Positions 1 to 64,000 of a stretch of 64,000 nucleotides of DNA are shown here, piece by piece; the first letter of the stretch is position 1; the number at the start of each line of letters is the position of its first letter. The notes below the pieces were generated by a model. That model was given only the letters and a program-made list of their open reading frames with translations, made no database searches and was not told the DNA's origin. The DNA comes from Syntrophorhabdaceae bacterium (GTDB lineage Bacteria > Desulfobacterota > Syntrophorhabdia > Syntrophorhabdales > Syntrophorhabdaceae): positions 3,104,001 to 3,168,000 of the forward strand of contig OY762209.1 of NCBI GenBank assembly GCA_963665295.1, in the 5' to 3' direction. Both the position numbers and the translations under genes were made by a program.

Positions 1-1
1 C

Positions 2-931
2 CGGGAAGTAAGAACGGTATGGATACCCATGCTCGAAGAAGTGAAGAAGAAGAGCGGCGGCAAGGTGGGATACACCATGTACGCCGGGGCCGCTCTCGGC
101 AAGGGACCGGAGCATTTCGACATTGTGGCGAAGGGCCTCTCCGATATGGGGTATTTTACCGCTACCTGGACCCCGGGCCGGTTCCCCCTTACCGATGTCC
201 TTTCGCTGGCAGTTTGGGTGGACGGCAAAGATGTGGCGGCGGACATAGGGAATGCCGTATATCAGCGGGCGCTCAGGGATGAGTTCAAGAACGTGAAAGT
301 GCTGGAGTTGAACGGCTGCATCCAGTCCTTTATCTGGACCAAGAAACCCGTTTCCAAAATGGCGGACCTCAAAGGCATGAAACTGAGGTCACCGGGAGGC
401 CATCAGACCAACTATATCAAATCACTCGGAGCCGAGCCGGTTTTTATGCCCCTGGGCGACGTCTATATGGCTATGGAAACGGGAACGGTGGACGGTATCG
501 TCACCTGCCCCCCTCTGATTCTCGCATATAAGCTTTTCGAAGTGGCCAAGTATGCGACGGTCCTCACCTTCGGGTGCGTCTCCGAAGGCACGGTCATGAA
601 CATGAATAGCTGGAACAGGCTTCCCGCGGACCAGAAAAAGGTGGTGGAGGAAGTCTGCACCAATCCCTTCAAGTCGACGGGAGGGCTGGACAAGGGCGAT
701 TATCAGGTCATTATGAAGGACATCCAGAAGTCGGGGGTCAAGCTTATCGACCTTCCGAAGCCTGAAGCCGAACTCTGGTACAAGAGTTTCCAGGACGTTA
801 CCAGGAAATGGGTTACCGACCTCGAGGCGAAGAAGTTGCCTGCGAGAAGGGTCGTGGCCATAATGAACGAGGAATGTGAGAAGAGAAGGGTGAACCTGGT
901 GGCTTGTCCGCCTGAATTTAAGAAGATATAG
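2..931 (+). CDS. dctP: TRAP transporter substrate-binding protein DctP (5' truncated by window edge)
   Basis: Frame open from position 2 (REVRTVWIPML...). Motifs 'KGMKLRSPGG' and 'LGAEPVFMPLGDVYMAMETGTVDG'. Followed by dctQ/dctM. Confidence 0.9.
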   Translation, partial: REVRTVWIPMLEEVKKKSGGKVGYTMYAGAALGKGPEHFDIVAKGLSDMGYFTATWTPGRFPLTDVLSLAVWVDGKDVAADIGNAVYQRALRDEFKNVKVLELNGCIQSFIWTKKPVSKMADLKGMKLRSPGGHQTNYIKSLGAEPVFMPLGDVYMAMETGTVDGIVTCPPLILAYKLFEVAKYATVLTFGCVSEGTVMNMNSWNRLPADQKKVVEEVCTNPFKSTGGLDKGDYQVIMKDIQKSGVKLIDLPKPEAELWYKSFQDVTRKWVTDLEAKKLPARRVVAIMNEECEKRRVNLVACPPEFKKI

Positions 932-941
932 GAAGAGGCCC

Positions 942-1436
942 ATGGGCACCCTGAAAATTGTGAGAACGGTTATCGAAAAGGTTGTCCGGTTCTCCGGCAC
1001 GGTGGGGATGATATTCGTTCTCCCCCTGATGTTCCTCACTACGGCGGACGTGGTAGGAAGAGGTTTCTTCAACAAACCGATTGCCGGCACCTTTGAACTT
1101 TCAGAATACATGCTGGCCGTGATAATCCTGCTGGGCGCCGCCTATACCCAGCAGGTGAAGGGCCACGTGGCGGTCGATTTTATCACTTCCCGGTTTGCCA
1201 CGAAAACCCGGCTTATGTGCCAGATCGTGACCCTGGTGCTCAGCCTCTTCATCGTTACCCTGCTCGCATGGCAGGGTTTCAAGCTGGGAATAGAGGAGAC
1301 AGGCGTCACTGATCAACTGAGAGTGCCGCGGGCGCCTTTCAAAATGATGGTCGGCGTGGGAGGGGCCCTCCTGTGGCTTCAGATACTTTTCGACCTCATT
1401 GATACCATTACCAGCCTCAAGAGGAGGGAAACGTGA
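942..1436 (+). CDS. dctQ: TRAP transporter small permease DctQ
   Basis: 164 aa, about 4 hydrophobic segments, 'ADVVGRGFFNKPIAGTFELSEY' and 'GHVAVD' motifs. Confidence 0.92.
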   Translation: MGTLKIVRTVIEKVVRFSGTVGMIFVLPLMFLTTADVVGRGFFNKPIAGTFELSEYMLAVIILLGAAYTQQVKGHVAVDFITSRFATKTRLMCQIVTLVLSLFIVTLLAWQGFKLGIEETGVTDQLRVPRAPFKMMVGVGGALLWLQILFDLIDTITSLKRRET

Positions 1437-2740
1437 GTCCTGTTGCCATCGGAATCCTCGGCTGTGCCTTGCTCATGGTCCTCCTCTTTCTCGGGATGCC
1501 CATCACCTTCGTCATGATGTTTGTCGGCTTCATCGGCATATGGTCCCTTTCGGGACTGGACGCCGCCCTTCCCATCATCGCAAGCACTCTTTACGAAACC
1601 GCTGCCCACTACCCTTTCACCATAATCCCTCTCTTTGTCCTTATGGGCGGTTTTGCGGATAACTCCGGTATAACCACGAGACTTTACGACACTTTTGATA
1701 AATGGTTCAGGAGGCTTCCCGGAGGACTCGGTATCGCGACGATCGTCGCCATTGCGGGTTTCTCGGCCATCAGCGGGTCATCGGTGGCGACATCCGCCGC
1801 TTTTGCGAAGACGGTTATACCCGAAATGAGACGATATAATTATAGCCCGAAATTCGCGAGCGGTATCGTGGCGGCCGGCGCCACCATCGATTTTCTCATA
1901 CCCCCCAGTATCGGTTTTGTTGTATATGGCATGCTTACGGAACAATCCATCGGAAAACTTCTTATCGCGGGCATGCTCCCCGGACTTCTCCTTGCAGCGT
2001 TCTTCATCACGATCATTGTGGGATGGGTCAAGATAAACCCGTCCGTCGCTCCCGTGCCCCCCGGCCGGGTTACGTGGAAAGACAAGATCTTCGCCCTATG
2101 GGGCATGTGGGAGACGATACTTGTTTTCCTCATCACCATAGGGGGGATGTACCTCGGTTATGTAAACCCTACCGAAGCCGGAGGAATAGGGTGTATCGCC
2201 CTGTTTATCATCACCCTTCTGAAAAGGGAGCTTACATGGAAACAGTTTGTGGTCAGCCTTTACGAGACCACAAGGGTAACTTGCATGGTTATGTTTCTTG
2301 TGGCGGGGGCGAGCCTCTTCAGCTACTTTCTTGCCCTATCCACCATTCCGGCCGCAGCCTCGGCGTTTATCGGCGGCCTTGGTGTCTCCAAATATATTGT
2401 CCTCGCTATAGTGGTAGGTGTTTATCTTGTCCTCGGTTGCTTCCTTGACGCCGTCTCCATGATGGTGCTTACCATGCCCGTTATCTTCCCTGTTATGATA
2501 GGACTCGGGTTTGATCCCATATGGTTCGGGGTGGTCTGCGTGCTCATGATGAACGCGGGACTGATTACACCCCCTGTGGGCCTCAATGTGTACACTATTG
2601 CAGGCATTGTGAGGGATGTGCCCATGAAGGAGGTCTTCAAAGGCGCCACGCCCTTCCTTATCGCCATTCTTGTAACGACGGTCATTCTTACGGTGTTTCC
2701 CGTAATTGCGACCATATTGCCGGCGCAAATGGGACGTTGA
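1433..2740 (+). CDS. dctM: TRAP transporter large permease DctM
   Basis: 435 aa, very hydrophobic; 'IIPLFVLMG', 'AISGSSVAT', 'LIPPS', 'GLITPPVGLN' motifs. Confidence 0.95.
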   Translation: MSPVAIGILGCALLMVLLFLGMPITFVMMFVGFIGIWSLSGLDAALPIIASTLYETAAHYPFTIIPLFVLMGGFADNSGITTRLYDTFDKWFRRLPGGLGIATIVAIAGFSAISGSSVATSAAFAKTVIPEMRRYNYSPKFASGIVAAGATIDFLIPPSIGFVVYGMLTEQSIGKLLIAGMLPGLLLAAFFITIIVGWVKINPSVAPVPPGRVTWKDKIFALWGMWETILVFLITIGGMYLGYVNPTEAGGIGCIALFIITLLKRELTWKQFVVSLYETTRVTCMVMFLVAGASLFSYFLALSTIPAAASAFIGGLGVSKYIVLAIVVGVYLVLGCFLDAVSMMVLTMPVIFPVMIGLGFDPIWFGVVCVLMMNAGLITPPVGLNVYTIAGIVRDVPMKEVFKGATPFLIAILVTTVILTVFPVIATILPAQMGR

Positions 2741-2765
2741 CAGGCGTCATACCGGGAAGGGGATC

Positions 2766-3239
2766 ATGAAAGAGATAGTATTTACGTTGAACGGAAGATC
2801 GACGGTTGCCCGGGTCGAAGATAATGAGACCCTCCTTCAAACGCTGAGAAAGCGCCTCTCCATAAAGAGCGTGAAAGAGGGCTGCTCTATAGGGGAATGC
2901 GGGGCCTGTACTGTATTGATCGATGATGAAGCCCATTATGCATGCCTCACTCTCGCTTCAAAGGTGGACGGCCATGATGTGAAAACGGTGGAATTCCTGG
3001 GCGTTGAGAATGTCCTTCACCCGCTTCAAAAGGCCTTCGTCCATTCAGGGGCGGTCCAGTGCGGGTACTGCACCCCGGGTATGCTGCTCTCCGCATACAG
3101 TCTTCTCAGGAAGAACAGCACCCCTGATGAGGAAGAGATCAGGGAAGCCATAAGCGGCAACCTGTGCCGGTGCACAGGATACATTCAAATCATAGAGGCT
3201 GTGAAATATGCTGCCGGAATTCTTAAGTCAGAGGGCTGA
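2766..3239 (+). CDS. (2Fe-2S)-binding small subunit of a xanthine-dehydrogenase-family Mo-hydroxylase (CoxS/NdhS-like)
   Basis: 'GCSIGECGACTVL' and 'QCGYCTPG...GNLCRCTGY' motifs; ATG at 2766 preferred over the upstream TTG. Confidence 0.93.
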   Translation: MKEIVFTLNGRSTVARVEDNETLLQTLRKRLSIKSVKEGCSIGECGACTVLIDDEAHYACLTLASKVDGHDVKTVEFLGVENVLHPLQKAFVHSGAVQCGYCTPGMLLSAYSLLRKNSTPDEEEIREAISGNLCRCTGYIQIIEAVKYAAGILKSEG

Positions 3240-4044
3240 TACCAGGGAACAGGCAGTCGCTTTGCTGTCCTCACTGGAGGACGTGTCGGTGCTTGCAGGC
3301 GGCACGGACCTGCTTGTCAGGATGGGACGAGGCGAGACACACAGGCACATCGTCGATATCACAAATATTCCGGACCTTCGCACCATCGAACAGGAGGACG
3401 GCACTCTTTACGTGGGTAGCCTGATCACTCACCGGGCGATCCACATGAGTCCCTCGATCAGGGAAGGTGCGCCAAGCCTTTCTGAAGCATGCGGGTTGGT
3501 CGGATCTCCCCAGATAAGGAATATGGGAACCATAGGCGGTAATCTTGCGAATGCGTCACCTGCTGCCGACAGTCTGTCTCCCCTGTTGATACATGATGCC
3601 CGTATCGTACTTGAATCGACAAGAGGAAAAAGGACGGTCGGGTTGGAGGACTTTATCACCGACCCTTACCGGACATCCATGCGAAGTGATGAACTGCTTG
3701 CCTTTATTGAAATCAATGGGCTTAGGGGTTACAGAGAAGGGTACCAACGCGTTGCGAAGAGAGCGACGTGGGCTATATCGAGACTCTCCGTGGCATGGGC
3801 GGTAAAGGAAGAAAACGGATGCTATCAGGATGTGCGCCTCGCCATCGGGTCGTGCACTCCCATGCCGTTCAGGCCGCGGGAAGTAGAGCGATTTCTGGCG
3901 GGAAAAGAGAAGAGTGTCCGTGTTCAGGGAGAGGCGGTAGCCATGATTGTTGGCGGAATAAGGCATGCAAGTGGGGACAGACCTTCCTTTGCGTACAAGA
4001 TACCTGTCCTCGAGGCGCTGCTCGATGAGATACTGAGGGGTTAG
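3208..4044 (+). CDS. FAD-binding subunit of Mo-hydroxylase (CoxM/NdhF-like)
   Basis: 'LAGGTDL' and 'VGSPQIRNMGTIGGNLANASPAAD' motifs. Confidence 0.93.
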   Translation: MLPEFLSQRADTREQAVALLSSLEDVSVLAGGTDLLVRMGRGETHRHIVDITNIPDLRTIEQEDGTLYVGSLITHRAIHMSPSIREGAPSLSEACGLVGSPQIRNMGTIGGNLANASPAADSLSPLLIHDARIVLESTRGKRTVGLEDFITDPYRTSMRSDELLAFIEINGLRGYREGYQRVAKRATWAISRLSVAWAVKEENGCYQDVRLAIGSCTPMPFRPREVERFLAGKEKSVRVQGEAVAMIVGGIRHASGDRPSFAYKIPVLEALLDEILRG

Positions 4045-4047
4045 ACG

Positions 4048-6201
4048 ATGCGCGTAGGCATGGATGCAGATAGGGTAGGTGTACTCGACAAGGTACGGGG
4101 AAAGCCCGTCTTTGCAGGGGACATGGACATGGCGGGGATGCTTTACGGTTCAATCTACAGGTCCACGAGACCCCACGCACTCATCAGGGCTATCGATGTC
4201 TCCGACGCCTTGTCTCTCCCCGGAGTGACAAGGGTGATAACCTGGAAAGACATTCCCGGCGAGAACTCTTTCGGCATAATGAAGAAAGACCAGCTGTTTC
4301 TTGCGGAAGACAGAGTCCGCTGCGTGGGAGAGCCGATTCTTATCGTGTTGGCGGAAAGCGAAGAGATTTCACGAAGGGCCCTATCCCGGGTAAAGGTGAC
4401 CTACGAGGATATCGAGGCAATTCATGATCCTTTTCATGCACAAAACACGTCGGTCCTGATACACGGCGAGGGCAACCGGCTTTGCCTTAGAACGCTGGTA
4501 AAAGGTGACGTGGAAAAAGGGTTTAACGAATCCGACCTGATTGTGGAGCATACATACGGTACCACATGGGTCGACCATGGATTTCTCGAAACGGAATCGG
4601 GCATCGGGTGGATAGACGAGAACGGGAAGATCGCGATAAACTCGTCCACTCAGAACACGCACTACAAAAGAAGAGAGATTTCCCGGCTCCTTCAGATCCC
4701 CGAAGACCGGTTAAGAGTGATACAGGCGGTTACGGGGGGAGGCTTTGGAGGTAAGCTGGATATGACCGTAGAGGGCTATATAGCCCTTTCCGTCTACCTT
4801 ACGGGCAGGCCTGTCTCAATTCGCTATACGAGGGAAGAGAGTTTCCTTTCAAATACCAAGAGGCATCCCCTTTCCATCCGATACAGGACCGGATTCAATA
4901 AAGACGGCCGGATTATGGCGGTGAGCGCCAACGTTGTGGGGGATACAGGCCCCTATATTTCATACGGAGAGGTGGTCTGTCTGAGGGTTGCGATCCACGC
5001 GACCGGTCCCTATGAGGTGCCGAACGTGCATGTCGAGAGCAGGATGTTCTACACGAATAACCCTGTCTCAGGCGCCATGAGGGGCTTCGGGATTCCGCAG
5101 CTTGCATTTGCCCACGAGTCCCAGTTGGACGAGGCGGCAGCAAGGCTCGGCGTCGATCCCCTTGACATGAGAATGAAAAACGCCTTGAGGAGGGGTTCTC
5201 TTACTGCAACGCAACAGGTTCTCGAACACAGCGCGGGGTTTCCGGAAACCCTGAAAAAGATCGAGCCCTTCTGGAGGGGCAGGAGGAAGAAAGATAAGGG
5301 CGCAGGGTTCGGGCTCGGATGCATGTTTTACGGGATAGGCAACACGGGATCATCCAACCCGTCCCATTGTTACGTGAGGCTTACCGACGACGGTAAGATC
5401 GCTCTTCATTCAGGGGTTTGCGACATCGGGCAGGGTTCTGATACCGTGTTGTGCCAGATACTTTGTGAGACCCTCAATGTGCGACCGGCGGATGTAGTGC
5501 TTGCTCCATGCGACACCGATATCTCGAAGGACGCGGGCTCGTCATCGGCCAGCCGGCAGACCTACATATCGGGACGGGCAGTCTATGAAGCCGCTCTGAA
5601 AATGAGGTCGTATCTCGACAAGGCCGGCTTCTACAACGGGCTTGATCTCAAGGATGTCTATAGCTCCGCAAGAGACCGCGGGGAGATTCAGTTCGAAGGG
5701 GATTTCGATCCCCCCACGACAGCAGTAGACAATATGACCTGTAAAGGGACGCCTTACGCCACCTATGCCTTTGCGACCCACATGACGGAGGTGCGCGTGG
5801 ATGAACGAACCGGCTCATGCAAGGTAACCAGGGTGTATGCTTCCCATGATGTGGGCAGGGCGATAAACGCGAAAAGTGTGAAGGGGCAGATTTACGGTGG
5901 AATAGCCATGGGTATAGGCCTGGCCTTGATGGAGGAGTTTATCCCTTCCAGGACGAAGTCCTTAGACAATTATTACATGCCCACATCCATGGATATGCCC
6001 GAGGTGGAGATACTTCTCGTGGAAGACGAGGAGCCCACGGGCCCATACGGCGCAAAAGGAGTCGGTGAACCCGCCCTGATCCCTCAGGCGGCGAGCATCA
6101 TAAACGCGATAAGCGATGCCGTAGGGGTGAAGGTCTATCAGCTCCCCTGTCACATAGAAAGACTAAAAAGGCTTATAGAGGACGGAAAGTCCGGAAAATA
6201 G
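4048..6201 (+). CDS. Molybdopterin-binding large subunit, xanthine dehydrogenase family; probable nicotinate dehydrogenase
   Basis: 'GGGFGGK', 'AMRGFGIPQ', 'DIGQGS', 'GAKGVGEP' motifs. Substrate inferred from adjacent enamidase and hnr genes. Confidence 0.88.
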   Translation: MRVGMDADRVGVLDKVRGKPVFAGDMDMAGMLYGSIYRSTRPHALIRAIDVSDALSLPGVTRVITWKDIPGENSFGIMKKDQLFLAEDRVRCVGEPILIVLAESEEISRRALSRVKVTYEDIEAIHDPFHAQNTSVLIHGEGNRLCLRTLVKGDVEKGFNESDLIVEHTYGTTWVDHGFLETESGIGWIDENGKIAINSSTQNTHYKRREISRLLQIPEDRLRVIQAVTGGGFGGKLDMTVEGYIALSVYLTGRPVSIRYTREESFLSNTKRHPLSIRYRTGFNKDGRIMAVSANVVGDTGPYISYGEVVCLRVAIHATGPYEVPNVHVESRMFYTNNPVSGAMRGFGIPQLAFAHESQLDEAAARLGVDPLDMRMKNALRRGSLTATQQVLEHSAGFPETLKKIEPFWRGRRKKDKGAGFGLGCMFYGIGNTGSSNPSHCYVRLTDDGKIALHSGVCDIGQGSDTVLCQILCETLNVRPADVVLAPCDTDISKDAGSSSASRQTYISGRAVYEAALKMRSYLDKAGFYNGLDLKDVYSSARDRGEIQFEGDFDPPTTAVDNMTCKGTPYATYAFATHMTEVRVDERTGSCKVTRVYASHDVGRAINAKSVKGQIYGGIAMGIGLALMEEFIPSRTKSLDNYYMPTSMDMPEVEILLVEDEEPTGPYGAKGVGEPALIPQAASIINAISDAVGVKVYQLPCHIERLKRLIEDGKSGK

Positions 6202-6224
6202 GAAAGTAAAGGAGGAGCCGCCTG

Positions 6225-7370
6225 ATGGGAACTCTCGCAATCAGAAATATCGGTGTAATATTCACGGGTGATATTGATAATCCCCTCGTCGAAGGTCCTG
6301 TCTCCATATTGGTTGACGACGGAAGGATAAAGCGCATAGACAAGCAGGCCCTTGAGGCTGAGAAAGTCATAGACGCCAGGGGTATGACTGTGTGCCCGGG
6401 ACTTATCGACTCTCACTCTCATCCTGTATTCGGCGATTTTACCCCACGTCAGAATATGCTCGGTTTCATCGAGAGCGGCCTCCACGGCGGCGTAACGAGC
6501 ATGATATCGGCGGGTGAGGTCCATCTTCCGGGGAGGCCTACCGACCCCAAGGGCACGAAAGCCCTTGCCCTCCTCGCGCAAAAGTCTTTCGCCAAACTGC
6601 GGCCGGCAGGTGTGAAGGTGTATGGCGGCGCGCTCATACTCGAGAAGGGGCTCAGGGAAGAGGACTTCAAGGAACTCTCGGAGGACGGCGTCTGGCTTGT
6701 GGGTGAAATAGGCCTCGGCAGCGTGAAGGCGGCGGAAGAGGCCCGGGTCATGGTTGACTGGGCCAAGAAATACGGCATGAAGGTGCTCATGCACGTGGGC
6801 GGGACTTCGGTGCCCGGCAGTTCCACCGTTACCTGCCAGGACGTGCTTATCGCAAACCCGACCGTGGCGTGCCACTTGAACGGCGGACCGACCGCCATCC
6901 CCGTGGAAGAAGCGGAAAGGGTGATCCGTGAGACGCAATGCGCCATCGAGATCGTCCATTGCGGTAACCCGAAGGCGGCCATGGAGATCGTGGGGATCAT
7001 GAAGTCCGCCGGCATGCTCCACCGGCTCATCATTGGAAACGACGCCCCTTCCGGCACGGGGGTCATTCCCCTTGGCATCTGGAGGATGATCAATTTTGTA
7101 TCCGCTCTTTCGGCAGTCCCCGCGGAAACCGCGGTATGCCTCGCCACAGGGAATACAAAGAGGGTGTTTTCGCTCCCCCACGGTCTTGTGAGGGAAGGGG
7201 AAGATGCGGACCTGCAGATAATCGACGCACCCATGGGTTCCGCGGGCAAGGACGCGAAAGGCGCGATTGAGGCGGGAGACATCCCCGGCATAGCCATGGT
7301 GATTATCGATGGTGTGGTGAAGGCCCAGGTAAGCAGGAATACACCGCCGCCCGTGCGGAAGACCGCGTAG
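6225..7370 (+). CDS. ena: Enamidase (amidohydrolase of nicotinate fermentation)
   Basis: 'PGLIDSHSH' metal motif. Segments 'LHGGVTSMISAG', 'RPAGVKVYGGALILEKGL', 'HLNGGPTA', 'GNDAPSGTG', 'SRNTPP' resemble Eubacterium barkeri enamidase as I recall it. Confidence 0.88.
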   Translation: MGTLAIRNIGVIFTGDIDNPLVEGPVSILVDDGRIKRIDKQALEAEKVIDARGMTVCPGLIDSHSHPVFGDFTPRQNMLGFIESGLHGGVTSMISAGEVHLPGRPTDPKGTKALALLAQKSFAKLRPAGVKVYGGALILEKGLREEDFKELSEDGVWLVGEIGLGSVKAAEEARVMVDWAKKYGMKVLMHVGGTSVPGSSTVTCQDVLIANPTVACHLNGGPTAIPVEEAERVIRETQCAIEIVHCGNPKAAMEIVGIMKSAGMLHRLIIGNDAPSGTGVIPLGIWRMINFVSALSAVPAETAVCLATGNTKRVFSLPHGLVREGEDADLQIIDAPMGSAGKDAKGAIEAGDIPGIAMVIIDGVVKAQVSRNTPPPVRKTA

Positions 7371-7439
7371 GGCCGTGAACCCGGTTCTTTTCCTTCCATT
7401 CTTATGAAGCGTTGAGACAGGTTTGAGAGGTGTCTTGAG

Positions 7440-8963
7440 ATGAAGATAGACCTGGAGAAGTGCAAGGGTTGTGGGCTCTGCGAGGAAGTCTGCCCCCTGG
7501 GGGTGATTACCGTGGAAGGGCGCAAAGTGCAGATAGGCGAAGGATGCGTTGACTGCAAATCGTGCACGAAGGTATGTCCCCAGGGCGTTCTGACACCCGA
7601 AGCACCGGACAAACGGACCTCCTGTGACGCCTGTCCCATCATGTGCGCCATTCCGGAAGGATTTTATGGGGCTTGCCTTCGCTATTTCAACGAGGGCGGG
7701 CAGATAAAGAGAAAAGGAAGGATTCACACCTATGAGGAGGTCGAAAACCTCATGAGGTCGGAGGGTGATAAAACGATAGGAAGGCCGCTTATCACCGGTA
7801 TCGGTTCAGGTACTACCTATCCTGACTTCAGGCCCTCGCCGTTCATCGTGAGGGGTGTCCGGGACGGAATAGATATCGTGACGGTAGTGACCGAGGCGCC
7901 TCTCAGTTACAGCGGGGTGAAGATGAAGGTGGATACGGACCTTTACCTTGGGGAGGAGGGCAGGAAGGTCTTTGTACGAAAGAAGGGGAAGAGACATATC
8001 GGTCATTTGTGCACCGAGGAATATGGCTCAAAGATGCTTTCCATGGGGGGTGTCAATATCCTTACCTCCAAAGACGGCATGTTCGCGGCAAAGGTCCTCT
8101 TCGATTTTTTGAAGGGCAAGAAGATCAAGGTTGAAATCGAGGACGGCCCCACCCTTGAATTGTCCCTCGGAAAAGCGCCGAAAGTCAACGGAGTATCGGA
8201 AGAGCATATGAGGGTGGGGTGCGGCAGCGCGGTTTCAGGCCTCTTTGCCCCCTACATGATGAAGGCGGCGGACGAGGTGATCGTCCTTGACGGTCATATC
8301 ACCGGATTGTTCAGCGAGCACCCTTCGGGGAGGTATCTCAGGAAGACCCGGTCGGCCGTTTCCATCAAAGGCCGGAAGAGTACGGAGGGCAGATATTTTC
8401 TGGACAAGGGTACGGGATGGGGCGGCACCAATATAGAGGAGCCCCTCGACGTGGTCGGAGAAATCGACCCTGCCCGGTGTGCCGAGGGCATGACCCTCCT
8501 TATTACGGAGACCACGGGACGGAAGGCGGCATTCTTCAGGCTGAAGGACGGGCAATTTGTTGAAGATCAGCCCACTCCGGCGGCGACGGAGTTTCTCCTG
8601 ACCCTTAGAGACTCCTGTGAGGACTCGAAGGTGAGCGCCGTATTTGCGGCAGGTGTCGGCGGCTCTGCAAGGGCGGGGGTGACCAGGAACCCGGTGAAGC
8701 TTACGCGGGCGGTCCACGCCGGGAAGGTGTCCATCTCCATAGGCGGGGCGAAACCCTTCATCTTTCCAGGTGGCGGGATCAATTTTCTCGTGGACCTGGA
8801 AAAAGTGAAATATGGCAGCATCTACCTTTCGCCGACCCCCTCCTTCATTATCCCGGTAGAATATACGATGACTCTCGAAACCTTCGAGGAAATAGGGGGA
8901 CACTTGGACGCCCTCAGACCTTTGGAGGAGGTGTTGAAACCGGATGCTTCCGAGGGAGAGTAA
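7440..8963 (+). CDS. hnr: 6-hydroxynicotinate reductase (Fe-S protein)
   Basis: N-terminal 2x[4Fe-4S] ferredoxin motifs, then 'CDACPIMC', 'GIGSGTTYPDFRPSPFIV', 'VTVVTEAPLSY', 'MRVGCGSA', 'AGVGGSARAGVT', 'PGGGI'. Adjacent to enamidase. Confidence 0.85.
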   Translation: MKIDLEKCKGCGLCEEVCPLGVITVEGRKVQIGEGCVDCKSCTKVCPQGVLTPEAPDKRTSCDACPIMCAIPEGFYGACLRYFNEGGQIKRKGRIHTYEEVENLMRSEGDKTIGRPLITGIGSGTTYPDFRPSPFIVRGVRDGIDIVTVVTEAPLSYSGVKMKVDTDLYLGEEGRKVFVRKKGKRHIGHLCTEEYGSKMLSMGGVNILTSKDGMFAAKVLFDFLKGKKIKVEIEDGPTLELSLGKAPKVNGVSEEHMRVGCGSAVSGLFAPYMMKAADEVIVLDGHITGLFSEHPSGRYLRKTRSAVSIKGRKSTEGRYFLDKGTGWGGTNIEEPLDVVGEIDPARCAEGMTLLITETTGRKAAFFRLKDGQFVEDQPTPAATEFLLTLRDSCEDSKVSAVFAAGVGGSARAGVTRNPVKLTRAVHAGKVSISIGGAKPFIFPGGGINFLVDLEKVKYGSIYLSPTPSFIIPVEYTMTLETFEEIGGHLDALRPLEEVLKPDASEGE

Positions 8964-9064
8964 TACCCGCCCCGCGGGTCCGGAGCGTGAGGGCGGGAAG
9001 GGAAGCCGGCAAGCCCACGGGCATTTGCGCCCCTATCCGGTCTTGTCCTCCAAGGCGGTTCGCC

Positions 9065-9925
9065 GTGCTGATTGAGGTCGGTCCGGCTAGCATTGTGGTG
9101 ACAGGATACAGGGACGGGAAGCCCCTGGAGTTCAACAGGAAAGAGATAGAGGGCTGTCTTACCGGAGCGTTGACCGATGTGAGAGATTACCTCCCTGTGT
9201 TGAGGCAGAAGGGCTACAGGATCAAAAAGCCCTCATCCATGCCGGGAGTTGCCATGAGAATGGCCGAGGCAGTAAAGGCCGTAGACGAACTCACCCTGAC
9301 GCCCATGGCGGCAGTGGCAGGGGCCGTGGCCGACGTTGTGAAGGAACGGTTGAAGGAGGGCGCTGATTTTATTTCAGTCAACAACGGCGGCGACATATCG
9401 GTCTTCAACTGCTCGGGCAGAACGCTGCGAATAGGCATCGGCGATATAGGAAGGGCCGAGGCTGCCCCCCGCGTTTTGGGGATCAGGGGACTTATTGACT
9501 ATGGGCTGGCAACGAGCGGGTTCGGCGGGCGGAGTTTTACCCTGGGCCTGGCCGACACGGTAACTGTGGTCGCCCGAACGGGGGCGATTGCCGATGCGGC
9601 AGCCACCTTGATCTGTAATAAGACAAACGTCGAAACCGACCATGTGGTACGGAGGAAGGCGGGTGAGATAGACCCTTGCTCGGACATTGCCGATGAATGG
9701 GTTACGGTGCGAATAGGAGACCTGGATGACCGCCTTATAGAGGAGGCGCTTCAGAGGGGGCTCGCTTCGGCCCTGGCGTTGAAGGGGCGTAATCTCATCG
9801 TTGATGCCGTAATAACATTGAGGGGTCAATCGGTCGGCACCCTGGACGGAAGCGAAAACATATATATGGAGGGAGAGAATGGAGATAAGAAAGCTTGTTA
9901 CGATTGTGGAGGATATCTTCGCTGA
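9065..9925 (+). CDS. UPF0280 / ApbE-like family protein
   Basis: 'TPMAAVAGAVAD', 'NNGGDI', 'ATSGFGGRSFTLGLAD', 'ADAAAT' motifs. Start uncertain (ORF is open from 8987). Confidence 0.85.
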   Translation: MLIEVGPASIVVTGYRDGKPLEFNRKEIEGCLTGALTDVRDYLPVLRQKGYRIKKPSSMPGVAMRMAEAVKAVDELTLTPMAAVAGAVADVVKERLKEGADFISVNNGGDISVFNCSGRTLRIGIGDIGRAEAAPRVLGIRGLIDYGLATSGFGGRSFTLGLADTVTVVARTGAIADAAATLICNKTNVETDHVVRRKAGEIDPCSDIADEWVTVRIGDLDDRLIEEALQRGLASALALKGRNLIVDAVITLRGQSVGTLDGSENIYMEGENGDKKACYDCGGYLR

Positions 9926-10454
9926 CGGCGAGAAGAAGATGGAACAGCCGGTGAGGAAGGTGGCAGCGATTGCGGTCATAAAGAACCCCTGTGCAGGTGA
10001 GTACCGGGAGGACCTTGCCGAGCTGACCGACAACGGGGACGAATTGGGAAAGATCCTGGGTGAAAGGGCAGTGGCGGCGCTGGGCGCGGGAAAGGCGGCG
10101 CAGAGCTATGGCAAGGCCGCGATAGTAGGGGAGAAAGGTGAGCTTGAACACGCGGCGGCGTTGCTCCATCCGAAACTTGGAACGCCCTTGAGAAATGCGG
10201 TGGGCGGCGGCAAGGCCATAATACCATCGGTCAAGAAGCTGGGAAGGATGGGGGACGAGATAGACATTCCCCTTCATTTCAAGGACGCTGCGTTCGTCCG
10301 TTCTCATTTTGACGGCATGACTGTATCCGTAAATGATGCGCCCAAATCGGACGAAATCCTCGTGGCGATCGCGGTGACCGATGGAGGGAGGCCTCATCCG
10401 AGAGTCGGGGGGCTGAAGAAGGATGAAGCTAAAGGAGAAGACGGCCTAAGATAA
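9879..10454 (+). CDS. Amino-acid-synthesis family protein (DUF1185)
   Basis: 'AVIKNP', 'SYGKAAIVGEKGELEHAAALLH', 'VRSHFD', 'DAPKSDEI', 'GGRPHPRVGG' motifs. Confidence 0.85.
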   Translation: MEIRKLVTIVEDIFADGEKKMEQPVRKVAAIAVIKNPCAGEYREDLAELTDNGDELGKILGERAVAALGAGKAAQSYGKAAIVGEKGELEHAAALLHPKLGTPLRNAVGGGKAIIPSVKKLGRMGDEIDIPLHFKDAAFVRSHFDGMTVSVNDAPKSDEILVAIAVTDGGRPHPRVGGLKKDEAKGEDGLR

Positions 10455-10614
10455 AGCCGGCGCTGGAAAGGGGGCTCGAAGGGGGCGCCACTAAGGGAAT
10501 GGGGCGGACGGTGCGTGCTCCCGCAGAATGAGCATGTCTTTTTAGCTTTACATCGGGACGTTTTTTTGTTACTTTTCCTAATTGTATGAATTCCCTTAAC
10601 AGTGTAAAGACCGT

Positions 10615-12888
10615 ATGACTTTTTCCTATTTCATTAAGAGCCTGTGTGTAATGTTCTGCGTACTTGCGTTCTCGATCTCTGCCGTTCAGGGGGCGGAAGG
10701 TCCTCCGACAATCGCGAAGATCGACATAACGGGAAACGAGAGCATCGACAAGGGGTTCATAATGAACGCCATAAAGACGAAAGAGAATAGTCCTTACGAC
10801 ATCGAGAAACTTCGTGAGGATATGAAAAGCATCTATAGAACGGGTTTTTTCAGCGATGTCCAGATTGACGAGAAGGATTCCGACAAGGGGAAGATTATCA
10901 CCTTCGTCGTAATAGAGAGGGCCCCTGTACGGGCCATTTATATATCCGGCAACAAGCAGATTAAGACGGCGGATATTCGGGAAAAGCTCAAGATCAGGAC
11001 CAATACGGTGCTCAATACCGAGAAGATCAAAGAGAGCATGGACGAGATCCGAAAGCTTTATGCCAGCAAGGGGTATTACGCGACCAAGGTGGGATACGAA
11101 ATATCCTACGAAGAAGGCTACCAGGCGACGGTCAAATTTCTCGTTGACGAGCCGGCAAGGGCGTACGTGCGTAAGATTACTTTTACGGGCTTGAAAGCGT
11201 TCAAGCCGGACAGACTGAAATCGTTTATGAAGACGAGAGAAAAAGGCATACTCTCCTGGGCTACCGGATCGGGCATTCTCGATGAAGAAGGCCTGGAGGA
11301 CGACAGGAAGCGGATAGAGGCATTCTACCATGACAACGGGTACGTCAAGGTCAAGGTGCGGGTGCCCGACGTCACCGTCTCGAAAGACGGGAAATCGCTC
11401 AGTGTCAACATACCGGTCGAAGAAGGCGATCTTTACAAGACGGGGACCATCAACTTTGCCGGCGACCTGCTGTACGACAATGAGACATTGACGAAAGACC
11501 TGAAGAGCAAATCCGGACAGACCTTCAGGGCGTCCTTATACCAGGATGATATTATCACCCTTACGGACCTCTATCAGGACAAGGGCTACGCCTTCTGCGA
11601 AGTCACACCCCTTACCATGATAAACGACGAGACGAAAACCGTGAACCTGACCTTTGAGTTCTCGAAGGGGCGGGAAATATACGTGAACAGGATCAACGTT
11701 TTTGGAAATGTGAGAACCAGGGATAAGGTGGTCAGAAGAGAGATGCGGCTCGCCGAAGGCGACCGGTTTTCTTCCTCGAAACTGAAGAGAAGTAAACAGT
11801 TCCTCGTAAACACGACCTATTTCAAGGACGTGGATATGAAGATCGTCAAAACCGATGAACCCGATAAGATCAATATCGATGTCAAGGTCGAGGAAAAACC
11901 TACCGGCAACATGAACATGGGCGTAGGGTACAGCACCGCTGAAAGCGTGATACTCACGGGATCGGTATCTCAGGAGAACCTTTTCGGCACGGGAAGAAAA
12001 GCCTTCCTTACGGCTTCCATAGGAGGGATCACGCAGCAGTTCAGACTTACTCTGGTGGATCCCTATATATTCGACAGGAACCTCTCTACCGCAATAAGCG
12101 CCGTCAATTTCAAAAGGATCATGGACCATTATGATTACAAACAGATGGGCGGCAGCCTGTTACTGATGAGGCCCATGACCGATTTCGTAAAGGCGGGTTT
12201 GAAGTACCGGTGGGAAAGCACGCAGGTAACGAACATCGACTTCTATGCAAGTGATACCATCAAACAGCAGGAAGGGACGAAGGTTACGAGCAGCGTCACG
12301 GCAAGTTTGATGAAGAACACCATAGACAATATTATGAATCCTACAAAGGGTGTAAGGTCGGAAATCGGATATGAACTGGCGGGGGGTCCTTTCCTCGGCG
12401 ACAACGAATTCCAGAAGGCGTCCGGTGTCTATGCGATGTACATTCCCGCAGGGTTCTGGGACAGCGTCTTTTTCGTGAGAGGCGTGGCAGGCATGTTGAG
12501 ACCTTATGGAGGAAAGCAACTGCCCATTTATGAGAAATTCTATGTGGGAAGTATAAATACGGTGAGGGGCTTCAAGTACGGTTACGCGGGACCGAGAGAT
12601 CAGAACGGAGACCCCGTGGGTGGTTCAAACCAGTTGTATTTCAACCTTGAATGGATCTTTCCCATCTATCAGCCCGCCGGTATCAAAGGTGTCCTGTTCT
12701 TCGATACAGGGCAGGCATTTGACGGCGGTAATGGCTGGGTGATGAGCGGCGCGAGAAAGACCGCGGGAGCGGGCCTGAGATGGTTCTCGCCTATGGGGCC
12801 TATCAGGATTGAGGTTGGGTTCAACCTTGCTCCAAAGGAAGACGAGAAAGGAAGTCAGTTTGATTTTACGATGGGCACGCAGTATTAA
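10615..12888 (+). CDS. bamA: Outer membrane protein assembly factor BamA
   Basis: Signal peptide, POTRA repeats, 'GNVRTRDKVVRRE', 'VRGF', 'WFSPMGPIRI', C-terminal aromatic residue. Confidence 0.97.
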   Translation: MTFSYFIKSLCVMFCVLAFSISAVQGAEGPPTIAKIDITGNESIDKGFIMNAIKTKENSPYDIEKLREDMKSIYRTGFFSDVQIDEKDSDKGKIITFVVIERAPVRAIYISGNKQIKTADIREKLKIRTNTVLNTEKIKESMDEIRKLYASKGYYATKVGYEISYEEGYQATVKFLVDEPARAYVRKITFTGLKAFKPDRLKSFMKTREKGILSWATGSGILDEEGLEDDRKRIEAFYHDNGYVKVKVRVPDVTVSKDGKSLSVNIPVEEGDLYKTGTINFAGDLLYDNETLTKDLKSKSGQTFRASLYQDDIITLTDLYQDKGYAFCEVTPLTMINDETKTVNLTFEFSKGREIYVNRINVFGNVRTRDKVVRREMRLAEGDRFSSSKLKRSKQFLVNTTYFKDVDMKIVKTDEPDKINIDVKVEEKPTGNMNMGVGYSTAESVILTGSVSQENLFGTGRKAFLTASIGGITQQFRLTLVDPYIFDRNLSTAISAVNFKRIMDHYDYKQMGGSLLLMRPMTDFVKAGLKYRWESTQVTNIDFYASDTIKQQEGTKVTSSVTASLMKNTIDNIMNPTKGVRSEIGYELAGGPFLGDNEFQKASGVYAMYIPAGFWDSVFFVRGVAGMLRPYGGKQLPIYEKFYVGSINTVRGFKYGYAGPRDQNGDPVGGSNQLYFNLEWIFPIYQPAGIKGVLFFDTGQAFDGGNGWVMSGARKTAGAGLRWFSPMGPIRIEVGFNLAPKEDEKGSQFDFTMGTQY

Positions 12889-12900
12889 ACAGGAGGAAAT

Positions 12901-13440
12901 ATGAAGAAGGTATATTTTTTGGTTGCGGCACTGATGTTTCTTCTGCCTTTGAAGGCGCTTTGTCAGACAACCGGCATTGTTTATGTCGATCTGCAGAGGG
13001 TTATGCTTGAATCTGAAAAGGGCAAGGAGGCGCGAAAGACGCTTACCGATGAAGCTGAAAGGCTGAAGAAAAGCCTCGACTCGAAGCAGGACGAATTGCA
13101 GAAGTTGAAAGACGCCATGGAGAAGCAGGGAGCCATGATAACACAGGATGCACGGGCCGAGAAGGATAAGCAGTATCAGGCCAAGCTGAAAGATTATCAG
13201 AGAGTCGCCAATGATTACCAGGGCGAGTTGCAGCAAAAGGATATGGAGCTTACACAAAAGATCCTGAAAGAGATAGAAGAGGTCGTAAAAGGTCTGGGCG
13301 ACAGAGAGAAATATGCCATGATCCTTGAAAAGAGTCAGGCAGGAGTGCTTTTCGGCAGCCCTTCCTTGGATATTACGGGCAAGGTGATAAGCGCCTATAA
13401 TGACGCCGCGAAGAGAAGACCAGCCGCTACAAAGAAATGA
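12901..13440 (+). CDS. skp: OmpH/Skp periplasmic chaperone
   Basis: Signal peptide, 'YVDLQRV', coiled coil, 'DITGKVI'; lies between bamA and lpxD. Confidence 0.93.
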   Translation: MKKVYFLVAALMFLLPLKALCQTTGIVYVDLQRVMLESEKGKEARKTLTDEAERLKKSLDSKQDELQKLKDAMEKQGAMITQDARAEKDKQYQAKLKDYQRVANDYQGELQQKDMELTQKILKEIEEVVKGLGDREKYAMILEKSQAGVLFGSPSLDITGKVISAYNDAAKRRPAATKK

Positions 13441-14465
13441 TCGCGCTGAAGGAGATTGCTGAACAGATAGGCGGGTCCCTTATAGGGGACGGCAATACAC
13501 TTATTTCAGGCATATCGAGTATCGAGGAAGCAAAGGAAGGTGAGGTGGCCGTACTTACCAATCCTTCTTTCAGAAAGCGCTTGTCGGGGTCCGGTGCATC
13601 AGCCTTTATTCTGGGCGAGGACTCGGATATGACTGATTTGAAAGAGAGAAACGTGGTACTGGTGAAGAACCCGTCCCATGCGTTTCTGAAAGTCGCCGGG
13701 CTTTTTGAGAGACCAAGAGAGGTGGCTAAAGGTATACATCCGTTGGCGTCCGTTTCGGAAGGGGCGTCCATCGCGGACGGCGCTTCCATTTCCGCATACG
13801 CATACATAGAGAAGGGCGCGGTTCTGGAGAAGAACGTGAGCATATACCCTTTTGTCTATGTCGGGGAGGGGGTAAGGATCGGAGAAGGAAGTACGATGTT
13901 TCCCCACGTGACCCTCTATAACGGTGTGGTGATCGGCAAAAGGGTTACTATCCATGGCGGGACTGTTGTTGGGGGCGACGGGTTCGGCTATGTGTGGGAC
14001 GGGAAAAGGCACGCGAAGATACCTCAACTTGGAATCGTAGAAATAGAAGACGACGTGGAAATAGGAGCAAATGTTACTATCGACAGGGCTTCCCTCGGGA
14101 AGACCCGGATAGGAAAAGGGGTCAGGATAGATAATCTCACCCAGGTGGCGCACAACGTGTCCATCGGGGAAAATTCCATTATTGTTGCCCAGGTGGGAAT
14201 TGCGGGAAGCGCGGTAATCGGCAGGAATGTGGTTATTGCGGGTCAGGCAGGGGTGAGGGACCACGCGGTTGTAGGAGATAATGTTAAGGCGGGCGGACAG
14301 ACGGGGATAACATGCGACGTCCCGGAAAACTCGCTGATCATGGGCACACCCCATATGCCACACAGGGAATGGGCAAGGCTCCAGGGTTACCTGAGAAGAC
14401 TGCCGAAATTATTCGAGACGGTGAGACGCATTGAGAGGAAGCTCCATCCGGAGGTTGAGAAATGA
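13437..14465 (+). CDS. lpxD: UDP-3-O-acyl-glucosamine N-acyltransferase LpxD
   Basis: Hexapeptide repeats, 'GGDGFGY', 'KIPQLG', '[11 protein letters not shown]'. Confidence 0.96.
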
Positions 14466-14890
14466 TAGAGATTAACGAAATATTGAAGCTTTTGCCCCAT
14501 GACTACCCCTTTCTGCTGGTAGACAGGGTTCTCGAATATGAAACAGAGAAAAGAATTGTGGCGATAAAGAACGTGACCTTTAACGAGCCTTTCTTTCAGG
14601 GGCACTTCCCTGGAAGACCTATAATGCCCGGCGTTCTCATTATCGAGGCAATGGCCCAGGCAGGTGGGGTTCTCGCTTTCAAGAGTTTCCCCGACAAGAC
14701 GGGCTCCGTCTTCTTCATCGGCATCGATAATTGCCGTTTTCGAAAACCTGTGGTGCCCGGCGATCAGGTGAAGCTCGTGGTGGAGGTAGTGAAACACAAG
14801 AGGGATATCTGGATCTTTGAGGGAAAGGCTACCGTCGAGGACGAGGTGGTGGCGGAGGCCAGGATTATGGCCATGTTGAAAAAGGAATAA
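14462..14890 (+). CDS. fabZ: 3-hydroxyacyl-ACP dehydratase FabZ
   Basis: '[13 protein letters not shown]' and '[23 protein letters not shown]' motifs. Confidence 0.97.
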
Positions 14891-14986
14891 GGCGGAAAAC
14901 ATAGCGCCCCGGAGGAAACGCCCCCGGCTGTTTTTGCGGGGAAGGGGTATTAGGGACAGATGGATGATAGATAAGGAGAGATAACC

Positions 14987-15760
14987 TTGATAGATGCGAC
15001 AGCGATAGTTCATAAGAGCGCGGAAATTGATGAAAGCGTTTACGTGGGGCCCTATTGTGTAATCGAAGAGAACGTGCAAATAGGCAAAGGAACGAAGCTC
15101 GCCTCCCACGTGGTAATTCAGAAAGGTACGCGGATCGGGCAGAACTGTACTATCAGCCCTTTTGCGTCCTTGGGCGGACCTCCCCAGGACATATCTTACA
15201 AAGACGAAGAGACGACTCTGGTTATAGGCGACAACAACATGATAAAGGAATACGTGACCATGAACAGGGGCACCGAGCATGGCAGCGGTGTCACCACCGT
15301 GGGCAACAATAATTTTATCATGGCCTATGCACATGTTGCCCACGACTGCAAAGTGGGGAACAACATAATCATGGCGAACTGCGCTACCCTCGCGGGTCAT
15401 GTGGAGATCGATGATTTTGTCATCTTCGGCGGACTCTGCGCGGTGCATCAGTTTTGCAGAGTAGGCAAGTATGCTTTCATTAGCGGAGTTACCGGAGTGC
15501 CCAAGGACGTGCCTCCTTTTGTCATCGCCGCAGGGGACCGGGCAAAGCTGTACGGGTTGAATGTGGTAGGCCTTGAGCGCAGAGGTTTCAGCAAAGAGAA
15601 CATAACCCAGTTGAAAAGGGCCTACCGGATCATTTTCAGGTCCGCCCTGCCTCTCAGCACATCCCTCAAGATTATTGAGGAGGAGTTGTCCGAGGAGCAC
15701 GGGTACGTGAATGACCTTATTGAGTTCATCAGATCGTCGAAGAGGGGTATATGCCGCTAA
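14987..15760 (+). CDS. lpxA: UDP-N-acetylglucosamine acyltransferase LpxA
   Basis: Hexapeptide repeats, 'PQDISYK', 'HVAHDC', 'LAGHVE', 'VHQFCRVG', 'GLNVVGLERRGF'. TTG start with upstream AAGGAG. Confidence 0.96.
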   Translation: MIDATAIVHKSAEIDESVYVGPYCVIEENVQIGKGTKLASHVVIQKGTRIGQNCTISPFASLGGPPQDISYKDEETTLVIGDNNMIKEYVTMNRGTEHGSGVTTVGNNNFIMAYAHVAHDCKVGNNIIMANCATLAGHVEIDDFVIFGGLCAVHQFCRVGKYAFISGVTGVPKDVPPFVIAAGDRAKLYGLNVVGLERRGFSKENITQLKRAYRIIFRSALPLSTSLKIIEEELSEEHGYVNDLIEFIRSSKRGICR

Positions 15761-16677
15761 GGATTGGTGTAGTAGGCGCCGGACACATGGGAAGGATTCA
15801 TCTCGAAAAGCTGAGCGCCATGGAAGGCGTCGAGGTTGCGGGGGTGATAGATGTCGACTGTAAAAGGACGGAGGGTCTTCCTTTTGGGGAGGGCATCCCT
15901 TGTTTTACCGATTACCGGGAGATAATCGGCCGAACTGACGGGATTGTCATCGCTACCCCGACCGAGTCCCACTATGAGATAGGAAAGGCCTTTCTGGAAA
16001 GCGGGTCACATGTTTTTATGGAAAAGCCCGTAACGTCAAACCCCCGGGAGGCACGCGAGTTGATCGACCTTGCAGAGAAGGCAGGGCGTGTGTTTCAGGT
16101 GGGTCACCTGGAGCGGTTCAACCCCGTCTTTGTAAGAGCCATGTCGGATATCCGAGAGGCACGATACATTGAAGCGCGAAGAGTGAGTCCCTTTACGGGC
16201 CGGTCCACGGATGTAAGCGTGGTTCTGGATATTATGATCCATGATCTCGACCTTGTCCTTTCCATCGTGAAGGACCGCGTAAAAGAGGTGAAGGCACAGG
16301 GTTTTTCTTTTGTGAGCGAGAAACCGGATATGGCAAACGCCTGGATCGAATTCGAAAATGGTTGCGTGGCCAACCTCACTGCGAGCCGGATTGCTTCCGG
16401 AAGAGAGAGATGTATCACTATTTTTGAAAAAGACCGGTATTTTGCCCTCGACCTCCTGAGCGGTATGCTGACGGTCGCGTCTCAGGATAAAGCAGACGGC
16501 ATAAAGACAGTCGAACACGAAACCGCGAAAGCGGATGCCGTAAAATTAGAACTCACTGAATTCATACAGTCTATCAAGGGCGAAACTAAGCCGAGCGTGA
16601 GAGGCGAGGATGGGTTGAGCGCCCTTGTACTTGCCGGCTTGATCGAACAGCACATTGCAGCGCGATCTTCCACCTAA
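15751..16677 (+). CDS. Gfo/Idh/MocA oxidoreductase, probable GnnA-type UDP-GlcNAc 3-dehydrogenase
   Basis: 'GVVGAGHMG', 'EKP', 'VGHLERFNP', 'DIMIHDLD' motifs; positioned between lpxA and lpxB. Confidence 0.8.
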   Translation: MPLRIGVVGAGHMGRIHLEKLSAMEGVEVAGVIDVDCKRTEGLPFGEGIPCFTDYREIIGRTDGIVIATPTESHYEIGKAFLESGSHVFMEKPVTSNPREARELIDLAEKAGRVFQVGHLERFNPVFVRAMSDIREARYIEARRVSPFTGRSTDVSVVLDIMIHDLDLVLSIVKDRVKEVKAQGFSFVSEKPDMANAWIEFENGCVANLTASRIASGRERCITIFEKDRYFALDLLSGMLTVASQDKADGIKTVEHETAKADAVKLELTEFIQSIKGETKPSVRGEDGLSALVLAGLIEQHIAARSST

Positions 16678-17818
16678 GGATTTCAATAAGCGGATTGTTC
16701 TTGTAACGGGTGAGCTTTCCGGCGAAATTCACGCCTTTCATCTCGTCGAAACAATGAAAGAGCTTCTGACGGCTGAGTGGAGCGGAATAGGCTCACGCAA
16801 GCTCGCAGAGGCAGGGGTAAGGATAATCTATGATTATGGAAATATTTCCCTCACCGGGTTGAGCGAGATATTTACCAAGCTGAAATATATCCGGGAAGCC
16901 TATGAGAAGCTGAAGGCTCATCTGCGGGAAGAGAAACCGGCACTGATCATACTGGTGGATTTTCCGGGTTTCAACCTGAAAGTGGCACGTCTCGCGAAGA
17001 AATACGGCATACCGGTTGTTTATTTTATCCCCCCCCAGGTATGGGCGTGGAGGGAGTCAAGGGTTCAGAAGATAAAGAGGTTTGTGGACAAGGTCATATG
17101 CATACTACCCTTTGAAAAGGAACTTTATGACGGATACGGAGTCGATGCGACCTATGTCGGACATCCCTTCGCGGCGACCGTGAAACCTCAACTCACCCGT
17201 GACGAATTTCTTGCCATGGCAGGGGCGAAGGAGGGAGACAAGGTGGTCGCCATTATGCCGGGAAGCAGGGAAAACGAGGTAGTGAAACATATGCCCCTCC
17301 TTGCGGGCGTCGCGAAACGACTGAAGCAGCGGTTCGGGAACCTTAAGGTGGTGTTACCCCTCGCGGAGAGTATCGACGAGCAGATGGCCGGGAGATACGC
17401 TGAACCTGGTGTCTTTAGATTTTTGAAGGGGTTCTCCCATGATGCGCTGTCTTACTGTGACACGGCCATCATCGCTTCAGGAAGCGCCACGTTGGAGGCG
17501 GCCATCCTGGGTACTCCGACCATAGTCGTTTACAAAGTGTCACGGATATCCTATCTGATTGCAAAGGCCCTCGTGAAGATCGACTATATAAGTCTTCCCA
17601 ATATAATAATGGGAAAAGAGATTTTCCCGGAGTTTATTCAGCATATAAGTATTGAAGATGTTGCGGAAAAGGCAAGCTATATGTTAGAAAATGGAAGAAA
17701 AGGTTTTGAGAAAGAAATGGAAAACATGAAAAAGAAACTAGGCCCACACAATTCTTATCGCCTTGCGGGCGAATCCATCATCCGGCTCCTGGAGTGCAGA
17801 TATGGCACTATATCTTAG
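16655..17818 (+). CDS. lpxB: Lipid-A-disaccharide synthase LpxB
   Basis: 'GELSGE', 'VDFPGFN', 'PPQVWAWR', 'ILPFE', 'VGHP', 'PGSR', 'SGSATLE' motifs. Confidence 0.96.
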   Translation: MQRDLPPKDFNKRIVLVTGELSGEIHAFHLVETMKELLTAEWSGIGSRKLAEAGVRIIYDYGNISLTGLSEIFTKLKYIREAYEKLKAHLREEKPALIILVDFPGFNLKVARLAKKYGIPVVYFIPPQVWAWRESRVQKIKRFVDKVICILPFEKELYDGYGVDATYVGHPFAATVKPQLTRDEFLAMAGAKEGDKVVAIMPGSRENEVVKHMPLLAGVAKRLKQRFGNLKVVLPLAESIDEQMAGRYAEPGVFRFLKGFSHDALSYCDTAIIASGSATLEAAILGTPTIVVYKVSRISYLIAKALVKIDYISLPNIIMGKEIFPEFIQHISIEDVAEKASYMLENGRKGFEKEMENMKKKLGPHNSYRLAGESIIRLLECRYGTIS

Positions 17819-19565
17819 GCTTCTTGGTTTTCTGAAGCCCTACTGGGTGAAGCTTGCATTCGCCATGGTGTTCATGGCCCTCGTTGCCGGCACCAACGGT
17901 CTTACCGCATATATAGTGAAGCCGGTCCTCGACAAGATATTCTTTGAGAAGAATGCGAGCATGCTTTACCTTATACCCTTCGGCGTAATCACCCTTTACC
18001 TCTCCAAGGGGATCTTCACGTACCTCCAGGCTTATTTGATGGGATTTGTGGGACAGAAGGTTATCACCGACATCAGGAACCTCGTGTTTGACCGTCTCCA
18101 AAGACAACCGCTTTCTTTTTTCGATAAGACACCCACGGGAGTCAGTATTTCGCGGATCATGAACGACGTGACCCTTGTTCAGGGTAGCGTTTCGGAGGCA
18201 TTTACCGCAATCCTTATGGATGCCTTCAGTATTGTGGGCCTCATCTTCGTGGTATTCTACAGGGACTGGAAGCTTGCGACGATCGCTTTTATCGTCTTGC
18301 CTTTTGCGGTTTACCCCATCGTTTCTTTCGGGAAGAAACTTAGGAAGATAAGCACCAAGACTCAGAGGTCGATCGCGAAGCTGACGAATTTCCTCCATGA
18401 GACCATTACGGGGCAAAGAATCGTAAAAGCCTTCTCCATGGAAGACTACGAAAACGGGAGATTCGGAAGAGAGAACGAAGAACTGTTCCGGATCAACATG
18501 AAGAGATATAAGGTGAGAGCCTTGTCTCACCCCATAATGGAAGTGCTGGGCGGCATAGCCATGGCGGTGATCATCTGGTATGGCGGCAAAGAAGTCATAT
18601 ACGGACAGTCGACGCCGGGTAATTTTTTTTCATTCACCGCGGCGCTCTTGATGCTGTACGAGCCCATAAAGAGGCTTAACAAGGAGAATCACAATATCCA
18701 GCAGGGTCTCGCGGCAAGCCAGCGGGTGTTCGAAATCATCGACCGGGTACCGGAAATCGTGGAGAAAGAGAACGCCATTGAATTGGAAAGGGTCCAGGGC
18801 GTGATTGACTTGAAGCATATCTATTTCAAGTATGATGAGAAACTGGTCCTTAAGGACATGGATATTAAGGTGCGGAAAAACGAAGTCCTCGCGGTAGTCG
18901 GCAAGAGCGGCGTGGGCAAAACCACGTTTGCCAACCTCATACCCCGGTTCTACGAAGTGACCGAGGGATCCATAGAAATCGATGGCGTCGATATAAGAGA
19001 CGTGACCTTGAAATCATTGAGACAGAACATTGCCCTGGTAACACAGGACGTGATACTCTTCAATGATTCTATTAAGAACAATATCGCGTACGGAGGCGTC
19101 CACAACGAAGAGAAGATTCAGGAAGCGGCGAAAATGGCCTTTGCCCACGATTTCATTCTCAGGCAGCCCAAGGGATATGATACACTGGTCGGGGAAAAGG
19201 GGATACGGCTGTCGGGGGGACAGAAGCAGAGAATAGCCATAGCAAGGGCGTTGTTCAAGGATGCCCCCATCCTTATTCTCGATGAGGCGACGAGCGCTCT
19301 TGATACGGCGTCCGAAATGGAAGTCCAGAAGGCCTTGGAAAACCTTATGAAGGGGAGGACCACGATCATCATTGCCCACCGGCTTTCCACGGTGATGAAT
19401 GCGGACAGGATAATAGTTCTTGACGGTGGGACAATAGTGCAGCAGGGCTCGCACAATGATCTGATATTGGAGGACGGCCCCTACAAGAAGCTCTACGAAG
19501 TGCAGTTCCGGGAAATCCCCGAGAAGAAAGTCATTAAAATAGGTAAGAGGACACAAGGTGTTTAA
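17802..19565 (+). CDS. msbA: Lipid A export ABC transporter MsbA
   Basis: TM domain plus Walker A 'GKSGVGKTT', 'LSGGQKQRIAIARA', 'DEATSALD'; within the lpx operon. Confidence 0.93.
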   Translation: MALYLRLLGFLKPYWVKLAFAMVFMALVAGTNGLTAYIVKPVLDKIFFEKNASMLYLIPFGVITLYLSKGIFTYLQAYLMGFVGQKVITDIRNLVFDRLQRQPLSFFDKTPTGVSISRIMNDVTLVQGSVSEAFTAILMDAFSIVGLIFVVFYRDWKLATIAFIVLPFAVYPIVSFGKKLRKISTKTQRSIAKLTNFLHETITGQRIVKAFSMEDYENGRFGRENEELFRINMKRYKVRALSHPIMEVLGGIAMAVIIWYGGKEVIYGQSTPGNFFSFTAALLMLYEPIKRLNKENHNIQQGLAASQRVFEIIDRVPEIVEKENAIELERVQGVIDLKHIYFKYDEKLVLKDMDIKVRKNEVLAVVGKSGVGKTTFANLIPRFYEVTEGSIEIDGVDIRDVTLKSLRQNIALVTQDVILFNDSIKNNIAYGGVHNEEKIQEAAKMAFAHDFILRQPKGYDTLVGEKGIRLSGGQKQRIAIARALFKDAPILILDEATSALDTASEMEVQKALENLMKGRTTIIIAHRLSTVMNADRIIVLDGGTIVQQGSHNDLILEDGPYKKLYEVQFREIPEKKVIKIGKRTQGV

Positions 19566-20222
19566 AGAACTCAAGTATGCAGTGATGTTGAACGTGTTGC
19601 CGCCGCTGATCTACCTGTTCCTTCTTTTTCTCAAGGCGACTTCAAGGGTGCAGACCGTGTATAGCAGTGCATTTCAAACCATGTGGGAAAGGGGCGAAAA
19701 TGTAATTGTCTGTTTCTGGCATGGACGACTCCTCATGATGCCTTTCGCGAATCGGAGGGGAAAGGGCAAGGTCCTTATCAGTCGGCACAGGGATGGAGAA
19801 TTTATCACCAGGGTCATGGGATATTTCAAACTTGGCGCCATAAGGGGTTCTTACAGAAAAGGAACCGTTTCTTCTCTGAGGGAAATCATTCATGATTTGA
19901 GAGATGGCTTTGACGTGGCGATAACTCCCGACGGTCCTAAGGGTCCGAGGTTCGAGGTAAAGAAAGGCATCATGGAACTTGCGAAGCTCACCGGAAAGCC
20001 TGTAGTGCCCCTTACCTACGGGGCTGCTAAAAAAAAACTTTCAATTCCTGGGATAGGTTTGTCGTCCCCCGTCCATTTTCAAGGATACTGATACTCTGGG
20101 GTGAACCCATTTATGTGAGAAGGGATGAGACCCCTGAGGGTGTTGAGGCCAAAAGGATCGAACTCCAGGAGAGTCTCATGGCCTTAACCGAAAAAGCAGA
20201 CAAAATGGCATGTGGAAAATAA
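19558..20222 (+). CDS. DUF374 / lysophospholipid acyltransferase family protein, interrupted by a -1 frameshift at an A9 run (20029-20037)
   Basis: Frame 1 gives 'FWHGRLL', 'ISRHRDGE', 'TPDGPKGP'. The -1 frame after the A-run gives 'TFNSWDRFVVPRPFSRILILWGEPIYV...' and ends at TAA 20220-20222, overlapping the waaA start. Confidence 0.85.
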
Positions 20223-21457
20223 TATATAATCTCCTGATCCATCTCCTCCTTCCCTTCTTTATCCTCTTCTCCTTTACCAGACCGAAGATACGGAAGTCAC
20301 TCAGGGAAAGACTCTTTCCGGACAAGCTGCGGGCGGGCATTTCGGGCATATACTGGATACATGCGGCCTCTGTGGGGGAGGGCGTGATCGCCGAAAACCT
20401 GGTCAATTATATGAGCGGCGAGGGGGACGGGGAGAAATTCCTCATCACTACCAACACCTACTATACCCGGGACCTTCTCCGGGTGAGATTCGGGGACCGT
20501 GCCCATGTATGTTCCCTGCCTTTCGATATCCCCTTCTCCATAAGCCGGTTTATGGGTAAGGCGGTCTTTAAGGCCCTGATTATCATCGAAACTGAGATAT
20601 GGCCGAACCTGATCTGGTCTGTGAGGAAAAGGGGCACGCCCATCATTATTGTGAATGGGAGGATATCGGACCGCACGGTGAAGCAGTACAAGAGGTTCTC
20701 GTTCTTTATGAGGCGCGTGCTTTCGGGAGTCGATCTCGTCCTTGCCCAGTCGGAAGAACACAAAGGAAGATACGTGTCCATAGGGATGGAGCCGGAACGG
20801 GTAATCGACGCAGGGAATATGAAGTATTACAGGGAGATAAAAGAAGGGACGGCGGGTATGGCCAAGGCCGCGGTGATCACTTTCGGGAGCGTGAAGGAAA
20901 AGGAAGTCGACATCATTGCTCCTGTCATAAGAAGATTGAAAGAGACCTTTCCTGATTATCTCATTTTTATTGCTCCAAGGGAGTTACACCTCATTGCGTC
21001 CCTTGAAGAGCAGTTTGCGGAATCCTTCGATGTCATGCGGTTTTCGGTCTACAAGGGGCTCCCCGACGCGAATCCTGCCATCGTGATCGTGGACACTGTG
21101 GGCGACCTTCTGGGTATCTACGCGAAAAGCGCGGTTGCTTTTGTCGGCGGGAGCCTTGCGCCGTACGGGGGCCAGAACATGCTGGAACCCCTGTTCTTCG
21201 GAACGCCGGTGATCTTCGGTCCTCACGTGGAGAACTTCGCTGAAATTGCGGCCAGGATCGTGGAATGCAAAGCGGGGATCATGGTCGCGAAGGGAGAGGA
21301 ACTTTTCGACGCAATGAGGGAAATCCTCTCCAACGAGGCGTTAAGGAGAAGCATGGGAGAAGAAGGCAGGAACATTGTCGTGAAACAGCGCCAGGTCATG
21401 GACAAGGTCGTGGGGGCCATCAAGGAGACGGTATGGAAGAATTCACGAAACTCGTGA
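20210..21457 (+). CDS. waaA: 3-deoxy-D-manno-octulosonic acid (Kdo) transferase
   Basis: 'WIHAASVGE', 'ETEIWPNL', 'NGRISD', 'FVGGSL', 'GGQNMLEP' motifs. Confidence 0.95.
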   Translation: MWKIIYNLLIHLLLPFFILFSFTRPKIRKSLRERLFPDKLRAGISGIYWIHAASVGEGVIAENLVNYMSGEGDGEKFLITTNTYYTRDLLRVRFGDRAHVCSLPFDIPFSISRFMGKAVFKALIIIETEIWPNLIWSVRKRGTPIIIVNGRISDRTVKQYKRFSFFMRRVLSGVDLVLAQSEEHKGRYVSIGMEPERVIDAGNMKYYREIKEGTAGMAKAAVITFGSVKEKEVDIIAPVIRRLKETFPDYLIFIAPRELHLIASLEEQFAESFDVMRFSVYKGLPDANPAIVIVDTVGDLLGIYAKSAVAFVGGSLAPYGGQNMLEPLFFGTPVIFGPHVENFAEIAARIVECKAGIMVAKGEELFDAMREILSNEALRRSMGEEGRNIVVKQRQVMDKVVGAIKETVWKNSRNS

Positions 21458-22188
21458 AACTGCTGGAATCCCTGAGAGGAGAGAAGGGGTGTCCCTGGGA
21501 CCGGAAGCAAACGGTAAAGGAATTTAAGACATATCTCCTCGAAGAGGTGTATGAGCTAATCGACGCCATTGAGCAGGAAGACTATAAAGCCTTACAGGAG
21601 GAGCTTGGCGATCTGCTGTTTCACATAGTCTTCATAGCCCGGATATGCGAGGAGCGGGGCGCCTTCAATATAAAGGACGTAATCTCCGCCACCTACGAGA
21701 AGATGTACAACCGCCACCCTCACGTGTTCAAGGATGTGGCCGATGATGCGCCGATCGAGAAGAGATGGGAGGAGTTGAAAAGAGAGGAGAAGGAGAACTA
21801 CTCACTTTTACGCGACATCCCGAGGATGATGCCGGCCCTGCTCAGGGCTTATGTAATCTCAAAGAGAGCCTCGAAAGTGGGGTTTGACTGGCCTGCCCTT
21901 GAGGATATTCATGAAAAGATGTCGGAGGAAATTGAAGAGTTGAGAAACGCGGAACGCTCCGGTTCAGCCGGGGCGGTGAGGGAAGAGATAGGCGACGTGC
22001 TCTTCACGGCAGTGAATATTGCAAGGTTTCAAGGGGTTGACCCGGAAGACGCGCTAAGGTTCACCTGTGACAAGTTTGTAAGAAGATTCACTTATATAGA
22101 GGAAAAGATAGACCTCGATAGCGCTTCCCCTGCGATGATGGATGATTTGTGGAACGAGGCTAAGGATATTGAAAAAGGGAGGGAATGA
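21433..22188 (+). CDS. mazG: Nucleoside triphosphate pyrophosphohydrolase MazG
   Basis: 'LRGEKGCPWDRKQT', 'EELGDLL', 'RHPHVF', 'VGFDW'; ATG at 21433. Confidence 0.95.
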   Translation: MEEFTKLVKLLESLRGEKGCPWDRKQTVKEFKTYLLEEVYELIDAIEQEDYKALQEELGDLLFHIVFIARICEERGAFNIKDVISATYEKMYNRHPHVFKDVADDAPIEKRWEELKREEKENYSLLRDIPRMMPALLRAYVISKRASKVGFDWPALEDIHEKMSEEIEELRNAERSGSAGAVREEIGDVLFTAVNIARFQGVDPEDALRFTCDKFVRRFTYIEEKIDLDSASPAMMDDLWNEAKDIEKGRE

Positions 22189-22203
22189 CCCTCCCTTTGT
22201 TTT
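22174..22203. terminator. Probable bidirectional intrinsic terminator between convergent mazG and csp
   Basis: AAAGGGAGGG-aatga-CCCTCCCTTT hairpin flanked by A and T tracts. Confidence 0.7.
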
Positions 22204-22405
22204 ACTCAGCCTTTACAACATTGGCGGCTTGTGGACCTTTCGGGCCCTTCACTATTTCAAATTCTACACGTTCACCTGTCTTCAGTGTTTTAAAGCCGTT
22301 CTGTTTAATTGCGGAAAAATGTACGAAAACGTCCTCCCCGTTATCCTGCTCGATAAAGCCATACCCCTTCGAATCGTTAAACCATTTAACCTTACCTACT
22401 GGCAT
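22202..22405 (-). CDS. cspA: Cold-shock protein
   Basis: '[15 protein letters not shown]', 'DVFVHFSAI', '[10 protein letters not shown]'. Confidence 0.97.
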
Positions 22406-22457
22406 ACTACTAAACTCCTTTCATTGTTTGGTATTAAAGCAGTCATGCTTTAAAGTA

Positions 22458-22487
22458 ATCATATTCTCATTGCAAAAGATGTGTCAA
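22458..22487 (-). promoter_or_regulatory. Sigma70-type promoter for csp
   Basis: Minus strand TTGACA-N18-TATGAT, about 50 nt upstream of the csp start. Confidence 0.55.
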
Positions 22488-22718
22488 GCGAAATCTTGAC
22501 AAATGGAAAATTATTTTTTGGCCTCTATTTGCGGCCCCCGGGACCCTCTGAGCTGCAGTTTTGTTGTATACAGTCCCGGGTATTCCGAAAGTCCCGGGAC
22601 CGCAAAATGTGAGTCCCTGATGGAATTATCATTTGAATGGGAGAGGGTTCCCACGTATAATGTGACTACGGCGCTCCGGCGCCCTTACGAAAAATATCTT
22701 TGACGGGAATGGACGATC

Positions 22719-24212
22719 ATGGGGAAAGTATATCTGGTTGGAGCGGGTCCGGGCGACCCCGGGCTCATCACGGTAAGAGGGCTGGAACTGATCGGCCTGG
22801 CTGACGTGATTGTATACGATTATCTGGCGAATACGGGGCTACTCGGTTTTGCGCGCAAGGACGCGGAACTGATCTACGTGGGTAAACAGGCATCCCTCCA
22901 CGCCATGCCTCAGCATGAGATAAACGGACTGCTTGTGAAAAAAGCAGCAGAAAGGGACTCTGTGGTGCGTCTGAAGGGGGGAGACCCCTACATCTTCGGC
23001 AGGGGCGGGGAGGAGGCTGTTTTCCTTGCGGACCTGGGAGTGGACTTCGAGGTGGTCCCGGGGGTAACCTCCGCGATAGCTGTTCCCGCCTATGCGGGGA
23101 TCCCCCTCACCTACCGCGGATACGCATCGACAGTGGCCTTCGTCACCGGGCACGAGGATGAGGGAAAAGCAGCTTCAGCCATCAAGTGGCGGGAACTGGC
23201 GCGCGGGGTGGATACGCTCGTCTTTTTGATGGGAATGAGACAGTTGGGCGAGATTAAGAACAGGCTCATTGAGGAGGGACGTGATCCTGATACGGACGCG
23301 TGCGTGGTCCAATGGGGCACCCTTGCGCGACAAAAGGTTGTAACGGGCCCTCTCAAGGATATCGACGGTCTCACCAAGAGGGCGGGTATCAAGCCACCCG
23401 GGATTCTCATTGTGGGGAGTGTTGTGGCTTTGAGAGATAAACTGAAATGGTTTGAGGAGAGGCCGCTTTTCGGAAAGAAGATTGCTGTTACCCGTGCCCC
23501 CCACCAATCCCTGAAGCTGGGAAAATTGCTGTCGGAAAAAGGCGCCGAGGTCCTCTACATGCCGACCATAGATATCGTCCCCATTGAACCGAATACGCGG
23601 CTGGGAGAAGCGGTTGCGAGGATAGGGGAATATTTCTGTATAATTTTTACGAGCGTAAACGGCGCGGCCATATTTTTCGAATACCTCTTTGCTGCGGGAA
23701 AGGACGCGAGGGCCCTCGGCGGTGTGAGGGTGCTCCCCATAGGGGCCGGGACCGCCGCATTCCTGAGATCAAAAGGGATAGTCCCTGATTTCGTGCCCGA
23801 AACCTTCATCTCGGAAGGGATTATTAAAGTACTTGAAACGATGGACCTCGATGGCCGGAGGTTCCTCATACCGAGAGCTGAGACGGCCCGGGACGTGGTG
23901 CCCGAGTACATACACAGCCGTCACGGTTTGTGCGATGTCATCCCCGTGTACAGGACCACGTTACCTCAAGCCCCCTCTGTCCCGGAAGAGACGCCCGATA
24001 TTATAACCTTCACGAGTTCCTCAACGGTGGAGAACTTTATTGCCCTCTACGGGGAGGGGATGCTCGACAAGACGTTGGTCGCCTCCATCGGGCCGGTTAC
24101 CACTGAAACATTGAACCGGCATCACGTCAAGGTCGATATCACCGCGTCGCGATATGACATTGACGGACTGGTAGACGCTATCGTGAAAAGCGAGGGAAAG
24201 GCGAAGGACTGA
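22719..24212 (+). CDS. cobA: Fused uroporphyrinogen-III C-methyltransferase / uroporphyrinogen-III synthase (CobA-HemD)
   Basis: 'VYLVGAGPGDPGLIT', 'RLKGGDPYIFGRGGEE'; HemD part 'IFTSVNG', 'TFTSSSTV', 'SIGPVT'. Confidence 0.95.
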   Translation: MGKVYLVGAGPGDPGLITVRGLELIGLADVIVYDYLANTGLLGFARKDAELIYVGKQASLHAMPQHEINGLLVKKAAERDSVVRLKGGDPYIFGRGGEEAVFLADLGVDFEVVPGVTSAIAVPAYAGIPLTYRGYASTVAFVTGHEDEGKAASAIKWRELARGVDTLVFLMGMRQLGEIKNRLIEEGRDPDTDACVVQWGTLARQKVVTGPLKDIDGLTKRAGIKPPGILIVGSVVALRDKLKWFEERPLFGKKIAVTRAPHQSLKLGKLLSEKGAEVLYMPTIDIVPIEPNTRLGEAVARIGEYFCIIFTSVNGAAIFFEYLFAAGKDARALGGVRVLPIGAGTAAFLRSKGIVPDFVPETFISEGIIKVLETMDLDGRRFLIPRAETARDVVPEYIHSRHGLCDVIPVYRTTLPQAPSVPEETPDIITFTSSSTVENFIALYGEGMLDKTLVASIGPVTTETLNRHHVKVDITASRYDIDGLVDAIVKSEGKAKD

Positions 24213-24478
24213 GGTACGGAAGTCCTTCATTTCGCCGGTCACAACTCGTTTACAGGCTCAGAAATAAGCCGGAGTGCCGATGCTTGTAAGATTCAGTGGT
24301 AAGACAGCGGGCGAGATTGCCCTTAGGCCTTAATGTCTTTGACTTTCCTCTTTATAATCTTCCCCTTTTCCTTGGGAAAATCCGCTTTCAGGTATACGGT
24401 CTTCGGAAATACACTCGCTACTACGCCTTCCATCTCTTTCTTTGCAAAAGGGAATTTAACTCTGTCTCCTACCTTCAT

Positions 24479-24793
24479 TTATCCTCCAGTCTGTCCCGCG
24501 CTCGTGGTGTCGGATTTGGTCTCCGTTGCGGCGGCGGTCGTTGTCTCTGTTGTCGTCCCGGTATTGGAATCTTCCTTTTTTTCTTTGAACTTGCTGCCGC
24601 TGCCCGTATCTACGGGTTTCTTGTAATCTGTCACATACCAGCCCGTACCCTTCAGATGAAAGGAACACTGGGAAATCAGTTTATTGAGTGCGCCCCCGCA
24701 AACGCGGCATTTCGTCAAAGGCTCGTCCAGCATCTTCTGAAATATTTCGAATGTCTTCTTGCAGTTCGTACATTCGTATTCGTAAATAGGCAT
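24479..24793 (-). CDS. FmdB family zinc-ribbon protein
   Basis: '[11 protein letters not shown]...CRVCGG...[13 protein letters not shown]' followed by a low-complexity tail. Confidence 0.92.
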
Positions 24794-24891
24794 ACCACTA
24801 CCTCCCGAAAAGTACATCTGCTATAATATAATCTCAATGAAGGAGTTTAGTCAAGTTTATCAGAGCGCGAAACGGCCGAAGTCCCCGGTTC

Positions 24892-26640
24892 TCAATCCGA
24901 TCCCGCGGGAAGAAGAAACTTACGCGCATAGCGGCGTACCATGCTCAACCAGTCCTTCATCTTTCTTGCGCCGGCCATAATCTTGAGGCAAAACGCGGGG
25001 ATTGACCGGTTCAACAGGCGCAGGTCGATAATGGCCCGCACGGGGAAAGGGCTGACTTTACTGATGATCGCATAAGACCTCGATTCAAGGTCGACAAACT
25101 CGCGAAAATCGCGGTCAACAAGCTGAACGCCCATGGAGGCGGCTATTCTCCTGATGGAAGACTTCATGTTCTTCTTTCTCAGGACGGGATGCAGATTCGG
25201 CATATAAGAGACGTCATTGAGGAAGCAATAGATTGCCCTTATTATTACCACATTCATACTGATCTTCCGGTACCATTCCCATTCCTGGTCGATAAAAGTG
25301 CAGTCATCGTTCCGGAGGTAGCAGTTCTTCCAGATGCAATCCATATACCTGCCGTCTATGGTTGTTCTGTCATCCTCGGTTACCGAAAAAGATTCCAGTT
25401 TTCGTGCCCACGCCTTGCAGGGAGCGAACAGTTCATCGATGGTCACGTTCTTCTCCTGTGCCCGTCGGGTGATCAGCGTCTGGAGGGACAGTCCTGGTTG
25501 CCACTCGCAGGTTGAGGGCTGCAATTTGAGCATCGGCGATATGTCCTTCGCCTTTGCTGAGACCGCCTTGTGGGACCATATGGTCCCGTCCTCGTGTTCG
25601 ATGAACCGCGTAATGGTCTGAAACCCCTCCTGCCGGTTCTTGCTGTACAGGATACCGAGCGCCTGGGGTCTGATCGAATCTCCCCTGTCCCCCGCAACGA
25701 CCAGAAAGGAATTCGAGAAGAAGGGAAGTTGGTTGTTCCTGTCAAGTTGGAGGCAGGCAAGCCTTTCATCGAACAAGGGCTTACCATGGACAAGGTGGTC
25801 ACGGAAATGATAGTTTGCCACAAGCTCACCGGCTCTGACCTTGCCAAGGAATTCCTCCGACAGCACGCAAGACGGGATCTTGTAGTCCGGGTAAGGAAAA
25901 TAGAAATCGATATGGCGAAAATACTTATTCATATAGGTGCGAAGCTCATCATATCCAAAAGTCCTGAACCTCTTCCCGTGCCTGGGATAGCCTTCTATCC
26001 CGTCGAACATGACGTTCGTGTGGTCTTCCTTCGACGATGAAAAATACTTCAGGCCGAACTGATTTTCGATCGCGAGGACGAGGTGTCCGTCAGGGTTCAG
26101 CATTTCCCTGAAGTATCCCAGAACAGTGTCATAGGGGTCAGGACTGTCGACAAAGCCGCCCGAGTACTCAAATACACCTATACAGAAGATTATATCGAAC
26201 CGTTCTTTGAATCTGATCTCCTGAAAGGGTGCGCAAAGAATGGTGACATTGTCCATGTCTCTCGTGCGCAGTCGCGCGGCCCTCGCCCGCGCCATGCTGC
26301 CTTCAATGGAAATAACATCGTCGAAGGCCTCCCCGAGGAACCGGGTAATTGCACCACAGCCGCATCCCACCTCCAACACCTTCTTGGACCTGTCGAAGTC
26401 AAATCCCCGCAACAACTGGGAACGTTTTCTCGAAAGATGGTACTCACTCGGCCAATCCTTGATCCATCGTTCGAGTTCGTAGGAATTTGAACTCAGGTCC
26501 TTTGCCCGAGAAAATACTCTCCAGAGATACCTTTCGGATCCGTCGGAATAATCAAAAGGCTTTTTGTCCGGAAGGACCCACACGGAGTCTTTGCTGAGTT
26601 CCATCTTTTGTTCAATCCTGCTTTCGAAGTTTGTATGCAT
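24892..26640 (-). CDS. Class I SAM-dependent methyltransferase with a long C-terminal (possibly kinase-like) region; polysaccharide-associated
   Basis: 'VLEVGCGCGAITRFLGE', 'IGVFEY', 'AIENQFGLKYF', 'PYPDYKIP'; downstream of flippase and GT2. Confidence 0.8.
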   Translation of the reverse strand: MHTNFESRIEQKMELSKDSVWVLPDKKPFDYSDGSERYLWRVFSRAKDLSSNSYELERWIKDWPSEYHLSRKRSQLLRGFDFDRSKKVLEVGCGCGAITRFLGEAFDDVISIEGSMARARAARLRTRDMDNVTILCAPFQEIRFKERFDIIFCIGVFEYSGGFVDSPDPYDTVLGYFREMLNPDGHLVLAIENQFGLKYFSSSKEDHTNVMFDGIEGYPRHGKRFRTFGYDELRTYMNKYFRHIDFYFPYPDYKIPSCVLSEEFLGKVRAGELVANYHFRDHLVHGKPLFDERLACLQLDRNNQLPFFSNSFLVVAGDRGDSIRPQALGILYSKNRQEGFQTITRFIEHEDGTIWSHKAVSAKAKDISPMLKLQPSTCEWQPGLSLQTLITRRAQEKNVTIDELFAPCKAWARKLESFSVTEDDRTTIDGRYMDCIWKNCYLRNDDCTFIDQEWEWYRKISMNVVIIRAIYCFLNDVSYMPNLHPVLRKKNMKSSIRRIAASMGVQLVDRDFREFVDLESRSYAIISKVSPFPVRAIIDLRLLNRSIPAFCLKIMAGARKMKDWLSMVRRYARKFLLPAGSD

Positions 26641-26650
26641 GGTCCGTCCT

Positions 26651-28036
26651 TTAGTCATCACTCGTACTTCGCGGTTTGCCGCGAAGGTTCAGCATACGCC
26701 ATCCGATCCGCGGTGTCCTGTCTCTTGCGGCGGGGTGGCTTATCACGCGATTTGCAACGAAGGCGAGAACGACCGTGCTTATGGATGCCCGGATTATCCA
26801 TGCCAGGGCGGCGCCTTTGATTCCATATATGGGGAGGAGGAACTTAAGATACGCAAGGTAAAGGGGCAGCTCGCAGAGGTGGATTTTGGCGGTTATGTCA
26901 GGGCGCCCGGCGGCCTGAATAACCGAATACGGTATGTATCCGAAGCTGTTTATCAAGACACCGATGGACAATAACTGGGCAACCGCCACGCTCTTGTGCG
27001 CGAAGTCGGGGCTTATCCAGAGAGCCAGCACTTGTTCGGAAAAAAGGATAATCAGCGCTACGAGGGGGACCATGATAAAGGACAAATAGATAGCCGTCCG
27101 GTAATACAAATGCCTCACGTGAAGCGCGTCCTGGGCAAAAGCTTTCGAAAAAGCAGGAAACATCACTGCCAGTATTGCGATGGGGATTATGAGCAACTTG
27201 CTGATGACTTCATATGGTGTCGTATAATAAGCTACCGCGCCAATTGAGATCATACCGGCGATAAAGAAGCGGTCTGCATAGGTGAGGGCCGGTCCGACGA
27301 CGTTGCTGACCGTCAGCCAGCCGCCGTAGCTCAGCAGCGGCTTGACCATGGTCCTTGTCCCGCGTACATCCTTTTTGAGGGCGGGAATAACGCGGAGGCA
27401 GTAGATCAGGTGAAACAAAGCCGCAACGACACGGCCCGCCACAAGAACGGCCACGATCGCGACGAGGCTCTTGGAAAAGGGGAGCACTGCCAGGGGTCCG
27501 AGAAACGTAAAGAAGCCCAGGGGGATGCGAATACCGACGATAATATCGAACCGGAGGTGCGCTTCAAGAATGCCGCGCAGGCCTGCCGTAATTATGACAA
27601 CGGGGATGGACAAAGCGAGGAGGTAGAACGCCCTCCGGCTGTCATCCCTCAGAAAATCAGGTATGTTCAAGACCGAGTTTACCAGCCAGGGCGTGAGCAG
27701 TATTACCGCTATAACGCCGAACATCCCCAGCCCGCCCATGAGCGCCAGGGCTGTCCATGTCAGGCGGGGTATGTCTCCGAATTGTCCCTTGCCCATCTTT
27801 TCCGCGATCAATTTCGTCAGTGCCCGGCCGAGTCCCATGTCGAAGAGGTTGAAATAACCGACAAACACCCACGCTATTGTCAATATTCCAAATCGATCGG
27901 TACCCAGGCCCTTGATCAATATGGGAATAGCGAAGACAGCCACTACCATGGGCGCGCATTCGCCGACGAGATTCATGATCGCGTTACGCGCGAGTGCCTT
28001 CTTGATGGTCTTTATTCCTGAGGTTGTGTCGCTCAT
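26651..28036 (-). CDS. Wzx-type polysaccharide flippase
   Basis: About 12 hydrophobic segments; 'FDMGLGRAL', 'ADRFFI', 'VAYYTTPY', 'YGIKGAALAW'. Start taken at ATG 28036. Confidence 0.88.
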   Translation of the reverse strand: MSDTTSGIKTIKKALARNAIMNLVGECAPMVVAVFAIPILIKGLGTDRFGILTIAWVFVGYFNLFDMGLGRALTKLIAEKMGKGQFGDIPRLTWTALALMGGLGMFGVIAVILLTPWLVNSVLNIPDFLRDDSRRAFYLLALSIPVVIITAGLRGILEAHLRFDIIVGIRIPLGFFTFLGPLAVLPFSKSLVAIVAVLVAGRVVAALFHLIYCLRVIPALKKDVRGTRTMVKPLLSYGGWLTVSNVVGPALTYADRFFIAGMISIGAVAYYTTPYEVISKLLIIPIAILAVMFPAFSKAFAQDALHVRHLYYRTAIYLSFIMVPLVALIILFSEQVLALWISPDFAHKSVAVAQLLSIGVLINSFGYIPYSVIQAAGRPDITAKIHLCELPLYLAYLKFLLPIYGIKGAALAWIIRASISTVVLAFVANRVISHPAARDRTPRIGWRMLNLRGKPRSTSDD

Positions 28037-28049
28037 CACGGGGGTATGG

Positions 28050-29039
28050 TTACCGTTCCTCCGGACACGATTCTTTGAGAGTCCCCCACAGAAGCCGTGC
28101 CGACAGGCCATCGAGCCTGGCGGCCGCCCGGAGGACCATGAGCAGGACAAAACAGGCAAGGGATCCTCTGAGTATAAAGCCGTGGAAACCGGGTACGTTT
28201 TTCTTGATATAGGATTTGTAACTTTCTACGAAATAAAGGGATGACCTGTTGTTCTTGCGGGCGCTTCGGCCTCCGTAATGGACCGCCTCGGCGCGATGAA
28301 GGTAATATGCGGGGTAACCTGCCTTTGCAATCCGCAATCCGAGATCTGCGTCCTCGAGGTAGAGGAAGTATCTGTCGTCAAACATGCCTATTTCCCGGAA
28401 AAGACCGAGAGGGGTAAGGATGACGGCGCCGATCAGATAGCCCCGATAAGGATTCACATCCACGTCTCTGTCTCCCTGCCAGAGATCGAGAAGCCATCTC
28501 AAGGGCCTTTTGAAACGCTTTGAAGGCAGAAAGACCCTGAAGGCATACTGGAGGACGTTGGCCGCATGGGGGAGGGATCGCACACAGGGCACGGAAGACC
28601 CTGTTTCATCTACGGTACGGGGGCTTACCACGCACCGGTCCTCCTTTTCCCCCACAAACCGTACGAGGGTTTCCAGGGTCCCACGAGGAAGCCTCGTGTC
28701 AGGATTGAGGATCAGGAGGTATCGCCCGACAGCGGAAGAAGCTCCTTCATTTACCGCATGGGCGAACCCCATGTTCCGGGAATTCTCGATCACTTCCACC
28801 TCCGGGAACCTGGACCGGACTATCTCCACGGTTCCGTCGCAGGATGCGTTATCTACCACTACGATCTTCAGGGACAGGGCTGCGGCGGCCTCCAACACGG
28901 AGTCTATACATCCGATGATATGGTCTCCGGACTTGTATGTGACGATCACAACCGTGACGCCTCCTTTTTCTCCCGCTCCAATCCCCGGGCCCGACCTGCC
29001 GTCCTCGACTACGGTGTCTTCAAAGATTGCGGAACTCAC
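28050..29039 (-). CDS. Glycosyltransferase family 2
   Basis: 'VVIVTY', 'VVVDNASCDG', 'NMGFAHAVN', 'LILNPD', 'FDDRYFLYLEDADL'. Confidence 0.92.
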   Translation of the reverse strand: MSSAIFEDTVVEDGRSGPGIGAGEKGGVTVVIVTYKSGDHIIGCIDSVLEAAAALSLKIVVVDNASCDGTVEIVRSRFPEVEVIENSRNMGFAHAVNEGASSAVGRYLLILNPDTRLPRGTLETLVRFVGEKEDRCVVSPRTVDETGSSVPCVRSLPHAANVLQYAFRVFLPSKRFKRPLRWLLDLWQGDRDVDVNPYRGYLIGAVILTPLGLFREIGMFDDRYFLYLEDADLGLRIAKAGYPAYYLHRAEAVHYGGRSARKNNRSSLYFVESYKSYIKKNVPGFHGFILRGSLACFVLLMVLRAAARLDGLSARLLWGTLKESCPEER

Positions 29040-29402
29040 TGATTTTTATTCTCCAGTCCCATTTTTGGGGTCCTAAACATGTCACTCTTTTAGCACATTT
29101 CGCATCGTCGATCAATCTCTTCGTCTCCCGGCTCCATGCATGTCCGGTTACGGCAATCCTTATTTTTCAGGATGTTGAGCGCCGTCCCTTCCTCCATGGC
29201 CCATGCTTCGGAACGACCTGGCGTTGAAAGCAGAGAAATAGGCCACCGGTGGGGAGAAAGTCGGACCCTGTCGCGGAAGGGAGCGACTTGCCGGTCTATC
29301 CAGGGTCTTACCCCCTCCTTCGGCTGTTCCATAAACTTGACAAAGTTTCCCTAAACGACATAAACTCTCAGCGCATTTCCATTCTGTTCTTGAAGGAACC
29401 AT

Positions 29403-29876
29403 ATGAACGTATATATTGTTTCGTCCCCGGGGGGGCATCTGAATGAGACACTCAGCATGGTGGAGGCTTTCGAGGGTTGCGACGTTTACCTGATAACCCT
29501 TGATTTTCCCAACATGAAGGGTATCGCCTTCGATTGTGTGAAAAAGGTATTCCCCTTGAAGCTTTTTTTTGACTACTCGATAAAAGTGGGCCTTCCCCTT
29601 ACGTTGCTGGCGGGCACGTTCTCCATGTTCAGGATTTTTCTCGCCCACAGGCCCCATATGATCTTCTCCACCGGTTCGGAGATAGCCCTTCCCGCATTTG
29701 TCCTGGGCAAGTTCCTTTTTGGCGCAAAGGTGGCATACGTGGAGTGCTTTACGAGGATCAGGACCCTTTCTCTTACCGCAAAGATCGTGTACCGGTTTGC
29801 CGACCTCTTTCTGGTCCAGTGGGAAGAACTGGCTGCCATGCATGAGAAGGCCCGGTACGAGGGCAGGCTCATATGA
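29403..29876 (+). CDS. PssD/Cps14F (Alg14-like) glycosyltransferase subunit
   Basis: 'SSPGGHL', 'STGSEIALP', 'YVECFTR', 'FLVQWEEL' motifs. Confidence 0.88.
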   Translation: MNVYIVSSPGGHLNETLSMVEAFEGCDVYLITLDFPNMKGIAFDCVKKVFPLKLFFDYSIKVGLPLTLLAGTFSMFRIFLAHRPHMIFSTGSEIALPAFVLGKFLFGAKVAYVECFTRIRTLSLTAKIVYRFADLFLVQWEELAAMHEKARYEGRLI

Positions 29877-30385
29877 TTTTTGTTACCGTGGGCAATTCTA
29901 TCAAAGGAGTCGAGTTCTATCGCCTTATCCGTAAGATAGATGAAATAGCGGGAGAATTGAAGGAAGAGGTGGTGGCCCAGATAGGCTTTATCGATGAGAC
30001 CCCGAAGAACATGAAATGGTTTAAATACCTCAACTTCATGGAGATACTTAAGTACTTCAGCGATGCGTCGCTCATAATAGGGCACAGTGGGGTAGGCACT
30101 GTGATAAACGCCATAGCGTACAAGAAGCCACTCATCCTCGTCCCCAGATCGAGCACCCATGGCGAGCACATAGATGATCACCAGATGGAGCTTGCCCGCC
30201 AACTGAGGGGCATGGAAGGCATATTCGTGGTAGACGACATTGAGGAGTTGAAGGCCACGATCCTCAAGGTGACGCACCTGATAGAGACAAAATCGGTGGA
30301 ACCCCGTTTTTCTCCGGAAAGGGACCGTCTCCTTTCATTCATCAGAGGCTTCGTGGCGGATCATAAAAGGAGCCTCAAGGGGTAA
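29873..30385 (+). CDS. PssE/Cps14G (Alg13-like, GT28 C-terminal) glycosyltransferase subunit
   Basis: 'MIFVTVG', 'IIGHSGVGT', 'VPR...GEHIDDHQ' motifs. Confidence 0.88.
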   Translation: MIFVTVGNSIKGVEFYRLIRKIDEIAGELKEEVVAQIGFIDETPKNMKWFKYLNFMEILKYFSDASLIIGHSGVGTVINAIAYKKPLILVPRSSTHGEHIDDHQMELARQLRGMEGIFVVDDIEELKATILKVTHLIETKSVEPRFSPERDRLLSFIRGFVADHKRSLKG

Positions 30386-30460
30386 ACCTGAAAACCGGTT
30401 CTTACGTCCGTCCCATCTCGCCCATTGGCGTGAAGGGGATGGGAAGAGCGAAAGAGGGAC

Positions 30461-31054
30461 ATGAAGATAATCAATGCGCAATACCTGAAGGGTGTCACAG
30501 GTCCGGAAGGCCTTGAGGGCGAGCCCGGCCCCGAAGTATGTTTTGTGGGGCGGTCCAATGTAGGTAAGTCATCCATGATTAATGCCCTTGTTTCGCAAAA
30601 GGTGGCGAAGACCAGTTCCACGCCGGGTGCGACGAGGCTGATCAACCTTTACAAGGTGCAGTATGAGCTTGGGGGAAGCAGGAGATCCATGATTTTTTCC
30701 GATTTTCCCGGGTTCGGCTACGCGAAGGTATCCAAGCAGATGTATAAAGGCTGGGAAGGGATGATCGAGACGTACGTGTCGGAAAACACCCGCATCGATA
30801 AACTCATATGGGTTTATGATGTGAGGAGAGATATCGACAACCTCGACAAGACGCTTATCGACTGGATCTTTTCGCTACGGCTGGACTTTGCCGTGGTCCT
30901 TACGAAGGCCGACAAGGAAACGCGGAGCAATGTGTCTCAGAAGAGAAGGCTTTTTTCGGGGTATTTCGGCGACAGCCGGGTGTTGACGTTTTCTGCAAAG
31001 GACGGACATGGGAGAAGAGAACTCCTCTCCCACATCTTCAGTCCCGACGAATAA
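30461..31054 (+). CDS. engB: Ribosome biogenesis GTPase YihA/YsxC
   Basis: 'GRSNVGKSSMIN', 'TSSTPGAT', 'DFPGFGYAKVS', 'TKADK'. Confidence 0.95.
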   Translation: MKIINAQYLKGVTGPEGLEGEPGPEVCFVGRSNVGKSSMINALVSQKVAKTSSTPGATRLINLYKVQYELGGSRRSMIFSDFPGFGYAKVSKQMYKGWEGMIETYVSENTRIDKLIWVYDVRRDIDNLDKTLIDWIFSLRLDFAVVLTKADKETRSNVSQKRRLFSGYFGDSRVLTFSAKDGHGRRELLSHIFSPDE

Positions 31055-31058
31055 AATC

Positions 31059-31622
31059 TTATTTCTTGTCTTGCCTGAGGTCACTGAGGTTGAATATTGA
31101 TCTGAAGGCGTACCCCTTCGCCTCGACGGCCGCCTTGCCGCCTTCCAGCCGGTCAAGGAGGGCCACGATGCCCTTCACGTTGTATCCTTCTTTTTCCGTA
31201 ACTTCGATTGCTTTCAGCGAAGAACCGCCCGTGGTAACCACGTCCTCCAGGATGACCACGTTCATCCCCTTCTGAAGATTTTTGCCGCCTTCAACCCAAA
31301 GATTTTTTCCATGGCCCTTAGGCTCCTTTCTGATGAGGAAACCGAGAAGCCCGTCGTTGACTGCCTGGGCGGACAACACCACCGAGCACACAAGGGGGTC
31401 TCCTCCGATGCTCACGCCACCTACCGCGTCGATGCCCGGTATCTCTCTCACCATGCGGTACATGATCTTTCCCACAAGGTACATACCTTCGGGGTTGAGG
31501 GTGGTTTCTTTCGCGTCAATGTAATATGTACTTCGCTTGCCGCTGGTCAGGACAAAGTCGCCCTCTTCGTAGGACAACCCTTTCAATAATTCAAGTAACC
31601 GTTTTTCCTCGCTCATAATCAC
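31059..31622 (-). CDS. pyrE: Orotate phosphoribosyltransferase
   Basis: 'FVLTSGKRSTYYID', 'RKEPKGHG', 'ILEDVVTTGGS'. Confidence 0.96.
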   Translation of the reverse strand: MIMSEEKRLLELLKGLSYEEGDFVLTSGKRSTYYIDAKETTLNPEGMYLVGKIMYRMVREIPGIDAVGGVSIGGDPLVCSVVLSAQAVNDGLLGFLIRKEPKGHGKNLWVEGGKNLQKGMNVVILEDVVTTGGSSLKAIEVTEKEGYNVKGIVALLDRLEGGKAAVEAKGYAFRSIFNLSDLRQDKK

Positions 31623-33004
31623 CTCTTCACGAATAGTTCCATCTGTTCAAGCTCCATGCCCCACGGAAATCTCGACGGATACGCACCGGTGAAGCATGCG
31701 TCGCAGTATGTGTAATCCCCGTTGTCCAAAGCCCTTTTCATACCGTCCACAGTCAAATACTTGAGGGTGTCCGATTCCATGTACTCATTTATCTGTTCAG
31801 CGGTGTGGGAAGAGGCGATAAGCTCGCCCCTCGAAGGCGTGTCTATCCCGTAGAAGCAGGGGTACTCCGTAGGGGGAGAACTTACCCTGAAGTGCACTTC
31901 CTTGGCCCCGTACTGCCGCAGCATCTTGATGATTTTCCGTCCCGTGGTCGCCCTCACGATAGAATCGTCGATCACCACGATTCTTTTCCCCCGGACCAGA
32001 TCATGGACCGCGTTCAATTTAAGCTTTACGCCGAAGTGGCGGATCGATTCCTCCGGTTCAATGAAGGTCCTGCCCACATAATGGTTCCTTATGAGGCCCA
32101 GTTCAAAGGGTATTCCGGTTTCCTGCGAGTAACCTATGGCTGCGCCTATGCCTGAGTCGGGGATAGGTATGACCATGTCCGCGTCCACATGGGTGTCCCT
32201 CGCCAACTCCCGTCCGAGGGCCTTTCTTACCGTGTATACCGTCTTGCCGAACATGAAGCTGTCGGGCCTGGCAAAGTAAATGTACTCGAAGATGCAGTGC
32301 TTCCGGTTCACCTTTTTGAAAGGCGTATACGTTTTTACACCGTCCTCCGTGATATGGAGGATTTCACCCGGCTCGATCTCTCTTAAATATTCCGCTTCAA
32401 CGAGATCGAAGGCGCATGTTTCGCTGGAGACCACGTAAGAGTCCTTCAGTTTTCCCAGTACGAGAGGTCTGAACCCGTATGGGTCTCTCATGGCGATAAG
32501 TTCCCTGTCGGTCAGGACCAGCAGTGAATATGAGCCTTCCACTCTCCTCAGAGCGGCGATCAGCCTGTCCAGGGTCGAATTTTCGTGGGAAAGGGCCACG
32601 AGGTGGATAATCACTTCCGTGTCGGTCGATGACTGGAAGATAGAGCCGTAGTTCTCGAGCTCTTCTTTGATAATTTTCGCGTTGGTAAGGTTTCCGTTAT
32701 GGGCTACGGCGATGAACCCTTTCGAATACTCGACCATGAGAGGTTGTGCGTTGCCGATATTGCTCGATCCGGCGGTGGAATACCTCACATGGCCGATGGC
32801 CGAGTTACCGCGGAGCTGCTTCAGGACCGTTTCGTTGAAGATGTCGGACACAAGCCCCATTTGTCGATGGGAACGCATCGTCCCGCCGCTGTCAATGCTT
32901 GCGATCCCGGCGCTCTCCTGGCCCCTGTGCTGGAGCGCATGAAGACCCAGATACACAATGTTCGAGGCATCTTTATAATTGAAGACTCCGAATATACCAC
33001 ACAT
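31619..33004 (-). CDS. purF: Amidophosphoribosyltransferase
   Basis: N-terminal 'MCGIFG', 'LQHRGQESAG', 'GHVRYST', 'DDSIVRATT'. Confidence 0.97.
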   Translation of the reverse strand: MCGIFGVFNYKDASNIVYLGLHALQHRGQESAGIASIDSGGTMRSHRQMGLVSDIFNETVLKQLRGNSAIGHVRYSTAGSSNIGNAQPLMVEYSKGFIAVAHNGNLTNAKIIKEELENYGSIFQSSTDTEVIIHLVALSHENSTLDRLIAALRRVEGSYSLLVLTDRELIAMRDPYGFRPLVLGKLKDSYVVSSETCAFDLVEAEYLREIEPGEILHITEDGVKTYTPFKKVNRKHCIFEYIYFARPDSFMFGKTVYTVRKALGRELARDTHVDADMVIPIPDSGIGAAIGYSQETGIPFELGLIRNHYVGRTFIEPEESIRHFGVKLKLNAVHDLVRGKRIVVIDDSIVRATTGRKIIKMLRQYGAKEVHFRVSSPPTEYPCFYGIDTPSRGELIASSHTAEQINEYMESDTLKYLTVDGMKRALDNGDYTYCDACFTGAYPSRFPWGMELEQMELFVKR

Positions 33005-33005
33005 T

Positions 33006-33554
33006 TTAGTTACCTTCTTCTTGTTTTGTCAGTTCCTCTTCGAAAAAGCCGATAATATCGCTGTCCCGGAGGTAAAAGTTTATTTCTTTCAGAGATGTTT
33101 CGTGGACTGCCAGAAAACCCGTTATTTCCCTAACCATGACCTCGGCACACTGTTTCTTGGGAAAACCGAATATGCCCGCACTGATCGCAGGCAAGGAAAT
33201 GCTCCTAAAGCCTTTTTCCGTTGCGAGGGCCAGGGTGTTTACCACGGCATCCTGCAATTTCTTTACTTCATCCCCTTCGCCCCACCTCGGGCCCACAGCG
33301 TGAATCACATATCGCGCTTTCAAGCTCCCCCCTGATGTGAGAGCGCACCCGCCGGCGGGCACGTAACCGATCCGGTCGCTTTCTACCTGGATAATGTGCC
33401 CTCCTTTTCGTACTATGGCTCCCGCAACTCCCCCGCCGTGTTGCAGGTACGAGTTCGCGGCATTCACTATGGCGTCGGCGGTACTCTCCGTCAAGTCACC
33501 CTTGACCAGACGGATAACGATACCTTTTCTGGAAATGCTCTTGATTATGTCCAT
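33006..33554 (-). CDS. Macro domain (O-acetyl-ADP-ribose deacetylase / ADP-ribose-binding) protein
   Basis: 'GDLT', 'DAIVNAAN', 'HGGGVAGAI', 'VIHAVGP', 'PAISAGIFGFP'. Start taken at ATG 33554. Confidence 0.92.
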   Translation of the reverse strand: MDIIKSISRKGIVIRLVKGDLTESTADAIVNAANSYLQHGGGVAGAIVRKGGHIIQVESDRIGYVPAGGCALTSGGSLKARYVIHAVGPRWGEGDEVKKLQDAVVNTLALATEKGFRSISLPAISAGIFGFPKKQCAEVMVREITGFLAVHETSLKEINFYLRDSDIIGFFEEELTKQEEGN

Positions 33555-33924
33555 GAGATCAGGGACCCGCCAGGAGGACTCGCGTGGTTTCACCCTGCGA
33601 CCGGCAGGCCGGCGTTCCGGCCCCGTGGTATCCGTCCGCATGCAACATCGAAAAAGATGGACTCCTGTTTTTGTTGGTTGGCGGGATAATGGTTTTCATT
33701 GTTGTTCAGATCGCGTACCAATATTGTAATATAAATTTCAAAAATGCGAAAGAGAAAGATGCTCGACCTCGCCATAACCGGGGACGTGGGCCTCAAGAAA
33801 CAAATTGTCTTCACCGCGCGCATGGAGTAGAATTCACGTAAGTAAGGGCAAAGAGATTATGTTATGACAGTAATTGACCCTGATATGTGCCGGGGAAGAG
33901 CGCAAAATGCATAGGAGGTATGCA

Positions 33925-35358
33925 ATGGAGGAAGCGAGAAGGGCAAAGATAGTCTGCACCATCGGACCCGCGACAAGCAGTGAGAAGAACCTCGAGGAGT
34001 TGATCAGGAGCGGGATGAATGTGGCCCGACTGAATTTTTCCCATGGCGATCATGCTTCCCATGGAGAGGTGATCATGAAGATCAGAAAGGTGTCGCAGAA
34101 ACTGGGAAGACACGTGGCTATCCTTCAGGACCTTCAGGGCATAAAGATAAGGACAGGGCAGTTGGAGGGCGGAAAGGTGAAGCTCGTTCAGGGGGACGGG
34201 CTTGCCATTATGACCGGAGAAGGGAAGGGCACCAACAAGGTCATCTATATCCGATATCCGTCACTCATCGACGCCGCCAAGGTGAACGATACCATCCTCC
34301 TTGACGATGGGCTTATTCAACTCAGGGTTTCCGGGAAAGAGAAGGACAGACTCATGACCACCATTGTCGAGGGGGGTGTCCTGAAGGAGGGGAAGGGGGT
34401 AAACCTGCCCGGGATGAAGCTTCGGGGGACATCGTTTACGGACAAGGACAAGCTGGATCTTGAATTCGGTCTGAAGATGGGGGTCGATTACGTGGCGCTC
34501 TCCTTTGTGAGGACCGTGAAGGATGTGCGTGCAGCAAAGAGCTGGCTTGCAAAGAAGGGGGTCTCCGTTCCACTTGTTGCGAAAATAGAAAAAGCAGAGG
34601 CCATTGAGGACATAGACAGGATACTGGACGAAGTCGAGGGGATCATGGTGGCACGGGGAGACCTTGGGGTTGAGATTCCCCTGGAGCAGGTGCCCATGTA
34701 CCAGAAGATGCTCATTGAAAAAGCAGGCAGGAGGAGGCGTCTGGTCATTACGGCGACTCAGATGCTTGAATCCATGACAGTGCACGAGAGGCCCACGAGG
34801 GCGGAGGCGACGGATGTGGCGAACGCAGTCATTGACGGGACCGATGCACTCATGCTCTCGGAAGAGACCGCATCAGGAAAGTACCCGGTGCAGGCCGTGC
34901 GGATAATGGACAGAATTATCCGTTACACCGAAGCGTCGATCCGTATTCCCTCCCGTTCCCATCAGCCAAGGGATTGGCATGAGGGGACCCTCGAGTTTCC
35001 CGAAGCGGTTGCCCATGCGGCGTCCCATGCGGCTCTGGAAACGGGAGCACGCTATATTGTCGCTTTTACGGGGTCAGGGTTCACGGCGCGGCTCATATCG
35101 AAATACAGACCCCTGACACCGATATTGGCCTTCTCTCCCGACGAGAAGGTAGTACAAAGGATGTCCCTCTATTGGAGCGTTCTCGCTCAAAGCACCGAAA
35201 GGTTGGCAGATACCGATCACCTCGTTAAAAAGATCGACCGTATGCTGATTGACCCCGGATACGTGAACGCCGGCGACACAGTGGTCGTTGTGGCGAGCGT
35301 ACCTCTTCTTGAGGGCGGTGAAACGAACTTTATGAAAATCCATGTAGTGCAAGGGTAG
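33925..35358 (+). CDS. pyk: Pyruvate kinase
   Basis: 'KIVCTIGPA', 'ARLNFSHG', 'MVARGDLGVE', 'ATQMLESM', 'PTRAEATDVANA'; GGAGG upstream of ATG 33925. Confidence 0.97.
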   Translation: MEEARRAKIVCTIGPATSSEKNLEELIRSGMNVARLNFSHGDHASHGEVIMKIRKVSQKLGRHVAILQDLQGIKIRTGQLEGGKVKLVQGDGLAIMTGEGKGTNKVIYIRYPSLIDAAKVNDTILLDDGLIQLRVSGKEKDRLMTTIVEGGVLKEGKGVNLPGMKLRGTSFTDKDKLDLEFGLKMGVDYVALSFVRTVKDVRAAKSWLAKKGVSVPLVAKIEKAEAIEDIDRILDEVEGIMVARGDLGVEIPLEQVPMYQKMLIEKAGRRRRLVITATQMLESMTVHERPTRAEATDVANAVIDGTDALMLSEETASGKYPVQAVRIMDRIIRYTEASIRIPSRSHQPRDWHEGTLEFPEAVAHAASHAALETGARYIVAFTGSGFTARLISKYRPLTPILAFSPDEKVVQRMSLYWSVLAQSTERLADTDHLVKKIDRMLIDPGYVNAGDTVVVVASVPLLEGGETNFMKIHVVQG

Positions 35359-35403
35359 TGGGCGAAGGGATCAAAAGGGGTGTGTCGATGTTCGGATTTT
35401 CAC

Positions 35404-35457
35404 GAAATAGATGCACCCCGTACCTGAAGGGGGGGTGGCAGGGGTGCAGCCTATTTC
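35404..35457. terminator. Long hairpin between convergent pyk and response regulator
   Basis: GAAATAG-a-TGCACCCC...GGGGTGCA-gc-CTATTTC inverted repeat. Confidence 0.5.
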
Positions 35458-35678
35458 AGTGAGCGACCTCCCTCCCTTCTGAATACCAAATGCTGTGTCG
35501 GAGAGATTAGCCACAAAACCTTACTAAACGCTGAACGGTCAACTCCGTGCCGCGTATATATTCTTTTCACTCACGGATGTTCGTGACATTCTGCCGTGCA
35601 ACCGTCACTTATTCCGTACTCATGTTAATATATAACAAATCGGAGAAAAAGATGAAATAGGTTGATTTCTGACTTAAG

Positions 35679-35696
35679 TGTAAGTATTTTCCTACA
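35679..35696. promoter_or_regulatory. GacA/UvrY-box-like palindrome
   Basis: TGTAAG-TATTTT-CCTACA, one mismatch from TGTAAG-N6-CTTACA; lies right after a UvrY/NarL-type regulator gene. Confidence 0.5.
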
Positions 35697-35710
35697 AATA
35701 TTAAGGGCAC

Positions 35711-36340
35711 TCATTCGACGAGGAGATTCTTGATTGCATAATGGGTAATTTCCGCGTTGCTCTTGAAGTTCATCTTTTCCAGAATGCGGGAACGGTATGT
35801 GCTGATCGTCTTCACACTGAGCGCCATTTCCGTGGCTATATCGCTTAATCGCATGCCTCCGGCAATCATTAACATCACCTGATATTCGCGATTGGACAGA
35901 CGGAGGTGGGACGCCTTGCCGTCTGATTCGAGTTCGAAGGCCAGTCGCTCGGCAAGACTTGCGCTCACGTATTTTCCCCTGTTGAGTATCGTCCGGATGG
36001 CTTTCACCAGTTCCTCCGGGGCGCTCTCCTTGGTCAGGTATCCTGCGGCCCCTGTCCTCAGTGCCCGGACCGCGTACTGGTCCTCGGGGTGGATGCTGAG
36101 GACCAGTACCGGGAGCTTCGGATACTTCTGCTTCAAGTCCTTCAACACGTCGAGCCCGCTCTTCCCGGGCATTGTAATATCGAGAATCAGTATATCCCAT
36201 ACTCCCCTTTGCACGAGATCCAGCACCTCGTTGGCATCTCTCGCTTCGCCGGGAACGGCCATGTCCGGTTCGTCGGAAAGGATCTGCTTCAAGCCCCGAC
36301 GCACGATGGGGTGGTCATCGGCAATGAGAATTCTTATCAT
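35711..36340 (-). CDS. NarL/UvrY(GacA)-family two-component response regulator
   Basis: REC domain 'ILIADDHPIVRRGL...LDITMPG'; LuxR HTH 'LSNREYQV...LSVKTISTYRSRILEK'. Confidence 0.95.
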   Translation of the reverse strand: MIRILIADDHPIVRRGLKQILSDEPDMAVPGEARDANEVLDLVQRGVWDILILDITMPGKSGLDVLKDLKQKYPKLPVLVLSIHPEDQYAVRALRTGAAGYLTKESAPEELVKAIRTILNRGKYVSASLAERLAFELESDGKASHLRLSNREYQVMLMIAGGMRLSDIATEMALSVKTISTYRSRILEKMNFKSNAEITHYAIKNLLVE

Positions 36341-36361
36341 GAAACGCGCCTCCCTTGACTC

Positions 36362-37750
36362 CTATTCACCGAAATATGTGTCCTCTTCGACAGAGGGGAC
36401 CTTTCCATTCAATCTGGAAACAAACTGTTCTTTGTCCGTGGCGAAAAGAGGACTGATCTCCACCAGTATACCGGGCGGCACCTCGATACCCGCTTCTTCC
36501 AGCCAACGCCCGAAAAGGTTGCTCATGGCGAGACGGGCAGTGTAAGGCGAGTCGACCCCGTCGCCATTTTTCACGGGAGAGAATTCCTCCTCCCTTACCA
36601 CTTCCATGCAGCAGGTCTTTGTTGCGAGAGGGATGGCATCGAACACGAAGGTTTCGAACTTCCATCCTTCCATCTTCGTGACCGATCCTCCGGACCCCAG
36701 AGCCTCGACAGGTCTCGCGGCACGGTGGTATGGAAGGGCAAAACCATGAAGGTTCAGTCGTTCTATGAAGGAGAGATCGAGTATATGTATGGCCGTGTTT
36801 CCTCCCCAGTACAGGATTTTTCCGTCTGCGTCGACGGCCTGCATGTGCCGGCCGTCAAGGTCGCTGTACTCCAGGATCGCTTCTTTCCCGTCCACCGTCA
36901 CATAAACCCCCACTTTTTCTTCCACGTTCTTCCGTCTTACTACCTTCGTGCTCATTTCGGAACCTGCCATCCTGTGATAACCCAGGAATACGGGGTCAAC
37001 CATTTTCACGAGGGGGTTGTCCACCTGACAGTAGAAAAGCTGCGTAATGCCCCTTGCCGTCAGTTGTTTGAGAAGGCCCGAGTCGTGGATCCCCTTGAGG
37101 GACCCGCCGTGGCCATCGGGGTTCGTAAAAAAATGGGTCGTGTCCTTCAGTATGAGTTTGCCCTCGGGCGAGATGCTCGGCAGCATTCCCTGCTGGAAGA
37201 AAAAGACGTCGTGACGGTCGAGGCCGAAATACCGGCATGACTCGAAGTAAGCCCTCGTCTCCCGGTCATTCTGCTCCGAAGTCATCACCACAAGGGGGAT
37301 GCGCGCGCCATACCGGAGAGACATGGCTTTCAGGGATTCACAAAAAAGGCAGAACAATGTCTTGTTCCGTATCGGAGAAATGGGGAACGCGCCTTTCGGT
37401 CCGTCGAAACCGAGGCGGGATCCCTGACCTCCCGCGACGATCAAAACCGCAACCTTGTTCTCTCGAAGCAACGTTTCTCCGGTGCGACAAGCCTCCAGCC
37501 GGTCCTTCTCTCCTGCGGGGTCCTTCGGGATAGTGATGATGGGGGCAGGACCAATGGCTCCCACGGCGACAGGCGCTTTCTTTGCGCCTACGGCATCGCG
37601 GTAAAGAGAAAAGGTGAGGTCGAAATCCAAACCCTCCGACCCTTGGAGGAAACCCCGCCTCCCCTCGGGGGGGAGGGCGTGGTAGTGGTCCAGGATATGG
37701 TCCTGGTTGTATTTCCGGAGAAGGCTAAAAAGCTTTGCTTCTGTCATCAT
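36362..37750 (-). CDS. UDPGP type 1 family UTP-sugar-1-phosphate uridylyltransferase (UDP-GlcNAc pyrophosphorylase-like)
   Basis: 'AGGQGSRLGFDGPKG', 'PDGHGG', 'QVDNPL', 'EYSDL', 'KFETFVFDA', 'EFSPVKN'. Confidence 0.92.
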   Translation of the reverse strand: MMTEAKLFSLLRKYNQDHILDHYHALPPEGRRGFLQGSEGLDFDLTFSLYRDAVGAKKAPVAVGAIGPAPIITIPKDPAGEKDRLEACRTGETLLRENKVAVLIVAGGQGSRLGFDGPKGAFPISPIRNKTLFCLFCESLKAMSLRYGARIPLVVMTSEQNDRETRAYFESCRYFGLDRHDVFFFQQGMLPSISPEGKLILKDTTHFFTNPDGHGGSLKGIHDSGLLKQLTARGITQLFYCQVDNPLVKMVDPVFLGYHRMAGSEMSTKVVRRKNVEEKVGVYVTVDGKEAILEYSDLDGRHMQAVDADGKILYWGGNTAIHILDLSFIERLNLHGFALPYHRAARPVEALGSGGSVTKMEGWKFETFVFDAIPLATKTCCMEVVREEEFSPVKNGDGVDSPYTARLAMSNLFGRWLEEAGIEVPPGILVEISPLFATDKEQFVSRLNGKVPSVEEDTYFGE

Positions 37751-37985
37751 TCTGGACACCGGTCCTCAATGGAAGTGAGCCGGGAAGGCCACACCTTCAC
37801 GGTCTGAAGTATTTTTACCATGTTTGGGACAAATTTAAAAGGATACTGAAGAGTTCATTTAATGGCCGCCGCGGGACCGGCCCTATTCGACCCGGCATTA
37901 TTCGGCTTATTCCGCTTTTAGTCTTCCCTTTATGGCCGTTTTCCTATACAATTATATGATTGTACAGGCTTGAAAGGGGTGGAAA

Positions 37986-38522
37986 ATGCGTCGATTTATG
38001 TGCTTGTTTGTGGCTTTGTGGGGCATTGTTATTCCCATGTGGAGCGTATGTGATGCCTTTGGTGATCTGGGGGTGGATGTGGAGAGAGTTCCGAGCCAGG
38101 GGGATCAGGTGGATCAATGCAAGTATTGCGGGAAGATGATCACTCCGGGAAAGATCCACGGCGACGCCGAAGCCATCATGAAGAACCAACTCGAATCCGC
38201 CTTGACCGGGCGGGACATGGGGTACGTTGAAGGAAAGACCAAAACGCAGTATATTAATGTGCTTATCTACAAATACCAGGAGAGGCAGGGCGGAAACTAC
38301 GCAGTCGACAGACCGGCAGGTATCGGGTTTCACATGCATCTGATGAACAGAGGTGTGTTGAAGCGGGTTTTCGTATACGAGGAAGACCAGCAGGCATTGA
38401 TGGAAAACCTGTTCAGCATAGGTAAGTTTATGAGCCGGGGAGGCAAGTGGGTAACAGTGGAAAGATTGTCCAGTGATGGGATAGAAAAGGGGCTCGACAT
38501 GCTTCTTGAGGCAGTGGAATGA
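37986..38522 (+). CDS. Hypothetical exported protein, first gene of the his-recA-alaS run
   Basis: Hydrophobic N-terminus, CxxC; stop overlaps the hisA start. Confidence 0.7.
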   Translation: MRRFMCLFVALWGIVIPMWSVCDAFGDLGVDVERVPSQGDQVDQCKYCGKMITPGKIHGDAEAIMKNQLESALTGRDMGYVEGKTKTQYINVLIYKYQERQGGNYAVDRPAGIGFHMHLMNRGVLKRVFVYEEDQQALMENLFSIGKFMSRGGKWVTVERLSSDGIEKGLDMLLEAVE

Positions 38523-39223
38523 TCGCGCTTTTTGCCATGGATCTCATGGGTGGCAAGACTGTCCGCCTGATGAAAGGGGACTTTTCGAAGGTGACAGTAT
38601 ATAGTGAAGATCCCGTTTCCAAGATAGAAGAGATGATGGAAAGAGGGGCGAGAGACTTTCATATAATAGACCTGGACGGCGCCCGGACAGGTGATCCTCA
38701 CCATCGGGATATCATAAAAATGATAGGAATGAAGGTCCGGGGATATCTCGAAGTGGGCGGGGGCATACGCAGAAACGAAGATATAGAGTATTACACGCAG
38801 TGCGGGGCGAAGGGGGTCATAGTGGGCACCAGGGCCCTCGAGGATGAGCGGTTTTTTGAAGGATTGTCCGGGTTCGGGAATATTGTTCTCGGTCTTGACC
38901 TTCTCAACGGCAAGCCCATGGTAAGAGGGTGGAAGACTGCTCTCGACAGAGATATAAAGGAAATCCTCGAAGCGTCCGAGCGCATAGGCATTATGGCCAT
39001 ACTCTGTACGAGTGTCGCCAGGGATGGTATGCTCTCGGGGCCCGATTTCGAGGGATTGAAGGAAATGATGAAAATGACCCGCATACCGGTGATTGCAAGC
39101 GGCGGGGTTACCGGTATCGATGATGTAAAGCGATTGAAGGATATGGGTGCCTGGGCCACCATTCTCGGCAAGGCCGTCTATGAAGGCCTTATCAGCATAG
39201 AGGAGGCGGTGGCCGTATGCTGA
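38519..39223 (+). CDS. hisA: ProFAR isomerase HisA
   Basis: '[12 protein letters not shown]', 'HIIDLDGA', 'VGGGIR', 'RDGMLSGPD', 'IASGGV'. Confidence 0.95.
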
Positions 39224-39972
39224 CGAAGAGAATAATACCATGCCTCGACGTGATGGAAGGCAGAGTGGTGAAAGGCATCAATTTCCTTGAGCTGAGGGAT
39301 GCGGGAGACCCGGTGACCAATGCCAAGACGTACGAGGAGCAGATGGCCGATGAACTCTGTTTCCTCGATATTACCGCCTCCCACGAAAGGAGAAAGACGA
39401 TCGTTAAAGTCGTCGAGAAGGTGGCCCATGAGGTTTTCATGCCCCTCACGGTAGGGGGCGGCATCAAATCCCTTGAGGATATAAGGGAGATATTGCTTGC
39501 AGGAGCCGATAAGGTAACGGTGAATACCACGGCCATCGAATCACCCGATTTTGTGCGGGAGGCGAGCGAAGTTTTCGGAAGCCAGTGCATATGCGTGGCG
39601 ATCGATGCAAAAAGGAACGGAAAGAGCTTTGAGGTCTATACCTACGGCGGAAGAAGACCCACAGGTGTCGATGCGGTGGAGTGGGCGAAAAGAGTGGAGA
39701 AACTTGGTGCGGGAGAGATCCTTCTTACCAGCATGGATAGGGACGGCACAAAAAGGGGATTCAATATAAAGCTTACCAGGACAATCTCCGAGGCGGTCAA
39801 CATACCGGTCATCGCATCGGGGGGTGTGGGCACCCTGGAGCATCTCTATGAGGGACTTGTGGAGGGCAAAGCCGATGCGGTCCTCGCGGCGTCCATATTC
39901 CATTACAGGGAGTTCACCGTCATGGATGCGAAAAAATATCTGAAAGACAGAGGGGTAAACGTAAGACTTTAG
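39217..39972 (+). CDS. hisF: Imidazole glycerol phosphate synthase subunit HisF
   Basis: 'KRIIPCLDV', 'FLDITAS', '[10 protein letters not shown]', 'LAASIFH'. Confidence 0.97.
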
Positions 39973-40003
39973 TCGAAACGTGACCCGGGATAGGTGAGAG
40001 ATA

Positions 40004-40378
40004 ATGGAAGAGATTAAATGGGATGAAAGGGGGCTGGTTCCCGCGGTAGTCCAGGATGTTCACACAAAAGATGTGCTCATGGTCGCCTACATGAACAAAG
40101 AGGCCTTCGATCTGACATTAAAGACCGGAAAGGCTCACTTCTATTCAAGGTCCAGGAAACAGCTCTGGCTCAAGGGAGAGAGTTCAGGCCACACACAGGA
40201 AGTGAAATCAGTGTACGTGGACTGTGACAACGATACGATTCTCCTTGTGGTCGACCAGAAAGTGGCGGCTTGCCATACGGGATTCTGGAGTTGCTTCTAC
40301 AGGGTCTGGGATGAGGGGTGGAAAATAGTCGGCAAAAAGGTATTCGATGACAAGAAGGTTTATGGAGATAAGACATAA
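40004..40378 (+). CDS. hisI: Phosphoribosyl-AMP cyclohydrolase
   Basis: 'YSRSRKQLWLKGESSG', 'DCDND', 'ACHTGFWSCF'. Confidence 0.96.
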   Translation: MEEIKWDERGLVPAVVQDVHTKDVLMVAYMNKEAFDLTLKTGKAHFYSRSRKQLWLKGESSGHTQEVKSVYVDCDNDTILLVVDQKVAACHTGFWSCFYRVWDEGWKIVGKKVFDDKKVYGDKT

Positions 40379-40814
40379 AGCGCTTTTGTTTCTTGTAAGT
40401 TGTGGATTTATAGGGTATTTCCCTTTTGCACCCGGCACGGCCGCTTCACTCTTCGGGGGAGCGCTTATATATCTTTTCCCTTTTTCTTCCCTCGTGAGCA
40501 ACCTTGCTTTTGTGATTGCCCTGATCCTGGTCTCCGTTGTCTGCGTCAATTGGTTCAATTCGGAGAGCGATGACCCCGGTTATATAGTGATCGATGAACT
40601 GGCAGGCATGTATGTGACCATGGCAGGCCATAGACCCACGGTTTTAAATGTGGTGGCGGGATTCGTTCTCTTCAGGATCTTTGACGTGATGAAGCCCTTT
40701 CCCGTAAACAGGGCTGAAAGACTGAAGGCGGGATACGGTGTTGTGGCGGATGATGTGGCGGCAGGGATCTTTGCGAATATCGGCCTTATAGTCCTGGAGA
40801 AGATAGCGTGGTGA
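40362..40814 (+). CDS. pgpA: Phosphatidylglycerophosphatase A
   Basis: 'APGTAASL', 'DPGYIVIDE', 'FRIFDVMKPFP', 'DDVAAG'. Confidence 0.93.
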   Translation: MEIRHKALLFLVSCGFIGYFPFAPGTAASLFGGALIYLFPFSSLVSNLAFVIALILVSVVCVNWFNSESDDPGYIVIDELAGMYVTMAGHRPTVLNVVAGFVLFRIFDVMKPFPVNRAERLKAGYGVVADDVAAGIFANIGLIVLEKIAW

Positions 40815-41287
40815 CGGAAGCAAAAGTGGGCGGACTTTTGAGGAAAAAAGGCTTGAAACTGGCGGTGGCTGAGTCATGCACGGGCGGTCTCATTGCAAAG
40901 AGGATCACCGACGTGGCCGGGGCCTCGGACTATTTTGATCTGGGTATGGTAAGCTATAGCAATAAGGTCAAGGAGCGGTTTCTCGGAGTCCCTGAAAACG
41001 TACTCTGCGAAAAAGGCGCGGTGAGCCCTGAGGTCGCCCTTGCTATGGCAACGGGCGTGAGAAAGGCGGCACTGTCGGATATAGGACTGTCCGTCACGGG
41101 GATTGCCGGACCTGGAGGAGGCACGGCGGAGAAGCCCGTGGGCACAGTCTATATCGGTCTGTCCTGGAGTGACAGGGTCCTTGTCAGGAAGCACCTGTTT
41201 CATGGCGACAGATCGGCCATAAGAGAAGAGACGTCGGAGGAGGCATTGAAGCTGGTCCTGAACTGCCTTGAAGGGAAACTTGAATGA
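40808..41287 (+). CDS. CinA C-terminal domain protein / NMN deamidase (PncC)
   Basis: 'AESCTGG', 'GAVSPEVA', 'TGIAGPGGG', 'KPVGTV'; no N-terminal MocF domain. Confidence 0.92.
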   Translation: MVTEAKVGGLLRKKGLKLAVAESCTGGLIAKRITDVAGASDYFDLGMVSYSNKVKERFLGVPENVLCEKGAVSPEVALAMATGVRKAALSDIGLSVTGIAGPGGGTAEKPVGTVYIGLSWSDRVLVRKHLFHGDRSAIREETSEEALKLVLNCLEGKLE

Positions 41288-41829
41288 GAGCGTTTCTCGC
41301 CATTGAAGTCCCTCCGGTGGTAAAGGATTACCTCCAGTCCGTCATCTCAGGTATGGCGTCCCGGGTGAAAGACATACGGTGGGTGAAAAAGGGTGGGCTT
41401 CACATTACCCTGAGATTCCTGGGAGACATCGAGAAAGACAAGGCGGAGCAGATCCGGGAGGCGGTTTCTGTAATTCGAACGGCCTATAGCCCCTTCCCGG
41501 CATCCATAGAAGGGATCGACGCTTTTCCCAGCAGAAGGAGGGCGCGGGTCGTGGTGGTTACCATGAAGGAGGGGGTTTCGGGCATAAAGAACATTTTCAG
41601 TGACGTGGAAAGGGGTCTTTCGACGTTGAACATAGAGCCGGAGGAGAGGGAATATACACCCCACATCACCCTCGGGAGGGCAAAGATGCCCGCTCCCCTG
41701 CTTGAAAAGGATATTATGCCTCTAGAGGAAAAGAGGTTTACTGTGGATGGGGTAGTGCTGTTTCAAAGTACCCTTACAAAAGAAGGAGCGGTCTATACCC
41801 CGGTATGGGATATAAAACTTGGAGGATGA
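41284..41829 (+). CDS. thpR: RNA 2',3'-cyclic phosphodiesterase (2'-5' RNA ligase)
   Basis: 'MRAFLAI' and two HxT motifs, 'HITLRFLG' and 'PHITLGR'. Confidence 0.93.
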
Positions 41830-41833
41830 GAGA

Positions 41834-42846
<1,013 letters not shown>

Positions 42847-42850
<4 letters not shown>

Positions 42851-45474
42851 ATTCGAAAGAGATAAGAAGATTATTTTTGGACTATTTCGCCGGAAAAGGC
42901 CACACCATAGTGCCCAGCGCATCGCTGGTTCCGGAGAAGGACCCCAGCCTGCTGTTCGTGAACGCAGGCATGGTGCAGTTCAAGAACCTGTTCCTGGGGA
43001 TCGAGAAAAGGGATTACACGAGGGCGACTACGTGTCAGAAGTGTGTGAGGGCCGGAGGGAAGCATAACGACCTCGACAATATCGGAAAGACTCTGAGGCA
43101 CCACACCTTCTTCGAAATGCTCGGTAATTTTTCTTTTGGCGACTATTTCAAGAAGGAAGCGATAGGTTATGCGTGGGAATTCCTGACCGACGTGCTCGAG
43201 CTCGACAAGGAAAAGCTGTGGATCACGGTATACGAGGAAGACGACGAAGCGGCGGTGATCTGGCAATCCATCGGGGTCAGGCCGGACCGGATCGTCCGGA
43301 TGGGTGAGAAGGACAACTTCTGGTCCATGGGCGATGAAGGTCCGTGCGGTCCCTGTTCCGAGATCATTTATGACCTGGGCGAGGATGTTGGGTGCAAGCG
43401 GCCCACGTGCAAGGTCGGATGCGAGTGTGACCGGTACCTGGAGATATGGAACCTTGTTTTCATGGAATTCGAACGTACGAAAGACGGGGAGATGAGGAAG
43501 CTGCCCCGGCCGTCTATAGATACGGGCATGGGATTTGAGAGGATCACTTCTGTCTTGCAGGGCAAAATAGGCAATTATGAGACCGACCTTTTTGCTCCGA
43601 TCATCAGGAAACTTGAAGACATTTCCCATAACGTTTACGGCGAGAGCGAAAAAATAGACGTGGCCATGAGGGTCATTGCGGACCATGCCCGGGGCGCCAC
43701 TTTCATAATCAATGATGGCATATTGCCGGGAAAGGACGGCAGGGCTTACGTACTGAGGAGAATTATCAGGAGGGCGCTCAGGTACGGGAAGAAGATCGGT
43801 ATCGAGAAAGAGTTCCTCCACGACCTCTCGAGCGCGGTGGTCGATCTCATGGGGGATGTGTACCCGGACATAAAGAATAACCATCCCTACATAGCGGGTG
43901 TAATCCGGGGCGAAGAAGAACGGTTCATGGAAACCCTCAATGTGGGAATGAAGGTTTACAATGAGATCGAAGAAGAGATCAAGGCGAAAGGGGAACACAT
44001 CATACCCGGCGACCTTGTATACAAACTCTATGATACCTATGGTTTTCCCCTTGATATTACCGCCGAGATGGCGGAAGAGGACGGTCTGGTCCTCGATATG
44101 CCGGGATTCCAACTCGCTCTGGAGGATCAGAAGACGAGATCGCGGGTAGGATCGAAACTCAAGGGTGAGACCTTGGGCGAAGGCCAGATATCCGTGCTCA
44201 AGGAAGGCATCACAAGCCGTTTTGTCGGATATGAGGATCTCGAAGTCGAGAGCGCTTTTGTGATAAGCATGTTAAAAGACGAGAAGCCGGTCCTCGAATT
44301 GCATGAAGGCGAGACGGGCAATGTGTTCTTTGATACCACCCCGTTTTATGCGGAAAGCGGCGGTCAGGTGGAAGATGAAGGTGCGGTGACCTGGGCCGGC
44401 GGGAAGGCGAGGGTCGTTGCCGTCGAGAAGGTCAAGGCTGATCTCTTTTCCCATGACCTGGTGATTGGGGAAGGTACCCTCAAAAAGGGTCAGAAAGTCC
44501 GTCTTGAAGTAGATACGGACAGGCGGCGGTCCATCGCCAGGAACCATACGGCTACCCATCTTCTCCAGTATGCCTTGAGACAGGTACTGGGAGATCACGT
44601 CAAGCAGTCCGGTTCACTGGTAGAGAGGGACAGACTCAGATTCGATTTTACCCACTTCCAGGGCCTCGATGCGGCGGAGATAGCCAGAGTGGAAGACATC
44701 GTAAATGAGAAGATTATGTCGTGCGCAAGCGTTTCGATCCTGACAAAGAACCGGGAAGAGGCGATAAAGGAAGGGGCGACGGCGCTCTTTGAAGAGAAGT
44801 ACGGTGAAACAGTCAGGGTTGTGCGCATCGGCGACTTCAGTGTGGAGTTATGCGGTGGGACCCATGTGAAGAACACGGGGGAAATAGGCAGCTTCTACGT
44901 GATAAGCGAAGGTTCCCTTGCCTCCGGGGTGAGGCGAATCGAGGCTACAACAGGCAAAGGGGCGCTTCTCCACAAAAGAAAACTGGACGGCATCCTCAAG
45001 TCCATATCAAGGGCCTGCAATACGGAACCGGAAAGAATCCAGGAAAAAGTGGAGTCCCTGATCGTCGAACTGGATAAGAGAGAAAAGGAAATAGAGCGGC
45101 TGAAGGGGGAGATGGTACTGTCCCGGGTAGACGAGGCGATCAATGGCGCCTACGAGAAGGACGGGGTGAAGTTCATACCCATGTATGTTCCCGGCGGAAA
45201 AGCCGATGATCTGAGGAAAGTAACCGATATTATAAGGGATAAGGCAAAGAGCTGCGTCGTCCTTGTAGGCTCGGTGGAAGACGGCAAAGGTATGCTCGTC
45301 GTGGCGGTGAGTCGTGATCTGCAGCCTACTTTCCATGCAGGGAAAATCGTCAAGAAGATTACCGAGAAATACCAGGGAAAGGGCGGCGGAGGTCCCCAGA
45401 TTGCACAGGGTGGCATTCCGGGTGACAGCGTTCTCACTGTGCTCGGGAATATCAGGGATGTTATCGATGGCTGA
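42847..45474 (+). CDS. alaS: Alanine--tRNA ligase
   Basis: 'NAGMVQFK', '[18 protein letters not shown]', 'NHTATHLL', 'ELCGGTHV', 'GVRRIEA'. Confidence 0.98.
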
Positions 45475-45576
45475 CCGGCTGATAGTACGGGCTCGTATGT
45501 TCAGGACGAACAATAGGCACGCGAGCCCCTTTCAGATATACAGGCAACGAAATTCTGCGGATGTTTTGGGGGTTCC

Positions 45577-46245
45577 ATGAAGGAGTATCAGGATCGTGTA
45601 AGAGCGGCCAGTTTTTTTTCCGTGTTAACGGATGCGGAATTGGCCATCCTGCTGAAGATTGCAAGGGTACGAAAATTCAGCAAGAACTATGTAATTTTTG
45701 AGGAAGGGGACACCAGAGCAGCGCTGCACATCGTGCTTTCCGGTAAAGTGAAGATCTCTCTCTACGACGAAGAGGGCAAGGAATACGTGCTCGATATAAT
45801 CGGCAGCGGAGGGTTTTTCGGCGAACTTTCCATGTTTGACGAACTGACCGGTTTCGCCAATATCATCGCCTCGGAAGAAACTGAATGCGTGGTAATTCAA
45901 AGGCAGGACTTCGTAAATCTGCTCATGGACAATCCCGCCTTTACGGTGAATGTGCTGAAGACGTTGATAAAGAAGCTGAGGGCCGCAAACGAGAGGATCA
46001 AGGGGCTTGCCTTTCTGAACGTGGAGAACAGGATCCTGAAATACCTTATGGAAATCGGAGAGAAGTCGGGGGTTAAGGTAAAAGACAGGGTAATTGTCGA
46101 GCGGGGACCCACACAGGTGGAAATTGCGAACTCCTGCGGCTGTTCGAGGGAGACAGTCTCGCGGATGATAAAGAGCCTTGTGAACAAAGGCAAGATCAGC
46201 GTCATCAAAAGGCAGTATACGCTTCGTCCCGTGTATCCTACCTGA
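45577..46245 (+). CDS. Crp/Fnr family transcriptional regulator
   Basis: cNMP-binding fold ('FFGELS') plus HTH 'TQVEIANSCGCSRETVSR'. Confidence 0.93.
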   Translation: MKEYQDRVRAASFFSVLTDAELAILLKIARVRKFSKNYVIFEEGDTRAALHIVLSGKVKISLYDEEGKEYVLDIIGSGGFFGELSMFDELTGFANIIASEETECVVIQRQDFVNLLMDNPAFTVNVLKTLIKKLRAANERIKGLAFLNVENRILKYLMEIGEKSGVKVKDRVIVERGPTQVEIANSCGCSRETVSRMIKSLVNKGKISVIKRQYTLRPVYPT

Positions 46246-46349
46246 CTGAAAGCAGCCTTGTTCGCAATGTAGTCGTTGACAAGGCGTTTCGAAAGATATT
46301 ATAGTCAAAGATCTGAAAGCTGGGAAATAACAAGGGAAAAGAGAGAACG

Positions 46350-47582
46350 ATGAATAGCGGGGAATTAAAGGAGCGGCTGGAACAAAAAGAACAGGAGTTG
46401 AGAATACTGCACGAAGTGGCTCAGGATATCAGCAGCAACCTTGACCTTCATGAGCTTCTCGTAAAAATAGTCGACATGGTTATGAATACCATTGCCGCTG
46501 ATTCGTGCCTGATTTATCTGTACGATAAGCATAACGAAGAGCTTACCCTCACAGCGTCAAGTAACGCGGACCACAAGATGCTGGGAAGGGTGAAACTCAA
46601 AATAGGCGAAGGTGTTACGGGTTGGGTTGCAAAAGAGAAGAAGCCCCTGGCCTTGGAAGCCAAGGCCTACAAGGATCAGAGATTCAAAACCTTCACATCC
46701 CTGGACGACGAAAAATATGAAGGCTTCCTCTCCATACCTATTCTCTCCAAGAATGAGATCGTGGGTGTAATGAACATCAGAAACCGCAAGGAACATCGTT
46801 ACCCGACCCACCAGATAGATCTCCTGTTCACTGTGGGCAGGTATCTGGGGAGCGCCATTGCAAATGCGAGGATCTACGAGGAAGTGGTGAGCAAGGCAAA
46901 ACAACTCGACCTGCTCTCGGAAGTATCCCGTACCATCGTTTCCGATTATTACCTGAAGGAGATCCTCCAGCTTATTGTCACCATGACCGCGGAAGTGATG
47001 GATTCGAAGATATGTTCGATAATGCTTCTGGATGAGAAGAAGGAAGAGTTGATCATCGCTGCCACCCAGAGCCTGAGCCAGGAGTACCTGAGCAAGCCGA
47101 ACCTGAAGGTCGGCCAGTCGGTGAGCGGCAGGGTGGTTCTGGAGAAGAAGCCCATTACCGTCGAGGACGTGACAATGGAGAAGGGCTTTATGTTTCCCGA
47201 TGTGGCGAGAAAGGAGGGCATTGTATCACTTCTCTCCGTTCCCATGATGATCAAAGACAGGGTCGTAGGGGTTATCAACAGCTATACCCAGAGCGAACAT
47301 AACTTCAATAAAGAGGAAATTGACATTCTTCAGACAGTGGCCAATCAGGCTGCCGTGGCCATAGAAAACACCCACCTGAGTCAGGAGATATTCGCCGCAA
47401 AAGAGGCCCTCGAAGCCAGAAAGACCATTGAGCGGGCAAAAGGAATACTGATGAGGGAATTGGGCGTCTCCGAGGATGAGGCATACAAGAAGATCCACAA
47501 GAAGAGTATGGACCTCAGAAAGACCATGAAAGAGATTGCCGAGGCAATCATCCTGACCTTCGACCTCAAGAGAAAGATTTAA
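46350..47582 (+). CDS. GAF-GAF-ANTAR RNA-binding antitermination regulator
   Basis: Two GAF repeats ('GEGVTGWVA', 'GQSVSGRV...LLSVPM'); C-terminal ANTAR 'RKTIERAKGILM...SEDEAYKKIHKKSMD...MKEIAEAI'. Confidence 0.93.
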   Translation: MNSGELKERLEQKEQELRILHEVAQDISSNLDLHELLVKIVDMVMNTIAADSCLIYLYDKHNEELTLTASSNADHKMLGRVKLKIGEGVTGWVAKEKKPLALEAKAYKDQRFKTFTSLDDEKYEGFLSIPILSKNEIVGVMNIRNRKEHRYPTHQIDLLFTVGRYLGSAIANARIYEEVVSKAKQLDLLSEVSRTIVSDYYLKEILQLIVTMTAEVMDSKICSIMLLDEKKEELIIAATQSLSQEYLSKPNLKVGQSVSGRVVLEKKPITVEDVTMEKGFMFPDVARKEGIVSLLSVPMMIKDRVVGVINSYTQSEHNFNKEEIDILQTVANQAAVAIENTHLSQEIFAAKEALEARKTIERAKGILMRELGVSEDEAYKKIHKKSMDLRKTMKEIAEAIILTFDLKRKI

Positions 47583-47636
47583 CACCTCTTTGCATCAGCC
47601 CTCCGGTTGACCGGGTTCCGCCCTTCCGTACCGGCA

Positions 47637-47665
47637 GGTTACCATATGGGTCAGGCGGGAACTTG
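47637..47665 (+). promoter_or_regulatory. Bipartite motif GGTTAmCA-N16-ACTTG, copy 1 (candidate alternative-sigma promoter)
   Basis: GGTTACCA 47637-47644 and ACTTG 47661-47665; same spacing as copy 2 at 48386. Confidence 0.5.
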
Positions 47666-47691
47666 ACACGGGGTGCTGAAAGGAGTATTAT
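47663..47691 (+). promoter_or_regulatory. Sigma70-type promoter upstream of the sigma-factor leader
   Basis: TTGACA-N17-TATTAT. Confidence 0.7.
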
Positions 47692-47701
47692 AAACTTAAG
47701 T

Positions 47702-47796
47702 AGACATTGAAGTCTCCTGGTAGAGGCTGCTAATAAAAGTTAGGCGGACTTAGGCGTCCAAATCACCATGGGTGGTTTGAACGCCTTTTTTGTTTT
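47702..47796 (+). promoter_or_regulatory. ANTAR-target dual hexaloop leader overlapping an intrinsic terminator
   Basis: AGAC-ATTGAA-GTCT (47702-47715) and GGAC-TTAGGC-GTCC (47746-47759). The second hairpin overlaps the terminator AGGCGTCCAAATCACC-ATG-GGTGGTTTGAACGCCT-TTTTTGTTTT. Confidence 0.75.
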
Positions 47797-47822
47797 CGTC
47801 CGCGACAAACGAGGTGGCGAAC

Positions 47823-48386
47823 ATGGAGAGAAACAGGGTTACCAATGAGGACGGAAAATGGGGCATGACCTTCGACAGCCTTGTGCACAGGATATCCCCT
47901 ACGCTTAAAAGAATCACGAAGCGGCTGAACGGCCACTTCTCTTTCTTTAACGATGAAGACCTGTACCAGGAGGCGCTGACCCACCTGTGGGTCGATTACA
48001 GGGAAGGCGTGCTTGGCGACAAGACCGACAGCTATATTCTGCAGGGGTGTTATTTTCACCTGAGAAACTACCTCCGCAAGGTTCAGGATAATGTGGTCGT
48101 CTTGAGCTTCAACGCCCCTGTCGGCGAAGACGGTACGAGATTGGAGGATCTGGCGGCGATTGATGACGGGGTTCGCTTCGATCATCTGGAAAGCAGGCTG
48201 CAAATGGAGGTGGCGGAGAAGAGATATTTTACGGAGAGAGAAAAGAATGTGTTGATGCTCTTTCTGGAAGGCATGTCGATGAGGGAAATCGGCAGCAAGC
48301 TCGGCATATCCCACGTGATGGTGCTGAAAATAAGGAACCGGATCAAAGACAAATATGTACAGTTCAATAAGGAAACGCAAAATTAG
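47823..48386 (+). CDS. Alternative sigma-70 family factor (regions 2 and 4 only; ECF/SigH-like)
   Basis: Region 2 'EDLYQEALTHLW'; region 4 'FTEREKNVL...EGMSMREIGSKLGISHVMV'. Start could be 47823 or 47865. Confidence 0.88.
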   Translation: MERNRVTNEDGKWGMTFDSLVHRISPTLKRITKRLNGHFSFFNDEDLYQEALTHLWVDYREGVLGDKTDSYILQGCYFHLRNYLRKVQDNVVVLSFNAPVGEDGTRLEDLAAIDDGVRFDHLESRLQMEVAEKRYFTEREKNVLMLFLEGMSMREIGSKLGISHVMVLKIRNRIKDKYVQFNKETQN

Positions 48387-48414
48387 GTTAACAGACTCTT
48401 GATGGTGCGACTTG
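48386..48414 (+). promoter_or_regulatory. Bipartite motif GGTTAmCA-N16-ACTTG, copy 2
   Basis: GGTTAACA 48386-48393 and ACTTG 48410-48414. Confidence 0.5.
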
Positions 48415-48447
48415 TAGTATTATAGCCCAAAGTAAGGGCATAGAAAT

Positions 48448-48500
48448 CACGTTGATGTGGATTGAAACGACGGCGTTCTGGCAAAACAGAGCGCCGTCTT
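48448..48500 (+). promoter_or_regulatory. Second ANTAR-like dual hexaloop leader with overlapping strong hairpin
   Basis: CAC-GTTGAT-GTG (48448-48459) and AAC-GACGGC-GTT (48466-48477), both with G at loop position 4. The second overlaps GACGGCGTTCTG-gcaaaa-CAGAGCGCCGTC. Confidence 0.55.
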
Positions 48501-48687
48501 GCGTTGCAGTCGGGTGGCAGGGACATGTCGGGACGGGTGATCCTGGAGGCGTCTACCGGAAAACATAAAGGAGGTGGAGGGAAGGACTGTGTGAAACAGT
48601 TTGCAAGAAGGGCAGTCGAGATAGTAAAACGTTGGATGACAAAGAATTCCGTGTTCCGGCACGGAGCACAAAATCAGGAGGTGTGAA

Positions 48688-49638
48688 GTGAAATTGGCGA
48701 GATATTTACTGCTATTTTTCGTGTTATCATTTTTCGCATGCACAGGTATTCTCCATGCAGACGAAGCAAAGGCACCGGAAGCAAAAGGCATCGATAAGAC
48801 CATAAAGGTTGCGGGCGATCAGGCAGCCGAGGGTGCTCAGAAAGAGGTTCCCAAAGCGGACGCTCCCAAAGCGGAGGAGCCGCCGGCCCTTACGGGCAGC
48901 GTATCAACCGCTGTTTTAAACAGGTACATCTTCCGTGGATACCGGATCGGTGAAAGCGGGCTTGTAATCCAACCGTCCGTTTCCGCTTCGTTCAAAGGCT
49001 TTACCGCAACGTACTGGGGGAACTATGATACCCACCAGACGAACACCACGTCCGCCACATTTGCGAGTGAGGGGCAGGGAGGATACAATGAAACGGACTT
49101 GACCTTGAGTTATACCTACACGATAAACAAGCTCTCTCTGACGGGCGGGTATATCCACTATGAGTTGAGGTACGCAAAGTCGACGGGTGAGTTCTTTACC
49201 ACCATCGCCTATGATATGCTCACAAAGCCTACCCTGTCAGTCTACCAGGACGTGAGCGCCTATCCCGGGACCTACCTCAATCTTTCCTTTGCCCATTCCT
49301 TCAACCTTCCTAAGGATATAACCCTCGATCTCGGTGCGTCTTTCGGATATGAGGCGGGACAGGGAAGATACTGGGAGACCTATCAGCCTTCCACGGCGGA
49401 CTACAGTGGAAGCAAGTACAAGGGGTTCCACGACGGTATGGTAAAAGCGGGGTTTACGATCCCTGTGACCAAAGCCTTTCTTGTCCAGCCTGTGTATCAG
49501 TACTGGTTCCCCCTCTCGGCGGATTCGAACAGGACCTATGGTACCGACCCGGCGAGCGGTCTCCGGATACCCTATAACCCGAACGGCTATCTCACGAGCA
49601 GCCAGGTGTATGGAGTGAACTTTGTGTATAATTTCTAG
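48688..49638 (+). CDS. TorF/Gcw_chp-like outer-membrane beta-barrel protein
   Basis: Signal peptide, 'NRYIFRG', 'VIQPSV', 'ETDLTLSY', C-terminal Phe; lies upstream of amtB-glnK. Confidence 0.75.
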   Translation: MKLARYLLLFFVLSFFACTGILHADEAKAPEAKGIDKTIKVAGDQAAEGAQKEVPKADAPKAEEPPALTGSVSTAVLNRYIFRGYRIGESGLVIQPSVSASFKGFTATYWGNYDTHQTNTTSATFASEGQGGYNETDLTLSYTYTINKLSLTGGYIHYELRYAKSTGEFFTTIAYDMLTKPTLSVYQDVSAYPGTYLNLSFAHSFNLPKDITLDLGASFGYEAGQGRYWETYQPSTADYSGSKYKGFHDGMVKAGFTIPVTKAFLVQPVYQYWFPLSADSNRTYGTDPASGLRIPYNPNGYLTSSQVYGVNFVYNF

Positions 49639-49705
49639 TTTCAGCAGTATTTTTGCCGCAGTGTTGCGGTAACCCCCTGACTGATCAGGTTCTAATCGCA
49701 TTAAA

Positions 49706-49761
49706 AGACATTGAAGTCTCTTTGAGCTACGCCTCTTGCCGCACCAGAGGCGAGGCGTAGC
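49706..49761 (+). promoter_or_regulatory. ANTAR-type hexaloop hairpin (exact 15-nt copy of 47702-47716) followed by a 10-bp hairpin
   Basis: AGACATTGAAGTCTC at 49706-49720; GCTACGCCTC...GAGGCGTAGC at 49726-49761. Confidence 0.6.
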
Positions 49762-49886
49762 GCGGAAGTACCGTAAACGGACTGTCCGGTTCGCAAGGTT
49801 GTTGCCCGAGGTGCGTGCAGATGCGGGATTCGGAATTCGGAAAACAGGCTCAAGAACGGCTATTTCCAAACTGGAGGAGGAAGACT

Positions 49887-50153
49887 TTGAGTGACGAAAC
49901 AGACGAAAGGATTCCGGCGCATTGGTATGAGGCAACAGAGTCGAGGTATGTATGTTTGTGCTGTCACAAAGTCTTTAGTCGGGTATATAAGCCCAGAAAC
50001 ATCCTCCGAAGGAAGAAGAAAGGCCGCGGGGCCAACATGTTCTCCCTGTGGGCCTGGCACAACTTCAGGAAACATTTGTTGAAGTGCTGGGGCAACCGCA
50101 GTCTTCCGGGAAGGGAATCATCGGGCCACGGTAATATGGGCAAAACCGACTGA
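49887..50153 (+). CDS. Small basic Cys/His protein (putative zinc finger), 88 aa
   Basis: GGAGGAGG 6 nt before TTG; 'YVCLCCHK...HNFRKHLLKC'. Confidence 0.55.
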   Translation: MSDETDERIPAHWYEATESRYVCLCCHKVFSRVYKPRNILRRKKKGRGANMFSLWAWHNFRKHLLKCWGNRSLPGRESSGHGNMGKTD

Positions 50154-50183
50154 CACGGGTAGCCGAAAAAAAGGAGGCTCAAG

Positions 50184-52107
<1,924 letters not shown>

Positions 52108-52124
52108 TGAATTGATGCGCGACC

Positions 52125-52167
52125 GGCCGCGGGGCAGGTCATTAATGTCCGCCCCGCGGCCCTGTTT
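52125..52167 (+). terminator. Hairpin/terminator after glnK
   Basis: GGCCGCGGGGC...GCCCCGCGGCC followed by ctgttt. Confidence 0.55.
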
Positions 52168-52219
52168 GAACAGGAGAAGAGGTTTTTTTCGACAAAAGGC
52201 AAAAAAAAGAAGAATTTAT

Positions 52220-52248
52220 TTGACAAGCATTATTACTAATGGTATATA
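52220..52248 (+). promoter_or_regulatory. Sigma70-type promoter with no downstream + strand gene
   Basis: A-tract, then TTGACA-N17-TATATA. Confidence 0.55.
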
Positions 52249-52254
52249 ACGATC

Positions 52255-52401
52255 AGACGTTATATAGGAAGACACATAGCGCCGCCTAAAGGCGGCGTCC
52301 GGTCCTATAGATAGTTTGGTTCAGCAAGTGCTCATCTCCTTTCCATGAACGCGGCCGCCTTGGCTTCCGGAAGGCTAAAGCGGCCGAATCCGTTCACCTT
52401 T
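52255..52401 (+). ncRNA. Candidate structured small RNA
   Basis: Follows the promoter; two long hairpins flank a CU-rich CATCTCCTTTCC segment; no ORF. Confidence 0.35.
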
Positions 52402-52457
52402 CATTGAAGTAAATTCCATAAAAAGATTTTAAAAGCTGCTGCAGCCGGGAGGGACGG

Positions 52458-53810
52458 TCAGAAGAAATACCACGCGGCGACTCTGAAGGAGTGTAATGTC
52501 GCATCTTTGCTGAGAGTCGGAATGACGCCCAGGCCCGACGGATCGGGGACTGTCCCGTAGTTCGCGTAGCGGGTGGCGAAGTACGCGTACTCCGTGGCAA
52601 ATCTCACTGAATCATTTACGTCATAGCAGAGGCTCACAATGTACTGGGTAGCGTTCTGCACTGTATTGGCGTGGGCGAAGCGGGAAGTGAGAGAGGTCTT
52701 GGCCGCATCATAGGCGCTGCTTGTGTCGTTTCTGAGATAACCGTACCAGCCGCTTACGAACAGCCTATCGGTAAGGTGGTATGATATCTGTCCCCAGCCA
52801 CCGTACATCTTTGGTGCGACGAAATCCGGGGTCTGGCCGGCAGGCTGGGAAGGCGGTGTGGTGAGGTCGCTCGGTCTCGCATAGGAGCCGGCGGAGTATG
52901 CCCTCGACTGGAGCCATGAGGGGTTCTGCGCGACAAAGAGGATGCCCGATACAGACAACGCTCCCGCCTTGCCGGATGGTTTTTGGGAGACTATGGGGAC
53001 GAAACCTTTGAGCGCGAGTCCCCAGGAATCCACATCCTTGTACGCATAGGTGATCGAGGTGGGGGCGCCGGCGGGGCCCGTGTACTGGGTGGCCCACCTT
53101 TTCTCCTGTCCGTAGAAGGCATCGATGTTCCACTGCAATTTCCACGAACCGATGGTTCCCCACCTGTCCGATGACCAGCCCAGAGAGGTTTCGTAGAAGG
53201 GCATCTGACTCGCGGTAAACCCGTCCACCACCCCTGTGTCGGTCATCGAGCGGTTGCTTCCGAGGGTATTGGTGGGAGACAAGAGGGCAAAAGAAAGGTT
53301 CCAATCCTTGGCAAATTTTCGTTCTACCCTGATCATGGGCTGGCGGCTCCCCTTCACGAAGGGAGTAAGGTCGTTGCCGCTCGTGATCATATTGGCGTAA
53401 GTGGGAAGGAAACCCCACTTTTGAAAGGTGTGCCCGATAACAAGCTTTGTCTGAGGCCAGTCGAAGGTCATGAAGGCGTGTCTCATGGCAAAGGAACCCC
53501 TTGGGGCGCCCGCATACACGCCATTGAAGTCGCCTTCGACAAAGGCCGATGTTTTTGCGCCCCATGCCTCCGGGCCTCGCGTAAGGAAGTTTATACGGGA
53601 CCCGCTGGAATACCCCGAGGTTATGCCTTCCTTCCCGTTGGGGTCCCTGTAGGCGCCGGACCCGTGCCTGCCCTGGTCCGTGTAATCCATCTCAAGCTTG
53701 ACATAACCGCCGATAGTAAGATCCCACATGCTTGTGGCGCTGCCCGCGAGAGCAGCGGCCGGGGCGGCAAGGAGCAGCAATAGATGCAGAATAATGATGA
53801 TTTTTGTCAT
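52458..53810 (-). CDS. DcaP-like outer-membrane porin
   Basis: Signal peptide, 'IGGYVKL', 'AFVEGDF', 'MRHAF', C-terminal 'WYFF'. Start taken at ATG 53810. Confidence 0.75.
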   Translation of the reverse strand: MTKIIIILHLLLLLAAPAAALAGSATSMWDLTIGGYVKLEMDYTDQGRHGSGAYRDPNGKEGITSGYSSGSRINFLTRGPEAWGAKTSAFVEGDFNGVYAGAPRGSFAMRHAFMTFDWPQTKLVIGHTFQKWGFLPTYANMITSGNDLTPFVKGSRQPMIRVERKFAKDWNLSFALLSPTNTLGSNRSMTDTGVVDGFTASQMPFYETSLGWSSDRWGTIGSWKLQWNIDAFYGQEKRWATQYTGPAGAPTSITYAYKDVDSWGLALKGFVPIVSQKPSGKAGALSVSGILFVAQNPSWLQSRAYSAGSYARPSDLTTPPSQPAGQTPDFVAPKMYGGWGQISYHLTDRLFVSGWYGYLRNDTSSAYDAAKTSLTSRFAHANTVQNATQYIVSLCYDVNDSVRFATEYAYFATRYANYGTVPDPSGLGVIPTLSKDATLHSFRVAAWYFF

Positions 53811-53978
53811 TCGTGGCGTCACGCTTCCATTAACGGGGGTGATCTCCTGAAAGGCGTGGCCGGTGGGTATTCGTCCGAAAGTCTTCGGGAGTCCGGTGAT
53901 AGATAGCATAGGGATGCGGAGGTTGTCAAATCATTCGGTGGGGTTTGCCGGAAAGTTTCCGTGAATGGCTGGACGCCC

Positions 53979-54012
53979 TTGACATTCAAATAATCTATGT
54001 TAATGTTATAAT
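53979..54012 (+). promoter_or_regulatory. Promoter for the peptide-rSAM unit
   Basis: Extended -10 TGTTATAAT (54004-54012), with TTGACA/TTCAAA upstream. Confidence 0.55.
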
Positions 54013-54062
54013 TATAGCCTGAAGATATGAACAAAAATTTACGCGAAAGGAGGTGAGAAGCC

Positions 54063-54185
54063 ATGAAGAAGATCCTGAGTAAAGAGGTCCTTGAGAAAGA
54101 GGCATCCTTTTGGACCACGATGAAGGAGGCTCTCAAAGAGAGTCCGGCGAAAGAATGCCGCAAGTGAAAGAGCTGAAAGAGCTAG
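54063..54185 (+). CDS. Putative selenocysteine-containing RiPP precursor, 40 aa: MKKILSKEVLEKEASFWTTMKEALKESPAKECRKUKSUKS
   Basis: AAAGGAGGTGA SD at 54046-54056; in-frame TGA at 54165 and 54174; TAG stop at 54183; SECIS-like hairpin immediately after; rSAM/SPASM gene downstream. Absent from the ORF track. Confidence 0.8.
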
Positions 54186-54186
54186 C

Positions 54187-54203
54187 GTTGCAGGTTCTGC
54201 AAC
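54187..54203 (+). promoter_or_regulatory. Bacterial SECIS element candidate
   Basis: GTTGCAG-GTT-CTGCAAC, nearly identical to the E. coli fdhF SECIS core GUUGCAGGUCUGCAC; starts 10 nt after the second TGA. Confidence 0.75.
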
Positions 54204-54213
54204 CCAAAAAGAA

Positions 54214-54247
54214 GAGGCAGATATGACGGAGTTGTCATATCTGCCTC
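54214..54247 (+). terminator. Perfect 14-bp hairpin between precursor and maturase (attenuator/mRNA stabiliser)
   Basis: GAGGCAGATATGAC-ggagtt-GTCATATCTGCCTC with only a weak U-tract. Confidence 0.6.
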
Positions 54248-54275
54248 CTTGCATCAATGGAGGTGGGAAAAACGG

Positions 54276-55334
54276 ATGTCCGTTAATCGAGCATATTCAT
54301 TCTTCGTCCAGTGGCACCTGACGGAAAGATGCAACCTCGCGTGTACCCACTGTTACCAAGACAAGGCAAGAGCAACGGAGATGACCCTGGAGCAGATAGT
54401 GGGGGCCATGTCCGACGTGGTCGACATGCTGGACTCATGGTCCGGTGCGTACGACATGGAATTTTCCCGGAGTTTCAACATTACCGGCGGGGAGCCCTTT
54501 CTTAGAAAAGACCTCTTTGCGATCCTCGAGGCGGCGGCGTACCACGGCTTTGACAATTATCTTCTCACCAACGGGACACTTATCGACAGGGAGAAGGCCC
54601 GCACCCTGTCCGACCTCGGCGTCCGGGGTGTCCAGGTGAGTTTTGAGGGGCCCAGGGAGGTTCATGAAGCGATAAGGGGCAAAGGAACCTTTCCTCTCTC
54701 CGTCGCAGGCGTATGTCATCTCCGGGATGCGGGAATACCGGTGACCATGAACGTCACCCTTTCTTCTCTCAATGCGCCCTATCTCCCGGAACTTATGAAC
54801 CTTGCCTCCGACCTGGGCGTGCCGAGGCTCGGGTTTTCGAGGCTGGTGCCTTCAGGCAGGGGGATGGGCCTTCTTGGAAGCATGCTTTCAAGAAGGGAAG
54901 TGAAAACTCTCTATGAGGAAATATTTCGTCGCACCCGTGAGGACGTGGAAGTGGTGACCGGCGATCCCGTGGCGGCCCAGATGGTTGTGCCCCCGGACAC
55001 GGAGGGAGCCGACGCAGAGGGTATGGAGACTGTGCCCAACGGAGGGTGTGCCGCGGGCGTTTCCGGTCTGACGTTTCTCCCTGACGGCACGATCACCCCC
55101 TGCCGGAGACTGAATATTCCTCTTGGTAATGTGCGGACCGATTCGCTCCGTGAGATATGGGCAACTTCGCCGGTGCTGGAAGGATTGAGGACGAAAAGCG
55201 CATATAAAGGAAAGTGCGGGACCTGCCGGCGATGGTCGGCTTGCCGAGGATGCAGGGCGATAGCCTATCAATACTCGCTCTCAAGAGGTATGGGTGACTA
55301 CCTTTCAGATGATCCTCAGTGCTTTATCGAGTAG
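54276..55334 (+). CDS. Radical SAM/SPASM domain protein, probable peptide maturase
   Basis: 'CNLACTHC' (CxxxCxxC), 'TGGEP', 'LTNGT'; SPASM 'CAAG...DGTITPC...LGNV...CGTC...CRGCRA...DPQC'; GGAGGT upstream of ATG 54276. Confidence 0.93.
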   Translation: MSVNRAYSFFVQWHLTERCNLACTHCYQDKARATEMTLEQIVGAMSDVVDMLDSWSGAYDMEFSRSFNITGGEPFLRKDLFAILEAAAYHGFDNYLLTNGTLIDREKARTLSDLGVRGVQVSFEGPREVHEAIRGKGTFPLSVAGVCHLRDAGIPVTMNVTLSSLNAPYLPELMNLASDLGVPRLGFSRLVPSGRGMGLLGSMLSRREVKTLYEEIFRRTREDVEVVTGDPVAAQMVVPPDTEGADAEGMETVPNGGCAAGVSGLTFLPDGTITPCRRLNIPLGNVRTDSLREIWATSPVLEGLRTKSAYKGKCGTCRRWSACRGCRAIAYQYSLSRGMGDYLSDDPQCFIE

Positions 55335-55553
55335 ACGAGGATGCTGTTTCCTTCATAATACCTGAACACCAGCCTGCCGTTCACAATGGGTTACCGGCTA
55401 ATGTCGGGCGCGGCGCTCATCTGCCGGGCGGGCCGGCTGACCCAAGGGAGACCGGGTTATCCCGGCCTTTTAGAATGGTGAGGCGACAAAGCAAGAGGAG
55501 GAGCCTTAGCTCCCCCCCCTCTTATTTACCGTTTCGGTGACCAGCGATCCCTG

Positions 55554-55904
55554 TTATTTGTAGGAGACCCACATGGCGTAGTTGATGAATTTCACTGTCT
55601 TATATTCGCCCTTTACCATGGAGCCCACTTTCAACCCTTTTAGCCGGTTGTAATCCTGCTGAAACTTTGCGTAGTCGTCCTGAAGGGTAAGATTACCCGT
55701 TGCAGTCTTCACCACGACGCAGTGGCACATTATATCGTGGCTAACGACCGTGCCCTCAAAAGGCATCGCCTTCGCCATGGCCAACTGATTCTCAAACACC
55801 TCTCCCTCGCCGCTCGGGGAACCCAAATTCGCCTGCGCCATTACTCCCGTTATAAACCCGAAGCTCAAAAACACCGCCAATGCAATAACCAACATCTTCC
55901 TCAT
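55554..55904 (-). CDS. Hypothetical exported protein
   Basis: Clear signal peptide (MRKMLVIALAVFLSFGFITGVMA), AGGAGG SD, CxC motif. Confidence 0.75.
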   Translation of the reverse strand: MRKMLVIALAVFLSFGFITGVMAQANLGSPSGEGEVFENQLAMAKAMPFEGTVVSHDIMCHCVVVKTATGNLTLQDDYAKFQQDYNRLKGLKVGSMVKGEYKTVKFINYAMWVSYK

Positions 55905-56164
55905 TTTGTACCTCCTGTTTTATAGGTATTTGAAAACCATCATTTACTTCTGAACATATGGCTCACCCATCCTCTTGTCAAGTGGGCCGGTGATCATGGG
56001 GCGCAAAAGAAAAGACTTTGATACCCGGGAAATCCGTAATCGTCTGCGATAAGTCCCAAGGTGTCGTTTTCCGATTAATACGGGCGTTTACGGCTGATTT
56101 CCAATTACCCGGCAAGGTCGTGGGCCGAAGCTTGCCTGAAGCGGTGTACGTTGATACCCGGGCT

Positions 56165-57333
56165 TCAATAAAGAAACATGGGTTTGCCGAGGGTATCCCG
56201 CACCTTGGGCCTGTATTCCTCAAGATCGTAGAGGGCGGTAACGTCGACCTGTTTTCTCGCAGCGCCTACAAGGTCGAGAGGGACGGTCGTATATATTCCC
56301 TGTTGGAGGGCGACCATTCTTCCTGTGTGGCCCATAGCTATCTGGTCGAGGGCGAGGTTGCCATAGGAGACCGCGACCATTCTGTCCAGGGAATCGGGCG
56401 CGCCGGAACGCATGATGTAAGCCAGTTGTTGGTAGATGATGTTGATGCCCGTTCTGTCCTTGATCTCGTGTGCCACTATGTTGCCTATGCCTCCGAGCTT
56501 CTTGTGGCCGTACGCATCTGCCTCACCACTTTCGAGAATCAGCCCTCCCAGTTGGCGTGCGCCTTCAGAAATGGTCATTATGGCATAGTGCGACGGGTTC
56601 CGTGAGCGGTCTTCGACGAGAAAACGGGCGACCCGTCTACGTCAAAGGGCACCTCCGATATTAACGCCCGGTCCACGTCAGCGAGGTACGCGGCAAACAA
56701 GGAGGTTTCCCCCGAGTTTCTGCCGAATAGTTCCACCACGCATATGCGCTCGTGGGAGCCCGCGGTGGTCCTGAGTGCGTGGATTGAGTCCACGGAGCGT
56801 GTTACCGCGGTCGAAAAGCCGATACAGAAGCCGGTGCCGAACACGTCATTATCCATTGTTTTCGGAATGGCGACAATCTGAAACCCTGCCTTGTGGAGAT
56901 GATTTGCGTAGCTCAGAGTGTCGTCTCCCCCGATGGCGATAATTGCATCCAGCGAGAGATAATCAAGCACATCCATTATATGGGGAGTGCAATCGACCGT
57001 ATTGCCCGGACCTGTAATGCGCTTGCTTTCCGGTATGAAGTCGGGGACTTCGCCAGGCTTCATATTTGCGGGATTGGTCCGTGAGGTGTGGAGAACCGTT
57101 CCACCCGTGCGGTCGATGGTGCGAACCCTTTCCGCAGGCAGGGGCATGGTCCATTTTTCCACTGAACCGGGATCGTCGGGGTTAAGGCACATAAGGCCCA
57201 TCCACCCCCTCCTGATGCCTATGATATCGATCTTGTGGGTGGACGCCCGTGTCACGACCGCCTTGATCGCCACATTGAGGCCGGGCACGTCACCGCCACC
57301 TGTAAGTATCCCGATATGCTGTTTGTTGGTCAT
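56165..57333 (-). pseudogene. pfkA: 6-phosphofructokinase split by a 1-nt frameshift near 56634
   Basis: '[13 protein letters not shown]', 'IGGDDT', 'PKTMDND', 'ELFGRNSG' in one frame; '[25 protein letters not shown]...LAYIMRSGAPDSLDR' in the adjacent frame. Confidence 0.85.
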
Positions 57334-57763
57334 CCGGTTCTCCTCCCTTTGGTATTGACTACGTGAGGACACGCATTCCTGTGGTCGGCCGACGGGTGAA
57401 CGGTGTCGCTGTCATTTTCTCTACCTCGGTGTAAACCTGTTTCCCCTTCTTCATCGGTTTCCATTCATCATTTTGCCGGTTTGATGCTGATTATGCCATA
57501 TTCGCTCATCTGAAGGCGATCTCCTGGATCAACCCGAGGTGTTGGGGGACCGGATAGTACGAGACTCGGCGGGAGGAGAAAAATGGTCGCGCAAGAACGG
57601 GGGCTGCGCGGCCACGCTGTCCACGATTTTTCACTGTGTCCATTTATAATGCGAATGTATGCGTAGGGATGAAGATTGTCAATATCGGCCCGGCCGATTG
57701 TCTTGGTCCCCGCCAATCGTGTCTCGGGACCGCGTGCCGGCGCGGATGTAAAGAAAGGAGGCC

Positions 57764-57991
57764 CTACGGGTTTTCGGAGCCGAAGAGTTGCTCGGATTTG
57801 GCAGTGTGCCCTATCTTGCTTTTCAGCCAGTTTCTTCCGCCGGGCTTACACTTCTTGTGCCGCCAGAGATTCTTGCCTATATAAATACCCTCGTCTTTTT
57901 TGATTCTCTTGTAACAGACGTAACAGGTGTCACGCTTCAGTTCCTCGAAAAGAGGTTCCTGGTAGTATGTATGTTTTGATTGACGGGGCAT
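57764..57991 (-). CDS. Small basic protein with CxxC...HxxC (putative zinc-binding)
   Basis: 'CYVC...WRHKKC'; starts 10 nt after the stop of the upstream gene. Confidence 0.5.
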   Translation of the reverse strand: MPRQSKHTYYQEPLFEELKRDTCYVCYKRIKKDEGIYIGKNLWRHKKCKPGGRNWLKSKIGHTAKSEQLFGSENP

Positions 57992-58001
57992 TTTTTTGTG
58001 A

Positions 58002-58535
58002 TCAATCCTTTCCCGGTTTGTCGATGGTAACTCCCACGAACTTCCAGTAGCCTTCGTCGGTTTTTGCCATAGTCGCGGTTTGTCCGGGTTTGTCCTTCAA
58101 TTTTACGTAGGCGGTTCTTCCCCGTGTTTCCACGTCGAGGCGCCACACGGTGCTCATTCTCAGGTTGTGAATATCGACGGAGCCTAGTCTGATCGCCGCA
58201 GCTTTCTTTCGGTCTCCCGCGTCATCCTGAGACCGGATGACCGAGATGAGGTAGAGCCGCACGCCCTCTTTAATGCTGGGCATATTCATTGAAATCGCGG
58301 CGGCCACATCCTTGTTGATCTTTCCGGATGCGCCGCCCCCGGCGGAAAGACTCTTTGCCAGACTCTCCGTAACGGAATCGACGTCGATGAACTTCAGTGC
58401 GGTCTCCGCGTCGTGATCGTTTACCGCCCTGGACAGTTGATAGATGGAATACCAGGGGGTGGTCTTTATATAGAGAAACCCGCAAAGAAGCATCAGAAGA
58501 ATCGCGCCCGATATAAGGGCAATCTTTTTCCTCAT
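58002..58535 (-). CDS. DUF2939-like membrane-anchored protein
   Basis: N-terminal TM segment, 'TPWYSIYQL...AV...D...FIDVDSV', C-terminal 'WKFVGV'. Confidence 0.7.
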   Translation of the reverse strand: MRKKIALISGAILLMLLCGFLYIKTTPWYSIYQLSRAVNDHDAETALKFIDVDSVTESLAKSLSAGGGASGKINKDVAAAISMNMPSIKEGVRLYLISVIRSQDDAGDRKKAAAIRLGSVDIHNLRMSTVWRLDVETRGRTAYVKLKDKPGQTATMAKTDEGYWKFVGVTIDKPGKD

Positions 58536-58618
58536 TCAGTGATTTTCCCTTTTTTCCGACCCATTGTCAATGCTCGAGTTAACCGGGTTCCCCTTTTCCG
58601 CCCTTGGAACCCATATTG

Positions 58619-59155
58619 TCAATAAAAGAGAAAGATGGCATCAAGGAAAAAGAATATCCAGCCGATCACGGTTACAAGGCCGAAATACCAGAGCACCTTC
58701 CTTTTAGTCAACGCCGCGATAGATGAAAGCATAAGGCCGATCTGAAGAAAGATAAGGCTGTAGCCGAAATTCCCCCCCTTGTCCTGGGCGACTATTTTTT
58801 GTTTCGCCAGTTCGTCCCCTTTTGCCTTGATTTCCGCCTTTTCCTTATCATAACGCTTGATGGCGTCCTTATACCTGGTCAGGGTCTTCTCGAACTTTTC
58901 TGAACCCACCTTCCGGGCTTTTGCTTCGCCCTCGAGGCGTTCCATGTCCATAAGCTCGGCTTGGATCTCATAGAGATAGGACTTGATGCTTTTTGCTTGG
59001 TAGTAACCCCACTGATTTGTTTCCTGTCCCTGGAGGAGTATGGCTCTGGACGAAAACTTGCCCATGTAGAGGGTCGTTATCGCTGCGAGAACGGCCATCA
59101 CTGCGGTGGACAGGGCTACCCACGTCATCCATGTGTCTTGTTTTGTTTCAGTCAT
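58619..59155 (-). CDS. DUF4337-like membrane protein
   Basis: 'VALSTAVMAVLAAI', 'NQWGYYQAKSIK', 'LQIGLMLSSIAAL'. Confidence 0.8.
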   Translation of the reverse strand: MTETKQDTWMTWVALSTAVMAVLAAITTLYMGKFSSRAILLQGQETNQWGYYQAKSIKSYLYEIQAELMDMERLEGEAKARKVGSEKFEKTLTRYKDAIKRYDKEKAEIKAKGDELAKQKIVAQDKGGNFGYSLIFLQIGLMLSSIAALTKRKVLWYFGLVTVIGWIFFFLDAIFLFY

Positions 59156-59205
59156 ATATTGTTTCTTCTCCGGGTGAATTTGTCTTCATATCGTGAGGGT
59201 TTCTG

Positions 59206-60339
59206 TTATTGCGATATACCGTGAATGGGGAAAATGGTGGTCCTGATGAAATTGACGACCCGTTGGGCCTGAAGCAGACATTGTTCCTTTTCGTGGCCCC
59301 CGACGCTAAACGGAGCGTCGTCCAGACTGCCGGAGGCGCCTTCAGAGTGGCCCATGGTTTCTCCCACAAGGCATGAGTCAAAGCCGCGCGGCTGGAGTCC
59401 GCAGAATTCCGCCCATGCCAGCGTCCAAAGGGCGGCCGTCTTGACTACATTGTAGCCGCCGGAACCCAAGGCAAGAATCTTGGGTGACAGGCTATTAATG
59501 ATGGAAATCACCTTTTTGTAGCCGTTGCTTGTGAGGCTGAGATGGGCGAGGGGGTCATCCTTATGAGTATCGCATCCGATGCACGCCACCACCATATCAG
59601 GTTTGAATTTCTCGAGTAGAAGCGGTACAATGGATTCGAAGGCGAAGAGATAGACTTCATCGTCGGTACCCGCTGAAAGAGGGATATTGACATTGTATCC
59701 GGTTCCCTTCTTTATACCTATCTCGCCCGCGAACCCGGACCCGGGAAAAAGGGTCTCTCCCGATTCATGGAGGGATATGTTCAAAACCCTGTCCGACTCA
59801 TAGAAAGCGTACTGAACCCCATTGCCGTGATGCGCGTCGATGTCTATATAAGCGACCCTCTGTCCCTTCCTCACGAGGTCGGAAAGGGTAACCGCAATGT
59901 CATTGATATAGCAAAACCCCTCCGCGTGATTCCGCCCTGCATGGTGGAAGCCGCCGAAGGGGTTGAAGACGACCCGGGCATCTCCACGATAGAGCATCAT
60001 GGCGCCCTCATGGGTAGCACTCGATGCAGCCAGCGAACATTGGTACATGCACTTAAACAGGGGGTTGTCCTGGGTGCCGAGACCTGCACGAAGCATTTCA
60101 ACCGAGAGCTCCCCTCTTTCTCCCTTCTTGAGAAGCTCGATATATTCACGGGTGTGAAAGAGATAAAGTAATTCATTATCCATGAGTTGGGGCTCGACGG
60201 TCCGTTGGTTCTTGTCGGTGATGAGACCATGCTTGTTGAGGAGTTCGCACATGAGCTTTGCCCTCACGGGCTTGAATGGGTGGGTCGGTTTGTATTCGTA
60301 CTCCACAAGGTCATTTGAATATGTGAGGACATTGAACAT
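59206..60339 (-). CDS. acuC: AcuC / histone-deacetylase family protein
   Basis: 'HPFKPVR', 'GGFHHA', 'GFCYIND', 'DIDAHHGNG', 'SLHESG..LFPGSG', 'GGYN'. Confidence 0.92.
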   Translation of the reverse strand: MFNVLTYSNDLVEYEYKPTHPFKPVRAKLMCELLNKHGLITDKNQRTVEPQLMDNELLYLFHTREYIELLKKGERGELSVEMLRAGLGTQDNPLFKCMYQCSLAASSATHEGAMMLYRGDARVVFNPFGGFHHAGRNHAEGFCYINDIAVTLSDLVRKGQRVAYIDIDAHHGNGVQYAFYESDRVLNISLHESGETLFPGSGFAGEIGIKKGTGYNVNIPLSAGTDDEVYLFAFESIVPLLLEKFKPDMVVACIGCDTHKDDPLAHLSLTSNGYKKVISIINSLSPKILALGSGGYNVVKTAALWTLAWAEFCGLQPRGFDSCLVGETMGHSEGASGSLDDAPFSVGGHEKEQCLLQAQRVVNFIRTTIFPIHGISQ

Positions 60340-60644
60340 TTAGATACCCCATTCCGCTCAGTATATTATATATATTGTGTTTTTAAATTTAATTCAACAC
60401 ATTCCTGACGACGCGCTTCCCAATTCCAATTTTGCGATGCCGGACGGGAGAAATCAGGACGGTAAAATTGGCGGGAAGTCACAAAAGGAAATTTTTTGTT
60501 GCATTTTACCCTCATTAAGGTATTCTATCTATTGGATGTCCTGGGTTACATGGAGTTATACACCTGAAATTTTGCCACAATTGAGAGCGTTTTTTATCTG
60601 AGAGAACGTGCTGTATTCCAACACCAACGCCTGGGGAGGCCGGT

Positions 60645-62753
60645 GTGACGGAGACTGGGAAGGAGCCTGGTTTAACGGTAAATCTCGACAAGATAAGTGC
60701 GCTTTTTTTCTTGATAGACCGGGAAAGCAAGGTGGTGGACGCCAACCGCGGAGCTTGTCAAACTCTCGGATATAGCCGTGAAGAACTCACCAAAATGTCC
60801 ATACCCGATGTGATGGACCGTTTCCCCCATGAGGCGTGGTTTGACCACTGGGAACAGGTGAGGGAAATCGGTTCAATGGCTTTTGAATGCGACTATCGCA
60901 TGAGAACAGGGGCGACTTTTTGCGCGGAAACCACTGCGGATCTATTAAAGATGGGTGAAGAACAATACGTTGTATGGTCCGCCCTCGAGATCAGAAGACA
61001 GAAGAGACTCGAGGATTACCTTCGGAGAACTGATGAAAGATATCGGACTATTTTCGAAAACGCCCCTGTAGGAATGTATCAGACTTCGCTGGATGGGCGT
61101 TTCATTACGGCCAACCGCGCTGTTGCTCGTCTGGTTGGATACCGGTCATCCGAAGAACTGATGCAAGCGGTTACGGACATAGGGACGGAAATTTACGCCG
61201 ATCCCCAGGATCGGGCCGAACTGATACGGTTATTGTGCGAACGCGACTCTGTTCAAAGTTTTGAGTCGCGGTATCGTCGTCAGGACGGCAGCACTGTTCG
61301 TGTGGCAATGGACGCCAGGATCGTGCGGAACGAAAGGGGCAATCCCAGATTTATCGAGGGATTCGTCCGGGATATCGCTCCGGAAGGACAGACGGATAGG
61401 TCGGCCCGAAGCCTTGGAAACAGACCCGGCGAAGGGACGACTTTACGATTCACCGGCAGAATGTCGGACCACCGGAAAGGGAGCCAAGGACTGCCCCTGA
61501 AGCCTGAGAAGCCGAAGGGATTCGAAGTACCACTCCACGAGGCAAAGGCATACTGCCAGGCCCTATTTGAGGAAACAAGAGATTCCGTCTGTATCATTGA
61601 CGCCGCCAAAGGGGACGTTCTGGATGTGAATCCTGCGGGAGTGAAGATGTTCGGGAGGCCGAAAAGTGAAATAGTGGGCAAACAGATGATGTCGTTGCAT
61701 ACCTCAAAACAAGGTAATCCATCGGAAGGGACGCTTCTGGAGATAACGGGCTATCCGAAGGGCCATCCGATTCAAGCATCCCTGGTGGGTGGAGACGGAA
61801 GAGTTTTACCGGTAGAGGCAAAGTCACGCATAATCGATCTTCCTTGTGGAGACAGGATAGTGCTTGCCTTTTTCAGGGACTTAAGCGAGAGGGAACAGAT
61901 GGAGAACTCCCTGACTCAAAGCGAGAAACGGTTCAGTGCGGTTGCGGAAAACACAGTCGATTGGATCTGGGAGACTGATGGAGACGGCAGATATGTTTAC
62001 TCCAACGGGGCTGTCGAAAATATGTTGGGATACTCCCCCGGGGAGATATGTGGAAAGGCGTGCCACGAACTGCTCCCCCTCGACCGGGATAGGCTCAAGG
62101 ATGTGGACCCGCACGTTTTGTCCGAAGGGGAGGAGTACAAGGGGCGCTTAAGAGAGGTTCTTCACCGAGATGGCCGCCTCGTATGTATGGAGTCCAGTGC
62201 CACGCCGGTCATGGACGATCAGGGACGATGGGCGGGGTATCGCGGTGTTGACAAGGATGTCACGGACCTGCTTGAACTGGAGAAGAAAATGCTCGACCGG
62301 GATGAAGAACTGATAAAGAAGAACATTGCCTTGAAGGAACTGGAGATAGGATTGAAGATGCTCCTTGACCGGGTGGAACAGGATAAGAAAGCATATGAGG
62401 CCAGGATTGTGGAAAATATGAGCCGTCTGGTTTTGCCGTACCTTGAGAAAATCAGGGGAAATCACCTGAACCCTGAAGTAGAGGAACTGCTGGAAATAGT
62501 ACACGCTAACCTCAACAACGTACTGTCTCCCTTCCTTCAAAAGATACACGCGCGGTTTACGACCCTCACCCAGAACGAGATCACCGTGGCAAACCTCATA
62601 AGAAACGGAAAAAGTATCAAAGAGATCTCCAACCTGATGGGCCTATCGGAGAGCGGAGTCAATTTTCACCGACAAAGCATCAGGAACAAGTTGGGGTTGC
62701 GAAACAATAAGACCAGTCTTTATACCTACTTACTCTCACTGTCGGATCAATGA
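60645..62753 (+). CDS. Multi-PAS sensor with C-terminal LuxR-type HTH (one-component regulator)
   Basis: Four PAS-like repeats, coiled coil, 'LTQNEITVANLIRNGKSIKEI...VNFHRQSIRNKLGL'. Confidence 0.9.
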   Translation: MTETGKEPGLTVNLDKISALFFLIDRESKVVDANRGACQTLGYSREELTKMSIPDVMDRFPHEAWFDHWEQVREIGSMAFECDYRMRTGATFCAETTADLLKMGEEQYVVWSALEIRRQKRLEDYLRRTDERYRTIFENAPVGMYQTSLDGRFITANRAVARLVGYRSSEELMQAVTDIGTEIYADPQDRAELIRLLCERDSVQSFESRYRRQDGSTVRVAMDARIVRNERGNPRFIEGFVRDIAPEGQTDRSARSLGNRPGEGTTLRFTGRMSDHRKGSQGLPLKPEKPKGFEVPLHEAKAYCQALFEETRDSVCIIDAAKGDVLDVNPAGVKMFGRPKSEIVGKQMMSLHTSKQGNPSEGTLLEITGYPKGHPIQASLVGGDGRVLPVEAKSRIIDLPCGDRIVLAFFRDLSEREQMENSLTQSEKRFSAVAENTVDWIWETDGDGRYVYSNGAVENMLGYSPGEICGKACHELLPLDRDRLKDVDPHVLSEGEEYKGRLREVLHRDGRLVCMESSATPVMDDQGRWAGYRGVDKDVTDLLELEKKMLDRDEELIKKNIALKELEIGLKMLLDRVEQDKKAYEARIVENMSRLVLPYLEKIRGNHLNPEVEELLEIVHANLNNVLSPFLQKIHARFTTLTQNEITVANLIRNGKSIKEISNLMGLSESGVNFHRQSIRNKLGLRNNKTSLYTYLLSLSDQ

Positions 62754-63159
62754 TAGTATTTACTAGCATAGAACTATCTTTATTCTGTAATGCAGTATGT
62801 AATTTTTTCTGATAGCCTAGAACAATAATACTTTTCTCGGAACAGGCTGGCAGTTTTTCTTATGGCGTTGCATGGCATACGTGAAGGGGGATTCACTGGA
62901 ATGCGTGAGATGAGCCGGAGAGCGACAAGAAACAGCTGAAACTCCGGATATCTGCGTCTACTCTGTTGTTCCCATCCTTCACACAAGCCAAGTGGTATTC
63001 GTATCGTTAGAAGGTCTGCATTTCTCGAATTCAGGGCGTGAAATGTGGTCGATATGGCGGTAGCCTGCCCCGGAGTAAGGCAGAGCCTGGAGGTACACGA
63101 TTCTTTCATCAACTTCAGGTTTGTGCGTGTTAAGGCAAATCATGAAAGAGGAGGAGAAC

Positions 63160-63996
63160 ATGAGCAGAAAAAGTCTTAGACCGGTAACGGCCATCGTTTT
63201 GGCGATCAGCTTTTTGGCATACTCCCAGTTGGTTCTTTCCGCGGAGGTGACCGGCAGATTGCTGGGAGCGGCGGTGGGTTCTCAGGACGCAGCCATAAAG
63301 ACGTCCCTCGGCACGTGGGTTCCAATCGCAGGCAAAACATATCCGGTGGTGGACGGGGCAGGCTTGAAGACCCAGACCGGCGTTCTGCTTATCGCCATGA
63401 AAGACAGCACGAAGATCAATGTGGGGAAAAAGTCGAGCCTTACAATACATGGGAAGAGCGGCCAATATTCCGTTAAATTGGACTCGGGCGGGATCGTCTT
63501 CGTGCTGCCGGAAAGCGCCGGTTTCACCATAGCTACCCGTACTGCGTCGGTAAGAGTCCAGGCGACAAAGGGGACCGTTCAAAAGGTCCGGGTGAACTCG
63601 CAAAATGACCGGGTTGGTGTCGTGGTGTTTGATGGGACAGGCACGAGAGTATCGTCAATCAATGGAGACTTCATGGTGGTCAACGCAACAGGCCTCACTA
63701 ACCACGCACTTTCAAAGGGCAGTGCGGTTTATGTCGCAGGCGTGGAAGAGGGGTTTGCAGTCAAGAAGGTACAGTTGGCGGAAGAGGATAAGGACGATGC
63801 GGCGGCCGCTACAGGCGGTGTAGTAGCGGGTGGTGCGGCCGCAGGCGGCGCGGCAGCGGCAGGAGGTCTCAGCACGGGTGCCGTACTAGGCATGGTAGCG
63901 GGTGGCGCGGCCCTGGCGGCAGGGGGGATCGCGGCTGCGAATAGTAGCGGCGGCGGCGGTTCCACGCTGGTGCCGGCCAGTCCTTCGACGCCGTAG
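63160..63996 (+). CDS. Exported FecR-like beta-rich protein with Ala/Gly-rich C-terminal tail
   Basis: GAGGAG SD, signal peptide, 'DSTKINVGKKSSL..LDSGGIVF..FTIATRTASV' pattern, low-complexity tail. Confidence 0.6.
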   Translation: MSRKSLRPVTAIVLAISFLAYSQLVLSAEVTGRLLGAAVGSQDAAIKTSLGTWVPIAGKTYPVVDGAGLKTQTGVLLIAMKDSTKINVGKKSSLTIHGKSGQYSVKLDSGGIVFVLPESAGFTIATRTASVRVQATKGTVQKVRVNSQNDRVGVVVFDGTGTRVSSINGDFMVVNATGLTNHALSKGSAVYVAGVEEGFAVKKVQLAEEDKDDAAAATGGVVAGGAAAGGAAAAGGLSTGAVLGMVAGGAALAAGGIAAANSSGGGGSTLVPASPSTP

Positions 63997-64000
63997 CAGA

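Follow-up and report, generated by a model that had tools for sequence, protein, structure and literature searches.

Among the 119 prokaryotic selenoprotein families of a 2026 inventory, one RiPP precursor can be identified, the 'selenobacteriocin' SbtA, and the family described here is not in its table (PMC13188914). SbtA and SbtM (TIGR04081/TIGR04082) constitute a thio(seleno)oxazole 'selenobacteriocin' system, or selenobiotic (PMC11002830; PMC13188914, Table 1). Other radical SAM enzymes handle selenium in vitro: the ranthipeptide synthases PapB and Tte1186, relatives of CteB, bind the selenium of a peptide at an auxiliary cluster and make selenoethers, PapB linking Cys to the residue at i+4 and accepting Sec (PMC10177961). 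A further seven-Cys enzyme, the protein crosslinker CrpC, makes thioethers (PMC13692751). Here we describe a locus in a 64-kb stretch of DNA (hereafter the window, meaning the whole stretch analysed) that resembles SbtA/SbtM in that a short gene with UGA read as Sec lies directly upstream of a radical SAM/SPASM gene. We consider it likely that these two genes form a system made of a selenopeptide RiPP precursor and its maturase. Our search of openly readable papers found no description of this family, which might be listed in subscription papers, such as the 2022 atlas of radical SAM RiPPs by Clark and Seyedsayamdost, or in bioRxiv supplements.

A first-pass annotation of the window had proposed that an overlooked ORF, opened by a Shine-Dalgarno sequence, ends in CRKUKSUKS at a true TAG stop, and each of these elements was found. 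The precursor gene (54063..54185, + strand) begins with an ATG at 54063, downstream of the Shine-Dalgarno sequence AAAGGAGGTGA (54046..54056, + strand), and carries a Cys codon at 54156-54158, in-frame TGA codons at 54165-54167 and 54174-54176, and the stop TAG at 54183-54185. GGAGG-type sites also lie upstream of homologues. A candidate sigma-70-like promoter (53985..54012, + strand) is a consensus match only (10/12 positions, extended -10), two such matches having been found where 1.0 is expected by chance. With UGA read as Sec, the gene encodes the 40 residues MKKILSKEVLEKEASFWTTMKEALKESPAKECRKUKSUKS. Homologues share a basic leader with a conserved KEAxFW motif, in which E13 is invariant, and the C-terminal C-R-K-U-K-S-U-K-S corresponds to a family core C-x-x-U-K-x-U-K that places Cys, Sec and Sec at i, i+3 and i+6. 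Lys36 and Lys39 are near-invariant; each directly follows a Sec (i+1), and they stand at i+4 with respect to Cys32 and Sec35. An NCBIfam search with the precursor gave no match even at E 10.

The small gene is most likely translated through both UGA codons as Sec. Homologous cores were collected by their leader and Cys, allowing Cys, TGA or a stop at both positions. All 73 distinct cores carried TGA at both, while the first stop after the core varied (TAA 33, TAG 25, TGA 15). The homologous loci thus have the TGA codons that the first-pass annotation had called for, with never a TAA or TAG at either position. Furthermore, the synonymous share of pairwise codon differences is 0.63 in the Sec frame vs 0.17 and 0.23 in the two others, and codon changes between the UGAs are mostly synonymous, the intervening Ser being encoded by AGC, AGT, TCC or TCG. 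One homologue, P0290, has Cys at both Sec positions (1 of the 120 protein matches listed) and provides the alignment of TGA with Cys codons that had been anticipated. Its DNA locus and neighbours were looked for and not found, a metagenome scan for a Dehalococcoidia-type Cys variant yielded 0 matches, and a protein atlas search with P0290 returned no usable match. This near-strict retention of Sec, with one Cys form seen, suggests that selenium itself is needed.

Databases annotate the peptide as a 34-aa hypothetical protein that ends at the first UGA (119 of the 120 matches listed), and this codon could be an ordinary stop. Alternatively, translation could follow another frame, M-P-Q-V-K-E-L-K-E-L, which some gene callers attach to the enzyme: of 73 loci, 49 give it an ATG start and 5 leave it open into the enzyme, and the proteins P0004, P0005 and P0009 begin with such residues. 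We regard these readings as very improbable, given the invariance of both TGA codons in front of a variable stop, the covarying SECIS described below and the Cys/Cys homologue P0290; the synonymous bias favors the Sec frame and led us to reject the alternative one.

The exact codon pattern occurs once in the 64-kb window and in 0 of 100 shuffles, a pattern drawn from the finding itself, and a looser pattern gave 1 match in the whole genome vs 4 in the reversed control. Because the looser pattern is rarer than in its control and the SECIS fold is no better than shuffles, the codon motif alone is no proof; at the level of sequence, the proof of the finding is conservation across genomes. Searched against a genome collection, the bare codon pattern hit at least 120 stretches in unrelated taxa, apparently by chance, and these matches were set aside.

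Just after the stop lies a SECIS-type hairpin with a 7-bp stem (54187..54203, + strand, -8.5 kcal/mol). The distance from the UGA to its apical loop is 25-26 nt for the first codon and 16-17 nt for the second. These values agree with the published bSECIS model, which has a loop of 3-9 nt with G in the first two loop positions, a stem of 4-16 bp, a distance of 16-37 nt from the UGA and an MFE of at most -7.5 kcal/mol (PMC13188914). Among 48 distinct homologous hairpins, six pairs are formed in 285 of 288 cells, vs 14-35% when slid, and the stem covaries through compensatory changes: the innermost of these pairs, which the search pattern left free, is CG in 27, AT in 10, TA in 10 and TG in 1. 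The hairpin is therefore conserved, as the first-pass annotation had hoped to see. Folded in context, the region does not outperform shuffled sequences (z -0.35 to -1.47), and Rfam at E up to 10 revealed no SECIS or other credible family at the locus. A single downstream SECIS would place both UGA codons within SelB range.

The same annotation had drawn one hairpin after the peptide; the SECIS-type stem stands, and there are two hairpins rather than one. The second (54214..54247, + strand, 15-bp stem, -25.1 kcal/mol, z -5.45) lies between the two genes and is terminator- or stabiliser-like; on the + strand, no U run accompanies it here. Of 74 loci, 54 have a hairpin of at most -12 kcal/mol at this site and 20, all compact, have none; it starts with GGCAG in 39 of the 54 and is then partly complementary to the SECIS arms. 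With its tandem control codons, its SECIS and a strong hairpin ahead of the enzyme gene, and with this complementarity, the locus has the makings of a selenium-sensing attenuator, in which stalling or read-through at the tandem UGAs would decide on the second hairpin and enzyme expression. Translational coupling would be possible in the 5 of 73 loci where the reading frame of the enzyme extends back, uninterrupted, into the Cys/Sec codons. Such control is nevertheless a far-fetched account of the locus, and our folding test led us to reject it: with the SECIS 5' arm deleted, as if a ribosome sat on the stop codon, 48 of 54 loci retained the second hairpin to at least 80%. Moreover, the leader is conserved as protein, 20 of 74 loci lack the hairpin, a Cys/Cys form exists (P0290), and the peptide gene is not always next to the enzyme gene: G069 and G073 carry an intact copy away from it, and in 3 of 56 genomes from the Nitrospirota sample the two genes are on separate contigs.

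The Sec machinery on which decoding depends was confirmed in the window genome, which encodes selA, selB, selD and selC (tRNA-Sec). In a sample of 301 Nitrospirota genomes, selA is present in 51 of the 57 peptide-bearing genomes vs 95 of the 244 others. In three peptide-bearing Nitrospirota MAGs and one Chloroflexota MAG, all of unstated completeness, selA, selB and tRNA-Sec were not found above cut-off. A loose-motif survey of the window genome's own SECIS elements returned mostly noise, with credible matches only for formate dehydrogenase, SelD, an MvhD-like and a HesB-like protein. Of these, formate dehydrogenase has a hairpin whose GGUCU loop resembles that of the SECIS of the peptide gene. 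A search of E. coli DNA with a selD-region fragment gave no match, which is uninformative.

The radical SAM/SPASM gene that had been placed 90 nt downstream on the same strand is indeed there (54276..55334, + strand, 352 aa). Its ATG at 54276 follows the peptide TAG by that distance and is preceded by the Shine-Dalgarno sequence GGAGGTG (54259..54265, + strand). The enzyme carries CxxxCxxC at C19-C26 and seven SPASM cysteines (258, 276, 314, 317, 323, 326 and 349). By comparison with CteB numbering, its first auxiliary cluster has three Cys, which leaves an open site. No RRE/PqqD domain was found in the enzyme, in whose model the barrel begins right at residue 7; the first-pass annotation had supposed that there is no room for an N-terminal RRE. 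Trp55 is invariant and sits in a family-specific acidic helix extension; median net charges are +8 for the peptide and -4.5 for enzyme residues 33-66.

Neither the enzyme nor the peptide reaches the cut-off of any NCBIfam model, SbtA and SbtM included. The top scores of the enzyme are for heme-enzyme models, at most 181 bits vs cut-offs of 500-650. AhbC, AhbD, NirJ and NirJ1/2 share its compact size and fold, and clustering with heme or cofactor enzymes had been named as a result that would refute the proposal. A heme-enzyme identity was rejected, the scores being far below cut-off and a joint clade with AhbC, AhbD and NirJ having a p-AU of 0.003. Elsewhere, the window genome encodes an AhbC (698 of 650 bits) and an AhbD-like enzyme (437 of 500) of its own. 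In our tree, the new enzyme family forms its own clade (support 97/92) and the sister group is unsettled. CteB and SkfB are among its top structure and sequence matches, at about 20% identity. Like CteB, PapB, Tte1186 and CrpC, the window enzyme combines a seven-Cys SPASM domain with a three-Cys first auxiliary cluster, and its first SPASM spacing is that of CteB. In contrast, CrpC carries an RRE, and the natural substrates of all four use Cys where the window peptide has Sec. The AhbD-like enzyme also has seven SPASM Cys, hence the open site is not specific to thioether chemistry. To tell sactisynthases from ranthisynthases, six residues near the catalytic site have been used (mentioned in PMC13692751).

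The two genes travel together. In the Nitrospirota sample, the enzyme is present in 56 of the 57 peptide genomes and the peptide in 56 of the 58 enzyme genomes; they are paired in 13 of 14 Dehalococcoidia-class loci, and the pair occurs in anaerobic bacteria of several phyla, most genomes having one peptide to one enzyme. L289 and L387-L390 are two-enzyme loci, and some proteins of the family bear the names Thermodesulfobium and Syntrophorhabdus in their source records. Among 69 genomes of the window's own family, 33 have both genes (one enzyme frameshifted), 1 has the enzyme only and 35 have neither; in the family genome G036 (96% complete), the enzyme is present and the peptide was not detected. 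These genomes are related and mostly MAGs, so the counts are not independent events. These distributions show that the enzyme gene is inherited with the peptide gene.

RiPP clusters usually contain an RRE, a protease or an exporter. As had been noted, no protease, transporter or PqqD gene is adjacent here: the locus is flanked by a divergent porin-like gene upstream and a convergent 116-aa ORF without Pfam match downstream. Within flanks of 1.5-5 kb, no third gene was common to more than 11 of 57 loci, no RRE/PqqD was found among the common neighbours of these 57, and the commonest neighbour across lineages was a YceI-like gene (10 of 57). The five PqqD-domain genes of the window genome are all far from the locus.

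In the selenopeptide precursor-maturase pair that we favor, the basic, probably helical KEAxFW leader would dock directly on the RRE-less enzyme, perhaps on the acidic helix extension around Trp55. The 5'-deoxyadenosyl radical would then take a hydrogen from the core while Se or S of the substrate binds the open iron of the three-Cys auxiliary cluster. Se-C/S-C crosslinks would be the most likely product, a preference we hold tentatively; the acceptor cannot be read from the sequence, as Lys36 and Lys39 stand both at i+4 of Cys32 and Sec35 respectively and next to a Sec. Thio- or selenooxazole formation ranks second and is on the whole doubtful, and some other radical chemistry seems less likely again. 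The idea of selenoether crosslinks in the first-pass annotation gains an argument from the open auxiliary site, and we still only infer it. Without a signal peptide, protease or exporter, the product would probably stay in the cytoplasm with its leader retained, where it might act as a soft-metal ligand or redox buffer.

The same features could be read differently if the peptide stays unmodified. C-x-x-U-x-x-U, whose three chalcogens are spaced as in the CxxCxxC of ferredoxins, would then be a three-donor ligand for an Fe-S cluster or soft metal, the peptide serving as a small subunit, activator or electron carrier of an enzyme that acts on another substrate. Sec could fill the open auxiliary site, the peptide and enzyme are one-to-one in most genomes, and there is no protease or exporter. 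We find this improbable: the peptide is laid out as a leader and a C-terminal core, there is no conserved pathway gene to supply another substrate, and relatives of the enzyme adjoin Cys-tailed proteins and a PqqD-plus-peptide cluster, which is the pattern of peptide modification.

These next-best-scoring relatives (about 240-325 bits on a profile from alignment A3) adjoin genes with C-x-x-C tails, which are Gly/Ser-rich in 12 loci; 2 of 4 such tail neighbours scanned are TIGR04222 proteins. One relative, at L103, adjoins PqqD and a peptide ending CRQCSSCHGCR. They fall outside the 97/92 clade, in an order that is unsettled, and their neighbours differ from the new peptide in having Cys rather than Sec and in being membrane proteins or bearing a YxxP-type leader with a separate PqqD. 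The window enzyme also scores 151.8 of 400 bits on TIGR04340 (ACGX system), and its peptide has no ACGX repeat. On the most far-reaching reading, which we hold only tentatively, the enzyme would represent the selenium branch of a broad and so far unstudied set of enzymes that work on C-terminal C-x-x-C tails, and the system could be an oxygen-free counterpart of the MNIO metal-binding peptide systems.

The choice of chemistry turns in part on SbtM, whose hosts are likewise Sec-using anaerobes of the same phylum. In a variant of the precursor-maturase reading, SbtM-type chemistry would convert each Cys/Sec of the same pair to a thio(seleno)oxazole (-4 Da), giving an oxygen-free, bufferin-like metal chelator. 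SbtM takes four hydrogens from Cys/Sec peptides to form thiooxazole (PMC11002830), and our tree does not reject a grouping with SbtM (p-AU 0.17). TIGR04222-type Cys tails like those beside the next-tier relatives are linked elsewhere to MNIO enzymes near the thiooxazole-forming bufferin enzymes (PMC12452194). However, SbtM has about 500-540 aa, some 200 of them in an additional N-terminal region, and eight SPASM Cys (CxGxGC), whereas the window enzyme has 352 aa and seven; the eighth Cys is present in 11 of 11 SbtM sequences and missing from the new family. The two are 30% identical, and the TIGR04082 match (126.8 of 350 bits) covers model positions 196-516 only, the N-terminal domain being missing from the window enzyme. 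SbtA Sec lies between small residues, while Lys follows Sec here. On balance, SbtM-type chemistry is unlikely, though a serious contender.

TIGR04081 found nothing at the window locus, and neither SbtA nor SbtM was found in the window genome; G244, G273 and G303 have both SbtA/SbtM and the new pair. Comparison with real SbtA/SbtM loci upheld the view that the systems are distinct in leader, core, enzyme size and SPASM Cys: SbtA has a hydrophobic leader and scattered, far-apart S-x-U-G/S motifs, whereas the new peptide joins its basic KEAxFW leader to one terminal C-x-x-U-K-x-U-K, and its gene has a single SECIS, located past the stop codon. The new family is common in its hosts, with about a fifth of the Nitrospirota sample and half of the window's family. 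With only two genes, it is a minimal system for asking whether selenoether-linked peptides occur in nature, how an open auxiliary cluster site handles a substrate that naturally contains Sec and how two neighbouring UGA codons are decoded by one SECIS. Taken as a whole, and tentatively, it may be a natural RiPP with rings closed by selenoethers from encoded Sec, its maturase being a radical SAM enzyme that lacks an RRE and recognises the leader via an acidic barrel helix; two UGAs three codons apart would share one SECIS that lies beyond the coding region. As a RiPP precursor with Sec, the peptide would be the second after SbtA, and unrelated to it in leader, core and enzyme.

The UGA-containing ORF proposed in the first-pass annotation is present on the + strand, from an ATG at 54063 to a true TAG stop at 54185, and is preceded by a strong Shine-Dalgarno (SD) sequence. 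With UGA read as selenocysteine (Sec), it encodes MKKILSKEVLEKEASFWTTMKEALKESPAKECRKUKSUKS. A SECIS-type hairpin (54187–54203, +; 7 bp, -8.5 kcal/mol) begins one base past the stop, a second hairpin of 15 bp lies 3' of it (54214–54247, +), and the start of the radical SAM gene is 90 nt past the peptide stop, the first hairpin and the gene both being where that annotation had placed them. The enzyme contains Pfam Radical_SAM and SPASM domains. It had been said to lack an N-terminal RRE, and indeed a Pfam scan found no PqqD domain and the barrel begins at residue 7 of the AlphaFold model (mean pLDDT of 87.8). The Sec machinery sought in the closed 5.5-Mb genome was found as selA, selB, tRNA-Sec and two selD genes (C1:639779-640693 and 5230927-5231841), of which one has an in-frame TGA and the other lacks it. 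The codon motif by itself is weak evidence because a relaxed form of it had one match in the genome vs four in a reversed control.

Divergent from the peptide gene lies a gene for a porin-like outer-membrane protein (52458–53909, -; weak PF13609), a neighbor shared only with L053, a locus of the same genus, in a comparison of 57 loci. A nitrogen-linked cluster (46350–52107, +) encodes a GAF-GAF-ANTAR regulator, a sigma-70-like ORF, an ammonium transporter, a P-II protein and a secreted-looking ORF of 316 aa without Pfam or NCBIfam match. Phosphofructokinase (56165–57372, -) is divided between a 264-aa and a 137-aa ORF in different frames, each matching PF00365, and its homologue in L053 is a single 413-aa frame; the split is a frameshift or a sequencing error.

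A first genome scan returned 33 loci, 14 of them with near-full-length enzymes (42–58% identity). An intact peptide lies upstream in 13 of the 14; at the remaining one, L010, only a leaderless remnant was found. This remnant (2801–2920) precedes the enzyme of genome G073, which has an intact peptide copy elsewhere (L284, 1408–1527). So as not to presuppose TGA, cores in 82 loci were located by the leader motif, an SD and the Cys, with Cys, TGA or another stop allowed at the two Sec positions. Six loci gave no core: L052 and L085 lack an adjacent peptide, L010 is the remnant, L063 is truncated by the contig end, and L295 and L302 were rejected by the filter, although both show two TGA on inspection. 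The other 76 loci represent 73 distinct cores, in which the Cys codon is TGC or TGT, TGA occupies both positions in 73/73, and the first stop after the second Sec varies (TAA in 33, TAG in 25, TGA in 15). Lys36 and Lys39 occur in 69/73 and 72/73 cores, respectively. From the first UGA onward, 63% of pairwise codon differences, counted over non-independent pairs, are synonymous in the Sec frame vs 17% and 23% in the others. Furthermore, 181 matches to the peptide came from a profile search covering 5.8 billion proteins; 119 of the best 120 terminate after C-x-x, where the first UGA lies, and the remaining one, P0290, extends with Cys at both Sec positions, the kind of homologue that had been suggested as a check. 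The DNA encoding P0290 was not recovered by a metagenome scan.

The invariant TGA pair, the variable later stop and the synonymous bias bear out the reading of UGA as Sec, and we consider it very improbable that the first UGA is a plain stop, where the 119 matches end, or that another frame is used. Comparison across loci indicates that both UGA codons are Sec codons, which would be translated through with the aid of a SECIS. In a sample of 301 Nitrospirota genomes, selA was found in 51/57 peptide-bearing vs 95/244 other genomes. Three of the six peptide-bearing genomes without selA have tRNA-Sec above cut-off, one of them with selB too; no Sec marker exceeded the cut-off in the other three of these six or in one Chloroflexota MAG, all of unstated completeness.

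The hairpin called SECIS-like in the first-pass annotation proved conserved, its pattern being found in 71/73 cores. Across 48 distinct hairpins, six pairs are formed in 285/288 cells vs 14–35% with slid partners, and two pairs outside the imposed search pattern vary on both sides. The window hairpin satisfies, for both UGAs, all four published bacterial SECIS criteria as set out in the accessible text of PMC13188914. The second hairpin bears on another reading, in which the small ORF is a selenium-sensing attenuator; however, this hairpin is missing from 20/74 loci and, by folding, survives SECIS occlusion in 48/54, and such a role is highly unlikely. Its 5' arm keeps GGCAG in 39/54 loci, across phyla, a sequence conservation unusual for a terminator. 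At the compact loci L018, L086, L089, L289 and L300, the enzyme frame has no stop from a point inside the Cys/Sec codons to beyond the SECIS, and therefore overlap and translational coupling of the peptide and enzyme genes are possible.

Initial scans of 69 genomes of the bacterium's own family found the enzyme in 32 and the peptide in 33. In two seemingly peptide-only genomes, an enzyme gene does adjoin the peptide gene, intact in one and frameshifted in the other, giving a final tally of 33 genomes with both, one (G036) with the enzyme only and 35 with neither. Within L381 (122–5889), the G036 enzyme gene diverges from a cluster for arsenic resistance (arsenite methyltransferase, ACR3, ArsR-like), and no peptide was detectable in that genome. 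The system occurs in 11/251 genomes of the phylum. The Nitrospirota sample contains 57 full-length peptide matches, all with two TGA (two partial or weak matches left out), and 58 enzymes at no less than 462 bits, separated by a gap from six at 312–326 bits; 56 genomes have both genes, which in 53 share a contig and lie within ~2 kb of each other. Dehalococcoidia, the class of L088, has 14 loci in 13/301 genomes, all with two TGA and 13 adjoining the enzyme. In a fourth lineage, with enzymes similar to proteins that their sources call Thermodesulfobium, 4/4 genomes have the order enzyme-peptide-enzyme and a peptide ending K-S-TGA-TAG. At L289 (5986–7980) and L387–L390, the flanking enzymes are paralogues, ~41% identical, and TAG directly follows the second UGA; the peptide therefore ends in Sec or contains a single one.

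The family is real and conserved, and comparison shows that the enzyme gene is co-inherited with the peptide gene. We consider a precursor and maturase pair quite probable; that the peptide is instead an unmodified partner providing a metal or Fe-S ligand seems quite unlikely. Because G069 and G073 have an enzyme without intact peptide neighbor and an intact peptide gene elsewhere, and another gene is inserted between the two at L066 and L083, a diffusible product would suit the arrangement better than a cis-acting leader. No further gene cluster recurs in more than 11 of 57 loci (1.5–5 kb flanks). A YceI-like gene recurs beside or inside the cassette in several lineages (L006, L083, L084, L298, L380 and others), 10/57 loci having one, and at L384 (797–3250; G910) the peptide gene, away from the enzyme, adjoins selD and yedF, a gene of selenium metabolism.

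The enzyme reached no NCBIfam model cut-off, RiPP models included; the best scores were 181 of 500 (NirJ2) and 176 of 500 (AhbD), and SbtM gave 127 of 350 bits over the C-terminal part only. The window's genome has separate AhbC and AhbD-like genes. In a maximum likelihood tree (LG+G4, 42 rows hand-chosen from 154), the twelve family enzymes included group with two unplaced relatives in a clade supported at 97/92. The possibility that the enzyme clusters with heme enzymes was dismissed, as joining the family with eight of them was rejected (p-AU 0.003); joining it with four SbtM, which sit on a long branch in a tree with an unresolved backbone, was not (p-AU 0.17).

The next-best-scoring relatives adjoin proteins with Gly/Ser-rich C-x-x-C tails at 12 loci chosen after inspection: L041 (G000:C1:327020-330964), the one such locus in the window's genome, L370–L375, L100, L101, L104, L107 and L119. 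These neighbors are membrane proteins, 2/4 of those scanned being TIGR04222 proteins, and P0026 is a radical SAM/SPASM enzyme fused to such a tailed protein. The accessible text of PMC12452194 proposes TIGR04222 tails as MNIO-modified, with many clusters lacking MNIO, and contains no radical SAM link to them; radical SAM enzymes beside such tails are possibly an oxygen-free alternative to MNIO modification. At L103 (4932–6411), a related radical SAM enzyme is followed by a PqqD gene and by a 46-aa peptide that ends CRQCSSCHGCR and matches no NCBIfam or Pfam model; this may be an all-Cys cousin system.

Seven SPASM cysteines are conserved in the family, and eight in 11/11 SbtM. The C258–C276 spacing of the enzyme equals C344–C362 of CteB, an enzyme with three Cys ligands to its first auxiliary cluster; that cluster is where PapB and Tte1186 bind peptide Se, and they form selenoethers in vitro (both from the accessible text of PMC10177961). 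CrpC, with seven SPASM cysteines, makes thioethers, according to the available portion of PMC13692751. This feature only leans toward crosslinking, because the AhbD-like enzyme at L040 likewise has seven. The segment between the SAM and GGE motifs spans 42–44 residues in seven family enzymes vs 35–36 in SbtM and heme enzymes, and includes an invariant Trp55. Its median charge is -4.5 vs +8 for the peptide, and we infer a candidate leader-binding surface, on which the leader would dock without an RRE. The Cys/Sec core would then undergo radical modification, yielding a presumably cytoplasmic product. Selenoether or thioether rings are distinctly possible, thio/selenooxazoles somewhat unlikely and another radical modification unlikely. 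Lys36 and Lys39 would suit a role as i+4 acceptors, comparable to the CX3D motif of PapB, and equally one as mere recognition residues next to each Sec.

The peptide and its Cys form gave no Pfam match and, together with three truncated homologues, no NCBIfam match at E 10. Table 1 of PMC13188914 (119 families) has no fitting entry, and the accessible parts of bioRxiv 10.1101/2022.07.06.499078, PMC3531188 and PMC12912966 do not mention the family. It is apparently undescribed within the searchable open literature, a scope that leaves out subscription papers and bioRxiv supplements. The precursor had been called unlike SbtA, and the 19 SbtA/SbtM loci compared (18/251 genomes) agree, their leaders being hydrophobic and their motifs of the S-x-U-G/S type. 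The two systems coexist in three genomes, and at L334 (G244:C54:64000-83999) they lie ~5 kb apart on one contig. Judged by sequence, the present system is not a member of SbtA/SbtM, whose chemistry is thio(seleno)oxazole formation according to the accessible text of the review PMC11002830. It would work, as SbtA/SbtM does, like a radical SAM RiPP system whose precursor is a selenopeptide, and the novelty of the present family is bounded by SbtA/SbtM, where this pairing is already known.
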